NCBI GenBank assembly: GCA_029881675.1
Contig: JAOUMD010000004.1
Location: forward strand, 1-53,065
Length of the DNA stretch: 53,065 bases
Source: Minisyncoccota bacterium
GTDB taxonomy: Bacteria; Patescibacteriota; Microgenomatia; UBA1400; PJMF01
Reading direction: 5' to 3'
Shown: positions 1 through 53,065 of the stretch, piece by piece
Layout: each line of letters starts with the position of its first letter
How positions within the stretch are numbered: position 1 is the stretch's first letter
Program-made: the position numbers and the translations under genes
Notes under the pieces: model-generated
What the model saw: only the letters and a program-made list of their open reading frames with translations
Database searches by the model: none
Told to the model about the DNA's origin: nothing

Positions 1-32
1 ACGAGATTAAGTAGTCTTTAATTAAGATAATT

Positions 33-60
33 AAGACCCTGGCTTTGGCTGGGGTTTTTT
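33..60 (+). terminator. Intrinsic terminator of a gene upstream of the window
   Basis: Hairpin AGACCCTGGC-TTTG-GCTGGGGTTT (with GU pairs) running into a T tract. Confidence 0.6.
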
Positions 61-116
61 GTTGGTGTATAATCACCACTTGGTTAAATTTAGGTGTACA
101 GCAGAGGAGAATTTTA

Positions 117-368
117 ATGCTGAGATATATCTGTATTTTTTTACTGAAGGTGTTTGGACAATATGACCAACTTTGGGAGCGAGCAATTGCTTGGGAAGTC
201 GGTCAGTTGGGATTTGTTCTAGAATCTGATAAACAAATTGCTGAGGAGAAGGGTATCGTTCCCTTAAATTCAATTGAACGCTGGTTATTATTACCAGCAA
301 TCAAAGAAGAACAGAGATACCTCAGGGATTGTTTGGATGAAGAAGATAGAATTGTCTTAGGTCAGTAA
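117..368 (+). CDS. Small hypothetical protein (83 aa, MLRYICIF...)
   Basis: TATAAT at 68-73, SD-like AGGAG about 8 nt before ATG117, and a terminator after the stop; the track start at TTG45 lies in the upstream terminator and is unlikely. Confidence 0.6.
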   Translation: MLRYICIFLLKVFGQYDQLWERAIAWEVGQLGFVLESDKQIAEEKGIVPLNSIERWLLLPAIKEEQRYLRDCLDEEDRIVLGQ

Positions 369-382
369 TTAACCAAATAATC

Positions 383-418
383 AAAGGGCACAAGGTTTAC
401 ACTTCCTTGTGCTTTTTT
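383..418 (+). terminator. Intrinsic terminator, possibly bidirectional with tRNA-Arg
   Basis: AAAGGGCACAAGG-N9-CCTTGTGCTTT followed by Ts. Confidence 0.7.
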
Positions 419-433
419 ATTGCTCTAAATATG

Positions 434-505
434 TGTCCCCACCTGGAATCGAACCAGGATCTAGCGCTTAGGAGGCACTTGTTCTATCCGTTGAACTATA
501 GGGAC
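434..505 (-). tRNA. tRNA-Arg(CCT)
   Basis: Reverse complement folds as a cloverleaf: GTCCCTA/TGGGGAC acceptor stem, AGTGC-CT-CCT-AA-GCGCT anticodon arm, GGTTCGATTCC T arm; CCA not encoded. Confidence 0.95.
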
Positions 506-566
506 TAAAATACCGCTTCACTTTCTCAGGGCAGGGTGAAGTAGGGTTACTGTTAAGATGTCCTGT

Positions 567-1907
567 TTATTTCAAATCTACTGCGTAGAAGTTTACCGGG
601 GTCTCTGGGCTAAACGAAGTTAGGATTAGTAACTTGCTTCCATCAGGCCAGGGGTAGATGAAATTATCAGTAAATGGCCCAGAATAGACCGTTGTATCAT
701 TTGTATTATCATAAGTCTTTATATTGATTTTGTCATCACTAGCTACCACAATGTGTTTAGAATCAGGCATCCATTGGTATGTATTTGAAATGAGTGATGT
801 GTAATATGTGCCATAGTTATCTGCTGTTTGAGCAGAGGTTGTCGCTTGAAGATTTACAAAAGCACTAGGGGATGATTCAAGATTCATAGGAGACTTGTTG
901 TATAAATCATTTGCTAGAAGAAGTTTGGTATTTCCAGATTCAGTTGCTTCTTCTCCGACATAGAAGTTTTTATCTTCTTCTCGGTCATAGATATATATTT
1001 TGTTTGCCTCAATATTTCTTGATTCTGGCTGTGTATTTGTTGCCAAGACAGGAGGGATTAGACCTTCTGGAATTGTAAGTGACTCATCCGCTGTATAAAT
1101 AAGTCTTTCTTTGTCTGGTGAGAGATAGACATTGTGAGCTGATTGTGTGGCAATTTGAATGATCTCATCAGGGAATTTACTAAGGAATTGTCTCTCTCTA
1201 AGATAGATTTCTTCTTCCCATGCAGAAAGAATTTGTTTCTTTTTAAAACTGACATCAGTAAGAAGTCTAAGATTATTCTTTTTATTAGATTCAAGTAACA
1301 TCTCTTTGTTCTCTGTGATGAGCATGATCTCACTACTATCAGGTGACCAAATAAACTTTGCGTTTTCTAAGTCTAATAATGCTGAATCCTCTGCAATTTG
1401 AGTAGCATCTCTTTGGAAAAGAACCAGAGAATTGGAGAGGTCTAAAACATACAGTCCATTTTTTGCTGGTATAGTCGCAGAGTTTGTATAAAAGAGGAGC
1501 TTACTTCCATCTGGAGAAGGAGATACATTGCTTACCCCACTAAAAGTCAGAGGAGTAAGTTTTGGAACAATAGGGAAGAGTTGCGCGTTAGTTTGTGTAA
1601 CAAGAGCGCCTTCTACTTGAAGGTTTTTCTCCCATGTATGGTAACCTTCTTTTTGAATTTTAACTTGGTAGTCACCTGGCTTAAGGTAAAGAGTGTCATC
1701 TGTAGCAGAGACTAATCTGTCATTTATATATACTTGAGCTCCAGTAGGGAAAGAGTTGGCACTAAGTAGACCAGTTTCTTTTGAGAGACCTTCATTGGTA
1801 AAGTGATATTTACCTTGGGCATATTGAATTGCTAGTATAGTTCCAGCAAAGATTGCGATGGCAGAAAAGAGGGTATAGACCACTCTGGGATTGAATTTAA
1901 ACTTCAT
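567..1907 (-). CDS. Membrane-anchored PEGA-domain protein with TolB/WD40-like beta-propeller repeats
   Basis: N-terminal TM; PEGA motif SFPTGAQVYIND...LKPGDYQVKIQKEGY; repeats SPDGS, WSPDS, WMPDS, WPDGS; start moved to ATG1907, 6 nt after TATAAT, which removes the overlap with mreB. Confidence 0.8.
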   Translation of the reverse strand: MKFKFNPRVVYTLFSAIAIFAGTILAIQYAQGKYHFTNEGLSKETGLLSANSFPTGAQVYINDRLVSATDDTLYLKPGDYQVKIQKEGYHTWEKNLQVEGALVTQTNAQLFPIVPKLTPLTFSGVSNVSPSPDGSKLLFYTNSATIPAKNGLYVLDLSNSLVLFQRDATQIAEDSALLDLENAKFIWSPDSSEIMLITENKEMLLESNKKNNLRLLTDVSFKKKQILSAWEEEIYLRERQFLSKFPDEIIQIATQSAHNVYLSPDKERLIYTADESLTIPEGLIPPVLATNTQPESRNIEANKIYIYDREEDKNFYVGEEATESGNTKLLLANDLYNKSPMNLESSPSAFVNLQATTSAQTADNYGTYYTSLISNTYQWMPDSKHIVVASDDKINIKTYDNTNDTTVYSGPFTDNFIYPWPDGSKLLILTSFSPETPVNFYAVDLK

Positions 1908-1947
1908 GTAGCTATTATATACTAAATCAAAGTTAAAAAAACCTTTT

Positions 1948-2970
1948 ATGAGTTTAAAATTATTATCAAAGTTAGATAAGCTAATTGGCATAGATCTTGG
2001 TACTAGCCGAGTCAGGGTTTGGTCCAAAGGTCAGGATATTGTTATTGATGAACCCCCATGCATTGCAACCGATATGAATTCCGGTCAAGTATTAGCGGTT
2101 GGATCTGAGGCTGCAGAGATGGAAGGTCGAGTTGGATCTGATATAAAAGTCAGCTGGTTTATTGTGGATGGCCAAATTAGTAATGCCAGATTAGCCAAGG
2201 CATATTTTAAATTATTATTTAAGAAGAATTTTGGTGAGTTCATTTTGATAAAGCCGGTGGTAATGATTAGTATTCCAACAAATTTACCTCAAACAAAAAA
2301 GGATTTATTTTCAGAGATTTTCTATGATCTAGGGATGAGTGAGGTTTATACAATTAGTCAGAGTTTAGCTGCAGCAATTGGAGCAGGGGTGCCGGTCGCT
2401 GATGCATCTGGATGTTTTATCCTACAGATGGGAGCTGGAATTGTAGAAGGAGCAGTTATCTCAATGGGTAGAGTAGTAGTTACTGATTTTTCATATAATG
2501 CGGGAAACTTTCTTTCAGAAAAAATTGCCTGGGAGGTAAAGAAGGAGACCTTGATTGAACTTCCAGATCATGAGGTAGAACAGGTAAAAAAATTTGTTCA
2601 TTTAGGTTTAAAAGAAAAGAAAAAGATTAAAGTTTCCGGTCAAGATTTAAAGAAGAGAGTTCCAAAAGAGATTAATGTTGAGAATGAAACAATTCTCCCT
2701 GTAGTTGAGAAAGTCGTAGAAAAATATGTTGAATTGCTTAATAATATTTTATCAAAAATACCACCTGAATTAACAACTGATGTAATTGATAAGGGACTTC
2801 TCTTATCTGGGGAGTACTCAAATTTAAAAGGATTGGAAGAATATTTAATCAAAGAGCTAAAGATTTCAGTTTCTTTGGTGGATGATCAAGAAAAGTCAGT
2901 TATCAAGGGTATTAGTTTTGTTTTAGAAAATTTGCATTTATATAAGGAAAGCTTAGGTTATGCCAGTTAA
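1948..2970 (+). CDS. mreB: MreB/Mbl-family actin-like protein (stand-alone, degenerate motifs)
   Basis: IGIDLGT phosphate-1, LAAAIGAG connect-1, IPPELTTDVIDKGLLLSG. Confidence 0.85.
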   Translation: MSLKLLSKLDKLIGIDLGTSRVRVWSKGQDIVIDEPPCIATDMNSGQVLAVGSEAAEMEGRVGSDIKVSWFIVDGQISNARLAKAYFKLLFKKNFGEFILIKPVVMISIPTNLPQTKKDLFSEIFYDLGMSEVYTISQSLAAAIGAGVPVADASGCFILQMGAGIVEGAVISMGRVVVTDFSYNAGNFLSEKIAWEVKKETLIELPDHEVEQVKKFVHLGLKEKKKIKVSGQDLKKRVPKEINVENETILPVVEKVVEKYVELLNNILSKIPPELTTDVIDKGLLLSGEYSNLKGLEEYLIKELKISVSLVDDQEKSVIKGISFVLENLHLYKESLGYAS

Positions 2971-3715
2971 ATTAGTATCGATTAATATTGAAGGAACAAA
3001 GCATCTTGAAGAAAAAGTATTACCTTTCTTAAAAAAACAAAATGCCGATGTTATTACTCTTCAAGAAGTTTTTGAAGATGATGTGGAAAGAATTAAACAA
3101 GTCTCAGGAATGGAGGGGTTCTTTTCTCCAATGGCTCATATTGCTCAGGAAAACACACCTATCCCAGAAAATAATGATGTCTGGGGAGTATTAGTACTTT
3201 CTAAATTACCAATTATTAGCTCAGGTTCTTATACCTACTATAAATATCAAGGAAAAGATGAGCTACCAGTTTTTTTCTCAACCAAGAATGTTAAGAAAAT
3301 GAATAGAGTATTAAGCTGGATTACTATTCTTTCTGATAAAGAAGAGTTGACCTTTGCTACAACTCACTTTACTTGGTCTGCAAAGGGAGAAACCACTCCA
3401 CTGCAAGAAGAAGCTTATCAAAACTTAGAAAGCATATTAGATAGATTGCCAATCTCGGTACTTACGGGAGATTTTAATGCTCCAAGAGGTAAAAAGATTT
3501 TTTCAAAGTTATCTGAAAGATTTAAGGATAATATTCCACAAGATATAGTGACAACAATAGACAATAACATCCACAAGGCACCAGATGAGATTAATCTTGT
3601 GGTTGATGGGTTATTTACTGCCAAAGGAATTAAGGTTTTAAATGCCCAGGTTGTCCCTGGTGTGAGTGATCACATGGCCATAGTGGGAATGATAGAAGTA
3701 GAAAATGTTTCTTAA
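2960..3715 (+). CDS. Endonuclease/exonuclease/phosphatase (EEP) family protein
   Basis: SINI, LQEV, TTHF, GDFN and C-terminal SDH motifs; overlaps the mreB stop. Confidence 0.85.
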   Translation: MPVKLVSINIEGTKHLEEKVLPFLKKQNADVITLQEVFEDDVERIKQVSGMEGFFSPMAHIAQENTPIPENNDVWGVLVLSKLPIISSGSYTYYKYQGKDELPVFFSTKNVKKMNRVLSWITILSDKEELTFATTHFTWSAKGETTPLQEEAYQNLESILDRLPISVLTGDFNAPRGKKIFSKLSERFKDNIPQDIVTTIDNNIHKAPDEINLVVDGLFTAKGIKVLNAQVVPGVSDHMAIVGMIEVENVS

Positions 3716-5095
3716 CTAAAGACTTTGGGCTAATTCTCTAAATTGATTGCCACGATCTTCGTAATTTTTAAACATATTGAAACTGGCACTGGCTGGGCTC
3801 ATCAGGACAATATCTCCAACTTGAGCTTGTTCTTTGCTAATGGTGACAGCTTCAGACATGTCATGAGCAGTCTTATTATTATTTACCAAAGGATGATTGC
3901 TATCTAACTTCTTGACTGAATTTAGAATCTTTTCTCCAGTGGTGGGGAAGAGAACTAGGTATTTGACGTTATGGTCAATGATTATTTGAGCTAATTTATC
4001 AAAGTTAGCTCCCTTTTCTGATCCACCAGTGATAAGAATAATAGGTTTGTTTTCAAATGCTTTGAGAGCGGCAATTGTAGCCTCAGGAGCACTTGCTGCA
4101 CTATCATTGTAGAATTTAACTTCATCTACTGTTTTGACCAGTTCAATGCGGTGAGGGACGCTTTTAAAGCTTGCAACTCCCTTACTAATTTCATCATCTG
4201 AGATATCTAAGATACGAGCAACTATTACAGCAGGAATTGTGTTGTATAAATTATGGACTCCAACTAGAGAAGAAGGGCTTTTTTTGATCAACTTAATTAT
4301 TTCTTGGCTTTCTTGATCGCTGTCTTTGAGTGAGAAGGGAAGGTGTTCTCCTTGGCTGAGCTTTGCCATTTTTGTGGCAGTATCTGAGTCTGAGTTGTAG
4401 ATAACGATGCTTGACTCAAGCTGAAATTTACAGATAGCAGTTTTTGCCTCAAAATATGTTTCAAAATTTGGGTAAAAATCAAGGTGATCCGAGGAAATAT
4501 CTTGAATAATTGCAATCTGAGGACTGGTAGTTAGCTCTGCTAACTGATGGCAAGACATCTCAAGAACATAAGTTCGTTCATTGGGTTGATCATTATTTTC
4601 TAAAAGTCTGAGCGGTGGTACACCGATATTACCTCCAAGAGCAACATCTACTTGGGCATGCTTTAGTACATGAAAAATTTGAGAAGTAGTAGTGCTTTTT
4701 CCTTTAGTACCAGTAATACCAATAGTGATGGGCTGATTTTCTAGTGACTCAATCAAATCAAAAAATAGTTGAGTATTGGATTGTAGTTTCTCTGGTGGAA
4801 CGTCTAGCTGATATTTTTCTTTTAGAACTATTTCTGAGATACCTGGAGTTTTAAAAACAAAGTCAAAAGCACTATCTTGTACTTTATTTGTCTCAATTTT
4901 TTTTACATTCTTATTATGTTCTAGTAGAGAAGACCAAGTGGGATCAAGTTCTTTAAGAGGTTTAGTATCTGTGACAAGAAGATTTATCTCTTTAAGATGG
5001 GAAAGCAAAAATTCAGCTGTGCTGAGTCCTTCTCTAGCCATTCCTAAAATAAGGATAGTTTTATTATTTAGTTTGGAAAGCTCTTTGGTGAACAT
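3716..5095 (-). CDS. murD: UDP-MurNAc-L-Ala:Glu ligase, probably the L-Glu-adding MurD2 type because it is coupled to murL
   Basis: GMAREG, KTPGI, GITGTKGKSTT P-loop, GGNIG, DHLD, YNDS, SPASASFNMFKNYEDRG. Confidence 0.93.
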   Translation of the reverse strand: MFTKELSKLNNKTILILGMAREGLSTAEFLLSHLKEINLLVTDTKPLKELDPTWSSLLEHNKNVKKIETNKVQDSAFDFVFKTPGISEIVLKEKYQLDVPPEKLQSNTQLFFDLIESLENQPITIGITGTKGKSTTTSQIFHVLKHAQVDVALGGNIGVPPLRLLENNDQPNERTYVLEMSCHQLAELTTSPQIAIIQDISSDHLDFYPNFETYFEAKTAICKFQLESSIVIYNSDSDTATKMAKLSQGEHLPFSLKDSDQESQEIIKLIKKSPSSLVGVHNLYNTIPAVIVARILDISDDEISKGVASFKSVPHRIELVKTVDEVKFYNDSAASAPEATIAALKAFENKPIILITGGSEKGANFDKLAQIIIDHNVKYLVLFPTTGEKILNSVKKLDSNHPLVNNNKTAHDMSEAVTISKEQAQVGDIVLMSPASASFNMFKNYEDRGNQFRELAQSL

Positions 5096-6470
5096 ATTTT
5101 ATAATTCTATCAAATTCTGTTGGTAGTGAATTTTTATCATTCCAACTCTCTAATATTACCTTACTACGTTTTTCCAAATTTGTTTCATTCGGAAGTATTT
5201 CTTTTTCAAATAATTTTGTTATCTTGCTTAACTCTTTGATATCTTTAGACTCTTTTTGATGACACAAATGCATGGCGACAAGACTCTCCTCATGAGTACC
5301 TACGCAGTCGAGGGGTTTTTGATGAGAATAGCCAAGTAGCTCTTTGGTTGTGTCCCACAATGATATATTGTTTAATAGATTGACGCCAAAAATATTAGTC
5401 ATTTTTTCTTCATCGAGGAATGGGTAGAGGATAATATATGCAAAGAGGCATTTTGAACAATTACAGCACCAGCTATTCTTAGTTTGATTCTTATTACAGC
5501 TCTTAAAGATTGGGAAATAGGCATTTTCTTTGGAAAATAACTTTGCGATTTGTAATTCATAAAGAGGTCTGAGTAAAGAGAAGTAAAATGGTGAAGGCTT
5601 TGGGAGGAATTTTTCTACATATTTTTGAAAGTTTTCCTCGAGTTCAAAGCTTTTTGAGTACTGATGGTTTACAGGGTGATCTTTATAAATGACACTCTCT
5701 TCATTGGAGCTTCTTTCATTGGATATAGAGATGTATTTTAGATTAAATAACCGAGCAACAAATAGACTCAGAAAGGCCAAATATGATGAAAATGGAGTAT
5801 GTCCATTAAGGTATCCTGCCTTATTTAGTTCAATTAATTTAGGGTCTATTACTCGAGTAGCGGTGATAAAAGGGAGACTTGGGTTTAGCTTTACAGTCTC
5901 TTTTACAGCTTCAATAGGGTTAAGGGCAAACAGTGAAATAGGTTCTTTATATTCTTTTTTTAGTACCTCGAGGGTGACCAGAGAGTCTTTGCCACCTCCT
6001 AGAGGAACTAGGACTCCATTAAGTTGTACTTCTTTAGGATTAGATCTTGAGAGGGAAGGGGAAGTTTCTTGAGAAGAGCTAGTAAATTTTACAAAGTCTG
6101 TCTTTGTAAAGTCGATTTGGTTTACATAAAAGTATTCACCCATTCCCTTGAGGAGAAGGTCTTGCCAGAAATTTAGCTGATCTGGTGATAGATCTTCAGC
6201 TTCAATTTCTATCTCTTGAGGGGCTGCGGCTTTCCAATAACTATAAATTTCAGCCATCCCAATATGAAATGCATAATTATTTATCTCACTACTTGAGAGA
6301 GTATCAATTTGTTCTTGGTTAATACCATGGATCGTTACTGTAGGATAAAAGTGAATGTCAGGGGAGAGGACGAAGTGAGTGGTGATGGTTAAATCGGATC
6401 CACTCAATTTATAGTCAACATTTTTGTAAGTTAGTTTTTGGTGCTTTTTTCTTAGTTCATCAATCTTCAT
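5064..6470 (-). CDS. murL: UDP-MurNAc-L-Ala-L-Glu epimerase (MurL family)
   Basis: GGGKDS PP-loop, LNGHTPFS, SNERSS, VNHQYSKS, WCCNCSKC, KPLDCVG; overlaps the murD start by 32 nt. Confidence 0.85.
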   Translation of the reverse strand: MKIDELRKKHQKLTYKNVDYKLSGSDLTITTHFVLSPDIHFYPTVTIHGINQEQIDTLSSSEINNYAFHIGMAEIYSYWKAAAPQEIEIEAEDLSPDQLNFWQDLLLKGMGEYFYVNQIDFTKTDFVKFTSSSQETSPSLSRSNPKEVQLNGVLVPLGGGKDSLVTLEVLKKEYKEPISLFALNPIEAVKETVKLNPSLPFITATRVIDPKLIELNKAGYLNGHTPFSSYLAFLSLFVARLFNLKYISISNERSSNEESVIYKDHPVNHQYSKSFELEENFQKYVEKFLPKPSPFYFSLLRPLYELQIAKLFSKENAYFPIFKSCNKNQTKNSWCCNCSKCLFAYIILYPFLDEEKMTNIFGVNLLNNISLWDTTKELLGYSHQKPLDCVGTHEESLVAMHLCHQKESKDIKELSKITKLFEKEILPNETNLEKRSKVILESWNDKNSLPTEFDRIIKYVHQRAFQTK

Positions 6471-6817
6471 ATGCTTATTATAGACAAATTATTTAATGAT
6501 TGTCGCTTTTAAAGAGGGAATTGAGTTTATTTACTGCTTTACTCAAGACAAAAGGTACTCTAGATTATTAAAAAAGAAGAAATGACCATATTCTTTATTA
6601 TTTTTGCAATGAAATTGTTCGCCTTATTTTCGCTTTTTTTTGAACAAAAAATGCAAAACCGAAGTAAAGCCGAAGTATTTTTTGCAAATTTTGATGAAAA
6701 AATGTTTTGGGTGTGTATGTTAACTAAAATTAGCAATTTTTATCCAAAAAGTGTAAGATTAAGTAAATACGCTTGGGGTGAGCTTCGCCTAAGGCTCATA
6801 AATAATATATAAGACAA

Positions 6818-7594
6818 ATGACAATAAAGACTGATAACTCCTTTCATTTTCGAGGCAAAGATGTTTTTGGCAAAGGTCATGACCAATTGCTAAAAAATCT
6901 CAAAAAGTCACTTTCCAGAGAAAAATCTCAAAATAGACCATTTTTGGTTTTTACACCAAATCCCGAACAGATAATGCTTGCCGAGTCTGACTCAAGTTTT
7001 AATCAAGTCCTTCAACGAGCAGATATCTTAGTTCCAGATGGAGTAGGACTAGTGATAGCTTCAAAAATCCTTAGCACAAAAGATAATCCAAAGATCAAAG
7101 AAAGAATTCCAGGAAGACTGTTGGTTGAAGATATTATTAAAATTGCAAAAGAGGATAACCTTAAAGTTTTGCTCATCGGTGGGAAAGATTATTCTCAAAC
7201 AGGAATGATTAAGGTAAATGGGGTAGACATTGATTGGACTAATGGTTACTTGGATGCTTTCAATCCAACAGAGGGTGAAGAGGTCGCATTACAAAAAAGA
7301 ATCCAGCAAGTAAGTCCTGATATTATCTTTGTGGCTTTTGGTGCACCAATGCAAGAGAAATGGTTGGTGCAGCATAAAGAATTTTTGAATAAGACAAATG
7401 TGAAGTTGGGGATGGCAGTAGGAGGAAGCTTTGACTACTTACTAGGTTTTGTCCCGAGTCCACCTTCCTGGGTCAGTAAAATGGGCTTTGAATGGTTATT
7501 CCGATTAGTTGTACAGCCATGGAGATTTAAAAGACAACTTAAATTGATTAGTTTTATGATGCTTGTCTTTGAAGAGAAGTGGCAAATGATGTAA
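6818..7594 (+). CDS. WecB/TagA/CpsF family glycosyltransferase (GT26)
   Basis: TPNPE, VPDGVG, ERIPG, VAFGAPMQEKW, VGGSFD, GFEWLFRLVVQPWR. Confidence 0.92.
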   Translation: MTIKTDNSFHFRGKDVFGKGHDQLLKNLKKSLSREKSQNRPFLVFTPNPEQIMLAESDSSFNQVLQRADILVPDGVGLVIASKILSTKDNPKIKERIPGRLLVEDIIKIAKEDNLKVLLIGGKDYSQTGMIKVNGVDIDWTNGYLDAFNPTEGEEVALQKRIQQVSPDIIFVAFGAPMQEKWLVQHKEFLNKTNVKLGMAVGGSFDYLLGFVPSPPSWVSKMGFEWLFRLVVQPWRFKRQLKLISFMMLVFEEKWQMM

Positions 7595-7600
7595 AACTAA

Positions 7601-7627
7601 AAATGACAAGCATATAGCTTGTCATTT
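7601..7627. terminator. Bidirectional terminator between convergent genes
   Basis: Perfect inverted repeat AAATGACAAGC-ATATA-GCTTGTCATTT. Confidence 0.7.
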
Positions 7628-7648
7628 CATATATTTTTTATTTAGCGA

Positions 7649-7909
7649 CTATTCTAATTCTGTTTCTGGAGTCATACCGAGTAACCAAAGGACAGCTTCT
7701 TTCTTATATCTTCTGTCACCTCGAGAGTTAATCCTAATAGCAGGAAGTTTACCTCTTTTACCCCATCTTTTGATAGTTAGGGGAGAGACTCTGAGTAAAT
7801 CAGCGACCTCTCTGACTGTTAATAGATCTGGCAAGTTCTTGATATCTAACTTGCTAGCATCATCAACTCGTCCGGTTTTCTTGTCTTCGCTGGCGTTAAT
7901 GTCTGTCAT
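7649..7909 (-). CDS. Excisionase/BldC-like (HTH_17) small DNA-binding protein
   Basis: LLTVREVADLLRVSPLTIKRW...GKLPAIR..RGDRRY. Confidence 0.85.
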   Translation of the reverse strand: MTDINASEDKKTGRVDDASKLDIKNLPDLLTVREVADLLRVSPLTIKRWGKRGKLPAIRINSRGDRRYKKEAVLWLLGMTPETELE

Positions 7910-8163
7910 GAGATTTTAATTTCCCTAAGTAAATTAATAATATATCTGGTAAGAAAATAGAACAAACTTGTTTCTATCTATTCTTAAAGTAGCAGAGTAT
8001 GTGTAACTGGGTCAAGGAGTAGTTTTAGTCGAGAGATCGGTGTTTAATTAAGGATAAAATGTTTTGCACGAGAGCGTCTGATAATATTTTTAAGCAAGTC
8101 CTATATTATTTTGATGTTCATAACTTGTGGAATACTTCTCAAGAAGAGTCAATTGTTTGTAAT

Positions 8164-8190
8164 AAAAAACCACCCGTTTCCAGGTGGTTT
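8164..8190 (-). terminator. rplJL terminator
   Basis: AAACCACC-N8-GGTGGTTT followed by a T run on the minus strand. Confidence 0.75.
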
Positions 8191-8220
8191 CTTATTTCTT
8201 TTAAAGAATTAAATAATAAA

Positions 8221-8613
8221 TTATTTAAGTTCAACTGTACAACCAGCTTCTTCGAGGTCTTTCTTAGCAGCATTTGCAGCTTCTTTTTCAGCACCTTCAA
8301 GAACAGTTTTAGGAGCAGCTTCAACAAAAGCTTTAGCTTCACCTAAACCTAATTCTGGTTTGAGTTTTCTAACAGCTTTAATAGCTGCGATCTTGTTAGT
8401 TCCGCCTTCTTTTAAGATGACGTCGAATTCAGATTGTTCTTCTACAGCAGCAGCTTCGCCTGCAGGAGCAGCCATAGCAACTGGAGCAGCAGCGCTTACA
8501 CCAAATTCATCTTCTAATGCTTTGACTAAGTCAGCAACTTCCATTAAAGAAAGTTTCTTGATCTCGTCAACGAGTTTTTGCAGGTTATCTGCGAGTTTTT
8601 TGTCTTCAGACAT
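8221..8613 (-). CDS. rplL: 50S ribosomal protein bL12 (L7/L12)
   Basis: [14 protein letters not shown] hinge, [22 protein letters not shown]. Confidence 0.98.
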
Positions 8614-8638
8614 ATTTTTATCCTTTCAGATTTTATAA

Positions 8639-9142
8639 TTATTTTTTATCACTAATAGCTTGTAATGCATAAACAAGGCTTCTTGGGACTGCACTAAGAA
8701 CGTTAGCCATTCCGTAAGCAGGACCTTGAATTCTTGAGATAAGAATAGAGATAAGTTGATCTTTGCTTGGAAGTTTGCTTAGAGCTTCAACTTCTGCAAC
8801 AGAGAGGACCTTATCATCCATAACTCCTTGTTTAATTTCGAGTCTATCGTTGTCCTTATGGAAAGCGAATAGAGCTTTAACAGCAGCGACAGCATCATTA
8901 TTTGAGAAAACTAAAGCACTCATACCCTTGAGGGAATCAGAAACTTTACCTTTACCAATAGCAATGTCCATCAAGGTGTTTTTTGTGACTAAGATTTCTC
9001 CGCCAGCTTCTTTGATAGAAGTACGAAGTTTTACTTGGTCACTACCAGATGTACCTGAGTAGTCGATAACGACAGCAGACTTAGCATTTTTTAGCTTGTC
9101 TTGAATCAGGGCCACTTGGGCTTGATTGTGTGTATTTGGCAT
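8639..9142 (-). CDS. rplJ: 50S ribosomal protein uL10
   Basis: VTKNTL and [10 protein letters not shown] motifs; directly upstream of rplL; likely start ATG9142 (MPNTHN). Confidence 0.95.
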
Positions 9143-9179
9143 GACTTTTACTTTTTTATAATTAATTAACAAAATAAAT

Positions 9180-9290
9180 TTGTCTTAAAAAGTGTGTGTA
9201 AGTACTGAGGAAAAGGGTAAACGTAGAGAAATCTAGTTTATGAAGTAATCCTCGGCGCGACTTACTTTGCACGCTGTCTTAAGACAAGTG
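9180..9290 (-). promoter_or_regulatory. L10 leader (autogenous control RNA of rplJL)
   Basis: Minus strand AAGACAGCG...CGCGCCGAGG resembles the L10-leader core; enclosing helix TTGTCTTAA/TTAAGACAA; promoter TGTTATAAT at about 9293-9301. Confidence 0.7.
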
Positions 9291-9460
9291 AAATTATAAC
9301 ATAATGTTTTAGAAAGGGTAGTAGAGGGAATTTGGGTGGATGATAGGGAGGTTAAAGATTTATTGGTTATCATAACTTAACCCTATAACTATGATATAAT
9401 TTCAGACTGTTCTTTAAGTTTTAATCCATAAGTTGAGCAAAGCTCAAAGGAGGTACAACC

Positions 9461-10210
9461 TTGGTTAAAAAAGCCTTGGTTCTGAAGTTTGGTGGCTCTG
9501 CCACTGTGGGAGATAATGGGTTAAATCCAGACTATATAGAGTGTTTCTTATTTGCTCTAAGTCTTTATTTAACATCAATGTATGAAAAGGCTGTTTTCAT
9601 TGTTGGTGGAGGACCACCTGCTCGAAAGGCTTTAAAAGAGCATGGAGAGATTGCTGGTCCATCAATTGCTCTAGAGTTGACAAGGAAACATGCTCGTCAG
9701 CTTGGTCAGGAGATATGTAGAATCGGTATGCCAGTTTGTGGCACAGTCCCAACAACTTTTTTGGAACTCCGTCAAGCTATCACCGATACAGATTTCGGAG
9801 TAGCGGTAGGAGGATTAGAGTTGGGTCAGACTACAGATGCTATCGCCATGTCAGCAGCAGGGATTCTGACAAACAGTGGTTATGAAGTGTCATTAGTTGT
9901 TCTTTCAAACATCGAGGCAATCTATAATATGCCACCTGAGATGGTTCAGGCTAGGGCAATAAAGCAGGCATCTTTAGATTGGTTTCTTGAAGAAAGGATC
10001 TTGCTTAATGATCCAAGCCTCTTCAAGGATGGAATGAATGTCCCTCTTGATCCGATTGCAACAGGTCGGTATCAAGTATTTGCTCAAAAGGTACCGTTGT
10101 ACTTCACAAAAGCAGATAACATCGCTGGAGTGAGACAGTTCCTTTCTGGTGAAAGTCCAGATAGCGGAACACTGATTGCTGATGGGGTAGAACCATGTTT
10201 TTACTTTTGA
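9461..10210 (+). CDS. Amino-acid-kinase-fold protein resembling archaeal-type uridylate kinase (divergent)
   Basis: VLKFGGS, IVGGG, GGLELGQTTDAIA, SNIEAIY, GMNVPLDPIA; TTG start with AAGGAGG SD. Confidence 0.7.
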   Translation: MVKKALVLKFGGSATVGDNGLNPDYIECFLFALSLYLTSMYEKAVFIVGGGPPARKALKEHGEIAGPSIALELTRKHARQLGQEICRIGMPVCGTVPTTFLELRQAITDTDFGVAVGGLELGQTTDAIAMSAAGILTNSGYEVSLVVLSNIEAIYNMPPEMVQARAIKQASLDWFLEERILLNDPSLFKDGMNVPLDPIATGRYQVFAQKVPLYFTKADNIAGVRQFLSGESPDSGTLIADGVEPCFYF

Positions 10211-10232
10211 AGAGTCAGCAGAACAGATATAC

Positions 10233-10267
10233 AAGAATGATCAGTGTCGAAACTGGTCATTTTTTTT
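10233..10267 (+). terminator. Intrinsic terminator
   Basis: AATGATCAGT-N6-ACTGGTCATT followed by a T run. Confidence 0.7.
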
Positions 10268-10288
10268 GTTTATTGAGCTAAATAGTGG

Positions 10289-10804
10289 TTAAAACCACCC
10301 TGGGAGGTAATCCCAATACTTGAGTAATAGTATTGTAAGGCTAATAGATATCACCACTACAGATTGGTGTGTAATTTGCATTAAGATATATCCCTTTTGT
10401 TGTGATATTTCCCCAAGGAATGGTTTAAATGATTTAAGGTGTCCCTCTAAATTATGGGGGTGGTGTTTTGGCCTGTGGAACTGTTGTAAGAAGAAGTAAA
10501 GAGCTTCCCCAGAAGAACGAACTGACCAGAATATTCCAATCAGCAATAAACCAACTCTTAAGTCATGACTTATCCAAGTAATGATGACAAAGATTAAATG
10601 GAGAAGACTAAAGACTAATAAGTCCTCCCAGACAAAAGCTCCAATAAAACTAGCCCATTGATAGACGAACTCTAAACTATCTTTGCTGTTATAAACCTTA
10701 CTCCAAGAAACAAGAAAATAGAGAACAAAGATTAAACCAAGAGAAAAAAGTATAAATGACATAACCTCGGGCAGGTTAGCTGATAACTTAAGTGATTGTA
10801 TCAC
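10289..10804 (-). CDS. Hypothetical multi-pass membrane protein
   Basis: 171-aa ORF with about 4 hydrophobic segments; start uncertain. Confidence 0.65.
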   Translation of the reverse strand: MIQSLKLSANLPEVMSFILFSLGLIFVLYFLVSWSKVYNSKDSLEFVYQWASFIGAFVWEDLLVFSLLHLIFVIITWISHDLRVGLLLIGIFWSVRSSGEALYFFLQQFHRPKHHPHNLEGHLKSFKPFLGEISQQKGYILMQITHQSVVVISISLTILLLKYWDYLPGWF

Positions 10805-10883
10805 CTGATATTTGCTTGAATTTAATAGAGATGAGATGATAAGGTATCAGAATATTCACAGTATCTAATTAGTCTACATCTCT

Positions 10884-11594
10884 ATGGGAAACAAATTACA
10901 AAATACAGCTACTCTAGTTAATAGAGTTGTTCATAATGAAAAATATATCCAATGTACTTTTGAGTTAGAGGAGTCATTTTCTCAAAGACCACAAGCAGGT
11001 CAATATGTTTCATTCAGACTTGGAGAAAGAAAAGAAATCCGTTCATACTCAATTTGTAGTATGCCTTCAGACTCTAAAAGCTTTGATTTGATGGTTGATG
11101 TTACCCCACAAGGGATTGGGACAACTTTCCTCCAAAATGCTGAAATTGGTACCCAGGTAGAGCTCTTAGGTCCATTGGGAAGGTTTGTATTGAGTGAAGG
11201 AATAGAGAACAAGAAAGTATTCTTAATTGGCACAGGATCAGGCGTAGCTCCTCTTAGAGCAATGGTACTGGATTTACTTAGGAATAGAAAAACAACTCAG
11301 CAAGTTACTCTAATGTGGGGAGAGAGATTCTCTCAGAATCTAATTTGGCAAGATGAGATGAAAGAATTAGAGAGTAAATTCCCAAACTTTAAATTTATCC
11401 CAGTAATATCAAGACCAGCAGAGACTGATCAATGTGCAAAGGGTAGAGTAACTGGTTGTATTGATCCAATGCATTTAACAGAGAATACCGAGTATTACCT
11501 CTGTGGAGGTAAAGCAATGATTGAAGAGACTATGGAGATACTTCAGAAGAAATGGGTAGATAGGTCAGTGATCTTCCATGAGAAGTTTGATTAA
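10884..11594 (+). CDS. FAD/NAD(P)-binding oxidoreductase, ferredoxin-NADP+ reductase-like family
   Basis: GQY, RSYSI, GPLGRF, GTGSGVAP, YLCG, HEKF. Confidence 0.9.
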   Translation: MGNKLQNTATLVNRVVHNEKYIQCTFELEESFSQRPQAGQYVSFRLGERKEIRSYSICSMPSDSKSFDLMVDVTPQGIGTTFLQNAEIGTQVELLGPLGRFVLSEGIENKKVFLIGTGSGVAPLRAMVLDLLRNRKTTQQVTLMWGERFSQNLIWQDEMKELESKFPNFKFIPVISRPAETDQCAKGRVTGCIDPMHLTENTEYYLCGGKAMIEETMEILQKKWVDRSVIFHEKFD

Positions 11595-11600
11595 TTGGTC

Positions 11601-12371
11601 TTAGTCAAATAGTTTGTCTGTATTAATACGAATGGAACCAGTACCTTCACAAGGCATTCCTCTCTCAAATTTTTCAGATTGGAGTTCTTCGTCATAATCT
11701 ATAATTGCATCAATCATATAATCTAAAAAGTCTTCTAAAGATCCACTAAATTGCCAATTATTGTTTTCTCCGGTTTCTGCTCTAAAGTCAGAATTCCAAA
11801 CTCTCTTTTTTGGTAATTGAAATTCAACTAAGTATTTATCATTATTTGCATCAGAATCATCTTTAATAAGTCGAATTCTAAATCTGACATACCTTCTATT
11901 TTCGAGCTCTTCCCATTCTCCCATCAGGTCAGTAAAAAGCCCACCTCTTTTTGCCATGTCATTCATCGTTTTAACATATTCAGAATGATCTGATGGCTCT
12001 GTGTAACCATCCCATTCTTCCCATGGGTATAGTAAAACAAACTTTAATTCAATCGATAATTCTTCCAAATTTTCTTCAATAATTAAACTAGAATCATATT
12101 GTCCCTCGATATCACCATTCTTTTTCTTTTTACCCACCTTATCCCAAAAAGTTCTAATAGCTTGACGTAAATTTAAATCTTCGGAAATTTTTAATAGTTC
12201 TGCCCACTCTGGTCTTAGTCTCAATTCTTCGTCTCTGAATGATTCTTCTTGCTTATCTTCAGCTGTAATCATTTGTGATATGACAGCATCAGCACTACGT
12301 TGTAATGATCTCTCATCAATTTCTAATTTAAGTCTTTGTTCAAAAGTTAAGTGTTCTTTATTGTTAGGCAT
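11601..12371 (-). CDS. Hypothetical acidic protein
   Basis: Long ORF; likely start ATG12371 (MPNNKEH); no motif recognised. Confidence 0.65.
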   Translation of the reverse strand: MPNNKEHLTFEQRLKLEIDERSLQRSADAVISQMITAEDKQEESFRDEELRLRPEWAELLKISEDLNLRQAIRTFWDKVGKKKKNGDIEGQYDSSLIIEENLEELSIELKFVLLYPWEEWDGYTEPSDHSEYVKTMNDMAKRGGLFTDLMGEWEELENRRYVRFRIRLIKDDSDANNDKYLVEFQLPKKRVWNSDFRAETGENNNWQFSGSLEDFLDYMIDAIIDYDEELQSEKFERGMPCEGTGSIRINTDKLFD

Positions 12372-12573
12372 ATTGTGTAAAAAAAATCCACTTTCCAATG
12401 GGCAAGTGGTTTATAAATAAATTTCTGAAAATAATTATAACATGTTCTTGTTAAATTATAGTTTTAAGCTTGTTTAATCAACCCTATGATCACCTATTTC
12501 TAATATTTATTTTCAAGTTCTTTAACCTCATTACTTAGTCTTTAAGTTAAAGTAATATTGATCTAAGTCTTTC

Positions 12574-12659
12574 TGGCGGAAGTGGAGGGATTCGAACCCA
12601 CGAAGCCCGAAGGCTCACGCTTTCCAAGCGTGTGCAATTGGCCACTATGCGACACTTCC
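12574..12659 (-). tRNA. tRNA-Ser(GGA)
   Basis: CACGC-TT-GGA-AA-GCGTG anticodon arm, long variable arm, GGTTCGAATCC, encoded CCA. Confidence 0.96.
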
Positions 12660-12779
12660 ATTGCTTTCAGACTTGAATTATATCATCTATCATCTGTGTA
12701 GAATTACTGATATTTATTCCTACTCAAGCGGGGTATACATCCATTATGCATTGTGCATTATGCTATACTTATTTATTAA

Positions 12780-12857
12780 ATGAAAAATATTTATTTTACA
12801 CATCCAATGAAGAATACCTGTCTCCAAATTATTTGGGTCCAGCGGGGTGTGTCGTAA
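12780..12857 (+). CDS. Putative 25-aa leader peptide MKNIYFTHPMKNTCLQIIWVQRGVS
   Basis: Follows TGCTATACT (12761-12769); its 3' end overlaps a segment complementary to the 5' arm of the downstream terminator. Confidence 0.4.
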   Translation: MKNIYFTHPMKNTCLQIIWVQRGVS

Positions 12858-12880
12858 CAAATATTTAAAAAAATAAAAAC

Positions 12881-12910
12881 TACACCCCGCACAAAGAAGC
12901 GGGGTTTTTT
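12881..12910 (+). terminator. Conditional (attenuator-type) terminator
   Basis: ACCCCGC-ACAAAGAA-GCGGGGT followed by Ts; its 5' arm can alternatively pair with GCGGGGTGTG at 12842-12851. Confidence 0.6.
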
Positions 12911-12938
12911 AAATCCCTAACGGGGAAGAAAGGCAATC

Positions 12939-13109
12939 ATGGACGGTGTACAGCGAGTTCCATATAGCAGAAAAGCATTAGAAAACTTAGCAATGGCGCT
13001 TCGCGTCGATACTGCAGCTATTTGGTTCAATCCTACAACCAGCCGTGTTGATCTAAAAGAAACTAGGAGAGATGAAGATCTTGACGAGTTAATGGAAGCC
13101 GAGGAGTAA
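12939..13109 (+). CDS. Unannotated 56-aa protein MDGVQRVPYSRKALENLAMALRVDTAAIWFNPTTSRVDLKETRRDEDLDELMEAEE
   Basis: Open frame ATG12939-TAA13109 with SD-like GAAAGG; below the ORF-track size cut-off. Confidence 0.55.
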   Translation: MDGVQRVPYSRKALENLAMALRVDTAAIWFNPTTSRVDLKETRRDEDLDELMEAEE

Positions 13110-13130
13110 ATAATTACTCTCGAGTAGACA

Positions 13131-13139
13131 TGATATAAT
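13131..13139 (+). promoter_or_regulatory. Extended -10 promoter of the thrS leader
   Basis: TGATATAAT, ending 7 nt before the leader ATG. Confidence 0.65.
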
Positions 13140-13146
13140 ATTCTCA

Positions 13147-13203
13147 ATGTTATTGAAGAAGTTTCTTTTACCAACCACTACCACCACAACGATGAAGCGT
13201 TAG
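13147..13203 (+). CDS. thrS leader peptide MLLKKFLLPTTTTTTMKR
   Basis: Six consecutive Thr codons ACC ACT ACC ACC ACA ACG upstream of the threonyl-tRNA synthetase gene, followed by an antiterminator/terminator. Confidence 0.85.
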   Translation: MLLKKFLLPTTTTTTMKR

Positions 13204-13260
13204 GGAGGTTTAGTGTTTAAAAGAAAACGAGACCTCCCGAAAGGGGGGTCTTTTAGTTTT
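13203..13260 (+). promoter_or_regulatory. Transcription attenuator (antiterminator 2:3, terminator 3:4)
   Basis: GGGAGGTTT (13203-13211) pairs with AGACCTCCC (13230-13238), which alternatively forms AGACCTCCC-GAAA-GGGGGGTCT followed by TTTAGTTTT. Confidence 0.85.
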
Positions 13261-13466
13261 GGAGACCTTTTGGGCGCAAAAGTTAAAACACACGTGTAAT
13301 AAAACATTAATAAAAAGGAATAAATATAGTTTTAGAGTACAGAGTAGCGTCAATATAAAATGTTTAAAAACTATTCGGGTTTGGTTAAAATTCGGTTACA
13401 GAATAGGGCTTTTATAGGTTATGATTATTTTATAGAAAAGTACCTAAGAATATTAAGAAAAAAGTT

Positions 13467-15239
13467 ATGAAAAAAGATAATAAAGAGTATCTATTTAAAT
13501 TGCGTCATTCAGCAGAGCATGTCTTGACTCAGGCAATGGTTAATCTCTATGGAAGAGATAAGATTATTATGGCCATGGGTCCTGCTACAGAAGAAGGGTT
13601 CTATTTTGATTTTGAGACAAAAGATATCAAGGTATCAGAAGAAAATTTTTCCAAGATTGAAAAAGAAATGTATAAGATCGTTAATAAAGGTTTTGATATT
13701 ACTCGTCATGAGATTGAGATTAGTGATGCTAGAGAATTATTTAAAGATAATTCATATAAGCAAGAATGGCTTGATGAGATTGAAGCAGCAGGAGAGAAGG
13801 CAACTGTTTATTGGACAGGAGAGCCTAATGCTGAGGGTAGTTTTGTAGATCTTTGTAAGGGTCCTCATATTGATAATACAAAAGAAATTGGAGCTATTAA
13901 GTTACTTAGTGTTGCTGGGGCATATTGGCGTGGTGATGAGAAAAACCAGATGTTAACTCGTATTTACGGGACTGCATTTGAAAGTAGAGAAGAGCTTAAG
14001 GCATATCTTCATATGCTTGAAGAAGCCAAGAAAAGAGATCATAAGAAACTTGGTAAAGAGTTAGACCTCTTTACTTTCTCTAACTTAGTTGGAGCAGGCT
14101 TACCGCTTTGGACTCCAAAAGGCACTCTAATTCGTAATATTCTGGAAGACTATGTCTGGCAACTTCGTAGTGCCAAAGGTTACCAAAAAGTCACTATTCC
14201 TCATATTACAAAAAAGGATTTATATGAGACTAGTGGCCATTGGGCAAAGTATGAGGATGATTTATTTAAGATTGAGACAAGAGAGGGACACACATTTGCT
14301 ATGAAGCCAATGAACTGTCCTCATCATACTCAGATTTATGATCACGTCCCAAGATCCTACAAAGATTTACCTCAAAGATATAGTGAGACAACTATGGTTT
14401 ACCGTGATGAACAATCTGGTGAGTTAAGTGGTCTTTCTCGTGTCAGATGTATTACCCAAGATGATGCCCATGTCTTTTGTAGAGAGTCACAACTTGAAGA
14501 TGAGATGTTAGCTATCTGGGATATTATTGAGACTTTTTATAAAGATACAGGTTTCCCTAAACTAGAAGTGAGATTATCCCTTCATGATCCAGAGAAGATG
14601 GAGAATTATCTTGGAGAAGAAGAAGATTGGCAACGTTGGGAAGATGGTTTAAGAAATCTAGCTAAAAAGCGTGGAGTAGAGTTTGTCGAACAAAAAGGCG
14701 AGGCAGCTTTCTATGGTCCTAAGATTGACTTCATTGCATATGACTCAATTGGTCGTGAGTGGCAAGTTGCTACAATTCAGGCTGATCGTAACATGCCAAA
14801 AAGCTTTGATTTAAACTGTGCCAATGAAGAAAATGAAGTAGAAAGAATAGTCATGGTCCATGCTGCAATCATGGGTTCAATAGAAAGATTTATGTCTATT
14901 CTAATTGAGCACCATGCAGGAGCATTCCCAGTTTGGATATCTCCAGTACAGGCAGTTGTTCTCCCTATCTCAGATAGACATTTAGAGTATGCAAAAGAAG
15001 TAGCAGCACAAGCATTAGAGTTAGGTCTTCGTGTTGAAGTAGTAGATACTAATGAGAGTCTTTCTAAAAAGATTAGAAATGCTCAAAAAGGCAAGATTCC
15101 ATATTCATTAGTAGTTGGTGACGAAGAAGTAGAGAAGAAGACAGTAGCTGTGCGTAGAAGAGGTGAGAGAGAACAAGAAGTGGTCTCTGTAGATGAGTTC
15201 TTGGCTAAGTTAGTTAAACAAGATCAGGATAAATCTTAA
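13467..15239 (+). CDS. thrS: Threonine--tRNA ligase (no N-terminal TGS domain)
   Basis: RHSAEH and DLCKGPH editing motifs, KPMNCP, TQDDAH, AAFYGPKIDF, GSIERF. Confidence 0.98.
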   Translation: MKKDNKEYLFKLRHSAEHVLTQAMVNLYGRDKIIMAMGPATEEGFYFDFETKDIKVSEENFSKIEKEMYKIVNKGFDITRHEIEISDARELFKDNSYKQEWLDEIEAAGEKATVYWTGEPNAEGSFVDLCKGPHIDNTKEIGAIKLLSVAGAYWRGDEKNQMLTRIYGTAFESREELKAYLHMLEEAKKRDHKKLGKELDLFTFSNLVGAGLPLWTPKGTLIRNILEDYVWQLRSAKGYQKVTIPHITKKDLYETSGHWAKYEDDLFKIETREGHTFAMKPMNCPHHTQIYDHVPRSYKDLPQRYSETTMVYRDEQSGELSGLSRVRCITQDDAHVFCRESQLEDEMLAIWDIIETFYKDTGFPKLEVRLSLHDPEKMENYLGEEEDWQRWEDGLRNLAKKRGVEFVEQKGEAAFYGPKIDFIAYDSIGREWQVATIQADRNMPKSFDLNCANEENEVERIVMVHAAIMGSIERFMSILIEHHAGAFPVWISPVQAVVLPISDRHLEYAKEVAAQALELGLRVEVVDTNESLSKKIRNAQKGKIPYSLVVGDEEVEKKTVAVRRRGEREQEVVSVDEFLAKLVKQDQDKS

Positions 15240-15262
15240 ATATAATTTGTTATATAAAAGTA

Positions 15263-15295
15263 AACACCCTCGCTAGCAGTTGCTAGGAGGGTGTT
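15263..15295. terminator. Bidirectional terminator between thrS and the STAS gene
   Basis: AACACCCTC-G-CTAGCA-GT-TGCTAG-GAGGGTGTT inverted repeat. Confidence 0.7.
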
Positions 15296-15314
15296 CTTGT
15301 ATCTTGAGCATTGG

Positions 15315-15668
15315 CTATGCTGTGTGCAATATAGCTAATGCATCTTCTAAATTGGTTTGAATGTTCATGAACGTATCTAGACCGGTCATCGCAATCTTAT
15401 CTGTAACATTGTGGTGACAAGATTCAACAAAGATCAAGAGTTTATTCTCGTTTGCGTAGCGAATGAAGACCATCAGTCCTTCTTGAGACAGCTTTTCAAG
15501 CTGTCTCATATTGATGATGATCTTTTTTTCTTCTACCTTACCAAGAACATCCTCTAACTTGTCTCTGTCTTGAAAAGCTGAGTCAAGCAAACCATAGCAG
15601 AAGGTTCCAGACAGGCTGACTATCAAAACATCATCCTGTACTTCATGAGTTATATTAAGCATCTCCAT
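15315..15668 (-). CDS. STAS-domain protein (anti-sigma-factor antagonist-like)
   Basis: VLIVSLSG, IIINMRQLEKLSQEGL, AMTGLDTFMNI..NLEDAL; own promoter and SD. Confidence 0.75.
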   Translation of the reverse strand: MEMLNITHEVQDDVLIVSLSGTFCYGLLDSAFQDRDKLEDVLGKVEEKKIIINMRQLEKLSQEGLMVFIRYANENKLLIFVESCHHNVTDKIAMTGLDTFMNIQTNLEDALAILHTA

Positions 15669-15774
15669 GCTCCTTATCTCTAAAGTTACATCTTTTGAGG
15701 ATGTAACCGCTTAATTTAGGTGTCAATTATATCACTTTATATCAAAAGAAGATCGGTATGTCAGAAAATTATGT

Positions 15775-16182
15775 TTAGGCTGCTATGGGATCTGGATTAT
15801 TTCCTGTAAGGTTTACAAGAGCGAGTGGGTAAAAATCTGTGATATCTAAGTCTTCCAATGCTTCTATTTCTGTAAGAAAAGTTTTATAAAAAGAGCTAAA
15901 GCCAGTTACTTCAGCGGCATCAAATTGTTCTTTATTTGGAAAGACAACTCTAGTCTCAACTCCAAGTAGTTTAGCTTCTCTGGTAATTTGGAGGATCATT
16001 CTGAGGCATGTGCTCCCAGTCCCAGATTCAAAATGGGCCACAATAAGAGCTTTATTAATTAGTTTGAGGGCAGTATATGATTGGTGAAATATTTCTGTAC
16101 CACCATTGATTTGCCCATTCCAATTAATATCTAATTTTCCATTGTCACCATTGCGGTAGAATTCCATCTGAGATGAAGCCAT
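15775..16182 (-). CDS. Divergent STAS-like protein
   Basis: GSTCLRMIL...EVTGFSSFYKTFLTEIEALEDL resembles a STAS C-terminal half; likely start ATG16182, since the track start lies beyond the rplA terminator. Confidence 0.55.
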   Translation of the reverse strand: MASSQMEFYRNGDNGKLDINWNGQINGGTEIFHQSYTALKLINKALIVAHFESGTGSTCLRMILQITREAKLLGVETRVVFPNKEQFDAAEVTGFSSFYKTFLTEIEALEDLDITDFYPLALVNLTGNNPDPIAA

Positions 16183-16200
16183 TAATAGAATATTAGTACT

Positions 16201-16230
16201 AAAAAGCTCACACGTATAGTGTGAGCTTTT
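16201..16230 (-). terminator. rplKA terminator
   Basis: AAAAGCTCACAC-GTATA-GTGTGAGCTTTT. Confidence 0.8.
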
Positions 16231-16289
16231 CATACTTTTTATTAATTATTAGTTATTTATTGATAAATAGCCATTAATTAAGTTTGTTT

Positions 16290-16979
16290 TTATTTTTCTA
16301 ATTGAACTTTAACACTAGGGCTCATAGTAGAACAAAGGTTAAGTTTTACAACTCTACCTTTGAATCCATTAAGAAGTGCCTCAACATTTGCAGCAAGTTC
16401 TTCTGTAGTCATGCTTGTTTTACCAACACCGACATGAACTAAAGGAGCTTTTCTTTCAGTTTTGATCATGACTTTACCAGCTTCAAGTTCTTTTTTCTTA
16501 GCTTCTGGGTTTGTAGTTAAAGTACCACTCTTAGGGTTAGGCATTAAACCTTTTGGACCTAAGACTCTAGCAAACTTTGTAAGCTTAGACATGTCTGAAG
16601 GTGTAGCAATAAGGACATCAAAATCAATATTACCTGCTTCAATATCTTTAATTACTTTGTCAGAGAAGATAGTAATTTTAGATGCTTTACCAGTAGAGTG
16701 AGGGAAACTAATGTTTGCATTAATTCCAGCCTCTTTTACTACTAAGTGAGCTTCAACTGTACCGTCAAATTTAGAATAAGAAAGAGATTTAACTAGCTCA
16801 AGAGCTTTGTTAAGATCATATCTTTTAGTCTTATCTAATTTAGATCTAGATAAAGTATATTTTTTACTTCTTAATCTTTGATTAACTTTTTGTTTTGTTT
16901 CTGCTACTTCTGTTGTTGGTTCTTCAACGATTTTAACGTCTTCAGTTCCAGAAATAGTTACATTTTTTGTTGTTCCCAT
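16290..16979 (-). CDS. rplA: 50S ribosomal protein uL1
   Basis: KFDGTVE, LGPKGLMPNPKSGT, STMSP. Confidence 0.97.
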   Translation of the reverse strand: MGTTKNVTISGTEDVKIVEEPTTEVAETKQKVNQRLRSKKYTLSRSKLDKTKRYDLNKALELVKSLSYSKFDGTVEAHLVVKEAGINANISFPHSTGKASKITIFSDKVIKDIEAGNIDFDVLIATPSDMSKLTKFARVLGPKGLMPNPKSGTLTTNPEAKKKELEAGKVMIKTERKAPLVHVGVGKTSMTTEELAANVEALLNGFKGRVVKLNLCSTMSPSVKVQLEK

Positions 16980-16987
16980 ATTTCTCC

Positions 16988-17410
16988 TTAAACTATCTGG
17001 ACACCCATACTACGGGCTGCACCTGCTATTGATTTCATTGCTGATTCAAGATCATTTGTATTAAGATCTGGCATTTTTTCTTCTGCGATTGCTCTTAATT
17101 GGTCTTTTGTCATAGTACCTGCAGAAACTTTGCCAGCTTCACCACTACCTTTTTTAAGTTTGATAGCTTGCATGATCATTGCTGAGACTGGAGGAAGTTT
17201 TAATTCAAATGTGAAAGATCTGTCTTTATAAACAGTAATTTCAGCAGGAATTGTTTGACCTCTTTTGTCTTTGGTTCTGTCATTATATTGTTTAATGAAG
17301 TCCATCATGTTAATACCAGCTTGACCTAGGATAGGTCCTACAGGTGGTGCAGGTGTTGCACTACCAGCTGGAAGATTAAGCTTGAGGACACTGATGATAG
17401 CTTTTGCCAT
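16988..17410 (-). CDS. rplK: 50S ribosomal protein uL11
   Basis: AGSATPAPPVGPILGQ, KMPDLN, ARSMG. Confidence 0.98.
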   Translation of the reverse strand: MAKAIISVLKLNLPAGSATPAPPVGPILGQAGINMMDFIKQYNDRTKDKRGQTIPAEITVYKDRSFTFELKLPPVSAMIMQAIKLKKGSGEAGKVSAGTMTKDQLRAIAEEKMPDLNTNDLESAMKSIAGAARSMGVQIV

Positions 17411-17700
17411 AAATGTTCCTTGTTTTAATTTCCACCATAAAGGTGATTTAAATAATTATTAATTTTGATTAAGATTTTAGAAAAAGAGTTAGCGTAAAGA
17501 CTTGTAGGGTGCTATTTATATAATTTGCACCTGGGGTAGAGAAGTGTATTCTCAAATATGTTGTCTTAACGCAAGTTATTTTTCAAATCTTGCTCCCTCA
17601 ATGTTTATTCTCCCGAGGTTTGGGAATAGATAACAATTATATCATCAAGTAGATAAATCTCTAGTAGAAGTATTGATTTGGGTTGTTATAAAGGTAAACT

Positions 17701-18264
17701 TTATTCTTGGATAGGATCTTTGGAAGGGTCTATTTCTTCTTTTTCCATAGTTTCTCCTTCAAGTGGAGTTTCATTTGGAGTTACTTCTGATGTTTCATCA
17801 ATAGATCCACTTGGAGTTGCAGCTTCGTTAATTAGAAATGCATCTACGTTTACAACAATATTCTTAGTTGGGTTATATAAGATAGCTTTATTAGCTTTTT
17901 GGTAAACAATAACTTTATCTCCATCAGTAGCATCTTTATAAAAGTCTTGTTGTGTTGCTAAAGATTTTGCATTGATTACGGTAGCCATGACTGGTTCTTC
18001 TCCCTGGGGAAGAGTCATCAGTTTTCCTATCTTTTTTACAGTAGCTCTAATTTCTTGTTTTGCTACCTCTTGTTGACCTTCAATACTAGAAAGTAAGTTA
18101 ATCTGTTCTTTGGCTTCTTCATATTTCTTGTTTGATTGGTAACCCCAGGCAAGAGAACCAGTAAGACCAACTAATAGAAGTAAAATTAAGACTTTTGTGA
18201 TTATGCCACCTGATTTTTTTTGTGATTGAGGTGATGTTGTTTGAGTTGTTTCTGTTTCTGACAT
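17701..18264 (-). CDS. Hypothetical single-pass membrane protein
   Basis: One TM, then a coiled coil and the segment LP.GEEPVMATV...FYKDA..GDKVIVY..ANKAILYNP. Confidence 0.75.
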   Translation of the reverse strand: MSETETTQTTSPQSQKKSGGIITKVLILLLLVGLTGSLAWGYQSNKKYEEAKEQINLLSSIEGQQEVAKQEIRATVKKIGKLMTLPQGEEPVMATVINAKSLATQQDFYKDATDGDKVIVYQKANKAILYNPTKNIVVNVDAFLINEAATPSGSIDETSEVTPNETPLEGETMEKEEIDPSKDPIQE

Positions 18265-18368
18265 TTAATCATTCTATATCAATTTATGGCTAAAATTCTA
18301 CTATAAAAATAATGGGCGATATTTTTGAGAAATATAACTCAATTCTTAAAGAAAGTTAAATGAGATGT

Positions 18369-18992
18369 TTATTCTGAAACTTTTTGGACTTGGAGGAAGT
18401 CTAGCTCAACTGGAGTCTCACGACCAAAGATAGAGACAAGGACTTCAACCTTACCTTTTTCTTCATTGATTGACTTAACAGTACCAAGGAATTCGTTGAA
18501 AGGACCATCAGTGATTCTGACAGCTTCACCTTCTGAGAATTCAGCTTTGTATTGTGGAGTAGCTTGAGTCATGTACTTCTTAATTGCTTCTACTTCATGT
18601 TTAGGTAGTGGGCGAGGCTTAGTGCCAACCCCAACAAAACCAGTAACACCTTGAGTAGTACGAACAGCTAACCAAGCTTGGTCAGTTAGTTCCATGTTTA
18701 CAAGCATATATCCTGGGAAAATCTTTTCGTTTACTGTTTTTCTTTTACCACGTTTAATTTGAATTTTTTCTTGAGTAGGAATTAAACAAGCAATAATTTT
18801 GTCAGTGAGGTGAAGTGTCTGTGCTCTTTGTTTAAGAGTTTCAGCAACTTTATTTTCATGACCAGAGTAAGTATGAACAACAAACCAACGAGCTTTTTTG
18901 TTTTCGACATCAGAAATTGTTACAACATTAGTTGTATCAACTTGTACTTCTTGTACTTCTGGAACTTCTGGTTGTGGTGTGTCTTGGTTCAT
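18369..18992 (-). CDS. nusG: Transcription termination/antitermination factor NusG
   Basis: WFVVHTYSGHE, FPGY, KOW motif GPF..F.G, IFGRETPVELDF. Confidence 0.98.
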   Translation of the reverse strand: MNQDTPQPEVPEVQEVQVDTTNVVTISDVENKKARWFVVHTYSGHENKVAETLKQRAQTLHLTDKIIACLIPTQEKIQIKRGKRKTVNEKIFPGYMLVNMELTDQAWLAVRTTQGVTGFVGVGTKPRPLPKHEVEAIKKYMTQATPQYKAEFSEGEAVRITDGPFNEFLGTVKSINEEKGKVEVLVSIFGRETPVELDFLQVQKVSE

Positions 18993-18993
18993 A

Positions 18994-19176
18994 TTAGTTA
19001 ATTATGATTGCTATTACTTTTTTTAAAATTAAGTCTACTCCTGTTAGGTATAGTGCAACTACCATACTAATTATGACAACGAGAATTGTCATATCGATAG
19101 TTTGTTTTCTGGTTGGCCAGGTTACTTTCTTGAGTTCGCTGGTAACTTCTTTGATATAACTAACGGGATTCAACAT
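18994..19176 (-). CDS. secE: Preprotein translocase subunit SecE
   Basis: ELKKVTWP plus one TM; upstream of nusG. Confidence 0.95.
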   Translation of the reverse strand: MLNPVSYIKEVTSELKKVTWPTRKQTIDMTILVVIISMVVALYLTGVDLILKKVIAIIIN

Positions 19177-19208
19177 GAGATGAGTATTGTATCATAATTT
19201 TAGGGGTA

Positions 19209-21269
19209 TTACACGCTTGGAGGGGTAATATCCTTATTCTTTAGCTTATCAAGCATTGAACTAGGTCTATTTTGGTTAGAAAAAACCTCTCCAGTATTAT
19301 TTTTGATTGGTGTGTTTTGAGGAATAGGCATCCTTGCTACCGGTGGAGACATAGCTGGTGGAATATTAGTCCCAACACCCTGAGTTTGAATAGATTCTTT
19401 CTTTAAAGAGTTTATTCTGTCTTGAATATTTTTTTCATAGACTGCGCCTGCTGGAGTACCACTCCCTGGAGCACCACCACTTGTAGGTGGCATTGGTGGT
19501 TCCTTGTCATCTTTTTTTCTTTTGAGGAAAGCTAAGAGGATGATCGCTGTGATTAAGCCAAGTCCAATTCCCATAAAGATAATTGGAAGTTTAGGGTTGG
19601 CCATGAAGTAGTTCTTAACTACGTCTAGAGCAGTTTCTTCATCTTCCATTCCGTCAAGATCTTTATCCATGTTATCTGTTCCAGCTGGTTTTTGCATTGT
19701 TTTATCTGAATCAATGGTAATTTCTCCTACAACAGCCTTATTAGGGTCTGTTTTACCAGTTTCTGTAGATCCATCACCAGAGCCTTTGGATGTAGTAGTA
19801 CCACCATAGACAGACTTTGAGACAAGTTTCTTGGTAGAGGCATTACATGAGTAACTACCTGGGTTTGTAGCTAGTCTACAAGCTCCTTGGTAACATCTTA
19901 AGTTAACATCACAATCATTATTTGAGCTACAACTTTCGTTACATGATTTAACAACAGAGCTTCTTTGAGCTATGGTTAGATCACTACAAGTTGTACTACT
20001 TAAGTTTTCTGGGTTTCTACAACTGTTGTTTTGACAGACTAGTCCATCAGCACACTCATTAGAGTCAGAGCAGTACTCATTACAGTTAAAGCTTAAACCT
20101 TGATCTGTTGGGTTAGAACAAGTATTACTAGTTACATTTGTAACAAGACGACATTGACCTGAGTAACATCTAAGGTTTACGTCACAGTCTGCATTAACTG
20201 CACAACTTTCATTACATGAAGCTATATCTGGATTTCCTCCAATCCCAGGATCATCAGTTGGATCCGGAGATACCGCAGGTGATGCAGATGGGCTAGGGGA
20301 AGGGGAGGTTTCTGGAGAAGCATCTGGACTAGCTTCTGGGCTAGCATCCGGATATTCACATCTTGGTGCACCTGCACAACCACATTCATCTGTTATACCT
20401 GGAAGAATAGTACCGCCCTCACAAAATCCTGGGGCTGGATCAAATTGTGCACAAACAATTTGATTGTTGTTATCTCTAGTACAAGCATCTGGACTTGCGC
20501 TTGGAGATGGAGATGCAGTAGGAGCAGCACAATACTTGGCTGGCATAACTTGGGCACATCCCATTCCATCTGGGCAAGGAGGCATAGGTGGTTGATAACA
20601 GATCTCTCCATTTGAACAGTCAGTGTCAGTTTGACAAGATTGTTGTGTCGTTACGGTTCCTATGTCAAAAGAAGTAGTTGCGATATGAGTTAGTTCGTCT
20701 TTTACTGGACTTGAAGCATGAACAGTTGAAATTGAGTTTTCTACATCAAAGTTTAAAGTAATTGTCCCACTCTTAGTTGGATTTACATCTAGAGATGCAA
20801 AAGGAGTAGCTGTATTTGATGAGAATGGTTGGCTAATTTGTTTTGGAAGGGCAATAATTGAAACTAAATATCCATCAGCTGTTGTTTCTACTTCAGAGTA
20901 GGCTAATTGAAGTGGCGCACTGTCTAGAATAGTAAAGACAGGTGGGTTAGGTAGAGTGTCAGTGACTACATTAAAGGTAAGTTGGACACCATCTGTTTGG
21001 ACACCAGCAGTATTGATTGAAAAATTAATTTTCCCAGGCTGATTTGGTCCAAGGTCTGCGGCAGACATTGTGACAGAAACTTTTCCATCAGCTACAGAAG
21101 CTTGCTGTCTGAGATCTTGGGATAATTTTAAGTCTTTTTGGACTAAAATCATGCCAATAGCACCTCCAACAATCATTAAAATAGAAACAAAAATAGCTAA
21201 TTTTGCTAGGAATTGATCCCAACTACTTTTTTTCATTGCAATGAGTTTTGGAGAGATATTCTTTTTCAT
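19209..21269 (-). CDS. Membrane-anchored surface protein: cohesin-like domain, Cys-rich modules, Pro/Ser linkers, C-terminal TM
   Basis: N-terminal TM plus DLRQQAS; beta-rich TDGVQLTFNV...TITLNFD; three CNExCxxNxDC-type repeats; second TM and Pro-rich tail. Confidence 0.7.
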   Translation of the reverse strand: MKKNISPKLIAMKKSSWDQFLAKLAIFVSILMIVGGAIGMILVQKDLKLSQDLRQQASVADGKVSVTMSAADLGPNQPGKINFSINTAGVQTDGVQLTFNVVTDTLPNPPVFTILDSAPLQLAYSEVETTADGYLVSIIALPKQISQPFSSNTATPFASLDVNPTKSGTITLNFDVENSISTVHASSPVKDELTHIATTSFDIGTVTTQQSCQTDTDCSNGEICYQPPMPPCPDGMGCAQVMPAKYCAAPTASPSPSASPDACTRDNNNQIVCAQFDPAPGFCEGGTILPGITDECGCAGAPRCEYPDASPEASPDASPETSPSPSPSASPAVSPDPTDDPGIGGNPDIASCNESCAVNADCDVNLRCYSGQCRLVTNVTSNTCSNPTDQGLSFNCNEYCSDSNECADGLVCQNNSCRNPENLSSTTCSDLTIAQRSSVVKSCNESCSSNNDCDVNLRCYQGACRLATNPGSYSCNASTKKLVSKSVYGGTTTSKGSGDGSTETGKTDPNKAVVGEITIDSDKTMQKPAGTDNMDKDLDGMEDEETALDVVKNYFMANPKLPIIFMGIGLGLITAIILLAFLKRKKDDKEPPMPPTSGGAPGSGTPAGAVYEKNIQDRINSLKKESIQTQGVGTNIPPAMSPPVARMPIPQNTPIKNNTGEVFSNQNRPSSMLDKLKNKDITPPSV

Positions 21270-21331
21270 GTCTACTTATATTTATATATGTTTTTGGTTG
21301 CTATTTATAGGTCAGGTTTTTAATTATTAGT

Positions 21332-22858
21332 TTATGGTAGAGCAATGTTTGGATTAAATTGACCCATCATGAGTGTAAAGTCCATCAAATTAACTTTTCC
21401 ATCAGCATTGATGTCAGCCACAGGATAGTCAGTTCTCATGAATTGTGAGCTGAGGATTGTGTAATCCATAATGTTCACTTTTCCATCCTTATTAAGGTCA
21501 GCACTTTTTTGTTTAACGGTAAATGTAAATTCTTCTGAAGCGACTTCCTTATTCTCTTGGTTCATAACTTGAACTTTAATAATTCCTGTTCCAATTCCAT
21601 GGTAGGAAATATCCGCGTGTGATTCAGGACAGGGTTTATTTACTCCATATAAACAGTATGTCGTACCATCTGCATTCATTGATTCAATAGCATTAGAAGA
21701 AACACTGACAATGTCATTGTTTAAAGAAGTCCATACATAGTGGAAGGGGCTTAGATCAGTCACTATATTATCATCACTGTCTCTTAATACGGCATTGACT
21801 CCATAGCCGTGGTAAGGGCCCATTAGGAATACTTCAATGTCTTCAGTAACAGGTTTCTTTTCTATATAGTAGCCAAATTCAGAAGGAGGTTTGTGGTCTA
21901 TAGATAAGAATGCTTGAAGGTTTAGATTTTCAAAATGAACTTTACCTAAGCCATCTTTTGAAGTTAAGTCAAAAACAGACATAATTAAAGGATTTCCTAA
22001 TTCATTACCGGTAAACCCTGGGTAATATAGTTGTTTATAGCTTGAAGTACCATCATAAGTTCTTAGTTCTGTTACCTCCCAAAATCCACCAGGAGTATAT
22101 TTGAAATAAATGTACATTCTCATTGGGATGGATTGTTCAGACCAAGTTATTTCTAAAGTAGTATAGATATCGCTTCCTGGATCAGAATGTACTGTAATAT
22201 TTGGATCGTCAGCTATAAATTTCTTACCATTGGTTTCAATATAGAAGTTGTCAGCACTAAGTTTTGCATAAGCTGTGGCAAAGGAAACTTTGTTGTTTGT
22301 GACTGTTTCTTTTAATTTACAATACTGAGCTGGCATAACTTGAGCACAATATGCCCCAATAGGACAATATGGCATTGGTGGCTGATAACAGAATTCGTTG
22401 TTTGAACAGTCTGTGTCAGACTGGCAGAATTGTAGTGTTGTCGGAGTTGGGGTCGGTGTTGGTGAAGGGCAAACTAGAATAGGATCACAAGGAGCCTGAA
22501 TACATTGAACACTTTGGTAGAAACATCCAACAGGTGGAGATGGATAGGGTGAAGGAGCTGGTGATCCAGTTGGAATAGGTGATGGAGTAGGTGTTGGAAC
22601 TACTGTTGAAGTAGGCACTGGTGATGGTAGCTCACAACTAGGAGGTTGTTCACAACCACATTCATTTGTACCACCAGGAATTAGAGTTCCATTTGCACAA
22701 TAGTCAGGTGCAAGTTGCCAACTAGGGCATACTGCTTGATTATTATTATCATAAGTACAGTTTGGGTTAGGAGTCATCGCATCAGCATTTTGAGAGAAAA
22801 AACTATTTCCCAAAATAAAGGTCAATAGAATAAGGGGAACTAGGAGAAATTTCTTCAT
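21332..22858 (-). CDS. Secreted Cys/Pro-rich protein with C-terminal dockerin-like domain
   Basis: Signal peptide from MKKFLL; PT linkers; duplicated ADLNKDGKVNIMD / ADINADGKVNLMD Ca-binding loops. Confidence 0.8.
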   Translation of the reverse strand: MKKFLLVPLILLTFILGNSFFSQNADAMTPNPNCTYDNNNQAVCPSWQLAPDYCANGTLIPGGTNECGCEQPPSCELPSPVPTSTVVPTPTPSPIPTGSPAPSPYPSPPVGCFYQSVQCIQAPCDPILVCPSPTPTPTPTTLQFCQSDTDCSNNEFCYQPPMPYCPIGAYCAQVMPAQYCKLKETVTNNKVSFATAYAKLSADNFYIETNGKKFIADDPNITVHSDPGSDIYTTLEITWSEQSIPMRMYIYFKYTPGGFWEVTELRTYDGTSSYKQLYYPGFTGNELGNPLIMSVFDLTSKDGLGKVHFENLNLQAFLSIDHKPPSEFGYYIEKKPVTEDIEVFLMGPYHGYGVNAVLRDSDDNIVTDLSPFHYVWTSLNNDIVSVSSNAIESMNADGTTYCLYGVNKPCPESHADISYHGIGTGIIKVQVMNQENKEVASEEFTFTVKQKSADLNKDGKVNIMDYTILSSQFMRTDYPVADINADGKVNLMDFTLMMGQFNPNIALP

Positions 22859-22937
22859 ATAATACAAAAAATAAGTACTTAATTTTATTCTAAAGAAAAA
22901 ATGATGAGGTGACTAGGGGTCATTTTAATAATAAAGA

Positions 22938-24539
22938 TTAACAGTTATCGAAGAATCTTCCTGAAAGAAGGGAATAATCTAATAAGTTGATCTTATTATC
23001 TCCACTGATGTCTGATCTTGGATTTATTGGGTTAGTGCTAAAGAAGTCGGTGACTAGAATAGTATAGTCTTTAATATTGACCACACCATCAAGATTAATA
23101 TCTTCAGAACAAGATATAGGTGAGGGAGAGACGGATGGGCTAGGTGTAGCAATGGGAGTGGGAGATGGTTCAATAGTTGGGGTAGGGCTGGGAGATGGAG
23201 TGGGGGTTGGAGTAGGGGTTGGTGAAGAAATAACATTTGCAGATGCTCCAATTACACTTGAGAAACCACTCTGGAATGGACCGATACCTGCTTGGAAAGC
23301 AGCTGATGAAGTTTTTAGTTTATAACTTTCAGGATTGGTCAGAGATGGAGAAGAGAAAAATTCAGGTTGACCATACTGATCCCCACTACCATTTGCAATA
23401 TTTGGTCCTGGTTCACCAGAAACCCACAGATTGGTATTAAAGTTAATCCCACTTGTTAAGTCAGTCCAAATATCTACACCTCTTTTTGAGTAAACAATAT
23501 TTTTATAGTATTGATTAGTTCCCTGGGTAGGGAGAGGATCGATAGAAGTTCCAGTTTTATCAATGTTCCATAATAGATTGTTGTGAATATTAATATTTTT
23601 AATAGCAGCTCCACTTTGGCCTCCATCAAAGAAAGTGATTCCATAGTAACAGTCTGTCGCAATGTTGTTATAAACTTCGACATTATTCATTTGAGCGCCC
23701 CAGCCTGTGTAATGTTCTTCAGCTAATTCAATACAGCGACCTTTTTTACCATCTTTGTAGTATTCAGAGTTACTTGTGTAATAAGAAAAGTTGTTACGAA
23801 CAATTGAATTAGGAGAATTATCTATATATATATTTACACCAAAATTGTCATAGGCAGTATTGTTTTCAATGATTGACCCAACTACTCTAGTCATGGCAAT
23901 ACCCTCACCATAGTTGTTATAAACAGTGTTATTTTTGATAGTTACGTTTTCTGCTCCATGATGACCTTTAATTCCTGATCCCCACATACTGCTTTGGCCA
24001 GTGTGAGCAAATGCTAAGTTTGTATTATAGACTTTGCTATTTTGCATGGTGATATTTTGACCATCTATATTAATCCCATGACCTTTACAGTCATGAATAT
24101 CTAGATTGTCTAGAATAATATTTTGAGATGAAATATCTATATCAGCACAGTAGCCATCAGTTTCACCAGGGTTCTTTCCTTTTTGAATTTCTAGTCCAAT
24201 CACCTTAATATAGTCACCTGTAATTAAAAGCGGTTGAAAGTTGAAATTTCCATTTACGACAGGTCTTCCAGAAGTGGTAGAGATAGTTATCCAATTATTT
24301 GCGTTACCACTTTTGTTTAATCTTAGCTGTTCGTTGTAAATCCCAGGATTTAATTTAAGCTCATCTCCAGGATTAAGGACAGAAATACTTTTTTCAAAGG
24401 TTTTAAAGGGGGAACTTTGTGAACCATTATTATTATCATTACCAGAAGGGGAAACAAAGTAAGTTGAAGCTGCCGCCTGGCCAGAGCTCATGAAAAATAG
24501 GAACAAAAAGAAAAGGCTATATATAAATTTTTTTAGCAA
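22938..24539 (-). CDS. Secreted right-handed parallel beta-helix (pectate-lyase-like) protein with PT linker and dockerin-like domain
   Basis: YFVSPSGNDNNNGSQSSPFKT, PGD..L.PG.Y, repeated I.NN..YNN; EDINLDGVVNIKD / SDISGDNKINLLD. Confidence 0.85.
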   Translation of the reverse strand: MLKKFIYSLFFLFLFFMSSGQAAASTYFVSPSGNDNNNGSQSSPFKTFEKSISVLNPGDELKLNPGIYNEQLRLNKSGNANNWITISTTSGRPVVNGNFNFQPLLITGDYIKVIGLEIQKGKNPGETDGYCADIDISSQNIILDNLDIHDCKGHGINIDGQNITMQNSKVYNTNLAFAHTGQSSMWGSGIKGHHGAENVTIKNNTVYNNYGEGIAMTRVVGSIIENNTAYDNFGVNIYIDNSPNSIVRNNFSYYTSNSEYYKDGKKGRCIELAEEHYTGWGAQMNNVEVYNNIATDCYYGITFFDGGQSGAAIKNINIHNNLLWNIDKTGTSIDPLPTQGTNQYYKNIVYSKRGVDIWTDLTSGINFNTNLWVSGEPGPNIANGSGDQYGQPEFFSSPSLTNPESYKLKTSSAAFQAGIGPFQSGFSSVIGASANVISSPTPTPTPTPSPSPTPTIEPSPTPIATPSPSVSPSPISCSEDINLDGVVNIKDYTILVTDFFSTNPINPRSDISGDNKINLLDYSLLSGRFFDNC

Positions 24540-24632
24540 GTTATCTATATATTAGTCAGACTTCTATACAAAAAACAAGAATTGAAATCATACTTTTTTT
24601 AGCTTATTCTTTATTTAGATTAACTGCTCTTT

Positions 24633-24790
24633 AACTTGAGAACTTAGCGTGAGAAGTGAACGTATTTCCTCAACAGTTTTACGAAGGGCTTAAGAATTGT
24701 TCAAGTAGTGTAATGCTACCTGGCGGTCTGCCCACCTGGTTAACCCGGGGATTAATATTGCTTCTCACGCTAAGTTCTCGAGTTTTTTTA
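24633..24790 (+). ncRNA. Candidate 6S RNA (long closing stem, central bubble)
   Basis: 25-bp closing helix 24633-24657/24760-24784 whose two non-WC positions are G-U pairs only on the + strand; internal CCCACCTG and small hairpins; ends in a T run. Confidence 0.55.
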
Positions 24791-24921
24791 TTAATTTATT
24801 TCAAATAGATCTTAGGTCAAAATTACTAGAGAAAAAATGCAATTTTTTTGTTATACTCTCTGTCTGTGAGATTGTTTATAGTGGTTTAACCTTTTCTTAA
24901 GGTAGAATGAAAGTGAGCTAT

Positions 24922-24993
24922 GCCCAGATAGTTCAGTGGCAGAACGCTTTCTTGGTAAGAAAGAGGTCGAGGGTCCGATTCCCTCTCTGGGCT
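24922..24993 (+). tRNA. tRNA-Thr(GGT)
   Basis: GCCCAGA/TCTGGGC acceptor stem, CTTTC-TT-GGT-AA-GAAAG anticodon arm; T loop reads TCCGATT. Confidence 0.9.
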
Positions 24994-25036
24994 CAGAAGA
25001 GTAGAGAGAAGGATAAACATCTTTAACAGATAAAAC

Positions 25037-25113
25037 GCCGAGATAGCTCAGTTGGCTAGAGCACCTGCTTTGTAACCAGGAGGTCAAGGGTTCGACCCCC
25101 TTTCTCGGCTCCA
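25037..25113 (+). tRNA. tRNA-Thr(TGT)
   Basis: GCCGAGA/TCTCGGC acceptor stem, TT-TGT-AA loop, GGTTCGA, encoded CCA. Confidence 0.93.
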
Positions 25114-25169
25114 AGAGTCATTTATATTAATTATTTATATATTTAAATACTAAATTAAGATGGCTTTAT

Positions 25170-25255
25170 GCCAAGTTACTCAAGTGGTCAACGAGGGCAG
25201 ACTGTAAATCTGCTGACGATTGTCTTCGTAGGTTCGAATCCTACACTTGGCACCA
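25170..25255 (+). tRNA. tRNA-Tyr(GTA)
   Basis: GCAGA-CT-GTA-AA-TCTGC anticodon arm, long variable arm, GGTTCGAATCC, encoded CCA. Confidence 0.96.
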
Positions 25256-25319
25256 AATGATAGGGATATATTCCTACCAGATGACATATCTGTATATATA
25301 GTGTAAAATATCAACTCTT

Positions 25320-25526
25320 ATGGCAAAGAAATCAAAAAAAGGTCCTAGACAAAAAACCGGTTTAAAATGTTCTGATTGTGGAGCATTTGGTTATGTGACT
25401 AAATTCAACAAAAATAACGAACAATTAAAGAAACAAACTGATGGTGAAGGAACCTTCCCATTAAACAAATATTGTAAGAAGTGTATGAAACATACCTCTC
25501 ACAAAGTAATGAAAAAACTTAAATAA
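25320..25526 (+). CDS. rpmG: 50S ribosomal protein bL33 (Zn-binding form)
   Basis: LKCSDC...KYCKKC..HT.H; follows the Thr/Thr/Tyr tRNAs. Confidence 0.9.
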   Translation: MAKKSKKGPRQKTGLKCSDCGAFGYVTKFNKNNEQLKKQTDGEGTFPLNKYCKKCMKHTSHKVMKKLK

Positions 25527-25552
25527 TATTTAAGTAATATCTTATTGAAATT

Positions 25553-25580
25553 AGACCAGAGATTTATTCTCTGGTTTTTT
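25553..25580 (+). terminator. rpmG terminator
   Basis: AGACCAGAGA-TTTAT-TCTCTGGTTT followed by Ts. Confidence 0.75.
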
Positions 25581-25621
25581 ATTGTCTTTATTTGTATTGT
25601 TAATATCTGTATATTCATAAT

Positions 25622-27514
25622 ATGGTATTTAAAGAAGGACAATCAATTGACCCAGTTCCCCAAAAAGAAAATCGAGCAAGACAATTGTTAGACAGACTCT
25701 TGGGATCATTTCGTTCTAGGAGAAATTCAGAAGGAGATACTGTCAGTGATCTTGAATCAGTAAAACAGCCTGAGGCTGATAAAAAAGAAACCATTTTTCA
25801 AGTTTTGAATAAGTCTGAGTTACGTTTAACTGATAACAATAAAAGAGATGCTTTAAATGATAGATTTTTTTCCTTATATGAATTTACTAAACAAGGCTAT
25901 CAAGTTCCTGGGGAGCATTCTATTGATGACTTATTAGAGTATAGGGCTAAAATGGGTTTAAAAAATCAAGATGTTCCTTATTTAGCAGAGCAAGAGATTA
26001 GGGTATTAATAAATGAGATTAAAAAGAAAAGAAAAGAAAAGAGTGAATTAGAATTAGTTATACAAAATGATGAAGAATCAAAAACAACTCCTGAATTAAG
26101 GGAGAAATTAATTAAAATCGAAAATGAACTTCAAGCAGATTTACAAAAGATTTTATTTCCCAAGCAACTAGACAGATTAAAAGAATTAAAACGACTAGAA
26201 GTAACTAGATTATTTGCTGAGTTGCATGTTTTTTTTGATGTTCTACGTAATTATGATTTGATAAATACAGAACAGATTAAAAAAATGTCTGATGATGATA
26301 GAAAATATTTATATAGAACTTTGGGTAGGTTTATGAATGTCTTGGAGTTATTTGCTAGAGAGTCTTTCTCTGATGATGACCAAGTAATGGTTATTTTTGA
26401 ACAAATTGAAGATTATCTTGAACCACTAATTGATTTAAATAAGGAGGATGTGGGAGTCTGGTTAGAAGAAATTGATAGAAAGGCTGAAGGTGACCCAGGA
26501 CATGTCCATTTAGCGGCTACTGTTAGAGGGCGTGATTCTAGCATTGGTACAAAAGGAAATGATTTTCTGACTCGTAGAGTAGAAAAGTTTGGAGTAGCAG
26601 CTGATGAAAGAAGAGGAATTTTAATTACTGATAGTGGCAAATTTGTTTTAAAAAAAGTGATTCATGAAGATGATGGTAGTGAAGTCTTAGCTTTACCATA
26701 TTTAGATAAAGATAATTTTACAGATGAGCAAGCTCATTTCAGTTTATATCCTCAAGTTAAATACATGAGACAAGAGTCTCATATAACCTTATTAAAGCCT
26801 GGCGAACTTGATTATGATCCAGAACAAGATGAATATTCTTGGGATCAGATTGAAGAAAAGGTTATGAATGGAGAAATTACGGACACTGAGACAATTGCAG
26901 CTCTTTATGTTCATCATCTGGAGTCTGAAGGAGTTGAAGCATCGATTGATAATGATCCAGATGATTTTGCTTTTGGTACAGTTATAGATGATCGCGTAAA
27001 GGGAGATCAGTGGCTTGGTATTTCTGAGGATGGAACTTATGTAACTACTCCATATGATGAGTCATTAGGTGTCTTTTATGACCCAGCGACAAATAAATTT
27101 CTTCTCAATTATGAATTTTTCCCACAAAAGGGTAATTTTGCTGGAATGGTATTGAATGGAGGAGCTATTGGAGATCATGAGGTTTTTAGTCCTAAGCAAA
27201 CTGTAGCTGATGAATTAGCCCAAGAGCATGGTCTAAAGGCAAAGTCTTCTACAGAGTTGGGGAGGATAAAAGGTGCTTCGAAGTATGGTGGGAAAGGTGG
27301 AGCTAGTATTCTTCATTTTGTTGAATTATCAAAAGAAAGAGCTACAGCTGAAGAAGCAGAGGGAGGGGATGAAAGATACGAAGTTGGTCAGAAATTATTG
27401 ACTCTTAAACAAATTCAGGAATTAATAGTTGCTAGAAGAATTCGTTGTTCTAGAACTATTGCAGCCTTTATGATGGCAGAGCTCCATATGAAAGAGCCTA
27501 ATTTAAAAGAATAA
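25622..27514 (+). CDS. Large protein with helical N-terminal half and two tandem degenerate Nudix (ADP-ribose pyrophosphatase-like) domains
   Basis: Nudix-box-like GAIGDHE-N9-DELAQEHGL; duplicated C-terminal helices GEITDTETIAALY and RRIRCSRTIAAFM. Confidence 0.65.
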   Translation: MVFKEGQSIDPVPQKENRARQLLDRLLGSFRSRRNSEGDTVSDLESVKQPEADKKETIFQVLNKSELRLTDNNKRDALNDRFFSLYEFTKQGYQVPGEHSIDDLLEYRAKMGLKNQDVPYLAEQEIRVLINEIKKKRKEKSELELVIQNDEESKTTPELREKLIKIENELQADLQKILFPKQLDRLKELKRLEVTRLFAELHVFFDVLRNYDLINTEQIKKMSDDDRKYLYRTLGRFMNVLELFARESFSDDDQVMVIFEQIEDYLEPLIDLNKEDVGVWLEEIDRKAEGDPGHVHLAATVRGRDSSIGTKGNDFLTRRVEKFGVAADERRGILITDSGKFVLKKVIHEDDGSEVLALPYLDKDNFTDEQAHFSLYPQVKYMRQESHITLLKPGELDYDPEQDEYSWDQIEEKVMNGEITDTETIAALYVHHLESEGVEASIDNDPDDFAFGTVIDDRVKGDQWLGISEDGTYVTTPYDESLGVFYDPATNKFLLNYEFFPQKGNFAGMVLNGGAIGDHEVFSPKQTVADELAQEHGLKAKSSTELGRIKGASKYGGKGGASILHFVELSKERATAEEAEGGDERYEVGQKLLTLKQIQELIVARRIRCSRTIAAFMMAELHMKEPNLKE

Positions 27515-27517
27515 AGT

Positions 27518-28876
27518 TTAGTTACACTTAGTTCGACTTGCCTTAATAATGTTCTTAGTACCTGAAATAAAGAGAGGATCAATAGTTAAGGCATTTGTCA
27601 TAGCTTGTTCAATCCAAGATCTGTTTTTACCACTTGAATCAGAAAGTGCTGATAATTGTTCAACAATATGATTAACTTCAGCCTTTCTAGAAATAGCTTT
27701 TTGTTCAAATACTTCTCTAATATTGTGTTCCCATTCACCCCATTCGGCTAGAGTAAGAGTAAAACAACCAGCTGCAGTAGCATCATATGCCATGTCACCA
27801 GAAGGTTTGGTGATAAAACCATCTGCCCATGGGAAAGCATGTTTAGTTAGTATTTCGTTAGCATCCACAATCTGAGGGTGATAAATAATCGAGAATTTAT
27901 GTCCTTCAAGTAATGATGTTCCAACTTTATCAAAATAATTAGGTTGGTCTAGGCTAGAGATAGCATTAGTTTTAATACTTTCTTCTTTGGCCATCTTTTT
28001 TGCCATATCAAAAATATCTTTTTGAGTACCTGCATATAAACAGAGATGGATTGGTAGAGGTCTTTTCCTGAGTAAAGGAAGGAGTTGTTTAAGTAGTGTT
28101 TTAATTTCTGATTTATTTGTTCCCAGTCCTCCTGTACTGAGGCAAAGTTTAATCGGGCCACTTCTCCAAGCTTGTTTTTTATTTCTACACTTAATAATTC
28201 TTGGGTCAACCGGTGGTCCAGTCACAATTACTTTTTCCGGATTAACTTTCTTATTTAAGATAGCGGCTTTTTCTAAAAACTCTGTTTTTGTTTTTTCATC
28301 AAAAACACAGAATTTAACATTATCTTTTTCAGCATTGTTTAAGTATTCATCTCTAACGTGAGGATCAGTGATAACTTGGACGATTTTTTTCCCTTGCCCA
28401 GCAAGAATATTACCTGAAGCTATATGCATTGAAATAATTGGGCACTTTATCTCACTAGTTACATGTAATAGAGGGGGGGTGATACTAGAAAGAATCGGAA
28501 GTTTGCTTCTACCAAATTTATCTACTAAGTCTTTAACTTTTTTAAGAATGGGGTGTCTAGCTAGTGTTTTTCCAATTACTTCTGTTAACTCAATGCTTCG
28601 CCAGTTCTGGCGACTGACGTAATTAGTGGGGTCAAGGATCCAAGCTTTTTTATGGTCAACTTTTTTACCCCAAGCTTCTACACCAATTGCTAAAGCCATA
28701 GAGTAATGTGCTCTAGAAAAGACAACATCAGTTAATGATTCATCTTGTTTTAGACCATGGAGGCCTTTTAAATCCTCTTTATAACTGGCAGAGACAGTAA
28801 TGATTGGAAGTTTAGTTTCTTTTAAGAATTTCTTATCTATTTCAAATAGTTTTTCGATTTGGTGGTTAAGGGACAT
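27518..28876 (-). CDS. GT-B glycosyltransferase resembling MGDG synthase/UgtP (GT28)
   Basis: QVITDPH, VTGPPVD, STGGLG, FITKPSG, WEHN. Confidence 0.7.
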   Translation of the reverse strand: MSLNHQIEKLFEIDKKFLKETKLPIITVSASYKEDLKGLHGLKQDESLTDVVFSRAHYSMALAIGVEAWGKKVDHKKAWILDPTNYVSRQNWRSIELTEVIGKTLARHPILKKVKDLVDKFGRSKLPILSSITPPLLHVTSEIKCPIISMHIASGNILAGQGKKIVQVITDPHVRDEYLNNAEKDNVKFCVFDEKTKTEFLEKAAILNKKVNPEKVIVTGPPVDPRIIKCRNKKQAWRSGPIKLCLSTGGLGTNKSEIKTLLKQLLPLLRKRPLPIHLCLYAGTQKDIFDMAKKMAKEESIKTNAISSLDQPNYFDKVGTSLLEGHKFSIIYHPQIVDANEILTKHAFPWADGFITKPSGDMAYDATAAGCFTLTLAEWGEWEHNIREVFEQKAISRKAEVNHIVEQLSALSDSSGKNRSWIEQAMTNALTIDPLFISGTKNIIKASRTKCN

Positions 28877-28969
28877 ACTCTAATTAAAACAGTTTTAGGG
28901 TAAGAAGGCGAGAGAAGTAAATGACTGTTGATTAAATTATTCTTATAGGTGGATAATAAAATATAGTAT

Positions 28970-30574
28970 ATGATCCAACTATTTTCTTCCCCTTTCTTTA
29001 ACATTGTTATCAATATCTTTGGAGGCCTAGCGATCTTTATGTACGCCATGGAGATGCTGGGAAGTCATCTTCAGAATGTGGTGGGGGATAAGATAGAAAA
29101 GGTTTTAAGAAAATTGACTGACAATCCTTCAAGCGGAATGGTTGTGGGTGCTTTAGTTACCTTCCTTACCCAGAGCTCAAGTATTACTGTTTTAACCTTA
29201 ATTGGTTTGGTAAATGTTGGGGTATTAAACCTCTCTCAAGGAATGGGAATACTACTTGGGGCAGAGATAGGAACTACTCTGACTGCCCAATTAGTCACTC
29301 TTGAAATTGGCAAGATGTATTTCCCCTTAGTTATCATTGGTTTAATTCTTGCTAAGTTTGGTAAGGAGAAGACAAAGTCACTTGGTAAAGTTATTTTTTC
29401 TTTTGGATTACTTTTTTTAGGGATGGAACTGATGAAGACAGGCGCAAAGCCAATTGGAAAAGATCCAATGGTTTTATCTCTCTTTGAGAGTTTTGCTTCT
29501 AATCCAATCTTAGGTATTATCGCAGGAGCGACTTTTACCGCTGTTACTTCTAGTAGTTCTGCTACTACTAGTTTAGTAGTTGCCCTTGGTATTGCTAATG
29601 TTATCGCTCTTCCTGCTGGTATTACCCTTATTTTGGGAGCAAATATAGGGACAACTTTCCTAGAGCTAATTGCTGTTTTTGGGTTATCACTAACAGCCAA
29701 GAGAATTGCAGTAGCTCAGGGTGTGATAAATATTCTAGGCGTGGTATTAATGCTTCCTTTTATTCAACCATTCGCTCAGTTAATGGCTTTAACTTCAGAT
29801 CATTTAGGTAATCAAATAGCTAATTCACACACAGTTTTTAATGTTGGAAGCTCTATGGTTTTCTTAGTTTTTGTAAAGTTAATTGTGAAGCTAGTAGAAA
29901 AGATCATGCCAGGAGAGGTTGTGACAGTTGAAAGAGGGGCTAAATATATAGATGACGCGTTAATTAGGATGCCTCATTTAGCCCTTGTTAATTCAGAGAA
30001 GGAAGTAGAAAGGCTTAGTCAGATAGTTGACCAAAGTTTCTTCCATATTAGTCAGTACTTTTCATCAAGAGATGACAATTTACTTAGCACTGTTACAACC
30101 CAAGAAGAGTTTGTAAATAAGCTTCATTTACAGACAAATGAATATTTGATTAAAGTATCTGAGCATGAATTTAACAAAGAGTCATCAGAGAAATTGGCTA
30201 AGTTAATGCATGGTCTTACTGACTTAGAAAGAACACATGATCATCTAAATAAAGCGGCAGAATATACCCAAATAGGGCACAACAAGAGAGTAAAGTTTAC
30301 AGATAAAGAACTACACCTGGTTGGAGAGTTTTCTAACCATTGTTACTCTTTTTATAGAAAGGCTTTAAGAGCTTTTCTCTCAGGTAATGTTAAAGAGTCA
30401 AAGAAATTAACAAAAGAGATGAAGAAGTTATCCTTATTAAAAGAAGGAATAATAAAGAAGATTAATCAGACAGATAAAGAAAAAGTAGAGTTATTAAACA
30501 AGATAGTGCATAACGTTGAGAGGGCAGCTCATCATGGGGAGAATCTTACGGATATAGTGGTATCTGGTTTTTAG
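28970..30574 (+). CDS. Na+/Pi cotransporter family protein with PhoU-like C-terminus
   Basis: GGLAIF, QSSS, GAEIGTT and GANIGTT repeats, DLER..DH. Confidence 0.93.
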   Translation: MIQLFSSPFFNIVINIFGGLAIFMYAMEMLGSHLQNVVGDKIEKVLRKLTDNPSSGMVVGALVTFLTQSSSITVLTLIGLVNVGVLNLSQGMGILLGAEIGTTLTAQLVTLEIGKMYFPLVIIGLILAKFGKEKTKSLGKVIFSFGLLFLGMELMKTGAKPIGKDPMVLSLFESFASNPILGIIAGATFTAVTSSSSATTSLVVALGIANVIALPAGITLILGANIGTTFLELIAVFGLSLTAKRIAVAQGVINILGVVLMLPFIQPFAQLMALTSDHLGNQIANSHTVFNVGSSMVFLVFVKLIVKLVEKIMPGEVVTVERGAKYIDDALIRMPHLALVNSEKEVERLSQIVDQSFFHISQYFSSRDDNLLSTVTTQEEFVNKLHLQTNEYLIKVSEHEFNKESSEKLAKLMHGLTDLERTHDHLNKAAEYTQIGHNKRVKFTDKELHLVGEFSNHCYSFYRKALRAFLSGNVKESKKLTKEMKKLSLLKEGIIKKINQTDKEKVELLNKIVHNVERAAHHGENLTDIVVSGF

Positions 30575-30616
30575 ATGATTGAGTCTGGTATTAATGTTAT
30601 AATCATCACATCCAAT

Positions 30617-30688
30617 GGGTCCATGATGTAGTTGGTAGCATGAGGGTCTCCAAAACCCTTCGCCTAGGTTCGAGCCCTAGTGGACTCG
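30617..30688 (+). tRNA. tRNA-Trp(CCA)
   Basis: GGGTCCA/TGGACTC acceptor stem, G discriminator, AGGGT-CT-CCA-AA-ACCCT anticodon arm, GGTTCGAG; TATAAT upstream. Confidence 0.93.
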
Positions 30689-30780
30689 CTTTTTATCCCA
30701 TAACATTGATTTCTGTGCTTCTTCCTGATATAATTGCCTAGCTTTAATTTGTCTAAGTTTAACCTAATGAGGTGAAAGCA

Positions 30781-31011
30781 ATGAATCAATTAACTAAAGA
30801 ACAGCAAGAAGAAGCTAAGAAGCTTCTTGAGATGATGAGCGGAAAGCCAGAAAAAAAGAATTGGGCAAGTGTTTTTGTCCTATTTCTTCTTTTAATGGGT
30901 TTTATTGCCATTATAATTTTTGTGCCAATTTGGGCAAAGGTTCTTGTCGTTCTATATGTTCTTTATCGTGTGTTTTCTAATCGGGAAAAGCTGAAAGAGA
31001 TGTTTTCCTAA
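30781..31011 (+). CDS. Small two-TM membrane protein
   Basis: TGATATAAT promoter, GAGGTG SD before ATG30781, hydrophobic hairpin, own terminator. Confidence 0.65.
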   Translation: MNQLTKEQQEEAKKLLEMMSGKPEKKNWASVFVLFLLLMGFIAIIIFVPIWAKVLVVLYVLYRVFSNREKLKEMFS

Positions 31012-31038
31012 TAAGACACTACTGAAGCAATATACAAG

Positions 31039-31069
31039 AAACAACCCTTAGCTCTGCGGGGTTGTTTTT
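31039..31069. terminator. Intrinsic terminator
   Basis: AAACAACCC...GGGTTGTTTTT. Confidence 0.65.
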
Positions 31070-31151
31070 ACATATATAAGGTTCCAACATAGTTCACTAG
31101 TCTCTTCTTCTATATCACCGTTGGAATTTCCACTTTTCCATAGAATAAGCA

Positions 31152-31700
31152 TTACAGTCCTGAGCCGACTTTAAAGGGCTCATTTTTTTTAGCTCTATTT
31201 ATTAACTCTCTAACAAATTCTCCTTTCTGAACCACATACTCTTTTCGACTATTATTTGTAATATTTGCCACATGTTTCTTTTTATCGTTGTACCATTCAA
31301 CTTCATCTGGATGATTGTGTAAGTAGTTTCTGAAATTTATTACTTCGTGATAATTATCTGAATCTTTAATTACTAAATGTAAGTGAATATCTCCAGCTTT
31401 GGTCTGCCCTTCTACATTACAAAAGAAGAGTCTGCCATCTGGCTTCTTATTTAGTTCTCCTTGTCTGTATCCATTTTTGGATAATAAATATTTTATTTTT
31501 TCTTGGTCTTCTTTGTTATCACAAGCAACAATGATATCAATGATTCCTTTACCGATACTGCCTTTAATAGAAGTACTACCGATGTGTTCAATGATAATTT
31601 CAAAGTTATGTAAGATTTTTTGTAGTCTCTCTTTTTCGTTCTCAAAGAGTTTTTTACTCTCTTTGTAGTTATTTGGAATTAAATTAAGGTCGTTTGCCAT
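31152..31700 (-). CDS. GrpB (UPF0157) family nucleotidyltransferase-like protein
   Basis: IEHIGSTSI, GKGIIDI, HLHL, FRNYL, Y..KK, Y..QK. Confidence 0.9.
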   Translation of the reverse strand: MANDLNLIPNNYKESKKLFENEKERLQKILHNFEIIIEHIGSTSIKGSIGKGIIDIIVACDNKEDQEKIKYLLSKNGYRQGELNKKPDGRLFFCNVEGQTKAGDIHLHLVIKDSDNYHEVINFRNYLHNHPDEVEWYNDKKKHVANITNNSRKEYVVQKGEFVRELINRAKKNEPFKVGSGL

Positions 31701-31757
31701 GGGCTTATTATAATCTTATGTGATATTTTTACTAGTTATTCAAGTTATACTAATATT

Positions 31758-32252
31758 ATGAAAAAACTTTTCTTTTTATCTCTTATAGCAATTAGTTTAA
31801 TTTTCACTGGCTGTTTAAAAAAACCGGTTGAAGAAAGTGCCAGCACTACAGAGAAAGACAGTGAGGTAGTTGTTCCATTGGCTAAAGAAGACAAAGATTT
31901 ATTTATGGAGTATCAATTTAAGGCTGTTTTGGAAGATGTTGCAGATAGTAACAGTAGTGGTTTTGTTATGGCAAAATATGATGAAGAGGGATATCAAATG
32001 ATAGCTAATTTTAGTGATTTACCAGAAACAAAAAATGGAGATTTTTATGAAGGTTGGATTGTCCGTAAGTCACCATTTAGTGTCATTAGTACTGGAGCAA
32101 TTGAGAAGAGTAGCGATGGTTCTGATGTAAATATTTTTTCAGATAATAAAGATTTATCCGATCATCTTTTGTATGTTCTTACTCTAGAACCAGATGATGG
32201 TGATCCAGCTCCTGCTGAACATATTCTAGAGGGAACTTTTCAACCTCTTTAA
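31758..32252 (+). CDS. Lipoprotein with RskA-C-terminal-like domain
   Basis: Lipobox IFTGC; LPE....FYEGW and VLTLEP..GDPAP motifs. Confidence 0.65.
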   Translation: MKKLFFLSLIAISLIFTGCLKKPVEESASTTEKDSEVVVPLAKEDKDLFMEYQFKAVLEDVADSNSSGFVMAKYDEEGYQMIANFSDLPETKNGDFYEGWIVRKSPFSVISTGAIEKSSDGSDVNIFSDNKDLSDHLLYVLTLEPDDGDPAPAEHILEGTFQPL

Positions 32253-32294
32253 TTATAATTAGCTAATAATTTTCTTTACAGCTATACTTAATTA

Positions 32295-33128
32295 ATGTCC
32301 AAATTCCAAAGATATCTACTAGGAATGTTTTTTGTGATCCTTGCGGTTAATATTCTTGGCTTATGGACTGTTGAGTATTTTTCAATGAGGAGACTATCGA
32401 AGCTTGAAAAAATAACAACCAATTTACAATCTGATGTTTCCATTGCTATTAGAAATTCTGCAGAAGAAAAGGAAGTTGTATCAGAAGAGATAGATATTGA
32501 AGCATTGGTAGAGAGTACTCTTGAGAAAGTAGAAAAAGAGGAGAGTGATAATACTCCAGAAGTTAAGGTTACAGAGGATAGTGAAGAATCAGAAGATCTC
32601 AAGAAGATTAAAGTAGAGCAGGGTGTTTTAACTGCCTTAGTAGAACAATTTCAAGATAAATTAGCTAGTTTAAGTAAGAGGTTAAAGCTTGTAGAAAGCA
32701 ATCAAGCAGCTTCAACAGTAAGTACAACAACTACCCCAGCAGTTACCCAACCAGTTGTTTCAACAGCTCCTACAATCAAAGAACAGACGGTTTACATTGG
32801 TTCTGGAAGCAGTAGTAGTACAAATTGGACTGATATTAGTTCTGCTGTGATTGAGCTTAATTCAGCTAATTATCCTAATTTAAGTAGAGTAATTTTTGAG
32901 GCTAATTTGTCTATTATTGGTGGGGAAGCTTATGCAAGACTAAAGAATAAAACTACAGGTCAGGTAATAGAAATTTCAGAAGTTAGTCATAATAATAGTA
33001 CTCCAACACAAAAGTTATCTGGGTCATTTGGGCTTACGGCTGGAAGCAATGAATATATTGTTCAATTGAGGTCTAGTAGCAGTGAGAAGGTGGTTTTAGA
33101 TAGTGCGAGATTAAGATTGTTTTATTAA
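32295..33128 (+). CDS. Hypothetical membrane-anchored protein (coiled coil, Thr-rich linker, beta-rich C-terminal domain)
   Basis: N-terminal TM; 277-aa ORF. Confidence 0.7.
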   Translation: MSKFQRYLLGMFFVILAVNILGLWTVEYFSMRRLSKLEKITTNLQSDVSIAIRNSAEEKEVVSEEIDIEALVESTLEKVEKEESDNTPEVKVTEDSEESEDLKKIKVEQGVLTALVEQFQDKLASLSKRLKLVESNQAASTVSTTTTPAVTQPVVSTAPTIKEQTVYIGSGSSSSTNWTDISSAVIELNSANYPNLSRVIFEANLSIIGGEAYARLKNKTTGQVIEISEVSHNNSTPTQKLSGSFGLTAGSNEYIVQLRSSSSEKVVLDSARLRLFY

Positions 33129-33135
33129 TACTTCA

Positions 33136-33909
33136 CTATTGTTTAGTAAATACTAAATGACGATCTTCTTTTTTTAAGAAAGTATATCCATTCACATTTA
33201 ACTTTGTTAAATCATCAATAGTTTGAATATTATCTTTAATAGCTTTATTTATCATTGCCCCACGAGCTTGCTTGGCATAAATAGCAATTGTTTTTAGTTT
33301 TCCATCTCTATTTTCTTTAAAATCAATTGAAATAAATGGAATTGAAAGTTTCTTTTGGTCTATTGTTTGAGAGTATTCTTTTGAGGCTAGGTTAATAACT
33401 GCACTAGAGTTGTTTCCTTTAATATCCTGGTTAATTAAATCTGTAATATCTTTCTTCCAATATTCCACCAGTGATTTATATTCCTTCATCTTTACCTTAT
33501 TATTCATCTCTAAACGATATGGTTGAATTAGGTCATATGGTTTAAGTAGTCCATAAAAACCAGAAAGAATACGAACATTATTTTGTGAATATGCTTGCTG
33601 TTCTTTATTAAAATTGTTTTTATCAATCTGCTTATACACAGCTCCGTCATACATTAGGAGAGCAGGCTTAGAATTGCTCTCATCATGCTTTTTATCCCAC
33701 TGTTTCATTCTGTCAAAGTTAAGCTGTGCAATATTATCACTGACGGAGAGAACCTTTTGTAAGTCACTTAGAGATTGTTTCTTTAAATAAAGAGCAATTA
33801 TATTTGCTTGATCTATGTTCCTAGGTATTGTTGTAGAAATATTATCTTTTTTCCAATTATCTGTAAGATCAAGTGTTTTTGCTGGGGAAGTAAGAAAGAG
33901 AAGTGACAT
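33136..33909 (-). CDS. yaaA: YaaA family (peroxide stress) protein
   Basis: SPAKTLD, YDGAVY, ILSGFYGLLKPYDLIQPYRLEM, NLASKEY, AKQARG. Confidence 0.93.
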   Translation of the reverse strand: MSLLFLTSPAKTLDLTDNWKKDNISTTIPRNIDQANIIALYLKKQSLSDLQKVLSVSDNIAQLNFDRMKQWDKKHDESNSKPALLMYDGAVYKQIDKNNFNKEQQAYSQNNVRILSGFYGLLKPYDLIQPYRLEMNNKVKMKEYKSLVEYWKKDITDLINQDIKGNNSSAVINLASKEYSQTIDQKKLSIPFISIDFKENRDGKLKTIAIYAKQARGAMINKAIKDNIQTIDDLTKLNVNGYTFLKKEDRHLVFTKQ

Positions 33910-33925
33910 GTTTTAAGAATGATTT

Positions 33926-34243
33926 TTATTTCTTTTTGGAGAGTTTTTTTGGTCTTCTAATTCCCATATAGAGCATAAACAGAACAATAACTTTAACTAA
34001 GATATCTCCATCTCTGTTTATAAACATTTTTGTCAATGGTGTCATTTCACCAGAGATAATATGACTTAAAACACTAAATGGTACTACTAACCAAAGCCAT
34101 TGAGTTTTTGAGATTGGGAATTTTATTTTTTTACTTATTTTGACAAGCAATGGAGCTATTAAATATACGATTAAGTAGGAGATAGCAAAGTCAAAAACAG
34201 CAAAAGGGCCTATTTTAAATGATCTAAGGGTTTCTATATTCAT
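33926..34243 (-). CDS. Small membrane protein
   Basis: Three hydrophobic segments; TATAAT 5 nt before ATG. Confidence 0.7.
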   Translation of the reverse strand: MNIETLRSFKIGPFAVFDFAISYLIVYLIAPLLVKISKKIKFPISKTQWLWLVVPFSVLSHIISGEMTPLTKMFINRDGDILVKVIVLFMLYMGIRRPKKLSKKK

Positions 34244-34261
34244 ATCTTATTATAGATTATA

Positions 34262-35806
34262 ATGATCTTTGTGAGTTATAAGAAAAAAATATTTTATTTA
34301 CTACCCTTTTTATTTTTGTTTATTTTTTTTGTTATCCAATTTTTTGGATTGAGGAATCATTCTCAATCATTTTATTTTCAAGATGAAACAGAGCATGTTA
34401 CCTTGGGTTGGATGATCTCTGATTATGGAAAGACTTTGTATAAAGATTTATCAACAAATCATCAGCCATTGCCTATTTTTATGGGAGCATTATTTAGTAA
34501 AGTTATTAACTTTCAAACACTCTTTCAGTTAATTGAACAGTTAAGAATTGGGATGTGGCTATTTCATTTCCTTACTGGCTTATTAATTGTTTATCGATTC
34601 AGATACAAGGGATTACTCCCAGTTCTGTTTGTTAATTCACTATCTTATTTATTCTTTGGTTGGTATGTTCTGGCCGAGTCACTTGTTTTACCTGCTCTAA
34701 TAATTATTTTTCTTTACTTATTTGAAGTATTAATGGAGAAGAGAAGACAACATTGGTTGGATATTTTGTTAATTAGTTTTTCTTTGTTTTGGGTAGGGTT
34801 TAATCTTTTACCACTGTGGCCATTTGTAACTTTATCTTTCTTGATTTTCTTTTTCTTATTGCCCAGAAAACAGAAGATGATTTTAGTTTTTTCATTAGTT
34901 GTTTTTTTGATGCTTTTATTTACCCAAGTGCCATTCTTTGGTTGGGTGGAGGAGACTTTTTACCATCTCATCAAATACTATTTGCCGTATAACAAAGAGC
35001 TAGGATCATTTGGGTTAGTTAAGGTAGCTTTATTACCACTTAGTGGTTTGTTTTATTTAAACCATCACGTAGCAAGATTCATTAGTTTGAGTTTTATTAT
35101 TTCAATTTTTTTATCTTGGAAGTTATTGAAAAAGAGGAAGGTCAAATTATGGCAGATACTCTTACTGTTTGCCTTATTTATGACTCTTAATAACAGAGTC
35201 ACAGACCCGAGAAAAGTCTTTTTTGAAGGTTTTCACTTATATCCTTTTATTGCTGGGTTAAGTACTGTTTTTAGTTATCTAGTAGTTAAGTTAAAAGGTT
35301 TTTTATCAAAGAAACAGTTTTATTTCACCATGTTGGTTGTAGTTGGATTACTGATTAACAACTCATACTGGTTACTGGAGAGAAAAAACAAAGTTAGTGA
35401 GCATAATATTCAGTATGGAGAGCAACAAGCCTATGTCAATGCTTTAAATACTATTAAGGATGAAGGAGATAGACTACTGACTGGGGCAGATGGCTATGGA
35501 TATATTAATATAGTGGCAAACCTACCCTTAGCAGATAGACAAAATTTTCATCTTGATTGGGCATATAGAGTGCCGAAGTTACAAGAGGAGTTTCAAGTCT
35601 TAATGAAAGAGAATCCTCCAGAGTTTATTTATTTTAAGCCATACTCAAGTGATTACTATGAACACTTGGGACTAGAAGAGAACTATATTCATTTGTTAAG
35701 AGATGATGGAGCTAGTACTGATTTATATGTTTATAAAGATAGAGCAGAGAAGATAAGTGAAGAGCAGTGGCAAAGATTTGGTGAGCAGAGGTTTGTGGTC
35801 CCTTAA
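34262..35806 (+). CDS. Polytopic GT-C-type glycosyltransferase (ArnT/PMT-like)
   Basis: Acidic QDE motif after TM1, LYKD...NHQP, many TMs, soluble C-terminal domain; the true start may be GTG34271. Confidence 0.7.
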   Translation: MIFVSYKKKIFYLLPFLFLFIFFVIQFFGLRNHSQSFYFQDETEHVTLGWMISDYGKTLYKDLSTNHQPLPIFMGALFSKVINFQTLFQLIEQLRIGMWLFHFLTGLLIVYRFRYKGLLPVLFVNSLSYLFFGWYVLAESLVLPALIIIFLYLFEVLMEKRRQHWLDILLISFSLFWVGFNLLPLWPFVTLSFLIFFFLLPRKQKMILVFSLVVFLMLLFTQVPFFGWVEETFYHLIKYYLPYNKELGSFGLVKVALLPLSGLFYLNHHVARFISLSFIISIFLSWKLLKKRKVKLWQILLLFALFMTLNNRVTDPRKVFFEGFHLYPFIAGLSTVFSYLVVKLKGFLSKKQFYFTMLVVVGLLINNSYWLLERKNKVSEHNIQYGEQQAYVNALNTIKDEGDRLLTGADGYGYINIVANLPLADRQNFHLDWAYRVPKLQEEFQVLMKENPPEFIYFKPYSSDYYEHLGLEENYIHLLRDDGASTDLYVYKDRAEKISEEQWQRFGEQRFVVP

Positions 35807-35832
35807 GTAAAAAATATGGTGAGAAATAACAC

Positions 35833-35859
35833 GACCGGGGATTTGTGCCCCGGCCTTTT
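35833..35859. terminator. Terminator between convergent genes
   Basis: CCGGGG-ATTTGTG-CCCCGG followed by CCTTTT. Confidence 0.65.
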
Positions 35860-35863
35860 GTGT

Positions 35864-36055
35864 TTAGTCTTCGTCAAGCTGTTTTTTCAACTTGTCACGA
35901 AGACTGTTTGCCTCACCGATTGTATCGATGAGGTCTTGCTGTGTTTCATCTAACATTTCTCCTACCGTTTTTCCCCGTGGGGTGGTGGAAGGTTTGGGTG
36001 GCTCTTCAGCCTTTTGCGTAGTTAATTTTTTGAGCCAATTTGCGATTACGCACAT
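35864..36055 (-). CDS. Small hypothetical protein (63 aa)
   Basis: TATACT promoter, AAGGGA SD, terminator directly downstream. Confidence 0.55.
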   Translation of the reverse strand: MCVIANWLKKLTTQKAEEPPKPSTTPRGKTVGEMLDETQQDLIDTIGEANSLRDKLKKQLDED

Positions 36056-36191
36056 TTTTCTTTCCCTTTGTTAAGGATGAATACTGCCCTCAGTATATAA
36101 CTATAGGACTAATTTGTCAATCCCTAATATCTAATAAATATGTATAAAAATGACTATTGTCAAACTCTTGTTTTATTGAAAAAATAACTGT

Positions 36192-36587
36192 ATGACAACA
36201 AAAACAACTGACTCAGAATATAGGTGGGAGAGGTATAAAGAATTCTACGGAGATGGAGTTGCTAAGGTAATGGCCAAAGAGTTACCAGGTGGTATTACCG
36301 CCCTTATTACAGTTATCCAAGAACACTTTGACTATATTAGGGAAGAACAGGATAGGGAGCATGTCGGTTCAGACTCTTTATTTGATTATGAATCTCAGTT
36401 AGTAATGGCTGTAGCTGAGCTTGGAGAAGGGTTTAACTACCTCCTCTTGAGAAACATTTTAGAGAATCTTTTTGACAAAGCATTATCTGCTGATAGAATA
36501 GTAGCTGTAAGTGCTGGTAATCCAATCTTAAATAGACAACATAAAAATCAATTTAAGGATACTCTTAAACAAATCTCAGCACTATAA
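36192..36587 (+). CDS. Hypothetical protein
   Basis: 131-aa ATG-started ORF; no motif recognised. Confidence 0.6.
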   Translation: MTTKTTDSEYRWERYKEFYGDGVAKVMAKELPGGITALITVIQEHFDYIREEQDREHVGSDSLFDYESQLVMAVAELGEGFNYLLLRNILENLFDKALSADRIVAVSAGNPILNRQHKNQFKDTLKQISAL

Positions 36588-36593
36588 GAGATT

Positions 36594-36908
36594 ATGGTAA
36601 ATAGAGAAAGACAGTTAAGAAAAGAACATGTTATACCTCTTTTTTTAACTACTGCAATTGTTACATTACTCCTGATGGCAGGAGGCTTAACTTCCTTTGC
36701 TGATACGGGTAGAGAAGATGCAATTAATCCATCTGCTGCACCTACCCCAGCTTTTAATGTAGATAATGGTTTTGCTACGGCTACACCAGAGGGTAGACCT
36801 TTGGTTACATATACTCCTACGCCTAATACAAACAGGATAATAGAGACGCCAATTCCTAATGCAGGACCTATCGTAAATCCTGATGGAAGTGTTTCTTCTC
36901 ATCAATAA
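36594..36908 (+). CDS. Small Pro/Thr-rich exported protein
   Basis: Signal/TM segment followed by APTPAF, TATP, YTPTP. Confidence 0.6.
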   Translation: MVNRERQLRKEHVIPLFLTTAIVTLLLMAGGLTSFADTGREDAINPSAAPTPAFNVDNGFATATPEGRPLVTYTPTPNTNRIIETPIPNAGPIVNPDGSVSSHQ

Positions 36909-36993
36909 ATATCTCCCAAATAGTATTAATATGTCCCATAGTCAATAGTTATGGTATAATTATCATGTTAAACACTGTTAAACCAATCTCTAT

Positions 36994-37302
36994 ATGAGAG
37001 GAATAAGACTGATGAAATGGAATGTAGTAATTTTAAGTTTGCTCATGGTTGGAATGTTGATTCTTGGGGGATGCGTCATAGGGCCCAACAGTTCTCAGAA
37101 TGTTACCCTTGCTCCAACTCCAAGTTTCGGTATTAGTGCAGGTTATTGTGGTGATGGAAATGTTCAATCACCCGAGACTTGTGCTAACTGCTCTGTAGAT
37201 GCAGGAATATGTCCGGTGGAAACACCTCCTGCACTTAACTTTACGCCAACACCAGAGCCAGAGATAGTTCCAGTCCGATCTTCAGCACCACCTAACCAAT
37301 AA
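36994..37302 (+). CDS. Small Pro/Thr-rich lipoprotein with a CGDG-type Cys-rich motif
   Basis: Lipobox LGGC; CGDGNVQSPETCANCSVDAGIC. Confidence 0.65.
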   Translation: MRGIRLMKWNVVILSLLMVGMLILGGCVIGPNSSQNVTLAPTPSFGISAGYCGDGNVQSPETCANCSVDAGICPVETPPALNFTPTPEPEIVPVRSSAPPNQ

Positions 37303-37340
37303 GGGGAGGGGGAGTATGAAGATAGGGAATCACACAACAG

Positions 37341-37366
37341 CGCCCCTGTACTTATGGGGCGTTTTT
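37341..37366 (+). terminator. Intrinsic terminator
   Basis: CGCCCC-N9-GGGGCG followed by TTTTT. Confidence 0.65.
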
Positions 37367-37377
37367 GCATTTATAAG

Positions 37378-38007
37378 CTATTTTAACCACCCTTGCTCAT
37401 TTCCTATGTTTGTCTCTGGTCCATGTCCTGAAATAACCTTGGTATCTTTGGGTAATATTAGTAATTTCTCTAATGACTTAAGAATATCTTGATGATTTGA
37501 ATACTTAAAATCTGTTCTACCAATAGCTTCTTTAAAGAGCGTATCTCCACTAATCAATAACTTTTCTTCTTTACAATATAAAGAAACACTGCCTGGAGTA
37601 TGTCCGGGTGTATGAATAACTTTAAATTCTTTATTACCTAGTTTAATAGTCTCTTCATCATCATAAAAAGAGTCTGGAAGAGGAACAGGGTCTACTTGTC
37701 TTTTTAACCAATGCTGAGTCCTTTTTTGGACTGTTTTAACAAGGAAGAGATCTTCTTTGTGTAGATATATTTTTGCTTGTGGAAAATTAAGTTTTACTTC
37801 AAGTAGTCCCAAGATGTGGTCAAAGTGGCCATGGGTAAGAATAATCTTTGTAACATTAAGATCTTCTCTAATTATCTCTTCACTAATTAGACTTCCTTCA
37901 TCTGCAGGATCAACAATCCAGGCATCTAAAGTGTTTTTATCCCAGATTATGTAACAATTCGTATTTAGTTCTCCAAGAGTAAGTTTTTTTATTTTTAGAT
38001 CTGACAT
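37378..38007 (-). CDS. MBL-fold metallo-hydrolase (glyoxalase II-like)
   Basis: TNCY, THGHFDH, TPGHTPG, SGDTLF, GHG. Confidence 0.93.
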   Translation of the reverse strand: MSDLKIKKLTLGELNTNCYIIWDKNTLDAWIVDPADEGSLISEEIIREDLNVTKIILTHGHFDHILGLLEVKLNFPQAKIYLHKEDLFLVKTVQKRTQHWLKRQVDPVPLPDSFYDDEETIKLGNKEFKVIHTPGHTPGSVSLYCKEEKLLISGDTLFKEAIGRTDFKYSNHQDILKSLEKLLILPKDTKVISGHGPETNIGNEQGWLK

Positions 38008-38032
38008 GGTTTGTATAGTATACTGGGCTTAT

Positions 38033-38674
38033 ATGGAGAAACAAATCATTCTTTTTGACATTGATAAGACATTATTTGATGTTGATACATTTTTTAATAA
38101 GAATTTATGGCCTGCTGTTGAAAAAGACTTGGGTATATCAAGAGCTAAGCTGGATAAGGTCAGTGAAGTATACAAAGAAAGTATCTCAAAGGGAACAGAA
38201 TTTGATCCTAAAGGTTGGTTAAAGGAAGCAAAGAAGCAACTAGGGGAGAGGGCAAAAGGGATTGAAGAGCTATTTTATAATCCTGACTTTTTTACTTCCA
38301 GCTTATTTCCCGAAGTTATCCCAACATTAAATAACCTGAGAGATGACTTTATTTTGGGTGTTTATTCAGAAGGTGTTGATGAGTGGCAAAGAAAAAAGCT
38401 TGAACTAGGCGGAATAAATAACTATTTTGATCAACAATATGTTTCAATTAGTTCTAACAAGGTTTCGGAAATGGTTTTGGGTTGGATTCCACAAAAGGCA
38501 GTAATCATTGATGATCGTGAGGATTTTATTTTAGAGTTAGCAAAATTAGATAAAGTTTATCCAATTTGGATTAACAGAACTGCTAAGGAAGCTCTGCCTA
38601 ATACAATGATGATTACTAGTTTAACTCAACTTTTAGCAATGCTGGAGAGAATTAGATTAGAAAATCCACAATAA
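38033..38674 (+). CDS. HAD-family hydrolase
   Basis: ILFDIDKTL motif I, IIDD motif IV; likely start ATG38033. Confidence 0.85.
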   Translation: MEKQIILFDIDKTLFDVDTFFNKNLWPAVEKDLGISRAKLDKVSEVYKESISKGTEFDPKGWLKEAKKQLGERAKGIEELFYNPDFFTSSLFPEVIPTLNNLRDDFILGVYSEGVDEWQRKKLELGGINNYFDQQYVSISSNKVSEMVLGWIPQKAVIIDDREDFILELAKLDKVYPIWINRTAKEALPNTMMITSLTQLLAMLERIRLENPQ

Positions 38675-39269
38675 AGCTAACCACTGGCCAAATTAGGCTA
38701 GAAACAGGTGAAACACCATTCCAAGGGATAATAAGAGCAATTAGGACAAACATGCCATAACGATGCATGAAACTTTCATATTCAATAGCTTGCTCTGCAG
38801 GTAGGAATGACATAAGGATTTTACTCCCATCCAAAGGGTGAACTGGGACTAAGTTAAATATTGCTAAAACCACATTAATTACCATGACTTGGAAAAGTCC
38901 TGTCATGACCCAAAGTTGTGGGAGAAGTTCTGCTCTGAGGAATAATGAGATAAGAAGAGCAATAATTAAGTTAGAAACAGGTCCAGCAAGGGCAATAAGA
39001 GCTGTATCTCTTTGAGGATTTTTTAGGTTATATGAATCAAATTCAACAGGTTTACCCCAACCAAATCTGGTCAATAGAATCATAATTACCCCAAGTGGAT
39101 CTAGATGAGCCCTAGGATCTAGGGTGATTCTACCTTGAAATCTTGGTGTAGGATCTCCAAGTTTATCTGCTGTAAAGGCGTGTGCAAACTCATGAACAGT
39201 TATGGAAAGCAGTAAGCCTGGGAAAATAATAAAGAAGGCTAACGGGTTTGAAAACAGCAAATTGGTCAT
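38652..39269 (-). CDS. Site-2 protease family (M50) metalloprotease
   Basis: HEFAH, GDPTP, ALAGP, FNLVPVHPLDG. Confidence 0.93.
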   Translation of the reverse strand: MTNLLFSNPLAFFIIFPGLLLSITVHEFAHAFTADKLGDPTPRFQGRITLDPRAHLDPLGVIMILLTRFGWGKPVEFDSYNLKNPQRDTALIALAGPVSNLIIALLISLFLRAELLPQLWVMTGLFQVMVINVVLAIFNLVPVHPLDGSKILMSFLPAEQAIEYESFMHRYGMFVLIALIIPWNGVSPVSSLIWPVVSFIVDFLI

Positions 39270-39335
39270 GTTGGGTATTATATATAAGAATTGTATATTT
39301 GCTAAGAGGCGTATCTAGTGGTAAAATACCTTTCT

Positions 39336-39554
39336 ATGGCAGGATTCGCATTCAAATACCCACGAGTAGCACATATTGGAAACAAAGTTTCCCATGCTAA
39401 AAATCGTTCAAAAAAAAGTTTTAAGTATAATCTTCACACTGTGACTGTTGTTGTCGATGGTGTTAAGAAAAGACTTAAAGTACCAACTAAAATTTTAAGA
39501 TCACTTAAAAAAGCAGGTCTTACTACTCATTGGAAAAAACCAACTGAAGCTTAG
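39336..39554 (+). CDS. rpmB: 50S ribosomal protein bL28 (no Cys)
   Basis: GNKVSHAKNRSKKSFKYNL; likely start ATG39336. Confidence 0.88.
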   Translation: MAGFAFKYPRVAHIGNKVSHAKNRSKKSFKYNLHTVTVVVDGVKKRLKVPTKILRSLKKAGLTTHWKKPTEA

Positions 39555-39577
39555 GTTTTAGTTTTAAAATGAAATAT

Positions 39578-39604
39578 AATCGTCAGCTTGTCTGGCGATT
39601 TTTT
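39578..39604. terminator. Terminator between rpmB and fmt
   Basis: AATCGTCAG-CTTGT-CTGGCGATT followed by Ts. Confidence 0.7.
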
Positions 39605-39605
39605 A

Positions 39606-40544
39606 TTAGTTGAGAATATTTTTGACCTGATTCCACCTGGCTCTGGATTGGCCTTCTATTTGAACTTCGTTTAGAACTAATTTGTTGTTTTCTACCTTAG
39701 TAGAATGAATTTTCATTCTTTTGTCACCCTTAGCTGTAGGAATTATTGTCCATAATGAAGGAAAACCATATAGGGCTCGAGATACTTTTTCGATAAAGTA
39801 AGCATCTATCGAATTAATCTCTTGAAGAGATATTATTTTTGAAAGCATTTTTGAGGAAAGGTTAGGTTTGCATGATTTTCCATCCATTGTGTCTTTGATA
39901 ACATCCCATTCAATGAATCCATCATCACGTTTAAATCTCGAAGCATAAGGAAAGTCGTTATTAGGTTGGGGGATAGTTGTTAGTTCTCCTTTTTGAAATT
40001 TACTGATTACTGTAGGGAAAGATTTTCCACCTAATGTATATAGCTTTTCATAAAGTGATTCTCTTGTTTCTGCTTTTTCTAAATCAATGCTTTCTTGGTA
40101 GATTGTGCCACCTTTATCAAATTCCTCATTCATTTCAATAATAGTAATGCCAGATTTTTCTTCTCCCATTAGGATTGTCCACTCACCAGGGTTAGCTCCA
40201 CGATATTTTGGTAATAGACTAAAGTGAAGGTTCAAAGAGGCTATTTTAGGCTCACTAAGGAGCTTTCCAGGCAAAAGTTTTCCATATCCAGCCGTAATTA
40301 TGAAGTCAGCTTTAAAACCATTCCCAATATCAGAGAACAATAAAGGCATTTGGGTTGTAAATGGGATATTATTTTCTTCTGCTAATGTTTGGACAGGTCC
40401 TTTTTCTTCTTTACCTTTACGATTAACAAATGGTGGAGTAGTCACTACATGAATAACATCTATTAAATTTGATTTAATTAATTCTTTAAGGACAATTGCA
40501 GAATAGTGTCCAAATGAGCCAAAGAAAATAATGGTAGGTTTCAT
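39606..40544 (-). CDS. fmt: Methionyl-tRNA formyltransferase
   Basis: NLHFSLLPKYRGANP, GITIIEM...DKG; downstream of def. Confidence 0.93.
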   Translation of the reverse strand: MKPTIIFFGSFGHYSAIVLKELIKSNLIDVIHVVTTPPFVNRKGKEEKGPVQTLAEENNIPFTTQMPLLFSDIGNGFKADFIITAGYGKLLPGKLLSEPKIASLNLHFSLLPKYRGANPGEWTILMGEEKSGITIIEMNEEFDKGGTIYQESIDLEKAETRESLYEKLYTLGGKSFPTVISKFQKGELTTIPQPNNDFPYASRFKRDDGFIEWDVIKDTMDGKSCKPNLSSKMLSKIISLQEINSIDAYFIEKVSRALYGFPSLWTIIPTAKGDKRMKIHSTKVENNKLVLNEVQIEGQSRARWNQVKNILN

Positions 40545-40546
40545 AT

Positions 40547-41131
40547 TTAAAGAGTTTCTAAAACACTGATATTGGTAGTTTCTTCAAGCTTACCAGTTTT
40601 ATTGTTTTCAAAATATACTGGAAGATCATATTCTAGTGCATAGTCAGTAAAGAGAATTCCATCTAAGTGGTCTGCCTCATGTTGAATGACTCTTGCATAA
40701 AAATCATCAAAACGTTCTTTCTGAGGGATTAACTTACCGTTTTCTAACATCATATATTCAAGTTCAACCCATTCCCAGCGAGGGACTGGTGCATATATCT
40801 TTGGGATAGAAAGACAACCTTCTAACTGGGGATTATTTTTGTCAGGACCGAAAGTTTGTTTTCCAGCATGTTTTGTAATGATTGGATTTATATAGTGTTT
40901 GATCTCTAATGAGTTTTCATCATCAAAGTTATCTATATTAGATAGCTGGGTAGTAAAGATTCTAAGTTTTTTATCAACCTGTGGTGCGGCAAGACCAACC
41001 CCTTTTGGATTCTCTTTGTTTTTTAAGGTTAATTCTAGTTCTTCAATAAACTTGATAAGTTTTTTATCAACTGTTTTTACCTCAATAGCTTTTTGTCTTA
41101 ATGTTTGATGTGGTGCTGAAATAATTTTCAT
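40547..41131 (-). CDS. def: Peptide deformylase
   Basis: GVGLAAPQV, EGCLS, QHEADHLDG. Confidence 0.97.
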   Translation of the reverse strand: MKIISAPHQTLRQKAIEVKTVDKKLIKFIEELELTLKNKENPKGVGLAAPQVDKKLRIFTTQLSNIDNFDDENSLEIKHYINPIITKHAGKQTFGPDKNNPQLEGCLSIPKIYAPVPRWEWVELEYMMLENGKLIPQKERFDDFYARVIQHEADHLDGILFTDYALEYDLPVYFENNKTGKLEETTNISVLETL

Positions 41132-41166
41132 CTGGGGATATTATACCTTGCTAGTACAACCTTTAA

Positions 41167-42756
41167 TTAGGTGATACTAATTTTGCTATTCGTTGATAAT
41201 CCAGAACAGCGTAAAGTAGTTTCAGTAAATCCAGGCATTTTTAAATAACGGTTATCTAAAAAGGTTGGTAGAATAGCAAAATCTCTGAGCTGAGGGTCAG
41301 CTGATACTTCTAATCCAAGTCTTTTTAAAGATGCTAATACCTTCCATATTTGTCTAGTATCGTGTCCGACACCTTCTCCCCAAAGTCCATAAACAACTTC
41401 AAGAGCCTTGTTTAGACCACTGCGCTGGAAAGATTTATCAACTTTTTTTAAGTATTTAATTTGTTTGTTCTGTTGTGATGTTAATTTCTTATCATCTAAT
41501 AATGAGTCAGGTGGTACTGCTGAGAAATCATTGATGATAATGAGTCCGTCTTTAGCGTCAACATCATGTGCAAGATGATCAAAGACTCTAGTAGCTGTTG
41601 TTCTGTCATTATTTTTGTTACTCATAGCTCCTGCAGTATAGGTTGATATTCCACCAATTACTTTTCTATCATTCATTTCAGAGAGAAGATATTCTGCTTC
41701 TTCAATGTTTAGACCAAACTCAGATAGCTTTTCTTTATCTTGAATTTCAAGAGCTTTTTTAATCTCCAGTAGGACATCCTGAAGTGGCTTATCAGCAGAA
41801 CCAATGATGTAATCAATATCTAATCTAAAATCTTCATCAGTATTCTCTTCAAGTTCTATTTGCTCAATCTTATCTTTACCTTCCTCAGCCATATCATGAT
41901 TAATTTCTCTGATAATTATATTTGCTTTACCTTTAGTCTGAGGATCTTTGGCTATCTGATGCGCTAATATGACAGATAACTCTGCATTTCCACCACCAGG
42001 CTCTATGATGGTGACTTTTTCATCTGGATGATCAATGATGTATTGTTTTACGTGGTCAAACATTTCATTTGCAAGTCTTAATCTAGTTTCCTGATCATTA
42101 GAACGCCACATTGTTTCTTTTGATAATTTCTCTGGATTAATTTTTACAATATCTGCCTGAAGACTACCTAGCTTTGGTAAGAAGCTGTGAAACATTGATG
42201 TGGACCACTGAGGTGAATATTGGTCATTTTTAGTTGAAAGAGGAACAGATTGAGTACAAAAACGATGAAAGAGCCCATAGATGCGGCCAGCAGAAAGAAT
42301 TCGATAAACCGAACTAGCATCATAAACAGGAAGTCTAGTAAAAATAGTGACTACAACCTCTCTAATATGTGGATCAAGCAGTGGTAGAAAAATGTTTTCA
42401 TTTTTCTTATTATGTGATTGGATTTGATGGTAATGATCTAATTGTAGGATCAATTGTTGAACCTCACTACTTACAGGAACTGCATTTTCATAGAGTTTTT
42501 TCCAGGCAGGGCTTTTTAGGAGTGCTTGTGCAGACAGAGAAAGTCCTTCAATGTTAGTATCTAGTTGTCCTTGAATTTCTTGAAGAAGTGGATTCCGTTC
42601 TATATCACCAATTTCTTTATCAGAAATAGTTAAATAGCCATGATCAGGAAGAGATGAAGAAGATTCTTTTCTTTTTTTATTTAAACTATCTAGATAGGAG
42701 TTTGCAATTCCTTTTTGAAGGCCTGTCAGTGGGGAGGGGACGAGAGATTCTCTCAT
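41167..42756 (-). CDS. Class I SAM-dependent methyltransferase, UbiE/MenG-like with insertions
   Basis: IIEPGGGNA motif I, REINHDM motif II, GSAD, GLIIINDFS; N-terminal IFTRLPVYD...ILSAGR..LFHR; ATGA overlap with the upstream gene. Confidence 0.65.
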   Translation of the reverse strand: MRESLVPSPLTGLQKGIANSYLDSLNKKRKESSSSLPDHGYLTISDKEIGDIERNPLLQEIQGQLDTNIEGLSLSAQALLKSPAWKKLYENAVPVSSEVQQLILQLDHYHQIQSHNKKNENIFLPLLDPHIREVVVTIFTRLPVYDASSVYRILSAGRIYGLFHRFCTQSVPLSTKNDQYSPQWSTSMFHSFLPKLGSLQADIVKINPEKLSKETMWRSNDQETRLRLANEMFDHVKQYIIDHPDEKVTIIEPGGGNAELSVILAHQIAKDPQTKGKANIIIREINHDMAEEGKDKIEQIELEENTDEDFRLDIDYIIGSADKPLQDVLLEIKKALEIQDKEKLSEFGLNIEEAEYLLSEMNDRKVIGGISTYTAGAMSNKNNDRTTATRVFDHLAHDVDAKDGLIIINDFSAVPPDSLLDDKKLTSQQNKQIKYLKKVDKSFQRSGLNKALEVVYGLWGEGVGHDTRQIWKVLASLKRLGLEVSADPQLRDFAILPTFLDNRYLKMPGFTETTLRCSGLSTNSKISIT

Positions 42757-45700
42757 GCTGCTTGCTCCTGTAGTTCATGTAATTCTTGATATTTCTCAAG
42801 CATAGTTAAAACACGGTCCATATTTTCTTCAACTAAATCTTCAAAATTTATTATATTATCTGCATCATCTCCATTTATGTTTGCTAAACCTTCTGAAACA
42901 ACATCATCCATTTGTCTGAGAACAATGCTAATCTTCTCATTTTCTTCTTGTCCATGACTAGAAGCAGCAATAACAAAACCAAAGTAATCGTAAACTTCAT
43001 CCATGGCAGTTGAGAAGGAAGTAATATTAATACCAGAGTCTTTTTTTGCTTTTTTACGGGCTTTTTTCATGAAATCTGATTCATTATCATCTGGTTTTTT
43101 CTCTGGATCTAGGCGAGGTATTGCAGGAACAAGTGATGAAAGAAGCACAGTTCCAGTAGCCATGTCTGTTAATTCTTTTGAAGTTATACTAGATATCTTA
43201 GTAAGAATGTTCCGGTAGTCTCCAGCCATTTCTGACATAACAGCAATAATTCCAGAATCACCACTTCTTACGACTTGTCTCTCTTTATCAAAGAAAGCAA
43301 ATGAAAGAACTACTTTTTGTAGTTTTCTTTTTGCTTCATGAAGAGGAATATCTTCTAATTGTGCAATTTCTTCGATTGTTTTTCCTTTATTTTCAGATTT
43401 ATTCAAAATATCAATAAAATCTCTTGTTTCTTTTTGCATTTTGTCATTGTATTGGAGGGGGACTGGGGTGAGTGATTCACCAATCTTCATGCCAGCCTCA
43501 CTAAAGTCAGCTTTTTCTAAAAATTGGATATTATTTAGGGCGCCTTTTCTTGGAGTCATTTGCCAAAGATTATTTAAAGTATGCAGGATTGAAGCTGAGA
43601 TTAGAGCGTTAATATCAAAGTTGAACTTGCCTTCTTCATCTTGAGATTTAAAGAATTCATAGAGTTTCTGAACTCTCTTTTGATATTTTTCCCTACTGAT
43701 TTCGATTGTACGAAGTTTTGCTTCTTGTTCTTCGTTGATTAGGTTTTCTCCATTATTTAGCTGAGTGACATCAAGTGAGCCTGTCTTTGGATCAGGATCA
43801 TCCATTAATTGGTAAAGAGTATCAGATTCTTCTAACATGTGTTCTAGTTTTAAGCTTGAAACTCTTCCATCAGTCCAGGAATGAGAACCTTTTTGAGCTC
43901 CTTCGCCAGTAAGCTTGCCATCTTCTCCAACAAAGAGTGTTAGGGAAAATTTAATCCCAGATCCATGTGTCCAAGACTGCATACCTCTTTGGATGACATC
44001 ATCGTGACTGATGCTATCATCATCTTTTAGTAAGACTAAACTAGTATCAGCTGAAGAAGGGTCATCTTCAATAAATTTCCTTTTTTGGGCTTCTTGGATA
44101 GTAGTTTCTCCACTGAGTGCTTTATTCTTTAGTTCGTCATCTGGCTCAAAGGGGAACCAACCTTCATCTTGATCAAATTGTCTTGTGAAACTTTCAATAA
44201 AAGGCGAAATTTTATCTGTAAGCTCTTCCTCTTTATTTTGATCAATATCTTTTCCGTGAAGCTCTTCTTTGGTAAAGATTAGCTTTTTAAATTTATTTCC
44301 CTTATGAACTACAATGGAGTACTGTTGCTGAAGGGGCATATCTGTATGTGTCCAGCCGTCCATAATATCTAATGCATTATTTCTACCTTCATTCTGAAGG
44401 GTAGAGAGAAGTTGTTGTCTTGCCATAATGGCAATTGCTTGAACTTGATCAATGTTGCGAAGGTGATCAAGCTTATCTTTACTTAATGAGAATCTACTGT
44501 AATATGAACCTTTCTCACTATTAATCATTTTATTTTTCACTTCTTGATTGACTTCACCATTCTCATTTACAGTGGGTCTATTGACGTGGTGGATCCACCA
44601 TTTTTTAAGATTATCTTGAAATTTAACAATGTTTTCTCCAGATCTTTCCCAGTAGTTTTTGATGATTCCTAGGACAAGACCTCTTGTTAAAGTGAAACTA
44701 CTTTTATATGTGGCCCCAGCACTTTCTTTATCAAAAGTTGTTAAAATGTACATCTTACGAACAGCTTTAATAATTTCTTCACCGGGAACTGCTTGAGTTT
44801 GTTCTTTGAATTGTTCAAGCAGAGCAACAATCGGTTTGTCAGCGGGGTTATCAGACTGCCTAAAGTGGTCTAGAGCATCTTGTAATCCTTTTAGAAATTC
44901 ACTATGTGCTTTTGGTTCAACATCTTTGGAAATTTGATTAACTTGTAAAACAAATTCTTTGTCAAGTCTTTTTACTTTAAATTGCGTTAATTCTTGATTA
45001 GTTTCAAAAGTAGAACGATGGGTTTCAATGACTCTTGTAAGGACTTCATTTCCATTTTTATCATTTATCGTTATCGCATTGACAAGTTTAGTAATATTTT
45101 GAAAAAAATCGTCTTGATCTTCAGAATTTAAAAGAACTTTAAAAAGCTTTTCTATGTCCGGTATTTTACCGGTTTTTTCATCGGCACTAAGTTTTATGGC
45201 ATTTTCTGCATATGCACCAAGGATTTCATCAACAAGATGCACTCTGATTAATTGAGAACGTTGATCAAAAATTTCTTTAACTTTTCCAATTTTCTGATAA
45301 TGAATTTTCTCTAGAGCTTGATAGGTGGGTGGTTCGGGTAGCTCAGTTCCTATTTCTTCAATTTCAGGAATTGGAAGTGATAAGATAGCCTTTTCAGTTT
45401 TTCCAGTAAAAGTACCTCTTACAGCTTCTATATGAGCTGGGATAGAAAGACGTTCACGGTTAGAAAAATTTATTATATGCCAGTATTCATTGGTTAAATA
45501 AATACGATCTTTTTCATCGGTTTGTTTTTCAATATCCGAGAGAATCTCTTTCTCTTTTTGGAATCTTTCTTTAGATTTTTGATACTGTGGATCATTTTGT
45601 TCCCTCTGTATTTTTTTATCTTGTTCTTTTTTAAATCTTTTTTGTGCTTTATCGTAACTAACTTTTTTAGGCTTATCTGACTGATCATTGGGCTGATCAT

Positions 45701-45806
45701 TGGGCCTCTCTCTTTTCCCACTAGATAGAGTACCAGTTTCAGTTGTATTACTTACTTCAGGTTTATCTACTGGTTCTGATTGAAGAGGCTGCTTATCAAT
45801 AGCCAT
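42753..45806 (-). CDS. Divergent choline/carnitine O-acyltransferase-like protein (1017 aa)
   Basis: LPIP (about aa 144), WW (403-404), IVVHKGNKF (about 501), HGSG...LFVGEDG...HSWTDG (His642) in family order. Confidence 0.6.
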   Translation of the reverse strand: MAIDKQPLQSEPVDKPEVSNTTETGTLSSGKRERPNDQPNDQSDKPKKVSYDKAQKRFKKEQDKKIQREQNDPQYQKSKERFQKEKEILSDIEKQTDEKDRIYLTNEYWHIINFSNRERLSIPAHIEAVRGTFTGKTEKAILSLPIPEIEEIGTELPEPPTYQALEKIHYQKIGKVKEIFDQRSQLIRVHLVDEILGAYAENAIKLSADEKTGKIPDIEKLFKVLLNSEDQDDFFQNITKLVNAITINDKNGNEVLTRVIETHRSTFETNQELTQFKVKRLDKEFVLQVNQISKDVEPKAHSEFLKGLQDALDHFRQSDNPADKPIVALLEQFKEQTQAVPGEEIIKAVRKMYILTTFDKESAGATYKSSFTLTRGLVLGIIKNYWERSGENIVKFQDNLKKWWIHHVNRPTVNENGEVNQEVKNKMINSEKGSYYSRFSLSKDKLDHLRNIDQVQAIAIMARQQLLSTLQNEGRNNALDIMDGWTHTDMPLQQQYSIVVHKGNKFKKLIFTKEELHGKDIDQNKEEELTDKISPFIESFTRQFDQDEGWFPFEPDDELKNKALSGETTIQEAQKRKFIEDDPSSADTSLVLLKDDDSISHDDVIQRGMQSWTHGSGIKFSLTLFVGEDGKLTGEGAQKGSHSWTDGRVSSLKLEHMLEESDTLYQLMDDPDPKTGSLDVTQLNNGENLINEEQEAKLRTIEISREKYQKRVQKLYEFFKSQDEEGKFNFDINALISASILHTLNNLWQMTPRKGALNNIQFLEKADFSEAGMKIGESLTPVPLQYNDKMQKETRDFIDILNKSENKGKTIEEIAQLEDIPLHEAKRKLQKVVLSFAFFDKERQVVRSGDSGIIAVMSEMAGDYRNILTKISSITSKELTDMATGTVLLSSLVPAIPRLDPEKKPDDNESDFMKKARKKAKKDSGINITSFSTAMDEVYDYFGFVIAASSHGQEENEKISIVLRQMDDVVSEGLANINGDDADNIINFEDLVEENMDRVLTMLEKYQELHELQEQAA

Positions 45807-45820
45807 CTATCCTATTGTAG

Positions 45821-47983
45821 TTAAAAACCTAGTCTACCTTCAAGGGTAGCTACCTTATCTGAGATGACTTTATCATCAGGGAAATAAGTTAAGATTTGTT
45901 TATATTGCTCAAGAGCTAAGTTTGGTTGGTTGTCTTTTAGGTATACCTCTGCCAAGTGATTGAGAGCAGTTCCATAATTAGCTTTCATTTCAGTTGCTCT
46001 AACAAAGTTATTAAAAGAGCTATCACTATCTCCTAAAGCTTCTTGAATTAAGGCTAAGTTAAAAACAAGTTTGGCATCAGTTGGGGCTAGTTCTAAAGCT
46101 TCTTGGGTAGTTTTTTTAGCTTGAACAAGAAGTTGCTGGTCTAATAACCCCAAGTTCATAAAGAGCCTAATTCTTGTTTTATACAAGTTAAGATGAACAG
46201 AGTTTAGCTCATTGGCTGTATTACTCATCATAATGGCAGATTGGGCTGCACTTTGTGCTTCTGGGAGTTTCTCTTGCTGAGCAAAGATTAATGCAGCTTG
46301 GCCTAATGTAGTAGAAAATTTATCATAGAAGAGGTCTTCATTGGGTCGAAGTTCAATCGCTTTTTGTAAGAATGGACCACCTTCTGAGATATAACCAGCA
46401 TCTACAAGTCTTTTACCTTTTGTAAAAATATAGTCAGCATTCCAAATATTAAAGATTTGGGATAATAGAAATATTGCTATCAAAATTACAGAGACAATCC
46501 AAGTATAGTCCCAAAACTCTAAGTTAATTTTTATGTTTTTTGTTTGAGTAGTTTCTGCTCTGGTGATGACTTCAAAGAAGGCAAAAAAGATAAACATTAA
46601 GACTGACACCATCACAGTGGAGAAGCCAAGGAAGTTAGAGATAGATAAGGCTAGAAGTCCTGAGACAAGTCCTAAGATTACTATCTTATTTGAAGCCTCT
46701 TTGTGTTTTTCATCTTTCTTAAGGAAGTAGACTAGTGCTTTATATCCAAACAGACCAAACATAGAAAGGTAGGCAGCTAGACCAAAGATTCCAGTAGTAG
46801 CAAGGAAGTTTAATAATTCATTGTGAGCTTTGTTATAAAGGAAATCCCATTCAGAAACTAAGTTGTGTCTCATTGGTCTATCTGTGTAATAACTGTAAGC
46901 AAAAGTCTCAACTCCAGAGCCAAAGAGAGGATATCTTTTCCAGACTTTAAAAGCACCTTCCCAAACAATCCACCTAATTTCACCAGAATCAGTTCCTCCA
47001 AGATCTAAGCGGTTAGCAACAGGTTGGTTAGTTGGTTGTTCAATTTGTTGATCACTTTTGGAAAAGAGTTTCTTAATGGAAGGGGTGTATGGAGTTCCAA
47101 AATAGCTAATTATTAGTAGCAGGGGAATAGCAATTATGACTATTTTTTTAAGAGGGAATAGAGTCTGTTTTCTTTTAAAATCTTTTCTATATAAAAGGAT
47201 AAGGCCAATAACATAAACAAGCAAGCCAACCCCAAGCCCTAAGAATCCAGAACGGGACTGGGTGAAAGTCACAACTGCTAATAACATTACAACTGCAATA
47301 GCAGAGATACTTGCTAGATGCTTATTTACAGATTTTTTAGCCTGGGAAAATTTGTTACTAATGAACAATGATATCCCAAGAGGAATGAGCATTACTGCGT
47401 ATGCAGCAAGCCAGTTTGGCTGACCAAAGGTGCCAAAGATTCTGTCCTGGACCTTTTGTTGCCAGCAATCAACATCAAAACTTCCAGAAATCATCATACA
47501 ACTTGGAGAATGACCAAAGTGTTCAGGGATCGCATAACTACTGACTCCAATTGCTGAAATAAATATAGTTAAAAGGAAATATTTGAGTTGTTTTTTGTCA
47601 AAGTTATTTACAAAAGAGTAGTACAGAGCAATATATGAGAATGTGGAAAGAAGTCCTCCATGGAAACGAGTGTAGTATCCAAATAGTGAAGTTCTAGGGT
47701 GGATAGAAAATATAGTGGCAAGGATTTGAGAGAGTAAGAAAAGTCCGAGTGGAATGTCTAAATAGGTTCTTTTAAATAGAACCTTTTTGTTAATTAGCAT
47801 TCTGATGATCCATGTGGCAGTGATTAGAGTAGCAAAGCCATAGACAAGAATCATCTTATTAAATTCAAATAATTCTTCGTTAACCCAAGTAAAGAAAAAA
47901 GGTACAACTAGAATCATTAAGTGAAAGAGGAAAGCAATAATTTTTTGCGAGTAATCTGTGATGATCGAGTTTTTTTTCTTCAT
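45821..47983 (-). CDS. O-antigen ligase/O-oligosaccharyltransferase-like membrane protein with C-terminal TPRs
   Basis: GTFGQPNW, TQSRSG, R.IVW, PLFGSG.ETF, KAHNE.L, TPR helices; likely start ATG47983 (MKKKNS). Confidence 0.88.
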   Translation of the reverse strand: MKKKNSIITDYSQKIIAFLFHLMILVVPFFFTWVNEELFEFNKMILVYGFATLITATWIIRMLINKKVLFKRTYLDIPLGLFLLSQILATIFSIHPRTSLFGYYTRFHGGLLSTFSYIALYYSFVNNFDKKQLKYFLLTIFISAIGVSSYAIPEHFGHSPSCMMISGSFDVDCWQQKVQDRIFGTFGQPNWLAAYAVMLIPLGISLFISNKFSQAKKSVNKHLASISAIAVVMLLAVVTFTQSRSGFLGLGVGLLVYVIGLILLYRKDFKRKQTLFPLKKIVIIAIPLLLIISYFGTPYTPSIKKLFSKSDQQIEQPTNQPVANRLDLGGTDSGEIRWIVWEGAFKVWKRYPLFGSGVETFAYSYYTDRPMRHNLVSEWDFLYNKAHNELLNFLATTGIFGLAAYLSMFGLFGYKALVYFLKKDEKHKEASNKIVILGLVSGLLALSISNFLGFSTVMVSVLMFIFFAFFEVITRAETTQTKNIKINLEFWDYTWIVSVILIAIFLLSQIFNIWNADYIFTKGKRLVDAGYISEGGPFLQKAIELRPNEDLFYDKFSTTLGQAALIFAQQEKLPEAQSAAQSAIMMSNTANELNSVHLNLYKTRIRLFMNLGLLDQQLLVQAKKTTQEALELAPTDAKLVFNLALIQEALGDSDSSFNNFVRATEMKANYGTALNHLAEVYLKDNQPNLALEQYKQILTYFPDDKVISDKVATLEGRLGF

Positions 47984-48063
47984 GAATGTTGTTAAGTATA
48001 TCGTAAAAAAAAACATTGTTGTATACTGAGTGAAGATATAATTAAGATATTATTATTTATCCT

Positions 48064-48813
48064 ATGCAAGATAATAACCTGCCCCAAAATAACTCAAGTA
48101 GCCCTTCATATGTTGATGACTATCAACCTCCACAACCTGCGGCACCTCCTAGCGATGACTATCAGCCATTTAGTGTTCCGGCAGCCCCAAATGTAACTCA
48201 AGATGACGGATTAGCAAGGGATGAGCCTGTCATACCAGTAAACGAAACAGGATCTTCTGATGTGGATGCAGATTTACCTCCGGTTCCAGAATCACCAGAA
48301 GTTAATAATGAAAGCAGTGAAGTAGATAATGAAGATATACAATCAGAGGATAGTCCTGTCGTTGATAATTCGCCACTCCCTAACAATCAAACATTAGAAA
48401 CTCAAAACATCTTTGATCTTCTTGGTGTAAGTGATGGTAAAGATGATGAAAAGGAAGCTTTCTTAGATGAATTACAGGAAGTTATCTGGGAAGACTTTAT
48501 TGAGAATGACACTCCTTTGCTTCTAAACGAAGAACAACAAAATAAGTTGAAAGAAATTGAATCAAAAGGTAATACTCCTGAAGTTCAAGAAGAAATGCTT
48601 GTATATCTCGAAGAGATATTACCTGATTTAGAAGACATGATGATGGATAAGGCTTTAGAACTTAAAGAAGACATGGTTCTTGAAAGAATTAGTGGAATGA
48701 AAGAATTCTATAATGATAATCAAGAAGCATTGGGTAAAATTGGCCAAGCAGAGGAACTTATCTCTCAAAATAAATGGGCTGATGCAGGAAATTTACTTAA
48801 CGAGATTAAGTAA
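48064..48813 (+). CDS. Acidic hypothetical protein (disordered N-terminal half, helical C-terminal domain, possibly DUF5663-like)
   Basis: Pro/Asp-rich N-terminus; IFDLLGV....EKEAFLDELQEVIW. Confidence 0.7.
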   Translation: MQDNNLPQNNSSSPSYVDDYQPPQPAAPPSDDYQPFSVPAAPNVTQDDGLARDEPVIPVNETGSSDVDADLPPVPESPEVNNESSEVDNEDIQSEDSPVVDNSPLPNNQTLETQNIFDLLGVSDGKDDEKEAFLDELQEVIWEDFIENDTPLLLNEEQQNKLKEIESKGNTPEVQEEMLVYLEEILPDLEDMMMDKALELKEDMVLERISGMKEFYNDNQEALGKIGQAEELISQNKWADAGNLLNEIK

Positions 48814-48854
48814 CCTTGTTTTCCATTCTATATTAGTGTGATATTCTCATTACT

Positions 48855-49775
48855 GTGAAGAGAGTCAGTAATTTAATTTCTAGTTTTTCAGATAAGTTTA
48901 TAAAAAAACAAGGTGATTTATTATTGGATTTTGGTAGTGGTAACGCACGTTTCTATTTAGACGGTAAGCTAATTAAAACTGAATCTTCTAGTTTTTCTAA
49001 TGTTCATAACAACGATTTTGAAAAAATGCGCCTAGTAGAAAGAGGGACAATCTCAAGTTTTGAGTATGCTTCTAGTTTTTTGAATCAAAATCTAACTTCA
49101 TTGATAAATAGAAAAAAACTTTGGCCTAGGTTTACTGGCTTTTATCTTGCTCCAAGTGATTCAACCCAAGTAGAGCAAATCATTATAAAAAAGGTTTTAG
49201 ACTCTCTAAAATATGGAAATTGGCAGATAGTTACAAAAAAGAATGTTGTAAATACTTCTTATGGAGGAGTAATTGATATCGGATTTGATTTGACTGAAGT
49301 TATTTTGGGTGTTGGTACCGGTAATATAGTTGCAAAGACTATTAAATCTGGATCAAGATCATTTACAAAGATTATCAGAAAAGTAGTTAGAGATAAATAT
49401 CAACTTGATGTTAGTTGGGCTGGAGCAGATAAAATTAAAAAGGAACTAGTGGGAGATGATTTTTTACTTTCCACTCAACCAATTAAACAGAAAATAACTG
49501 TCAGAGGTAAAGATGTTTATACATTTGTTCCAAAGACAATTGTGATTGAGGCAAGTGTCTTACAAAATCCGTTATTAGAAAAGGTCGAAGAACTATTTGA
49601 TGAAATAAAACTATTTTTTTCTAAAATCTCAACCAATACTTTGATGAACAGTATCGAGAAAGGCATTGACTTATGGGGTGATGGATCAAAGATGGCAAGT
49701 CTTGATAACTTCTTTTCTCAAAAACTTCAAACAACGGTAAAAAAGGGACAAGCTTCATATGAGGTACATCAATAA
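48855..49775 (+). CDS. mreB: Strongly degenerate MreB paralog heading the mre operon
   Basis: LLDFGS, LVERGTI, STQVE, VIDIG, VRGKD; directly upstream of mreC. Confidence 0.75.
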   Translation: MKRVSNLISSFSDKFIKKQGDLLLDFGSGNARFYLDGKLIKTESSSFSNVHNNDFEKMRLVERGTISSFEYASSFLNQNLTSLINRKKLWPRFTGFYLAPSDSTQVEQIIIKKVLDSLKYGNWQIVTKKNVVNTSYGGVIDIGFDLTEVILGVGTGNIVAKTIKSGSRSFTKIIRKVVRDKYQLDVSWAGADKIKKELVGDDFLLSTQPIKQKITVRGKDVYTFVPKTIVIEASVLQNPLLEKVEELFDEIKLFFSKISTNTLMNSIEKGIDLWGDGSKMASLDNFFSQKLQTTVKKGQASYEVHQ

Positions 49776-50532
49776 TAAGATAAATTATTTTCCTTTTAGT
49801 ATTTTAATAATTGTAGTGCTAATTGTCTTTGAAGTATTTGGTTTGGCTGGAGTTATTACTAGTTTTTTTAGTTCTTTGACAAAGCCTCTTCAAGTTATTT
49901 CAAATAATCTAGTTGATAAGATCGAAGCACCATTTATCTTGATTAAAAAATCCATAAATTCTGCAAAAAAAGTACAAATGATGGAGTACCGTTATAGTGA
50001 AGTTTTAGCACAACTAAGTGATATTGATGAGCTCAGAGATGAGAATAGAGAATTAAGAAAGTTACTTGAAAATTCTGATAGACAAGCAAGAACTGTTATA
50101 ATTTCTGCCCCAGTTGTTTCTCATGTCGGACCAAGTATTGGAGCAGGTTCTAATGAAGGGGTAGAGGTCGGTGATTTGATTTTTGTAGCTCAAACTTTAG
50201 TTGGTAGAGTGAGTGAAGTGAATGATTCATATTCCAGAGTTAATTTAGCATATCAAAAAGATTTTGAACCATTGGTCGTTCTTACAAAAGAAGGTTATAA
50301 GGGAATAGTCAAAGGTGATGGGAAAAGAGTGATTCTAACAGAAGTGTTACCGGAAGAGATGCCAGCTTTAGAAAGTAGAATTGTTACAGTAGGTCAAGTG
50401 GGAGTAGATCAAGGATTATTTGTTGGGCAGGTTGGTAAGACTTTATCATTGAGTTCAGACCCTATCCAAACTTTTCTTGTTACTCAGTATGTTGATTTTT
50501 ATCAAGCCAATGTAGTGGAGATATATAAGTGA
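49759..50532 (+). CDS. mreC: Rod shape-determining protein MreC
   Basis: TM, LRDENRELRKLL coiled coil, GSNEGV, LVGRV, GLFVG. Confidence 0.9.
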   Translation: MRYINNKINYFPFSILIIVVLIVFEVFGLAGVITSFFSSLTKPLQVISNNLVDKIEAPFILIKKSINSAKKVQMMEYRYSEVLAQLSDIDELRDENRELRKLLENSDRQARTVIISAPVVSHVGPSIGAGSNEGVEVGDLIFVAQTLVGRVSEVNDSYSRVNLAYQKDFEPLVVLTKEGYKGIVKGDGKRVILTEVLPEEMPALESRIVTVGQVGVDQGLFVGQVGKTLSLSSDPIQTFLVTQYVDFYQANVVEIYK

Positions 50533-50948
50533 GAGATTTAATCATAAAAACTATCATAATATTCATGATTGCAGTATTTGAAAGTACTGTAGGTTTGCCA
50601 GTATTAACCTTTATTTTATTTTTAGTTTGGATGGTAAAAAAACCACAAATATTTTTAATTTGGTTGACAACTATTTCATTAATAATTAGTGTTTTGTGGG
50701 GAATGGCATGGTGGTTAGCTTGTTTATTTTTAATTTTTCTTAGAGTGGTGTACCAATACTTTGGTAAGTCTGTGTCAAATAAATTCCTTAAATTATTACT
50801 GGTGGTATTCCCAGTAGGATTACTTTTTGCTTTATTTTTGGGAATTGATTTTTACTGGAGAATTGTTTTATACGCAGTGCTTAGTTTTTTAGTATTATTT
50901 GTTTTACAAAAGTTCTTGTTGGTCAGTTATGAAAATAAATATTTATGA
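50529..50948 (+). CDS. MreD-like membrane protein
   Basis: Fully hydrophobic 139-aa ORF coupled between mreC and PBP2; assignment is positional. Confidence 0.6.
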   Translation: MRDLIIKTIIIFMIAVFESTVGLPVLTFILFLVWMVKKPQIFLIWLTTISLIISVLWGMAWWLACLFLIFLRVVYQYFGKSVSNKFLKLLLVVFPVGLLFALFLGIDFYWRIVLYAVLSFLVLFVLQKFLLVSYENKYL

Positions 50949-52660
50949 AGGTAAATTTTAGATTTATTTTATTTTTATCTTTTATCATAAGTTTCTTTTT
51001 TTTAATTATTTTAAGGTTGGCTGATATTCAAGTATTTCAGGGAGAATTTTATAAAGGATTAGCAGAAGATAATCGATTTTATTCTTTGCCTATTAAATCT
51101 CAAAGAGGTGTGGTTTTTGATCGGTATGGCGAACCACTAGTCAGTAATATTGTTCAGTATGGATTAATTAATGATCCTAAGTCTTTATATTCTGATTTAA
51201 GAATTATTGACCGAGAAGAAGCCCTCTTTCAGCTTGCTACAAATAGTGCTTTGGTTGTAAAAGATAATAGCAGATATTATTCATACCCATCTCTTTCACA
51301 TTTGTTGGGATATGTCGGAGAAGTTACTGCAGAAGAAATGAGAGATAGAAGTGATTTAAAACCTCATGATAAGTTAGGAAAACTTGGAATTGAGAAGTTT
51401 TTTGATCAAGACCTTAGGGGTGTTGATGGTAAAGAAGTTTTTGAAATCAGTGCCAACTCTAAAAAACAAAGAAGTATTAATATAAGTGAATCTACACCAG
51501 GAAAAGATATTAAGACAACTATTGATCCTGAGTTAAATAAATTTTCATATGAGGCTCTTGGAGAACAAAAGGGAATTGTTATTATTTCAAATCCAGTAAA
51601 TGGTGAGATATTATCTTTAGTGACAAAACCAAGTTTTGATGCAAACTTATTTTCTAAAATTCTAACTGATGAAAAAAAAGATAGAGATAGAAAAGAATTG
51701 GTCGCAGAGTTGTTTGAGGACGAAGACCAACCATTTTTTAATCGGGCTATTGCAGGAGCATATCCGCCAGGAAGTGTATTTAAGTTAGTTACTGCTCTAG
51801 CAGGATTGGAGGAGGGGGAGATTGATCAAAACACGACAGTTTTAGATGAAGGATCGATAAAAGTTGGTGAAGCAGAGTTTCGGTCTTGGTTCTATTGGAA
51901 TTATGGTAAAACAGAAGGATTGGTTGATTTAAAGAAAGCTATTTCAAGAAGTAATGATATTTATTTTTACAAAGTAGCAGAATGGATTGGTGTAGATAAT
52001 CTGGCAAAGATGGCAAAGATATTTGGGTTTGGAGAGTATACACAGTTAGAAATTGGACCAGAAGCAAAGGGATTAGTTCCAACCCCAGAATGGAAAGAAC
52101 AGGTTATAGGAGAAAAGTGGTATCTTGGTAATACCTACCATATGGGGATTGGTCAGGGAGATGTTTTGGCCTCACCTCTACAAGTAAATGGTTTGATTGC
52201 TTCAATTGCCAATGAAGGAGTTTGGTGTCAGCCAAGGTTGGTTGAAGATACCCAAGTAAATTGTAGAGGATTAGGAATTAAATCAGAGAATTTAAATTTA
52301 GTTTTATCTGGAATGATTGATGCCTGTTCTAGCGGGGGAACTGCCTTTCCATTTTTTGAAAGAAATAGTGCTATCGTTAGTGAAAATCAAAGCAATGGCT
52401 CTACTGATTTAATCAATAAAGGAGCAGTAGCATGTAAGACAGGGACTGCAGAATTTGGCGCAGCTAATGAGAAAGGCTTTCGACCTACCCATGGATGGTT
52501 GGTAGCATACCTAAAACCAAAATTTAATAAAGAAAATTTCCCAAGTAAAATCGTAATTACTGTTTTAGTTGAGAGTGATGAAGTAGATAGTTCAAAAGAA
52601 GGATCTTACGATGCTGCTCCAGTTGCTAAAGAAATTATTGATTATATTGAAAGTAGATAG
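50945..52660 (+). CDS. mrdA: Class B penicillin-binding protein 2
   Basis: RG...DR.G, GK.GIE, PPGSVFK (SxxK), SND, KTGTAE. Confidence 0.93.
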   Translation: MKVNFRFILFLSFIISFFFLIILRLADIQVFQGEFYKGLAEDNRFYSLPIKSQRGVVFDRYGEPLVSNIVQYGLINDPKSLYSDLRIIDREEALFQLATNSALVVKDNSRYYSYPSLSHLLGYVGEVTAEEMRDRSDLKPHDKLGKLGIEKFFDQDLRGVDGKEVFEISANSKKQRSINISESTPGKDIKTTIDPELNKFSYEALGEQKGIVIISNPVNGEILSLVTKPSFDANLFSKILTDEKKDRDRKELVAELFEDEDQPFFNRAIAGAYPPGSVFKLVTALAGLEEGEIDQNTTVLDEGSIKVGEAEFRSWFYWNYGKTEGLVDLKKAISRSNDIYFYKVAEWIGVDNLAKMAKIFGFGEYTQLEIGPEAKGLVPTPEWKEQVIGEKWYLGNTYHMGIGQGDVLASPLQVNGLIASIANEGVWCQPRLVEDTQVNCRGLGIKSENLNLVLSGMIDACSSGGTAFPFFERNSAIVSENQSNGSTDLINKGAVACKTGTAEFGAANEKGFRPTHGWLVAYLKPKFNKENFPSKIVITVLVESDEVDSSKEGSYDAAPVAKEIIDYIESR

Positions 52661-52687
52661 AGCAATAATTAAAGATACAATATTGTT

Positions 52688-53065
52688 ATGAAAGATAAAG
52701 GAAAAAATAAGAATAAAATTTCTTTGATTGTCACCATTTTTAATGAATCTCAAAACATTGAGGTTCTTCTTAGTAGCATGATGATGCAATCAAGAAAACC
52801 TAATGAGGTGGTGATAGTAGACGGAGGTTCAAAAGATAATACTATTGAACTAATTAGAGAATATTTACAAATAGGTAATCTAAGTAAGATAAAAGAGATT
52901 AAGTATGGCTTTGAAATTAATAATTTAGGAATAGATTTTAAAATACTAAAGAAAAAAGGTAATAGGAGTGTGGGTAGGAATTTTGCGATTAAGAATGCAT
53001 CTCATGATTTGATAGCTATTACTGATGCAGGATGCATATTGGATAGTCGTTGGCTAAGTGAATTA
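52688..53065 (+). CDS. GT2-family glycosyltransferase (partial, runs off the window)
   Basis: MKDKGKNKNKISLIVTIFNE...VVIVDGGSKDNT...GRNFAI...TDAG. Confidence 0.85.
   Translation, partial: MKDKGKNKNKISLIVTIFNESQNIEVLLSSMMMQSRKPNEVVIVDGGSKDNTIELIREYLQIGNLSKIKEIKYGFEINNLGIDFKILKKKGNRSVGRNFAIKNASHDLIAITDAGCILDSRWLSEL

Follow-up and report, generated by a model that had tools for sequence, protein, structure and literature searches.

A candidate threonine leader-peptide attenuator upstream of thrS in a Patescibacteria genome

Leader anatomy and alternative pairings upstream of thrS

The DNA analyzed here (the window, 53,065 nt in length) is contig 23 of a 1.08-Mb assembly that comprises 44 contigs and is 94.6% complete. 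On its forward strand, thrS, the gene for the threonine--tRNA ligase (ThrRS), is preceded by a short ORF with a run of threonine codons, a terminator-like hairpin and an A+T-rich spacer (Table 1). The initial annotation had placed a leader before thrS, and the family match of the downstream gene agrees with this. In named records, the closest ThrRS genes carry titles of the Patescibacteria group (78% identity) and of Dojkabacteria and Pacebacteria (62-64%), which fits the suggestion made at the same time that the DNA comes from a CPR cell.

Table 1. Features of the thrS leader region, in window coordinates
Feature	Position	Strand	Remarks
Extended -10 promoter element TGATATAAT	13131-13139	+	Direct reading of the sequence
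Spacer attctca between -10 box and start codon	13140-13146	+	7 nt
Leader ORF MLLKKFLLPTTTTTTMKR	13147-13203	+	18 aa plus TAG stop; ATG at 13147, TAG at 13201-13203
Segment 1	13162-13185	+	5' strand of the long imperfect 1:2 helix in the minimum-free-energy fold
Thr codons ACC ACT ACC ACC ACA ACG	13174-13191	+	Six consecutive codons; predicted sensing site
Segment 2	13203-13226	+	Core GGGAGGTTT at 13203-13211; partner is segment 1 or segment 3
Segment 3 GAGACCTCCC	13229-13238	+	5' arm of the terminator; also partner of segment 2
GAAA terminator loop	13239-13242	+	
Segment 4 GGGGGGTCTT	13243-13252	+	3' arm of the terminator
T tail TTTTAGTTTT	to 13260	+	Follows segment 4; T run interrupted by AG
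A+T-rich spacer, terminator to thrS	13261-13466	+	206 nt
thrS, threonine--tRNA ligase	13467-15239	+	590 aa; TIGR00418, 663.7 bits (cut-off 383.65)

The -10 element, the 7-nt step to the start codon and the Thr6 run of the 18-aa ORF agree base for base with what the initial annotation had reported, and no good -35 element is present upstream of TGATATAAT. The six Thr codons, read directly, include all four synonyms. With its 18 aa, the leader ORF is shorter than the 20-aa floor of the ORF listing and is, therefore, absent from it. Thr codons 1-4 fall inside segment 1, and the first G of GGGAGGTTT is the last base of the stop codon. This core of segment 2 is complementary to AGACCTCCC (13230-13238) through eight Watson-Crick pairs and one G-U pair; segment 2 had been described as starting at the stop codon and pairing with segment 3, and both segments lie where they had been placed. 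Segment 3 had also been assigned an alternative role in a GAAA-loop terminator with a T tail, and a terminator scan recovers this stem (13229-13252; 10 pairs, 6 of them G-C), the tail being interrupted as listed in Table 1.

The RNA from 13146 to 13262 has a minimum free energy of −35.3 kcal/mol (z-score −2.83), and 1 of 200 shuffled sequences folds as well. The minimum-free-energy fold consists of the 1:2 helix (13162-13185 with 13204-13226) and the terminator. The pairing of CACTA (13176-13180) with TAGTG (13211-13215), which had been put forward as part of a 1:2 helix, is recovered in that the ACU and AGU cores of these motifs pair in the 1:2 helix of this fold. When a nascent RNA that extends to 13243 is folded with a ribosome masking part of it (footprint assumed to reach from −12 to +15 around the P site), the 2:3 helix forms at −16.6 kcal/mol with the ribosome on Thr codon 2, and no stable structure forms (−2.8 kcal/mol) with the ribosome on the stop codon. 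In the full-length RNA at equilibrium, the terminator is part of the best fold whichever part of the RNA a stalled ribosome masks. Because the terminator always wins at equilibrium, antitermination would have to be kinetic, as in trpL, and the modeled switch works only given kinetic folding.

No Rfam family reaches its threshold in the region from 12300 to 13700. In the same region, neither a Thr leader family nor the T-box (RF00230) gives a match at E-values up to 10, and the T-box core motif GTGGNACC(A/G)CG is absent from the thrS upstream region of the window. Membership in Phe_leader (RF01859) was rejected at 29.2 bits against a gathering score of 55, the match coming mostly from the terminator. 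Matches to Trp_leader (23.5 bits) and Leu_leader are sub-threshold and lie on a separate terminator at 12884-12905; the Trp_leader match was likewise discarded.

Distribution, covariation and spacing among relatives

Regions upstream of thrS were compared in the genome of the window and 60 relatives, 36 from the same family and 24 from the same order. A region was scored as positive if it contained a stop-to-stop frame of at most 70 codons with at least four Thr in seven codons within the last 20, together with a terminator-like hairpin no more than 90 nt from the stop codon. Fifty-eight genomes were scored; left out were G011 and G036, which have no upstream sequence, and G051/L020, which has 286 nt upstream and no Thr run, and the genome of L012 was scored, as negative, by its true upstream region, L141. 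A Thr-rich mini-ORF with a terminator precedes thrS in 27 of the 58 genomes. The positives comprise 25 of the 35 genomes of the window's own family and 2 of the 23 from other families of the order, one of these two being doubtful; in an even sample across the phylum (120 of ~146 thrS places fetched), 1 of 119 usable regions is positive. In an independent collection of contigs, 17 of 67 further thrS loci carry a Thr leader; by the same count, any other amino acid reaches at most four loci in this collection, and Thr on the other strand none. One of the positive records in this collection is titled Nealsonbacteria. As a control, the same criterion was applied to other genes and gave a Thr leader at 0 of 30 hisS loci and 1 of 29 gatC loci. 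In a separate scan, the entire 1.08-Mb genome contains eight short frames with a run of at least four identical residues near the stop codon plus a terminator; among these, only the leader before thrS has a Thr run. Thus, the Thr mini-ORF and terminator before thrS do not reflect chance. The search for a cognate Thr run upstream of thrS in relatives had been proposed as a check in the initial annotation, and the run proves to be conserved. The leader is absent from 31 of the 58 genomes and is, therefore, dispensable.

The mini-ORFs found at this place in relatives have 13-23 codons and carry 4-7 Thr per 7-codon window, encoded by ACT (92), ACC (83), ACA (25) and ACG (7); some relatives have much longer runs, such as L139 with eleven consecutive Thr codons. 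Only the Thr cluster is conserved among the peptides. Four positives are doubtful: L087 and L092 have no start codon or -10 box and a terminator that abuts the stop codon, and L128 and L132 have antiterminators of −1.8 and −2.8 kcal/mol. Counts for His before thrS (7/59), for Tyr and for Val on the minus strand were set aside as other frames of the same ACC/ACT repeat.

Both alternative helices favor their own partner. For the 2:3 duplex, pairing of segment 2 with the terminator arm of its own locus has a mean energy of −11.95 kcal/mol compared to −9.39 kcal/mol with the arms of other loci (28 loci; 0 of 20,000 permutations), and the preference persists in 22 loci pruned of near-duplicates. 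The covariation is visible in the sequences, which pair GGGAGGTTT with AGACCTCCC in the window and GAGGCT with AGCCTC, GGCTGGTTT with AAACCAGCC and GCGGGG with CCCCGC in other loci. For the 1:2 helix, the duplex between the Thr window and the post-stop region of the same locus averages −13.72 kcal/mol, compared to −11.81 kcal/mol across loci (0 of 20,000 permutations) and −5.12 kcal/mol with an upstream control region of equal length. The post-stop region has 35% G and 11% C, as needed for pairing with ACC/ACT repeats. This covariation rests on per-locus duplex permutation tests, not on tests of the R-scape type, in a set of related loci. With 38 leaders aligned by MAFFT, RNAalifold gives no consensus structure because the terminator arms are out of register. 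Covarying helices upstream of thrS, the second proposed check, are thus present for both the 1:2 and the 2:3 pairing.

The position of segment 2 is fixed relative to the Thr codons. In 38 loci, the median distance from the first base of the last Thr codon to the start of segment 2 is 12.5 nt (IQR 11-13.75); measured from the stop codon, this start falls between −8 and +5 nt. In leaders with a longer peptide tail (TTTTTTIPAGE type), segment 2 falls within the ORF, and its distance to the Thr codons is kept. The preserved distance is what a footprint-based switch would predict.

Promoter geometry suggests that the leader is translated from a leaderless transcript. Of 42 homologous leaders, a set that includes one duplicate and a few doubtful loci, 37 have a -10-like box at 5-12 nt (mode 7-8) ahead of an in-frame start codon. 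The hexamers are mostly TATAAT, TATACT or TACAAT, and a TG precedes the hexamer in 16 of the 37. A -10 box this close to the start codon suggests that the transcript is leaderless, with no room for a Shine-Dalgarno sequence. In the window, the predicted transcription start is at ~13146-13147, and the mRNA would begin at the AUG or 1 nt before it. This geometry supports the earlier description of the upstream ORF as apparently leaderless. Start codons in the 37 leaders are ATG (32), GTG (3), CTG (1) and ATT (1); the need for a GTG, CTG or ATT start in a few relatives is unusual for leaderless initiation.

The spacer between the terminator and thrS contains three islands (~13343-13426) that are conserved with a same-genus genome in a pairwise alignment, and weak promoter-like sites are listed within it. 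These islands may represent a second, unregulated thrS promoter.

A proposed ribosome-mediated switch and its alternatives

We suggest that the element is very probably a ribosome-mediated (leader-peptide) transcription attenuator that ties transcription of thrS to the supply of charged tRNA-Thr. The locus combines a cognate-codon ORF, an intrinsic terminator, a covarying 2:3 helix that excludes the terminator and a 1:2 helix that contains the codons; with the assumed footprint size, segment 2 falls under a ribosome that sits on the stop codon and stays clear of one that sits on the Thr codons. All sequence-level features of an attenuator of the trpL/thrL/pheM type, as which the locus had initially been read, are present and conserved.

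In the proposed mechanism, transcription would start ~7 nt past the extended -10 box, so that the RNA begins at the leader AUG, and a 70S ribosome would load once the 5' end of the RNA emerges. If Thr-tRNA(Thr) is plentiful, the ribosome would reach the TAG at 13201 and cover the segment 2 core; the 3:4 hairpin would then form and RNA polymerase would terminate at the T tail, at ~13252-13260. If Thr-tRNA(Thr) is scarce, the ribosome would wait on the six Thr codons and hold segment 1, leaving segment 2 free to pair with segment 3 before segment 4 is made; no terminator would form, and RNA polymerase would read through into thrS. Without a ribosome, the 1:2 and 3:4 helices would both form and transcription would stop. 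Thus, the leader most likely switches thrS on via stalled ribosomes when charged threonine tRNA is short.

Four other explanations were considered. The hairpin could simply end transcription of a 56-codon ORF further upstream (12939-13109), with the Thr-run mini-ORF in between being a chance frame. That ORF is on the same strand, ends 120 nt before the hairpin and has a C-terminal end that aligns with the same-genus genome, and terminator-like hairpins are common locally, with 7 found and 1.6 expected in 3.2 kb. However, the recurrence of the Thr mini-ORF with its terminator before thrS in 27 of 58 genomes, complete with covarying helices and fixed spacing, and the lack of such recurrence before hisS and gatC make a chance frame exceedingly improbable; the hairpin may, in addition, stop read-through from the upstream gene. 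Alternatively, the leader could sense Thr-tRNA and act through Rho-dependent termination, mRNA decay or control of thrS translation. Such an output has a parallel in the leaderless Cys sORFs of mycobacteria, which, according to the available text of 10.1101/834739, act on translation of the next gene, and the window's spacer is long (206 nt, compared to a median of ~90 nt from terminator tail to thrS in relatives). Against this stands that every positive locus has a G+C-rich hairpin with a T run directly after it and a competing segment 2, and that the hairpin lies 34-382 nt from thrS (median ~90), so that it cannot sequester the thrS start region; we give an output other than intrinsic termination a small chance.

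The specificity of the signal can be questioned on the ground that segment 2 would become free whenever a ribosome stalled ahead of the stop codon. Leaders of the ermC type sense translation inhibitors by stalling, and the element could similarly report a general slow-down of ribosomes or the state of coupling, and not threonine specifically. Yet, the Thr cluster is the only conserved peptide feature in relatives, the spacing is kept relative to the Thr codons and not to the stop codon, and other leaders in the genome carry codons cognate to their own downstream genes, which leaves a general stress sensor with a rather slight probability. Lastly, the RNA could be bound by a protein or a tRNA, either as a tRNA-Thr mimic through which ThrRS autoregulates its synthesis or as a degenerate T-box. 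T-box-like leaders do precede thrS in other Patescibacteria, and ThrRS of E. coli is mentioned as binding its own leader in the available text of PMC2965389. In the window, by contrast, no Rfam family scores above threshold, the T-box gives no match at E-values up to 10 and its core motif is absent; among relatives, conservation extends to the reading frame, the Thr codons and the alternative helices but not to the loop sequences. A binding leader is, on this evidence, hardly to be expected.

Known attenuators and other sensors in the genome and phylum

The leader-peptide attenuator proposed here shares much with the enterobacterial attenuators trpL, thrL (thrABC) and pheM, namely a short cognate-codon ORF, the 1:2, 2:3 and 3:4 helices, an intrinsic terminator and the masking of segment 2 by a ribosome at the stop codon. 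It differs from them in that there is no sequence or covariance-model relationship, in that it is apparently leaderless and has no Shine-Dalgarno sequence, in that thrS and not Thr biosynthesis would be regulated, and in its host, a Patescibacteria genome in which thrC and the homoserine dehydrogenase gene were not found. Among the enterobacterial examples, the pheM attenuator controls an aminoacyl-tRNA synthetase operon, pheST. The available text of PMC1262725 also cites pheST as having a classical attenuator.

The element is not the first of its kind, and a leaderless leader peptide with Thr codons has already been published for thrS. As reported in the available text of PMC8079986, an RNA-seq reannotation of Streptomyces lividans TK24 includes the leaderless leaders thrL-thrS, alaL-alaS, trpL2-trpS and leuL2-leuS. 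Of these, thrL (MKRVRPFLETTPGFVPAR) has two Thr residues, and its termination is described as 'not clear', with one hairpin and no U tract. It is a leaderless 18-residue Thr-containing ORF directly upstream of thrS, as the leader of the window appears to be, and belongs to a set of leaders before aminoacyl-tRNA synthetase genes; it is the nearest precedent in print. By comparison, the window combines six Thr codons with a canonical terminator and a covarying antiterminator; the phyla differ, and the two peptides, compared by eye as printed, look unrelated. The promoter geometry of the leader, with its -10 box 7 nt before the ATG, would be compatible with leaderless initiation of the S. lividans type.

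Other predictions, made by comparative genomics, concern classical attenuators at other genes and in other lineages. The available text of PMC1262725 places them upstream of trpS and leuS in Streptomyces; that of PMC2965389 predicts a His leader upstream of hisS paralogues in Bacillus and documents that T-box and leader peptide can replace each other at one gene. Neither of these sets includes thrS. In mycobacteria, polycysteine leaderless sORF attenuators share with the window an apparently leaderless run of codons for one amino acid and the use of one design at several loci (a 'ribulon'); according to the available text of 10.1101/834739, they act on translation by unmasking a ribosome-binding site, whereas the output hairpin of the window is a terminator far from the thrS start.

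Two established ways of controlling thrS differ from the proposed attenuator in their sensor. The T-box (RF00230), found before thrS in Firmicutes and, as T-box-like leaders, in other Patescibacteria, has in common with it the gene, the tRNA-Thr charging signal and the choice between terminator and antiterminator, but its sensor is uncharged tRNA bound by RNA, while the sensor proposed for the window is the ribosome and no T-box motif is present. The thrS operator of E. coli controls translation; it lies beside the ribosome-binding site, mimics tRNA-Thr and is bound by ThrRS. It, too, provides feedback control through the gene's own 5' region, whereas the window has a translated mini-ORF and a terminator ~200 nt upstream.

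Full-text searches, with subscription-only papers outside their scope, found no published attenuation or leader peptides in CPR/Patescibacteria, and the literature on T-box riboswitches in Patescibacteria/CPR retrieved in this way contained nothing on attenuation. In the available text of a 2024 perspective on Patescibacteria (PMC11665869), riboswitches appear only as a possible tool, and the terms 'attenuat' and 'leaderless' have no match. Judged by its sequence features, the element represents a known mechanism, of which it is an unusually clear and complete example, in a new phylum and concentrated in one family. Almost nothing is known about gene regulation in Patescibacteria/CPR. Indirectly, the attenuator speaks for a tight coupling of transcription to translation and for leaderless initiation in the phylum, and it could serve as a natural part for regulated expression in a group without genetic tools. 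The initial annotation had considered the cell as probably auxotrophic; in the 94.6% complete assembly, neither thrC nor homoserine dehydrogenase was found, and the search for thrB gave only weak GHMP-kinase matches, consistent with Thr auxotrophy. The attenuator is, thus, a concrete candidate for a sensor of amino-acid supply in cells apparently unable to make threonine.

The same architecture with cognate codons precedes four more genes in the genome of the window, as identified in two whole-genome scans together with annotation of the downstream genes. The leaders are MKLNTQLTTAWWNSLK before trpB (Trp codons WW), MNTNITAQLVAHHNSHI before hisS (His codons HH..H), one ending in NNHHHHAISEVI before a histidine-racemase-like gene (His codons HHHH) and MKLTLLINQQNQQAN before gatC (QQNQQ). 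The histidine-racemase-like gene encodes a protein of the DapF fold that matches the histidine racemases CntK and HisR below threshold. In relatives, a His leader precedes hisS in 10 of 30 loci, and a Gln/Asn leader precedes gatC in 4 of 29, the same-genus genome having the same NQQNQQAN. The proposal to look for cognate-codon leaders before other aminoacyl-tRNA synthetase genes is, thus, borne out at hisS. Candidates from the genome scan that were not counted comprise a Leu run on C11 inside the end of an apparent ribosomal protein L27 (as read from the peptide), frames on C37 and C13 that overlap the ends of tRNA or tmRNA, and mini-ORFs upstream of unknown genes, which are non-cognate or false look-alikes.

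The genome also contains four sub-threshold T-box matches (39-45 bits), located before proS, glyRS, the gene for aspartate aminotransferase and argH. With cognate leaders and T-box-like matches in the same genome, both kinds of sensor of tRNA charging coexist in it. At thrS, gathering-threshold Rfam scans of 40 loci returned only tRNAs, and T-box-like leaders surfaced only in E-value mode and by motif search. The T-box core motif is present on the thrS strand in 15 of the 119 phylum regions and on the other strand in none; 12 of these 15 match RF00230 at E ≤0.01 with 27.6-68 bits, all below the gathering score of 93. In the window's family, the motif was found in 0 of 35 genomes. Accordingly, the family has the leader peptide in 25 and the T-box motif in 0 of 35 genomes, and the phylum shows the reverse, with 1 and 15 of 119, respectively. 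The initial annotation had associated control of thrS by a T-box with Firmicutes; this association stands, but not as a contrast to the present group, where T-box-like leaders occur at four genes of the genome itself and at thrS in at least 12 of 119 phylum genomes.

The simplest reading of these distributions is that the leader peptide took over control of thrS in the window's family. Whether the family both replaced the phylum's thrS T-box by a leaderless Thr attenuator and runs a ribosome-sensed regulon of thrS, hisS, trpB, the histidine-racemase-like gene and gatC is, in our view, evenly balanced. If this joint reading is true, the gatC leader, with its many Gln and Asn codons, would respond to the products of the amidotransferase under its control, and this set of leaders would give CPR bacteria their first worked-out gene-regulatory circuits, along with direct evidence of transcription coupled to leaderless translation in CPR cells. 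A swap between T-box and leader peptide at one gene and at the level of a family would also provide a clean case of RNA sensor replacement. In three leader-negative loci, which belong to other families of the order, a T-box-like element (44, 39 and 32 bits) lies directly upstream of thrS and on its strand; these elements have the core AGAGUGGAACC(A/G)CG and lack most of stem I.

Putative codon-run leaders outside the window

Leader-like units were identified at several places on other contigs of the window's own genome (see the table). The leaderless-looking mini-ORF upstream of trpB contains tandem Trp codons; its stop codon is followed by a GGGAG segment and then by a CTCCC/GGGAG terminator, and trpB (TIGR00263, 569 bits) lies 287 nt downstream of the mini-ORF. 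The His mini-ORF on C39 is located 173 nt upstream of hisS (TIGR00442, 387 bits), and a His-rich leader with a terminator is present in 10 of the 30 hisS loci of relatives. The mini-ORF on C1 precedes, by 101 nt, a gene encoding a 275-aa protein with sub-threshold scores to the histidine racemases CntK (89 bits, cut-off 300) and HisR (85 bits, cut-off 400). This gene looks like a His-sensed gene.

The gatC leader has Gln and Asn codons, and its terminator lies 16 nt upstream of gatC. The NQQNQQAN stretch is identical in the same-genus genome (locus L184), and 4 of 29 gatC loci were positive for a Gln/Asn leader. The tRNA amidotransferase is not known to be under leader-peptide control.

Four more units combine a −10 box, a mini-ORF, a G-rich segment and a terminator without obvious cognate logic. 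One has a Cys-Cys mini-ORF; behind the units on C3, C22 and C10 are two unknown ORFs, of 423 aa and 185 aa, and a gene resembling those of ArsC/LMW phosphatases.

Leader features and T-box-like elements (C, contig of the window's own genome; L, locus of a relative)
Feature	Location	Strand	Context
Trp mini-ORF MKLNTQLTTAWWNSLK	C13:17454-17504	-	before trpB
His mini-ORF MNTNITAQLVAHHNSHI, antiterminator, terminator	C39:31916-31969	-	before hisS
Mini-ORF MLINIALYQNNHHHHAISEVI, antiterminator, terminator	C1:835-900	+	before 275-aa protein gene
Gln/Asn mini-ORF MKLTLLINQQNQQAN, GTG start	C31:49497-49544	+	before gatC
Cys-Cys mini-ORF MKKTKLFTNCCINPLK	C39:14346-14396	+	384 nt upstream of unknown 165-aa ORF
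Leader-like unit	C3:17033-17089	-	
Leader-like unit	C22:4001-4051	+	
Leader-like unit	C10:18936-19016	+	
T-box match, sub-threshold	C41:5521-5664		
T-box match, sub-threshold	C16:10152-10331		
T-box match, sub-threshold	C31:25999-26194		
T-box match, sub-threshold	C31:18530-18723		
T-box-like leader	L026:3294-3453	-	immediately 5' of thrS
T-box-like leader	L116:226-384	-	immediately 5' of thrS
T-box-like leader	L030:1146-1287	+	immediately 5' of thrS
Bidirectional terminator-like hairpin, ACCCCGC...GCGGGGT	window 12884-12905	both	T runs on each strand

T-box-like leaders and tRNA-Val at thrS

In three relatives, the Thr leader, i.e., the predicted Thr-codon attenuator, is absent and a T-box-like leader precedes thrS; in these leaders, the T-box core is complete and stem I is short of 78 to 91 model positions. 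Across the phylum, the core motif was found on the thrS strand in 15 of 119 thrS upstream regions. The four matches in the window's own genome (39 to 45 bits, E 3.5e-9 to 1.4e-7) lie in front of proS, glyRS, an aspartate aminotransferase gene and argH.

A tRNA-Val(GAC) gene is close to thrS, often directly upstream on the same strand, in 13 loci of relatives (L009, L013, L015, L016, L018, L022, L023, L027, L116, L120, L133, L138 and L141), among which this synteny is conserved. A clear Thr leader is absent from all 13; in L013, a run of four Thr is present without a terminator.

Flanks of the thrS leader in the window

The spacer between terminator and thrS shares three islands at 13343-13426 (AGTNGCGTCAAT, AAATTCGGTTA and GTTATGATT) with the same-genus genome, and these may represent a second promoter for basal thrS expression. 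Further upstream, the bidirectional hairpin sits between tRNA-Ser(GGA) (12574-12659, minus strand) and a 56-codon ORF (12939-13109). This ORF had no match in NCBIfam, and its C-terminal end is alignable with the same-genus genome.
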